NCBI GenBank assembly: GCA_038851565.1
Contig: JAWCKV010000019.1
Coordinates: 1 to 17,361, forward strand
DNA length: 17,361 bases
From: Candidatus Hadarchaeales archaeon
GTDB lineage: Archaea > Hadarchaeota > Hadarchaeia > Hadarchaeales > Hadarchaeaceae
Reading direction: 5' to 3'
Under the pieces are notes generated by a model that saw only the letters and a program-made list of their open reading frames with translations, was not told where the DNA came from and searched no databases. Of this stretch, positions 1 through 17,361 are shown one piece after another; positions within the stretch are counted from its first letter, which is position 1, and each line of letters begins with the position of its first letter. The translations under genes and the position numbers were made by a program.

Positions 1-1
1 G

Positions 2-3000
2 AAGGTGCCGAACCTCCACACCGCCCCAAGCTCCATCGGACAGTACTACCTGATCCTGGACCTGATGGGGTCCAGCGAGAACGGGATAACCACGCCCACG
101 TACGGCCTGCAGATGTTCTACTATGTCAAGACTCTCTCACTCGAACTCCGCGCCACCGACTACGTGGTCAACCCCGGACAGCAGAACGTGGTCGCGTACG
201 GCACGGTCAGACTTGTTCCGGATGGAACTCCAGTGGCGGGAGAAAACGTGGAGATATCGTTTGCCGGCGAAAACTACACTGTCACAACAGCGGACAACGG
301 TTACTACTCATGCGTTCTGAACATACCACACAGAACTGGAGTTGAGAACCTGAGGGCGAAGATGGTCGACTCGAGGGGGCTGGAGATGGAGAACTGCGTG
401 ACGATAACGATAGGATCGATAGACATATCCTTCATCCCGGAGACTGAGATCGCTGGAGAGGGTCAGCCGTTCAAAATGTACGGCACAGCGCTGCGCAGGC
501 CCGAGAACACACCTGTCCAGAACACCGAGGTGAAGTTCTACATCGAAAACTCGTATGTCAAGAGCGTTTACACGGGATCGAACGGCGCATATGAGATAGT
601 GCACACCTTCCCAACGCGCGGGCTGTACGGACTCAGGATCGTGATCGTGGACTCAGACGGCATAGTTGGCGAAAACACGATGGACATCATAGTGGGCAGA
701 CCGCTGCGCATATGGGACAACGTGGGCATAAAGGACGTCTCCGGCGTGCCAATACCTGCCACCATGACCTTTTACGAACCCGGCACGTCAAACATCGCAT
801 TCCAAATCAGCACATATGAAAACGGAGCATACGACAGGTGGGGCTTCGCGGGCTACTTCGACCTCGAGATCACCTTCCCGAACCAGTCCGTGACCCTGAA
901 GTACGAGAACCTGAACCTCGACGGATTCAGCGCCTGGGACCAGATATACAGGTTCATAGAGGCCGACACGCCGCCGGCAGCGTACGTCTCCGTGCCTGGA
1001 ACCAGGGGCACCCTCAGGGGCATCGCGGTTCGCCCGCACCAGGTGTTCACCGAGAACTACAACAGGCTGGTCATCACCTTCAACTACAGCAGCTACATCC
1101 AGCAGGTGGGGGACATATGGTTCCTCAGGGTTTACAGGAGCAAGGGATACCAGCTTGAGAACCGTCTCGTTGAAGGGGGCTGGAAGGAGCTCGGCGGGAC
1201 GCTCAACGTCGCAAACTACACGATAACCGCGATAGACAACGAGGACCCGCCTGCTGTGGCCTATGTCGTGGCGGAGTATGATCCGCTATCGGCCGTCCTC
1301 CTCACCTTCGAGAACGCAGTTTCGACTATACAGGAAACCGCGGGCTTCCTCGGAGAGATGTCGCAGCATCTGATGGAGAACGCGCTCCTGCTCGCGGGGG
1401 TGGTTGAGAACCTGAAACAGACCGTGGGCAACCTCGCGACCCAAGAAAACATGGCGGCGCTTGCGGAAATACAGGGACAGATAGCGGACATACTTGAAAA
1501 CGTGTCCGGCATACTTAGCTACTTAGTCACGCTTGAAAACTCCTCCTTCGGGCTTACCGAGAACCTCTGGAGCGCTTTCATACAGCTGTCGCAGGTGCTG
1601 GAGAACGCATCAAGGAGCTCGCAAATAGAGGAGATAAGGGAGCAACTGTCGGAGGCGTTTGATCTGCTCCAGCAGCTCGCCCCCAGGGAGGCCCTATCCG
1701 TCGATCCATCGATCATCTGGCTGGAGATATACCAGGGCGAGACGACTGAGGTCTTCGTGAGGGTGACAAATACCTCCACATCAACGCTGAGCGTACACCC
1801 GGAGAAGGGCGTGAGGAACTGGCCAGAATCCCTGGAGCTCGACAGGTCCATCAGGATATCGTTCGAACCCTCCGTCCTCAGCCTCAAGTCGGCCGAGACC
1901 AAGACGCTTACGGTCACCGTGATCGCGGGAACCATGGTTCCTGCAGGCGTCTACTCCGGAGAGATAGTGATCAAGGACACCGGAGTTGAGAAGGCTGTGC
2001 CGGTGGCCATAAGGGTACGGCCGTGGGCGAGGGGACTGTTTGACCTGAGCGTTACATCCCTCGTGAAAACGAGCTATCCGGGAGGAAAGATACCGGTAGA
2101 GGTCCAGTTGAAGAACATGGGTATACAGGCGGCAGATGTAGAGGTGACGGTCTACCTCGAGAGCGTGAGCGGTACGGCGCTCGCCACCATCATGGGAGAA
2201 ACTGTGAAGGTGGACGTGAGCGAGACGAAGGTCCAGAGATACGAGATCGAGGTCCCGACCGACATTGAGGAGGGCCAGTATGTGGTGAAGGCGGTCGGAG
2301 TGTACAAGTGGAACGGGGACGAGGTGACCATCTCAGGCATCGACACCGTGAACATAGAGAAGTTCATAAAGGTCACGATCAGGGTGCTCGCCAGGGAGGT
2401 GGAGCCGGGAGGAAAGATACCTTTCGAGGCAGAGTTCAGAAACACCGGGACCGAGTGGACTGAGGTGGATATAACCTTCCAGCTCCTGACGCCTGCCGGG
2501 GAGCCATGCTGGTCAGAGTCCGTCAGGATATCCCTGGAACCCAACTCAACGGAGAGGAGGACATATGAGGCGGAGGCGCCAGCCGACACGGCAGGTGGAA
2601 CGTTCGTCCTCACAGCGTCAGGTGAATACATATGGCTGGAGAAGGCCATCTCAGTTACGGCCGCGGAGGCAGAGGTTCAGGTGAAGAGTCCGCCCTTCAC
2701 GTTCTTCGGGCTGTCCATCCCCTGGCTAATAATGACGATCATAAGCGCGGTGGCGGCGATAGTGGCCGGAAGATTCGGATACAGATACTACCAGAGGAGG
2801 AAGGCGGCCAGGCGCAGGTTCGAGGCGAGGCTCTTCATGGCGGAGCTCCCGAAGCCAAGCCCTGACGCCATCAGGATCGGGAGACTTGCTGAGGCCCCTG
2901 GGGAGGCCTACCTCGACATCAACGACCTCAGGATGCACGTCATGACAGCAGGCGCCACTGGAGGAGGAAAGACCATATCATCGATGGTGATAGCCGAGGA

Positions 3001-4399
3001 GGCCCTGCTGAAGGGAAAGAACGTCATAGTGTTCGACCCGACCGCCCAGTGGACAGGGTTCCTGAAGAAGTGCACATCCGAGAAGATGCTGTCGTACTAC
3101 AAGAACTTCGGGATGAAGGAGAGCGATGCCAGGGGATTCCCGGGTGTGGTCAAGCTCGTCACCAACCCCAGGCAGAAGATAGACATGAAGGAGCTCCTGG
3201 GCGAGGAGGCGAAGGGCAAGATAACCGTATTCGTGATCGAGAGGCTGAAGCCCGGGGACATGGACGTTTTCGTCACGAACGTCATACAGTCCATATTCGA
3301 GTCCCAGCCGATGGAGTATCCGGGGCTCAAGACCCTCCTGATATTCGACGAGGTTCACAGGCTGCTGCCGAGGTTCGGAGGAACCGGGGCCGGCGTCATC
3401 CAGCTGGAGCGCGCGGTCCGTGAGTTCAGGAAATGGGGAATAGGCGTGATGCTCGTCTCGCAGGTCATGGGCGACTTCGAGGAGGAGATAAGGTCTAACA
3501 TAAGGACGCAGGTGCAGTTCTGGACAAGGGAGAAGGAGGAGCTCGACAGGATATCCAGGACATACGGTGAAGAGCACATGCGCTCTGTCTCGAAGGCACC
3601 GGTCGGGTTCGGAATGCTCGTCAACCCGGACTACAACAGGGGCAGGCCCTACTACATAAACTTCAGGCCTATCCTCCATGAGGTCCAGAGGCTTGACCCC
3701 AGGCAGCTCGACAGGTACTATGCTGCCGACGAGAGGATAGAAACGGTCAAGTACAAGCTCAGGAAGCTGGAGGAGAAGGGCGTTGATGTCTTCGACCTGC
3801 GCATCGAGCTCGGGCTGGCGATGCGCAAGCTCGAGGAGGCCTCGTTCGACATGGTGGACGCCTACCTCGAATCGCTCGAGCCGAGGGTTGAAAGCGTGTG
3901 CGCCCAGCACAAGCTGGCCGGACTCAAGCGCGAGATTGAGCTGAGGTCCGAGAAGGAGATAAAGGAGACCCAGCTCGCCGCCCTGAGGGAGCGCGAGCGC
4001 AGGCTTGGAATGGCAGCCAAGCGTCCGCCGGAGATCGTTGAGGCATATAAAGAGCTCCTCGCCCGGGCCACCCCCGTGGCAACCAAGGAAACGGGAAAGC
4101 CCCTGCAGGAGGAGGTGCACCCGATGGCTGAGAGGGGGCCGCCCAGGAGCGAGGAGGAGATAGAGGAGCAGATGGAGGAGATAGAGAAGCCCGAGGAGAA
4201 GAAGGCCAAGGAAAAGCCCAGGAAGGAGGAGAAAAAGGCAGAAGCTACAGAAGAGAAGGCGGGAGGGGAGGAGAAAGCTGAGGAAAAAACAGCGGAAGAA
4301 TTGAAAACCAAAAAAACTTTGAAGGGAAAAAAGGAGAAGGATGAGGCCAAGTCACCGGCTCCAAAGAAAAACAACGGCGGGCAAAAGAAGAAAAGATAG
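2..4399 (+). CDS. Large membrane-anchored surface protein (Ig-like repeats, helical stalk, TM helix) fused to a C-terminal HerA/FtsK/VirB4-superfamily (DUF87-like) P-loop ATPase; 5'-truncated
   Basis: The frame is open from base 2, so GTG 5 is probably not the true start. The N-terminal region is beta-rich with repeats. A helical segment spans about 1283-1678. The TM helix GLSIPWLIMTIISAVAAIVAG (2708-2770) is followed by RRKAARRR. ATPase motifs: Walker A GATGGGKT (2951-2974), VIVFDPT, Walker B LLIFDEVH (3335-3358) and REFRKWGIGVMLVSQ (Arg-finger/Gln motif of the HerA/FtsK superfamily). The tail is Lys/Glu-rich. Confidence 0.9.
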   Translation, partial: KVPNLHTAPSSIGQYYLILDLMGSSENGITTPTYGLQMFYYVKTLSLELRATDYVVNPGQQNVVAYGTVRLVPDGTPVAGENVEISFAGENYTVTTADNGYYSCVLNIPHRTGVENLRAKMVDSRGLEMENCVTITIGSIDISFIPETEIAGEGQPFKMYGTALRRPENTPVQNTEVKFYIENSYVKSVYTGSNGAYEIVHTFPTRGLYGLRIVIVDSDGIVGENTMDIIVGRPLRIWDNVGIKDVSGVPIPATMTFYEPGTSNIAFQISTYENGAYDRWGFAGYFDLEITFPNQSVTLKYENLNLDGFSAWDQIYRFIEADTPPAAYVSVPGTRGTLRGIAVRPHQVFTENYNRLVITFNYSSYIQQVGDIWFLRVYRSKGYQLENRLVEGGWKELGGTLNVANYTITAIDNEDPPAVAYVVAEYDPLSAVLLTFENAVSTIQETAGFLGEMSQHLMENALLLAGVVENLKQTVGNLATQENMAALAEIQGQIADILENVSGILSYLVTLENSSFGLTENLWSAFIQLSQVLENASRSSQIEEIREQLSEAFDLLQQLAPREALSVDPSIIWLEIYQGETTEVFVRVTNTSTSTLSVHPEKGVRNWPESLELDRSIRISFEPSVLSLKSAETKTLTVTVIAGTMVPAGVYSGEIVIKDTGVEKAVPVAIRVRPWARGLFDLSVTSLVKTSYPGGKIPVEVQLKNMGIQAADVEVTVYLESVSGTALATIMGETVKVDVSETKVQRYEIEVPTDIEEGQYVVKAVGVYKWNGDEVTISGIDTVNIEKFIKVTIRVLAREVEPGGKIPFEAEFRNTGTEWTEVDITFQLLTPAGEPCWSESVRISLEPNSTERRTYEAEAPADTAGGTFVLTASGEYIWLEKAISVTAAEAEVQVKSPPFTFFGLSIPWLIMTIISAVAAIVAGRFGYRYYQRRKAARRRFEARLFMAELPKPSPDAIRIGRLAEAPGEAYLDINDLRMHVMTAGATGGGKTISSMVIAEEALLKGKNVIVFDPTAQWTGFLKKCTSEKMLSYYKNFGMKESDARGFPGVVKLVTNPRQKIDMKELLGEEAKGKITVFVIERLKPGDMDVFVTNVIQSIFESQPMEYPGLKTLLIFDEVHRLLPRFGGTGAGVIQLERAVREFRKWGIGVMLVSQVMGDFEEEIRSNIRTQVQFWTREKEELDRISRTYGEEHMRSVSKAPVGFGMLVNPDYNRGRPYYINFRPILHEVQRLDPRQLDRYYAADERIETVKYKLRKLEEKGVDVFDLRIELGLAMRKLEEASFDMVDAYLESLEPRVESVCAQHKLAGLKREIELRSEKEIKETQLAALRERERRLGMAAKRPPEIVEAYKELLARATPVATKETGKPLQEEVHPMAERGPPRSEEEIEEQMEEIEKPEEKKAKEKPRKEEKKAEATEEKAGGEEKAEEKTAEELKTKKTLKGKKEKDEAKSPAPKKNNGGQKKKR
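197..700 (+). repeat. Two tandem ~94-aa Ig-like domain repeats within the large protein
   Basis: YGTVRLVPDGTPV...TADNGYY...VDSRGLEMENCVTITIG aligns with YGTALRRPENTPV...TGSNGAY...VDSDGIVGENTMDIIVG. The YGT codons start at 197 and 479, 282 nt apart. Confidence 0.7.
2040..2690 (+). repeat. Two tandem ~109-aa membrane-proximal Ig-like (CARDB-like) domain repeats
   Basis: PGGKIPVEVQLKNMG...PTDIEEGQYVVKAVGVYKW aligns with PGGKIPFEAEFRNTG...PADTAGGTFVLTASGEYIW. An identical 17-mer ccgggaggaaagatacc occurs at 2078-2094 and 2405-2421. Confidence 0.75.
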
Positions 4400-4408
4400 A
4401 GATCTCCA

Positions 4409-4415
4409 TTTATAT
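4409..4415 (+). promoter_or_regulatory. Putative TATA box for the 4444 gene
   Basis: TTTATAT lies about 28 nt upstream of ATG 4444 in a GC-rich context. Confidence 0.45.
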
Positions 4416-4443
4416 CCGGGGGGAAAAGCAAGAGGGGGGACCC

Positions 4444-5232
4444 ATGAAAACTGCTCTCAAGGTGGCGATTCTCTGTGCGCTAGCCGTGGCCGTTTTCTCC
4501 GTGATCTACCTCTCCCTGCGGACGTATTTTGAGCTTGAGGGCTATGAGTTCGTGGGAGATGGAGACTGCGTGCTCCGTCTTAACTACTCCACAAACCGCC
4601 CGGCGGTTGCCAGGCTGACAACCGCTGAGAACCTGCTGGTGAGCGAAACCGAGCTTTCACCGGGCGAAAGCCGTGCCGATCTCAAAGTCGCCGAAAACCG
4701 CGAAACCCCGGGAAGCGCTCTGGTACTGACGATAGAGCAGGGGGGGAGGACCATCCTCACGGGAAGCTTCCCGCCTCCATCCCTCCAGATATCCCTGACC
4801 AGCGTGGTGGAGTGGGGCTGGGATCCCGCAGCTGGGCAGAGCACGATCCAGGCTGTGGCGATCCGGATAGCCAACAGCGGGGGGCTGCCGGCCTATGTGC
4901 ACAGGATCACAGGACTTCTGGACGGAAGACTGGTGGGGGGTTCCTCCACCGAGTGGAGCCCGGCGGGCGAGGGACCCGTGGATATGTGGATAATGCCTGG
5001 AGCCGAGGAAAACCCGACCGTGAGGTGGAGCGGACCCACAATTTCGCCCGGCTACCATGGGTTCAAGGTAACCGCTGAAGGCATAGGTGGAGAGGAGCTG
5101 GCCAGCATGGCGTTTCCATCCATCATCAACGTGCCGAGCGAATACCTGCACGGCACAAATGAGGCTGAGAACTGGGAAGGAAGCGTGAACGCGCCGGCCG
5201 GGTGGCACAGGCCGGAATCATGGCGCATGTAG
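4444..5232 (+). CDS. Hypothetical membrane-anchored or exported beta-rich protein
   Basis: The N-terminus MKTALKVAILCALAVAVFSVIYLSL is a signal/anchor. It contains an Ig-like motif IRIANSGGLPAYV. A G-rich RBS-like sequence precedes the ATG. Confidence 0.75.
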   Translation: MKTALKVAILCALAVAVFSVIYLSLRTYFELEGYEFVGDGDCVLRLNYSTNRPAVARLTTAENLLVSETELSPGESRADLKVAENRETPGSALVLTIEQGGRTILTGSFPPPSLQISLTSVVEWGWDPAAGQSTIQAVAIRIANSGGLPAYVHRITGLLDGRLVGGSSTEWSPAGEGPVDMWIMPGAEENPTVRWSGPTISPGYHGFKVTAEGIGGEELASMAFPSIINVPSEYLHGTNEAENWEGSVNAPAGWHRPESWRM

Positions 5233-5242
5233 CTCCTGTCCT

Positions 5243-6052
5243 TCACCTGGTTTCCCGAACGTGGTCGAATACCTTCTCGGCCAGTCCCACGAACTCCTTT
5301 GAGGCCTTTGACCTGGGCCTGTACCTCACCACCGGGATGCCCGCCGCCGTGGCCTCCTGGACCACCCTGCTCTCCGGGATCTGCGCGACTATCGGCCAGC
5401 CCAGCGCCCTCTTCACCTCGGTGATCGAAAGCTCGAACGGATACCCCGCGACCCTGTTGACCACCACCCCGAATACGGGAACCTTGTACTTCTCCGCTGC
5501 CCGGAATGTCTTGAGCGTGCTGGCTATCGTCGGGACGTAGGGATTCGTGACTATCATCATCTCATCACAGGCCTTAAGCGCCACGATAACCTCCTTTCCT
5601 ATCCCGGGTGCGGTGTCGACAAGTATTATCTTAAATCTCCTCTTGAGCGGCTCTATGAGCTCCGCGAGGTCCGTGACGTAGACCTCATCCTCAAAAGCTA
5701 TGGACCCAAAGATCGCGTTTACCCCCTGGCTCTCCATTATCGCGTCCTCAAGCGGCTCCCCCCTTGTGACCGCATCATGGATCGTTACCTCCGGCGTGAG
5801 TTCGCCGAAATGAAGGCAGAGGTTTGGGGCGCCCAGGTTGGCATCGATCAGAAGCACCTTTTCCGCACCCCAGATCTCAGCAAGGGAGACACCCGTGTTC
5901 ACAACGGTAGTGGTCTTCCCCACGCCTCCCTTACATGAAAAAACCCCTATTACCCTCGCCTCCCTCCTGTCTATGTGCGGAACGCGCGCTCTCTTGCCCC
6001 TCAGCAGCGCCCTGAGCCCGGACCCTGTGGATCTCCTCACACGTCGCGGCAT
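5243..6052 (-). CDS. MinD/ParA-family ATPase (MinD-like)
   Basis: Deviant Walker A KGGVGKTT, plus LLIDANLGAPNL, ILVDTAPG and GVVVNRV. The start is uncertain (6118, 6079 or 6052). 6052 was chosen because a TATTATAA box lies about 27 nt upstream of it. Confidence 0.9.
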   Translation of the reverse strand: MPRRVRRSTGSGLRALLRGKRARVPHIDRREARVIGVFSCKGGVGKTTTVVNTGVSLAEIWGAEKVLLIDANLGAPNLCLHFGELTPEVTIHDAVTRGEPLEDAIMESQGVNAIFGSIAFEDEVYVTDLAELIEPLKRRFKIILVDTAPGIGKEVIVALKACDEMMIVTNPYVPTIASTLKTFRAAEKYKVPVFGVVVNRVAGYPFELSITEVKRALGWPIVAQIPESRVVQEATAAGIPVVRYRPRSKASKEFVGLAEKVFDHVRETR

Positions 6053-6079
6053 GTGCCCATGAAATATTCTGCTTACCAT

Positions 6080-6087
6080 TATAATAT
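6080..6087 (-). promoter_or_regulatory. Putative TATA box for the MinD-like gene
   Basis: TATTATAA on the minus strand, downstream of the coiled-coil gene stop and about 27 nt before ATG 6052. Confidence 0.4.
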
Positions 6088-6104
6088 TGGTGGGGGAAGG
6101 ACGC

Positions 6105-7055
6105 TCATATGAGGGCATCGAGCAGCTTCGATATGCCCGTCTCCACGACCTTTATCTCCCTCTCTATCCTGGCGAACCTCTTCTGATTCTTCTCATCGGC
6201 CTCCTTGAGCACCTCAACGAGCTCGCGCATCTTTGAGAACTCCGAGGGATCGACCCCGGACTTCAGCCTCTCGCCGAGCTGGGTGGAAACGAACTTATCA
6301 AAGTCGGCCTTTGGGAGGGCCTGCTTCAGGGTGGCATCCATCTGGCTGAGCGTCTTCGAGATCGTCTTCAGGTTCTCCTCGACCACCCCAAGCCTGACGG
6401 TCATGTCGGTTACCTCCCTCAGCCTCCTCTGGAACTCCATGAACGCGCTCATCACCTTGTCGGACATCAGCTCTACCTGGTCCCTGAGCTGCTGTATCCT
6501 CATTATGTTCTTCCTCGCTTCGTCAGCCATGCCAACAACCGTTTCAAACCCCTTGAACTTGGCCATCGTATCCCTGTATCCAGCGATCTCCTTTCTCAGC
6601 TCCTTTATCTCGTCCTCGATGAGGGAGAACTTCGCCTTCAGCCCCTCTATGTCCTTATCCCTCCTCATTATCATGGACCTGAACTCCTCGGGCTTTATGC
6701 CCTCGAGCGCCCCGAGCGCCCTCTCCGCCTTGGCCTTTGCGTCCGCGCTGTCCTTCGCCTGGCTGAGTATCATCGTCCTGAGTTCCCCTATCTTCTCGTT
6801 GAGCATGGAAAGGCGGGCCTCCGTGGGCTCCCTCAGGGCCATGAGGGCCGTGACGCTCGCCTCCAGCTGATCGACCTTCATCTTAAGGGGGGCATCGGAC
6901 TTCACAACTTCTCTCTCTGCAAAACCCTCAATGATGCCTTCAACTTTGCTCTTCGCGGTTTCATTCTCAACGGACTTAACAGCCCCCTTCACCTTAGAGC
7001 CGCCTGCCGCCTTGGACTCCTTGACTTCAGGGCCCTTTTTTTTCAGTATGGGCAT
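6105..7055 (-). CDS. Long coiled-coil cytoplasmic protein, function unknown
   Basis: 316 aa, rich in E/K/R/L/M with heptad-like periodicity and no TM segment. It has a Lys-rich low-complexity N-terminus and lies directly upstream of the MinD-like gene. Confidence 0.8.
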   Translation of the reverse strand: MPILKKKGPEVKESKAAGGSKVKGAVKSVENETAKSKVEGIIEGFAEREVVKSDAPLKMKVDQLEASVTALMALREPTEARLSMLNEKIGELRTMILSQAKDSADAKAKAERALGALEGIKPEEFRSMIMRRDKDIEGLKAKFSLIEDEIKELRKEIAGYRDTMAKFKGFETVVGMADEARKNIMRIQQLRDQVELMSDKVMSAFMEFQRRLREVTDMTVRLGVVEENLKTISKTLSQMDATLKQALPKADFDKFVSTQLGERLKSGVDPSEFSKMRELVEVLKEADEKNQKRFARIEREIKVVETGISKLLDALI

Positions 7056-7123
7056 CTGGTTATCTATCTTTCCTCCGAAGTTTTATCCTTGTCGTTGAAC
7101 GGTGAGGAACCCTGGCGTGGCCT

Positions 7124-7140
7124 AAAAAAGATGTTAATAT
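7124..7140 (+). promoter_or_regulatory. Putative BRE/TATA for the S26 peptidase operon
   Basis: An A-run followed by TTAATAT (7134-7140), about 21 nt before ATG 7162, in the divergent intergenic gap. Confidence 0.4.
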
Positions 7141-7161
7141 GTGTGGAGAGATATCAAAGTG

Positions 7162-7635
7162 ATGGACCGAGAGATGTTCGCGGTATGCCTGCTTGGCGCG
7201 CTTCTGGTCGGGGCCTGGATAACCCACACGGGCACCCCAAGCGGGGAAAACTTCGAATGCGAAAACCTGGTGAACATCACCCAGATCTTTCAGGGGCACA
7301 GGGCATACGTGGAGAACTCCGTCGGGCTGGCCAGAACGTCCGGGACGAGCATGGAACCTGCCATGAAGAGCGGGGACACCGTGCTCCACGTCGGCGTTCC
7401 ATTCGGGGACCTGAAGGCGGGGGACATCATAATCTACCGGCACACCGTCACGGTCGGGGAGAACAGGGGGCAGACATTCGTGGTGATACACAGGATAATC
7501 AACGTGCTGGAGGACGGGGTGTTCACGAAGGGGGACAACCTCCCGAGCCCTGACGCGTACAAGGTCCATCCAGAGGAGATAATCGGCCTCATCAGGGGGG
7601 TGGTGTTCACCTCTTCAGAGGCATGGGGGAGGTGA
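7162..7635 (+). CDS. Signal peptidase I-like protein (S26, Ser-His, Sec11/SipW type)
   Basis: N-terminal TM helix; SGTSMEP (Ser at 7348-7350), GDTVL, GDIIIY, VIHRII (His at 7489-7491), TKGDN and IIG. An alternative GTG start is at 7141. Confidence 0.88.
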   Translation: MDREMFAVCLLGALLVGAWITHTGTPSGENFECENLVNITQIFQGHRAYVENSVGLARTSGTSMEPAMKSGDTVLHVGVPFGDLKAGDIIIYRHTVTVGENRGQTFVVIHRIINVLEDGVFTKGDNLPSPDAYKVHPEEIIGLIRGVVFTSSEAWGR

Positions 7636-7639
7636 GAGG

Positions 7640-8071
7640 CTGAAAACTGATCGAAAAAACCTTAAGAGGACCGCTGTGCTCCTCCTCCTGTTCCTCAACA
7701 TCCTGAGCTGGACATGGGTGATCTCGGGGAGGATTCATCATGTACCCCTGCGTGACCTCTCCGAACACCTCGACAACCGCAGATTGCTGGTCAGCGAAGA
7801 TATAGATATCATGACGGCCGGAAGCTGGGACATGGGAAAAACAATTAGTGAAGGCGATATTGTGCTCTGGAAGAGGGTCGATGTGAAAAGGGTGGGCGTG
7901 GGGGACGCCGTCCTGTTCAGGAACAGCGACAACTCGCTCACCGCTGGAAGGGTGATCTCAATAGAAAACGGAAACTATGGAATAAAGGGGGACTCCCTTG
8001 GAAGCCGCACTTATTCCGTGGCACCCGCGGATATCGTCGGCGTGATCGTGGGAGTCCTGTACAGGAGATGA
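7640..8071 (+). CDS. S26 signal-peptidase paralogue lacking catalytic Ser/His (probable pseudo-peptidase)
   Basis: Retains GDIVLW, GDAVLF, RVI, KGD and IVG boxes, but has WDMGK in place of TSMEP and AGRV in place of IHRI. The start is inferred at CTG 7640 after GGAGGTGA; the ORF track uses GTG 7676. Confidence 0.8.
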   Translation: MKTDRKNLKRTAVLLLLFLNILSWTWVISGRIHHVPLRDLSEHLDNRRLLVSEDIDIMTAGSWDMGKTISEGDIVLWKRVDVKRVGVGDAVLFRNSDNSLTAGRVISIENGNYGIKGDSLGSRTYSVAPADIVGVIVGVLYRR

Positions 8072-8074
8072 GCC

Positions 8075-8740
8075 ATGGCCACACCGCCTGAGGAGGTCCA
8101 GATAGGCAAGAGGGAGAGGCTGAAGTTATTCGTCAAAAAGAGATGGAGGCACCTGATGTTCATCGGGGCATGCATCGCAGTTGCCGTTTTCCTCATCTGG
8201 CTCATGCTCAGGCCGCCCGAGCCGCAACCCGCCTGGGTCTCCGGACCCATATTCAACGCGCCGAGCGAGAACGGGCTTATCGCGGCGATCGGGGAGAACA
8301 CGGGGATAGAGAACATATATATAGGGAGGTGGGGGGCCTACGGTCCGGCATACAACCCCAGGGAGGACATGGGAAAGCAGGGCGGGGCTATCGAGGCCGT
8401 CATAAGCGAGAGCGGGCAGTGCGTGAGGGTGGAGGCCGGTCGCAGGTTCGACATAGTGGTGGCCGTGAGGGTGAAGACCCCTGAGATAGCGTACGTGGCG
8501 AGGGAGAACATGTGGGTGAGCGTGGTGGCAACGAGCGATGGATTCACAATAGGTCCGGAGAACTCCACCGACCGGAAGGAGTACGTATTTGAGCAGTCGG
8601 GCTACGGGACCACACAGGGATACATGCGCGTGAACGTGGTTTGGGACAACAGCGGAAACGGGTACAAACTCATGCCCCATGAAAACCTGCGCATAACGTG
8701 GCTCGTACTTTCCACGTGGAAGTATCCTGGGCTGCCCTGA
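8075..8740 (+). CDS. Membrane-anchored exported protein, paralogue of 8824-9636
   Basis: Basic N-terminus, TM helix LMFIGACIAVAVFLIWLML and a Pro-rich linker, then a beta-rich domain with colinear blocks shared with the 8824-9636 product. It starts 3 nt after the upstream stop. Confidence 0.82.
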   Translation: MATPPEEVQIGKRERLKLFVKKRWRHLMFIGACIAVAVFLIWLMLRPPEPQPAWVSGPIFNAPSENGLIAAIGENTGIENIYIGRWGAYGPAYNPREDMGKQGGAIEAVISESGQCVRVEAGRRFDIVVAVRVKTPEIAYVARENMWVSVVATSDGFTIGPENSTDRKEYVFEQSGYGTTQGYMRVNVVWDNSGNGYKLMPHENLRITWLVLSTWKYPGLP

Positions 8741-8783
8741 AAACAACATGGGGACCGCTGATCCAAGCGCTTTCATCAATGAC

Positions 8784-8811
8784 AAAAAATAGAAAATAAA
8801 AAATAAAAAAA
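8784..8811 (-). terminator. Oligo-T terminator for the 8824-9636 gene
   Basis: Four consecutive T-tracts on the minus strand starting about 12 nt after the stop codon (plus strand aaaaaatagaaaataaaaaataaaaaaa). Confidence 0.7.
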
Positions 8812-8823
8812 TGCGCTGCCGGA

Positions 8824-9636
8824 TCAGCTCCAGATGTACAGCGCTATGTTATCCAGGTTAAGGGTACCGCCGGCCGGAAGCACGAATCCCTGTCCGTTGT
8901 AGTTGAACACGCAGTTGACCCTCGCGTATCCAGTAGCATACGCTCCATTCGTTGTCCACGGCACGTTGTTATCAAAAGCGTACTCATATCCGGTGTTCTG
9001 CGTGTTTTCTGTTCCAGACAAGGCTCCGCTGTAGCTGAGATATCCATACATGTTGTCCTGGTTCACGTATGCCACGAGCTTCGCGGTCTGCTTGTTTCCT
9101 GTGTAGCTTGCGTCGGCCTCAACCCTGCAGGCCATGACTATGGTGAACGGATACTCGTACGGAATCGTTGCACTATCCCCGGTGCCGGTTATTACTGCGT
9201 CCGTGGCTCCGTTCAAGAGCTTGGTGGAGTTGTTCTCCATGGAGATGTGCACACCGAAGTTGGTTGAATTCGGCACGTCGTTGTCGCAGATGAGCACGTT
9301 TTCTATCCCGCTGTTCTCTGGCACGCCGCCTGTGAAACCGATTAGAAACTGTCCGTCTGCCGTCAGGAGCTGTCCGGAAATCAGGGAGACCGTTCCCTGC
9401 CCGGTGACCGCAGGCGGTAAGGATAGAGCCCATCCTGCGATCCCGGCGACGATCACTATCGCAACTGCCGCGGTAACCCATTTCCACTGCGCCATTCTTC
9501 TTTCCACCTCCATTTTTTTTATTGGTGCCCTCGCCAGGGGTCCGGGAATAAAATCAAGTCTCCCCTTGCAACGCGGGCATTCCTTCGGGTGTTGCACCCT
9601 CGGATTCCACTCATATCCACAGCGGGGGCACCTCAT
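8824..9636 (-). CDS. Exported beta-rich protein with an N-terminal C4 Zn-ribbon and a TM/signal segment; candidate structural surface subunit
   Basis: CPRC-x13-CPRC at the N-terminus; hydrophobic VTAAVAIVIVAGIAGWAL; N/G/T/Y-rich domain. A second in-frame ATG at 9495 has its own GGAGGTG RBS. Confidence 0.85.
   Translation of the reverse strand: MRCPRCGYEWNPRVQHPKECPRCKGRLDFIPGPLARAPIKKMEVERRMAQWKWVTAAVAIVIVAGIAGWALSLPPAVTGQGTVSLISGQLLTADGQFLIGFTGGVPENSGIENVLICDNDVPNSTNFGVHISMENNSTKLLNGATDAVITGTGDSATIPYEYPFTIVMACRVEADASYTGNKQTAKLVAYVNQDNMYGYLSYSGALSGTENTQNTGYEYAFDNNVPWTTNGAYATGYARVNCVFNYNGQGFVLPAGGTLNLDNIALYIWS
9504..9511 (-). promoter_or_regulatory. Internal Shine-Dalgarno sequence before in-frame ATG 9495
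   Basis: GGAGGTGG on the minus strand, preceded by an A-run and followed 8 nt later by ATG (MAQWKW...). Confidence 0.6.
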
Positions 9637-9661
9637 ACAATATAATTTACACCGATCTGCC

Positions 9662-9680
9662 TATTTAAGGGTTGTTTTTT
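9662..9680 (-). promoter_or_regulatory. BRE/TATA promoter for the 9636 gene (likely leaderless transcript)
   Basis: Minus strand AAAAAACAACCC-TTAAATA, ending about 25 nt upstream of ATG 9636. Confidence 0.6.
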
Positions 9681-10034
9681 GCTACTATGATGATCTCCCT
9701 CCATCTCCTATGATAGTAATAGTTCGGGTTCTTTTGAAAATATTAAAAATCCCGGATAAAACCGATTACAACGCAGGTCCCGCCTTTACAGTTAATCCCC
9801 AATTTATCCCGTGTTTACCGCCAATTTCAGCGGTCCAGATTTACAAACCACAAACCGTGTTTTTTCTGGGATATATTATGATGATATGATAATATCGGGG
9901 CATCCCATCTTTGAAGGCAATTCGCACCTGTCGAAAGAGGCGGCAAAACGAACGTGCCCAAATTCATATATTTTTTTATGCCCAACGATGATACAATGAC
10001 CTCAGGCACCCGACACAAACCCTTCCAGCAATAC

Positions 10035-10065
10035 TATTAAATCTCCTGCCGCAAATTAAGAGGAG
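10035..10065 (+). promoter_or_regulatory. TATA-like box and RBS of leuC
   Basis: TATTAAAT at 10035-10042 and AGGAG at 10061-10065 before ATG 10072. Confidence 0.5.
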
Positions 10066-10071
10066 ACCAAC

Positions 10072-11322
10072 ATGCCGATGACAATAGCCGAAAAAATACT
10101 GGCGAGGGCCTCTGGAAAAGAGGTCTCTGCGGGGGAGATTGTGGAGGCCTACGTGGATTACTGCATGGCGCACGACCTCACCGCACCTCTTGCAATAGAG
10201 GTCCTCCACGAGATGGGCGTTGAGAGGGTCTGGGATCCTTCTAAGGTGGTCATCGTCCTTGACCACCAGGCCCCGCCTACGACAATAGACATGGCAAGGG
10301 ACCACGCCGCCCTGAGGAAGTTCGTTAAGGAGAACAAGATACCCCACTTCTACGACCACAAAGGAGTTTGCCATCAGATAATGCCGGAGGGTGGCTTCGC
10401 CCTCCCGGGAACGCTTGTGGTGGGGGCAGACTCACATACCTGCACATACGGGGCCCTAGGATGCTTCGCCACCGGTGTGGGTTCTACAGACATGGCGGCC
10501 GTATTCGCTACCGGAAGGCTTTGGTTCAGAGTACCGGAAAGCATGCTGATAAATCTGAGGGGGAAATTCAGGAGGCTGGTCTCGGCAAAGGACCTCATCC
10601 TGAAGATAATAGGGGATGTTGGCGCCGACGGGGCGACCTATATGTCCGTTGAGTTCACGGGAGAGGGGCTCAGAAACATAAGCGTTTCCGGAAGAATGAC
10701 CATTTGTAACATGGGCGTGGAGATGGGGGCCAAGGTTGCGATGGTTCCTCCCGATGAGCTCACAAGGGAATACTTATCCGGAAGGGCCTCCCGGCCATAT
10801 GTTGAGGTATTCAGCGACCCTGATGCGGAATACCGCGAGAGGCTGGAGTACGATCTAAATGAAATAGAGCCACAGGTGGCCTGCCCTCACAGGGTGGACA
10901 ACGTGAAACCCGTAAGGGAGGTACAGGACGTAGAGGTGGATCAGGCCTTCATAGGGAGCTGCACAAATGGGAGACTCGAGGACCTCGTCCAGGCGGCGGA
11001 AATAGTGAGGGGGAAGAAGGTGGCGAGAGGCGTGAGGTTCATAGTTTCGCCTGCATCAACCGAGACGATGCTGCAGGCGCTGCGGGAGGGAATCATCCAG
11101 ATGCTCGCGGAGGCCGGGGCAATAATAGTGCCGCCCTCGTGTGCGGCATGCATGGGCTGCCACGTTGGGGTAATAGGGCCAGGCGAGGTCTCCATATCCT
11201 CGTCGAACAGGAACTTCAAGGGCAGGCAGGGGAGTCCAGAGGCTGAGGTTTACCTCGCCTCACCGGCGACCGTCGCGGCCTCCGCTGTGACGGGAAGGAT
11301 AACCGATCCGAGGGACCTCTAA
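10072..11322 (+). CDS. leuC: 3-isopropylmalate dehydratase large subunit (archaeal LeuC/HacA family)
   Basis: MTIAEKILA, DH, GVCHQ, GADSHTCTYGA, FIGSCTNGR, CAACMG, SNRNFKGRQG and YLASP motifs; three [4Fe-4S] cysteines present. Confidence 0.93.
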   Translation: MPMTIAEKILARASGKEVSAGEIVEAYVDYCMAHDLTAPLAIEVLHEMGVERVWDPSKVVIVLDHQAPPTTIDMARDHAALRKFVKENKIPHFYDHKGVCHQIMPEGGFALPGTLVVGADSHTCTYGALGCFATGVGSTDMAAVFATGRLWFRVPESMLINLRGKFRRLVSAKDLILKIIGDVGADGATYMSVEFTGEGLRNISVSGRMTICNMGVEMGAKVAMVPPDELTREYLSGRASRPYVEVFSDPDAEYRERLEYDLNEIEPQVACPHRVDNVKPVREVQDVEVDQAFIGSCTNGRLEDLVQAAEIVRGKKVARGVRFIVSPASTETMLQALREGIIQMLAEAGAIIVPPSCAACMGCHVGVIGPGEVSISSSNRNFKGRQGSPEAEVYLASPATVAASAVTGRITDPRDL

Positions 11323-11813
11323 TGGCCAGGGCGTGGGTCTTTGGAGACGACATAAGCACGGACGACATAATAGCCGGAAGGTATCTGGTCAAGCACGATC
11401 CCAGGGAGCTGGGAGTCCACGCGATGGAGAACATAGATCCGGAGTTCTCGAAGAAAGTCAGGGACGGGGATGTGATAGTGGCTGGAAAGAACTTCGGGTG
11501 CGGCTCCAGCAGGGAGCAGGCCCCCATAACCCTCAAGGCCGCAGGGATCTCCGCGGTGGTCGCGGAATCGTTTGCCAGAATATTCTACAGGAACGCGATC
11601 AACCAGGGGCTTCCGGTGCTCGTGTGCAGGGGGATCGCGGGAGAATTCAAGAACGGCGACGAGGTCAGGGTGGACCTCAGGGGCGGAACCGTGGAGAACC
11701 TCACAACCGGGAAGAAGTTCACATTTGAGCCTTTTCCGGATTTCATGATGGAGATCCTCCGGGCGGGCGGACTGGTCCCGTACATGAGGAGGAAGGGCGC
11801 CCTGAGCCGCTGA
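11322..11813 (+). CDS. leuD: 3-isopropylmalate dehydratase small subunit
   Basis: GDDISTDDII, GKNFGCGSSREQAP and SFARIFYRNAIN motifs; TAATG overlap with leuC. The specificity loop YLVK resembles the IPM-isomerase type (YLVY) more than the homoaconitase type (YLRT). Confidence 0.92.
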   Translation: MARAWVFGDDISTDDIIAGRYLVKHDPRELGVHAMENIDPEFSKKVRDGDVIVAGKNFGCGSSREQAPITLKAAGISAVVAESFARIFYRNAINQGLPVLVCRGIAGEFKNGDEVRVDLRGGTVENLTTGKKFTFEPFPDFMMEILRAGGLVPYMRRKGALSR

Positions 11814-11867
11814 TGCCCCCCCAGGACCCCATAAATATAGCTGGTGCAGATAGTAGGTTGGGTCTGC

Positions 11868-12947
11868 ATGAGGGTCACGCTCATCCCGGGAGACGGCGTG
11901 GGGCCGGAGGTAATAGATGCGGCCAGGAGGTGCATTGAGGCCACAGGAGCCAGGATCGAGTGGGATGTTGTGGAGGCCGGTGCGGATGTCATGGAAAAAT
12001 ACGGCACCCCCCTCCCCGACCACGTCCTGGACTCCATAAGAAGGAACGGGGTGGCGCTGAAGGGTCCGATAACCACCCCAGTTGGCGAGGGATTCAGGAG
12101 CGTGAACGTGGCGATAAGGAAGGCCCTTGACCTCTATGCCTGCGTCCGTCCATGCAAGTGGTACAGGGGGGTCAGATCTCCCTACGAGGGGATAGACATC
12201 GTTGTAATCAGGGAGAACACGGAGGATCTATATGCGGGCGTGGAGTTCGCGGAAGGCGAGAGGGAGACCGAGGAGCTGATAAAATTCGTTTCAGAGAGGG
12301 GAAGGGGGAGGATAAGGGAGGGCTCAGGAATAAGCCTGAAGGCGATCTCGCGCTTTGGCTCCGAGAGAATAGTCAGGTTCGCATTCAGATATGCCAGGAA
12401 AAACGGAAGAAGGAAGGTGACCGCGGTTCACAAGGCCAACATAATGAAGCACTCCGACGGGCTGTTTCTTGAAGCCGCACGCAGGGTGGCGCAGGAGTTC
12501 CCGGACGTGGGGTTCGAGGACAGGATAGTGGACAACATGTGCATGCAGCTCGTTCAGAAGCCCCAGCTCTACGACGTGATAGTGGCCCCCAACCTTTACG
12601 GCGACATCCTCTCAGACCTCTGCGCGGGACTCGTGGGGGGACTTGGAGTGGCTCCGGGCGCCAACATCGGGGACGAGTTCGCCGTGTTCGAGCCCACGCA
12701 CGGCAGCGCGCCGAAGTACGCGGGCAAGAACAAGGTCAATCCCACGGCCGCCATCCTCTCAGGCGCGATGATGCTGAACCATGTGGGGGAAACCGAAAGG
12801 GCGAGGGCGCTCGAGAATGCGGTGGCAAATGTCATCGCAGACGGAAAATACGTGACCTATGACCTGAAGGAAAACCCGGACGACCCCTCCGCGGTTGGGA
12901 CCAGGGAAATGGCGGATGCAGTTATTAGATGTCTCAAGGAAATGTGA
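11868..12947 (+). CDS. Isocitrate/homoisocitrate dehydrogenase-family enzyme
   Basis: [21 protein letters not shown] (Ser/Asn typical of isocitrate-binding members), [24 protein letters not shown] and [12 protein letters not shown] 11868 is preferred over GTG 11844. Confidence 0.88.
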
Positions 12948-12986
12948 GAACATCAAAATCGGCGCGCCACAAAATCCATCATGCAC

Positions 12987-12997
12987 AAAACTTTAAG
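12987..12997 (+). promoter_or_regulatory. Putative BRE/TATA for the 13029 gene
   Basis: AAAACTTTAAG about 31 nt upstream of ATG 13029. Confidence 0.45.
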
Positions 12998-13028
12998 CCC
13001 ATCAGGGGGATAGGCGAACGGTAACTCC

Positions 13029-14162
<1,134 letters not shown>

Positions 14163-14166
14163 TGTT

Positions 14167-14730
14167 ACGAGGCTGGCGGTGGCGATAACCGGCTCAAGCG
14201 GCGTGATATACGGGATAAGGTTCCTCAGGGCATGCGCTGACCTTGGAATCGAGACACATCTCGTGGTCTCAAGGGCGGCTGAGACCATATTGAAACTTGA
14301 GGCCGGGATGGGCGCGGATGATGTCAGGAAGCTCGCCACAAGGTCGTACGATCCGGATGATCTCACCGCACCACTGTCCAGCGGCTCATTCCCCATGGAT
14401 GCTATGGTCATCATTCCATGCAGCATGAAAACGATGGGGGCAATAGCAAACGGGATAACCTCCGACCTGATATCCCGGGCAGCTGACGTGGCGCTGAAGA
14501 GCGGCAGGCCGCTCTTGCTCGTTCCAAGGGAAACGCCGCTGAACCTGATTCACATGGAGAACATGCTTAAGCTGAAGCGCGCCGGAGCAACCGTCCTCCC
14601 CGCCTCACCGGCATTTTACCACGGACCCAGGACCATAGAGGACCTCGTGGATTACATCGTGGGCAGGGCACTCGAACTCCTCGGAGTTCAGCACAACCTC
14701 TACAGGAAGTGGGGCGGAAGTGAACCCTAG
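14167..14730 (+). CDS. ubiX: Flavin prenyltransferase UbiX
   Basis: RLAVAITGSSG, APLSSGS, PCSMKT, LISRAADVALK, PRETPL and PAFY motifs. The start is uncertain: ACG 14167 is inferred, while GTG 14179 would truncate the first beta strand. Confidence 0.92.
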   Translation, partial: TRLAVAITGSSGVIYGIRFLRACADLGIETHLVVSRAAETILKLEAGMGADDVRKLATRSYDPDDLTAPLSSGSFPMDAMVIIPCSMKTMGAIANGITSDLISRAADVALKSGRPLLLVPRETPLNLIHMENMLKLKRAGATVLPASPAFYHGPRTIEDLVDYIVGRALELLGVQHNLYRKWGGSEP

Positions 14731-14765
14731 AGGATGATGGTACGAGAATCCCGATAAGAAGATAT

Positions 14766-15908
14766 GTGTGCAGGAGCTGCGGTTACTCCGATCACAGGAT
14801 GTCGGAAAGGGCAGAGGGGGAGCTGGTGCCGGGGGAGTGCCCGAGATGCGGGAGGGGAATGGAAGTCGGATCGCCGGAGATGCCGCCGTGGCTGTCCGAC
14901 GTCCTTGACAAGATCTGCAGCGAGTTTGATGTCTTGGACTTCATCTCGAGGGAAAACGGAGTCGAGGCGGAGGTGCGCTCCGGCAACACCAAGAGGGCAT
15001 TTGGAAGGCTGGCCGAAAGGCTGAGGCCATCCGGATACGTACCCGTTATACGCGAAAGAAACGGCGCGCTGAGGCTGGTGGTGCTCAAGTACCCCAGACC
15101 GGGTCCGAGCAACCCAGCCGTAAATGTCCTGCTCCTCTCCCTCACGTGCATGAGCACGTTTCTCGCGGGATACTTCATGATATTCGGCTCAATCGGCGAC
15201 GCCGCGCTCTTCTCTGCCTCCCTCCTGGCGATGCTGGGGATACACGAGCTCGGCCACAAGCTCGCCGCGAGGAGGAACCGAGTCGAATCCACGCTCCCCT
15301 ACTTCATACCCGCCCCCAACCTCCTCGGCACAATGGGGGCGATAATAAGCGTGAGGAGCCCGATCCCCAACAGGGAGTCCCTGATAGAGATGGGAGTCGC
15401 GGGTCCCCTCGCGGGCTTTGCGGCCGCGGTCCCCGTGATGGCAATGGGGCTCTGGATATCCGCGCCTGATCCTCAGGGCACCTCATTTGTCTTCGTTCCG
15501 GTGATATTCGCCCTCGGAGAGCTCCTGGTGTTCGGACACTTGCCCCCCTCTCTCAGGCTCAATCCCCTGATATTCTCCTCATGGGTGATGTTCCTCCTGA
15601 CCATGCTGAACCTCGTTCCGGCCGGACAGCTTGACGGCGGACACGTGGCGAGGGGGCTCATGAAGAGGGAAACCCATTACTCCCTGACAATGGGCATGGG
15701 GCTCGGGCTCTTAGTCTCCGGGATGCTGTGGCCCGAGATGCCGTTCTGGTTCTGGGGGCTGCTGATCCTCCTCTTCTTCAGGACCTATCACCCGGGGGCG
15801 CTCGACGACATATCCGGAGTCTCAAGGAAGCACGTGCTGCTCGGGCTGGTCGCCATGGCTGTTTTTGCGCTGTGCCTCCCGCTGCCAGCCGGATCCCCAC
15901 AAGCCTAA
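14766..15908 (+). CDS. Site-2 (M50) intramembrane metalloprotease with N-terminal Zn-ribbon
   Basis: HELGH, AGPLAG and NLVPAGQLDGGH motifs; multiple TM helices; N-terminal CRSC...CPRC. The start may lie a few codons further upstream. Confidence 0.9.
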   Translation: MCRSCGYSDHRMSERAEGELVPGECPRCGRGMEVGSPEMPPWLSDVLDKICSEFDVLDFISRENGVEAEVRSGNTKRAFGRLAERLRPSGYVPVIRERNGALRLVVLKYPRPGPSNPAVNVLLLSLTCMSTFLAGYFMIFGSIGDAALFSASLLAMLGIHELGHKLAARRNRVESTLPYFIPAPNLLGTMGAIISVRSPIPNRESLIEMGVAGPLAGFAAAVPVMAMGLWISAPDPQGTSFVFVPVIFALGELLVFGHLPPSLRLNPLIFSSWVMFLLTMLNLVPAGQLDGGHVARGLMKRETHYSLTMGMGLGLLVSGMLWPEMPFWFWGLLILLFFRTYHPGALDDISGVSRKHVLLGLVAMAVFALCLPLPAGSPQA

Positions 15909-15940
15909 ATATTCTCCGGGAGGATTTCAAGTGGATCGGC

Positions 15941-16537
15941 TTGCGGGGAAAGCTCATCGCGATCGAGGGGGCAGACGGCTGCGGCAAGTCCACGCATGCC
16001 AGGCTCCTCAGCAACTGGCTGCGCTCCAGGGGCTACAGGGTTCTTTTGACCAGCGAGCCAACTGACAGCGTTTTTGGCAGGGTCATCAGGGACGCCCTCA
16101 GGGGGAAACTCACCCTGCCCAGGGAGGCGGAGGCTGCCATCTTTGCAGCGGACAGGGCGCTTCACGTCTCCAGGGTGATAAAGCCTGCGATCAGATCAGG
16201 AACCATCGTGGTGAGCGAGAGGTACCTGCACTCGTCATTCGCCTACCAGCCAGCAAGGGGGGTATCCGAGGAGTGGGTACGAAGGCTGAACAGGTGCATG
16301 CCCAGGCCGGACCTGACGATAATACTGGACGTGCCGACGCGGGAGACCATGAGGAGGGTAAGGTCGAAGGGGCCGGACGTCTTCGAGCGCGACTCCGATT
16401 TTCAGAGGAGCGTGAGGGAGAACTACCTCAGGCTTGCCAGGGAGGAGGACCTGGTTGTGGTCGATACCTCAAGGCCGAAGGATGAGGTACAGAAGGAGAT
16501 ACGGTCAATAGTGTCCAAAAGGCTCCGCATCGGATAG
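15941..16537 (+). CDS. tmk: Thymidylate kinase
   Basis: LIAIEGADGCGKST, TSEPT, FAADRALH, SERYLHSSFAYQ and PDLTIILD motifs. TTG 15941 is the likely start; the track's longer ORF overlaps the M50 gene. Confidence 0.93.
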   Translation: MRGKLIAIEGADGCGKSTHARLLSNWLRSRGYRVLLTSEPTDSVFGRVIRDALRGKLTLPREAEAAIFAADRALHVSRVIKPAIRSGTIVVSERYLHSSFAYQPARGVSEEWVRRLNRCMPRPDLTIILDVPTRETMRRVRSKGPDVFERDSDFQRSVRENYLRLAREEDLVVVDTSRPKDEVQKEIRSIVSKRLRIG

Positions 16538-16540
16538 CAG

Positions 16541-17359
16541 CTACATGCTTATCTCGGCGGCCAGCGGCTGCGCCCTGAACACCCTCAGGGCGGCTGGCTC
16601 CACCTTGCTCCTGAGCTCGGGAAACGTGTACACCCTCACAACGTCCACGTACCCCTTCATCACGTTGACGAGCATTGAATGATCTGAAAGGCGTGAGGCC
16701 CTCCTCTTCCCCCCGGTAACCGTGAAGACCGGTATCTCCCTGGGATCGGCCTCCCGGGGATAGAGGGGCACGGAAGCCAGCGTGGGGACATCAACGAACA
16801 CGGCCTCGGGGGGGACGCCCGCCCGCCTCGCTATCTCCTCCTCCCTCTCCCGCCTGACTTCCTCCTCGGCCAGGAGCTTCGCCACGAAGGGATCGCTGGT
16901 GTGAACCGCCATCTGGTACACAGGCTTCAGCAGGCTCCTGCGCGCCAGCATGCCCACCATCCTCGCAGCCCTTTTCACGTCATCCCTGCGGTCCCTGTGA
17001 TCCTCAGGCCTCAGCCCCCTCAGCCCGCCCATTATGGCGGCGTCGTCCAGCAGTAGAAACTCATCGATATCCCTGAAAGTCGTGAGCCCTATGATGTCGT
17101 GGACGCTGTCCATCGCCCTGTGGAGCATTATCTCAGCTGCCCTCACCGCGTGGTGGTAGTAAACCGCGAGGAACATCTCGTAGCGGGCGATCATAAGGGC
17201 CTCGAGGGCATAGAGCGCCTTAAGGTCAACCGCTATCGATCCCCCGACGACCTCCATGGCCTGCACTATCCGGTTTATGTCAATCCTTCCGTACTCCACC
17301 CCGGTGAAGTAGGAGTCCCTGACGAGGAAATCCATCCTGTCCGAGTCGAACTGGCTGGA
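16541..17359 (-). CDS. HD-domain phosphohydrolase (dNTP triphosphohydrolase-like), C-terminal part; 5'-truncated
   Basis: The frame is open to the window edge and reads SSQFDSDRMDFLVRDSYFTGVEYG...ARYEMFLAVYYH, characteristic of YdhJ/SAMHD1-like HD proteins. Confidence 0.88.
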   Translation of the reverse strand, partial: SSQFDSDRMDFLVRDSYFTGVEYGRIDINRIVQAMEVVGGSIAVDLKALYALEALMIARYEMFLAVYYHHAVRAAEIMLHRAMDSVHDIIGLTTFRDIDEFLLLDDAAIMGGLRGLRPEDHRDRRDDVKRAARMVGMLARRSLLKPVYQMAVHTSDPFVAKLLAEEEVRREREEEIARRAGVPPEAVFVDVPTLASVPLYPREADPREIPVFTVTGGKRRASRLSDHSMLVNVMKGYVDVVRVYTFPELRSKVEPAALRVFRAQPLAAEISM

Positions 17360-17361
17360 TA

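Follow-up and report, generated by a model that had tools for sequence, protein, structure and literature searches.

The window analysed here, a 17,361-nucleotide stretch of DNA from a Hadarchaeota archaeon, carries a genuine block of eight genes (g1 to g8) in which two modules form a mosaic. Module A comprises g1, encoding a giant adhesin joined through a transmembrane (TM) segment to a HerA ATPase, and g4, encoding a coiled-coil protein. Module B comprises the exported Ig-like g8/g7 family, an intact S26 signal peptidase (g5), a dead S26 paralogue (g6) and, rarely, g2, and a MinD gene often adjoins it. The giant adhesin-ATPase is the known part and is of the SPEARE type, described from tiny symbiotic archaea. 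The new part, which is apparently undescribed, consists of the exported subunits and the working and dead signal peptidases that belong to them; a literature search returned no description of module B. All eight ORFs were recovered where the first-pass annotation had placed them. Leucine biosynthesis genes adjoin the block, and G+C content falls to 0.43 in the AT-rich gap reported before leuC. Gene orientations are scrambled within the window. The genes and associated features are as follows.

2..4399, plus strand: g1, SPEARE-type giant of which the 3' part is present, with an Ig-like stalk, one TM helix, a cytoplasmic HerA/VirB4-like ATPase, a helical segment and a charged tail
2711..2779, plus strand: single TM helix of g1 (amino acids 904-922, hydropathy scan)
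2951..2974, plus strand: g1 Walker A motif GATGGGKT, with G, T, G, G and K invariant in 30 aligned sequences
3335..3358, plus strand: g1 Walker B motif LLIFDEVH, with D, E and H invariant in the 30-sequence alignment
4444..5232, plus strand: g2, beta protein with an N-terminal anchor and, at its C-terminal end, about 1.5 copies of a 16-amino-acid W-repeat
5155..5229, plus strand: W-repeat (WxxxExW type) at the g2 C-terminus, common to the giants
5243..6118, minus strand: g3, archaeal MinD-like ATPase with the deviant Walker A motif KGGVGKT
6105..7055, minus strand: g4, coiled-coil protein, conserved neighbour of SPEARE-type ATPases
7141..7635, plus strand: g5, S26 signal peptidase with Ser70/His117, extra to the housekeeping copy on contig C42 of genome G000
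7640..8071, plus strand: g6, S26 pseudo-peptidase with W-D-M replacing x-S-M and Gly for His; first GTG at 7676
8075..8740, plus strand: g7, second exported subunit, an Ig-like beta sandwich without zinc ribbon, usually accompanying g6
8784..8812, minus strand: T-rich tract separating g7 from the convergent g8, a likely terminator judging from its sequence
8824..9636, minus strand: g8, main exported subunit candidate, with a zinc ribbon, an internal start, a hydrophobic segment and an Ig-like domain

The ATPase motifs and a DUF87/HerA match above the Pfam cut-off agree with the earlier description of g1 as a giant surface protein fused to a HerA/VirB4-like ATPase, with the correction that its 5' end is lost at the contig start. 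The ectodomain is beta-rich, and nine N-glycosylation sequons lie before the TM helix and none after it. Open frames of g1 relatives extend to 3,540 and 7,944 amino acids. The giants of G062 and G044 begin with a hydrophobic leader, as does a giant's 5' fragment on contig C30 of G000, which shares 33% identity over 625 amino acids with the G062 ATPase giant and also matches ATPase-less giants. The g1 orthologue in G047, a partial protein, contains Big_13 and Ig_Rha78A_N domains above cut-off and no laminin-G domain. Against the CedD-class ATPase profile g1 scored 33.8 bits, below the cut-off of 600, and no multi-TM protein was found among g1 to g8.

The g1 protein shares 33% amino acid identity over 784 residues (E 1e-123) with RLG14629.1, a SPEARE match in the list of Hamm 2019 (PMC6642349), and RLG14630.1, the gene following it, is homologous to g4. 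Based on this homology and on an architecture as in section 11 of La Cono 2023 (PMC10266531), g1 is assigned by sequence to the published SPEARE type, and the earlier statement that the locus matches no known system is not supported. Features shared with the SPEARE proteins of Nanohaloarchaeota and other DPANN (PMC6642349; PMC10266531) include the Ig-repeat ectodomain, the one TM helix, the cytoplasmic HerA/VirB4-like ATPase with a ResIII side match, and the helical tail. The present locus differs in its Hadarchaeota host with leucine biosynthesis genes, in the W-repeat ectodomains of the giants, and in the linkage to module B and MinD. The second VirB4 ATPase with PF03135 in the La Cono 2023 locus (PMC10266531) was found in none of five genomes searched, three of them near-complete.

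Module A occurs in 12 of 66 Hadarchaeota genomes. The g4 gene, which returned coiled-coil-type matches only, is present in the same 12 genomes as the ATPase and adjoins it at 13 of 14 Hadarchaeota loci; it lies beside the ATPase at 40 of 79 GTDB loci and at 37 of 76 non-Hadarchaeota loci. Several diverged paralogues are found among the Hadarchaeota SPEARE-type ATPases. 'Methanosarcinales' labels, which nest among Woesearchaeota rows, were not accepted as true hosts. The root of the quick ATPase tree is unreliable, so no direction of transfer is claimed.

Among the module B genes, g7 and g8 share 26% identity over 234 amino acids (E 2e-13) and are paralogous exported proteins, as had been proposed. 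The g7 ectodomain was modelled as a confident beta sandwich (pLDDT 94.5), and its homo-trimer prediction scored 0.00, which counts neither way. The g7/g8 fold has no good match: the best Z scores were 5.2 and 5.0, the former (rmsd 3.0, 82 aligned residues) to a generic Ig/FnIII domain. Foldseek searches against PDB and viral structures gave no match at E ≤ 0.001, the g8 profile matched PDB sequences only at E > 1, and all g8 matches in the Atlas were below 0.9. TasA, AbpA, CanA and thread subunits are absent from the 50 VIA-align matches listed, a result that still leaves room for them. The g7/g8 proteins are an unclassified Ig-like exported family. Viral and metagenome scans with a P0272 query retrieved no locus for the distant g8 relatives (P0233-P0290). 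In RNA run X7, contigs cover g8 at 8857-9475 and none covers g5 to g7 among the matches listed, contigs being unable to rank genes.

The zinc ribbon and internal start of g8 had been overlooked in the first-pass annotation. The following elements were identified at the 5' end of the gene and upstream of it.

9496..9636, minus strand: N-terminal zinc ribbon (CxxC...CxxC) of g8, in frame; a CcdA-type RHH domain stands in its place in G060
9505..9511, minus strand: internal Shine-Dalgarno motif GGAGGTG before g8 Met48, found in 25 of 27 homologues, two reading frames
9662..9668, minus strand: TATA box some 30 nt upstream of the ATG of the zinc ribbon, found in 23 of 29 homologues with a peak at -32 to -30
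9682..9722, no strand assigned: ATCATAGTAGTAG-type motif in two inverted copies (9682-9694 and 9710-9722) upstream of the g8 promoter, found in 29 of 29 homologues

All 29 g8 homologues examined have the zinc ribbon as an in-frame fusion; g7 and the distant relatives lack it. A Shine-Dalgarno motif precedes the ribbon start in 1 of the 29, and this start appears to be leaderless. Since the strong Shine-Dalgarno motif stands at the internal start and not at the ribbon start, most g8 product should lack the ribbon. In 20 of 29 homologues, the codons of the signal segment echo the upstream motif. The motif was rejected as a mark of a module A regulon: of its four matches of at least 14 bits in G000, one lies at g8, and g1 to g5 have none.

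The intact S26 peptidase predicted earlier is confirmed by g5, which exceeds the TIGR02228 cut-off and keeps Ser70/His117. Its degenerate paralogue g6 matches TIGR02228 at E 3.5e-5, and has Asp and Gly at the catalytic sites; its probable start is CTG 7640, which a Shine-Dalgarno motif precedes. The catalytic Ser is kept in 30 of 30 g5-class copies versus 0 of 13 g6-class copies. Of 34 places with g8, 28 have an S26 gene within 2.5 kb, and five of the remaining six lie at contig ends. The expectation of a dedicated S26 peptidase at surface-structure genes is supported, with a housekeeping-type copy elsewhere. SipA of Streptococcus pyogenes also has an S26 fold with Asp and Gly for the catalytic pair and is needed for pilus polymerisation (PMC4049620). 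The Asp and Gly of g6 occupy equivalent sites; SipA serves sortase-linked pili (PMC4049620), whereas g6 is paralogous to the adjacent g5, and the window has no annotated sortase. The resemblance is best read as analogy.

Like Bacillus tapA-sipW-tasA, module B has exported beta-sandwich subunits beside a dedicated S26 peptidase. It differs from that operon and from the Pyrobaculum operon of AbpA (archaeal bundling pili), which lacks a dedicated peptidase (PMC9245690), in the extra pseudo-peptidase, the zinc-ribbon dual start and the W-repeat giants. The SipW-cognate signal peptide (TIGR04088) was found in 0 of 38 g7/g8 family members; the same model fires on 2 of 3 G049 proteins, and the profile match to a SipW-type protein of G049 is 1.2%. 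The PF00437 assembly ATPase of type IV pili and archaella is, as noted earlier, absent from the eight genes, and so is a pilin; the corresponding genes of G000 lie on contigs C41, C3 and C46.

The g3 product scored 167 bits against TIGR01969 (cut-off 202), in keeping with its assignment as a MinD-like ATPase. As in archaeal MinD positioning systems (bioRxiv 10.1101/2020.04.03.021790), a MinD-family ATPase gene adjoins genes for a surface structure; in the present case, its neighbours are W-repeat giants and module B and not archaellum or chemotaxis genes.

The g2 protein has the N-terminal anchor ascribed to it and no family match in profile searches. Full-length homologues were found in four genomes only, along with weaker partial matches. 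In G043, g2 homologues lie within module B, between the two peptidases. Orthologues of g1 contain 11 (G047), 20 (G062), 27 (G058) and 4 (G031) W-repeats, and the complete ATPase giant of G044, which has no module B, contains none. No W-repeat was found in the g1 fragment of the window or in G000 (87% complete), nor was it seen in the ectodomains of the 76 non-Hadarchaeota ATPase loci. The presence of the repeat in both g1 orthologues and g2 ties module A to module B. Across 26 near-complete genomes, module B and the W-repeat are both present in 18 and both absent in 8 with zero discordance, and across all 66 the counts are 29 with both, 5 and 5 with one only and 27 with neither. The co-occurrence also holds within the genera labelled g2, g9 and g12 (genus labels); physical linkage and kinship inflate it. 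Of 22 fetched loci, 12 have a W-repeat giant within 5 kb of module B, and 10 have a MinD. A W-repeat as first strand of the subunits was rejected as a general feature (63 of 120 above shuffles); the N-terminal strand of g7/g8 is W-repeat-like in few members only, so the donor-strand link is not general.

The functional reading that we prefer, and to which we give an even chance, is that of a mosaic island in which a SPEARE-type ATPase and g4 stand beside a Hadarchaeota kit made up of the exported Ig-like subunits, the working and the dead S26 peptidase and a MinD. The kit would likely build a peptidase-matured fibrous coat on the W-repeat giants, and the ATPase would likely pump DNA or another polymer at cell contacts; filament formation, cleavage and binding are predictions here. 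The g5 peptidase would cut g8 behind its hydrophobic segment, and g6, acting as a chaperone or anchor in the manner of SipA, would hold g7 in uncut form. The g7/g8 subunits would polymerise on or along W-repeat tracts, with g2 as a putative one-repeat anchor. MinD may position the structure, g4 may be the cytoplasmic partner of the ATPase ring, and the long zinc-ribbon form of g8 may feed back on expression. A further reading, possible if rather unlikely, is a surface filament system of the Hadarchaeota's own, in which W-repeat tracts would serve as docking strands for g8/g7 matured by the active/dead S26 pair, a zinc-ribbon-tagged g8 form would report processing to its own promoter, and the scaffold would be fused to a SPEARE ATPase in some lineages; a non-DPANN archaeon would then have the symbionts' contact motor, which could be tested in a culturable host.

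The first-pass annotation favoured one ATP-powered surface structure. As an obligate eight-gene appendage or export machine, with the g1 ATPase driving g7/g8 assembly or export, this is already largely refuted and now seems quite improbable, even with the window order kept in G047, module B directly following g1-g4 in G059 (another family), module B carried by 10 of 12 ATPase genomes and the W-repeat common to g1 orthologues and g2. The two modules have unlike distributions (module A in 12 genomes, module B in 34 of 66): module B occurs without the ATPase in 24 genomes, 12 of them near-complete, the ATPase occurs without module B in two, including G044 (95% complete), and their association across near-complete genomes is not significant (p 0.37). 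Moreover, g7/g8 are absent within the fetched flanks of all 76 non-Hadarchaeota ATPase loci, and full-length g2 is confined to its four genomes. At only 3 of 14 ATPase loci do the two modules adjoin each other, so an obligate machine is unsupported. What stands of the proposal is a surface structure, as the gene-neighbourhood comparison found dedicated S26 peptidases, MinD and giant surface proteins clustered across Hadarchaeota.

The same rarity of adjacency, the scrambled orientations in the window, the separation of the modules by tens of kb in G062 and the lack of a fibre-protein fold match for g7/g8 would suit functionally unrelated modules merely gathered in a surface-gene island, with g8 serving as a coat protein, S-layer-like or membrane-anchored, and the giants acting as adhesins in their own right. 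This is unlikely, though far from negligible: it sits poorly with the zero discordance between module B and the W-repeat in the 26 near-complete genomes, with the repeat in g1 orthologues and g2, and with g2 homologues between the two peptidases in G043, and a dedicated peptidase with a pseudo-peptidase would, by analogy with SipW and SipA, fit regulated assembly better than a plain anchor. It is improbable, too, that g8 is mainly a membrane-tethered regulator, with an Ig-like sensor outside and a zinc-ribbon/RHH DNA-binding domain inside that g5 cleavage would free. The Shine-Dalgarno motif at the internal start and the ribbon-free g7 and distant relatives argue against such a role, which the in-frame ribbon of all 29 homologues examined, the RHH domain of G060 and the conserved, codon-echoed upstream motif would favour.

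SPEARE proteins are leading candidates for the engagement of DPANN symbionts with their hosts. Their occurrence in Hadarchaeota that keep amino-acid biosynthesis suggests cell-contact behaviour in the phylum or a more general role of the motor, and g4 is singled out as a conserved SPEARE partner. Module B, present in half of the phylum's genomes, is a candidate for a surface polymer of archaea and, by the tests applied here, distinct from both type IV pili and TasA. With it come a subunit family and a repeat that are both unclassified, a dead peptidase resembling SipA and a gene with an unusual dual start.

The window comprises contig C19 of genome G000 (823 kb, 87% complete). The eight ORFs of the island, their TM segments, Walker motifs, S26 residues and g7/g8 paralogy were all borne out on re-examination. 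Gene g1, encoding a giant adhesin with a HerA/VirB4-like ATPase, runs off the contig start and is open at its 5' end; the frames of its relatives reach 3,540 aa in G047 and 7,944 aa in G062. The closest named g1 homologues are Hadarchaeales proteins, and gene order through leuC is identical in G047, which is congeneric with G000. A 5' giant fragment with a signal peptide (G000:C30:1-3747) runs off its contig and may be the absent start of g1 or of a different giant; as in G062, a MinD-like gene lies upstream of it. In the window, the island is followed by leuC, leuD and two isocitrate/isopropylmalate dehydrogenase paralogues (10072-14162), named from translations and synteny.

The ATPase g1 and the coiled-coil protein g4 (module A) represent an already known protein type. 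Nanohaloarchaeal giants combine a signal peptide, tandem Ig domains, a TM segment, a VirB4/TraG-like ATPase and a coiled coil (La Cono et al., PMC10266531). The name SPEARE comes from Hamm et al. (PMC6642349), who count RLG14629.1 among their matches and note that DPANN lineages and Altiarchaeales have cytoplasmic parts like these. RLG14629.1, encoded at locus L168, shares 33% identity with g1 over 784 aa (E 1e-123), and the gene after it scores 121 bits against the g4 profile. Relatives with solved structures are HerA-type. A GTDB scan confirmed at least 564 of 613 ATPase stretches and returned at least 79 loci; among the 79 listed, three are from Hadarchaeota and the remainder are mostly labelled DPANN. 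A g4 homologue occurs at 40 of these 79 loci, always downstream and on the same strand in 37. Where a listed locus had room to see g4, it accompanied 33 of 35 long ATPases vs 4 of 26 short ones. A search of 66 Hadarchaeota genomes for the ATPase gave matches in 15 at E ≤ 0.001; after weak rows were dropped, 14 places in 12 genomes were retained (E < 1e-100). Exactly these 12 genomes carry g4, which adjoins the ATPase at 13 of the 14 places. A quick tree built from 94 rows, with an unreliable root, separates the 14 Hadarchaeota ATPases from 78 others (SH-aLRT 99) and places Aenigmatarchaeota nearest to them. Eight loci titled 'uncultured Methanosarcinales' (L118, L123, L124, L128, L157, L161, L171, L177) have ATPases nested among Woesearchaeota rows and are likely mislabelled bins.

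Module B comprises the exported subunits g8 and g7, the intact S26 peptidase g5, its paralogue g6 and, rarely, the beta protein g2. A g7/g8 profile search matched 47 of the 66 genomes, of which 13 were dropped (zinc ribbon or short pieces alone), leaving 34. An S26 gene lies within 2.5 kb of g8 at 28 of 34 places; five of the others are at contig ends and one has it at 2.54 kb. The usual order is g8-S26 or g8-S26-g7-S26' on a single strand, and g2 lies between both peptidases in G043. Excluding three truncated duplicates and one unparsed row, the catalytic Ser is kept in 30/30 g5-class copies and 0/13 g6-class copies. Since all 66 genomes match TIGR02228 and G000 has another such gene on C42, g5 is an extra S26 peptidase. 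Streptococcus pyogenes SipA, in which Asp/Gly replace the catalytic dyad, is needed for pilus polymerisation (PMC4049620); Asp/Gly also occupy the corresponding positions of g6, a likeness that goes no further than analogy. The g7/g8 family has 173 representatives (E ≤ 0.001). Pfam gave no match in 48 distant members, and the SipW-cognate signal peptide model TIGR04088 matched 0/38 members. The g7 ectodomain is modelled as a confident beta sandwich (pLDDT 94.5) with generic Ig-like matches only (best Z 5.2). A SipW-type cluster, with TIGR04088 signal-peptide proteins followed by two S26 peptidases (L197:1073-5761), occurs in G049, whose family has no module B. According to PMC9245690, the Pyrobaculum bundling pilus operon has no dedicated peptidase. 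A distant clade of g8 relatives on metagenome contigs (P0233-P0290; ~200 aa) has a TM segment, a W-containing strand, an AxA site and a C-terminal AYY. An M50 peptidase with an N-terminal CxxC domain is encoded in the window (14766-15908), and none was seen beside module B at other loci.

The g8 homologues examined (29/29) carry an in-frame zinc ribbon before an internal Met. In the G060 homologue (L067:1300-1500), a CcdA-type RHH domain takes the place of the ribbon. Of the two starts, the first ATG has a Shine-Dalgarno motif ahead of it in 1/29 and the internal ATG in 25/27, nearly always 9-10 nt off. The motif is read in two frames (E-V or G-G-x) and is therefore conserved at the nucleotide level. 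In 23/29 a TATA-like box lies ahead of the first ATG, its position peaking at -32 to -30, the spacing that established archaeal promoter geometry predicts for a leaderless start. We infer that g8 yields a short product with a structural role as well as a long, tagged one. A ATCATAGTAGTAG-type motif lies upstream of the g8 promoter in 29/29 homologues; in 20/29 the codons of the hydrophobic segment repeat it, the window's g8 not being among these. The motif is triplet-periodic, with the echo ~230 nt downstream (L039-L068); it is inverted in L053, and an inverted pair occurs in the window (9682-9722). GTA makes up 50% of Val codons in the hydrophobic segment vs 16% in the mature part. Genes of a winged-HTH regulator family are found repeatedly beside module B and giants (L178:7534-8202, L191:7379-8026, L036:6481-7248); the family is a candidate binder of the motif.

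Giant surface proteins, mostly without the ATPase, neighbour module B and often terminate in a PGF-pre-PGF domain, a TM segment and a basic tail. They carry a 16-aa tryptophan repeat (W-repeat, WxxxExWTGTV type; 140 cases of spacing 16), which had no Pfam name in three proteins scanned. Among 115 database matches to the repeat, the organism is named in 21, of which 19 are Hadarchaeota. Orthologues of g1 contain 11 (G047), 20 (G062), 27 (G058) and 4 (G031) repeats, and one repeat closes the C-terminus of g2. No repeat was found in five partial giants or in the complete giant of G044, which is without module B, and no ORF with ≥3 repeats was found at the 76 non-Hadarchaeota ATPase loci listed. 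The repeat is found in 34/66 genomes; both it and module B occur in 29, neither in 27, and five are discordant in each direction (18/0/0/8 in 26 near-complete genomes), an association inflated by physical linkage and kinship. MinD lies within 10 kb of module B at 14/34 places, counting rows down to E 8e-59. Five genomes (G031, G026, G030, G057, G058) each have five or six MinD paralogues (E ≤ 1e-30), several tail to tail with a giant surface gene.

The first-pass annotation had proposed that all eight genes build one undescribed ATP-powered surface machine. Modules A and B do occur together in 10 genomes. A single unit is disfavoured because only 12 genomes have A whereas 34 have B, their association among near-complete genomes gives p = 0.37, and A adjoins B at only 3/14 ATPase loci. 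The proposal was only partly right: one half of the island, module A, belongs to a known, unsolved family and extends it to a new host, and module B, the remaining half, is a widespread kit without a match in the literature searched. No publication on module B, or on SPEARE in Hadarchaeota, was found in a search of main texts covering few subscription journals; Table S3 and Fig. S17 of PMC6642349 may name more hosts.

We infer that the Hadarchaeota core is module B with W-repeat giants and MinD, and that the SPEARE ATPase with g4 supplements it, attached to a giant of this kind. The most likely joint mechanism, to which we give an even chance, would have g8 matured by g5 and g7 chaperoned or anchored by g6. 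The g7/g8 subunits would form a fibrous coat on W-repeat scaffolds positioned by MinD. At contacts, the fused ATPase, together with g4, would move DNA or another polymer.
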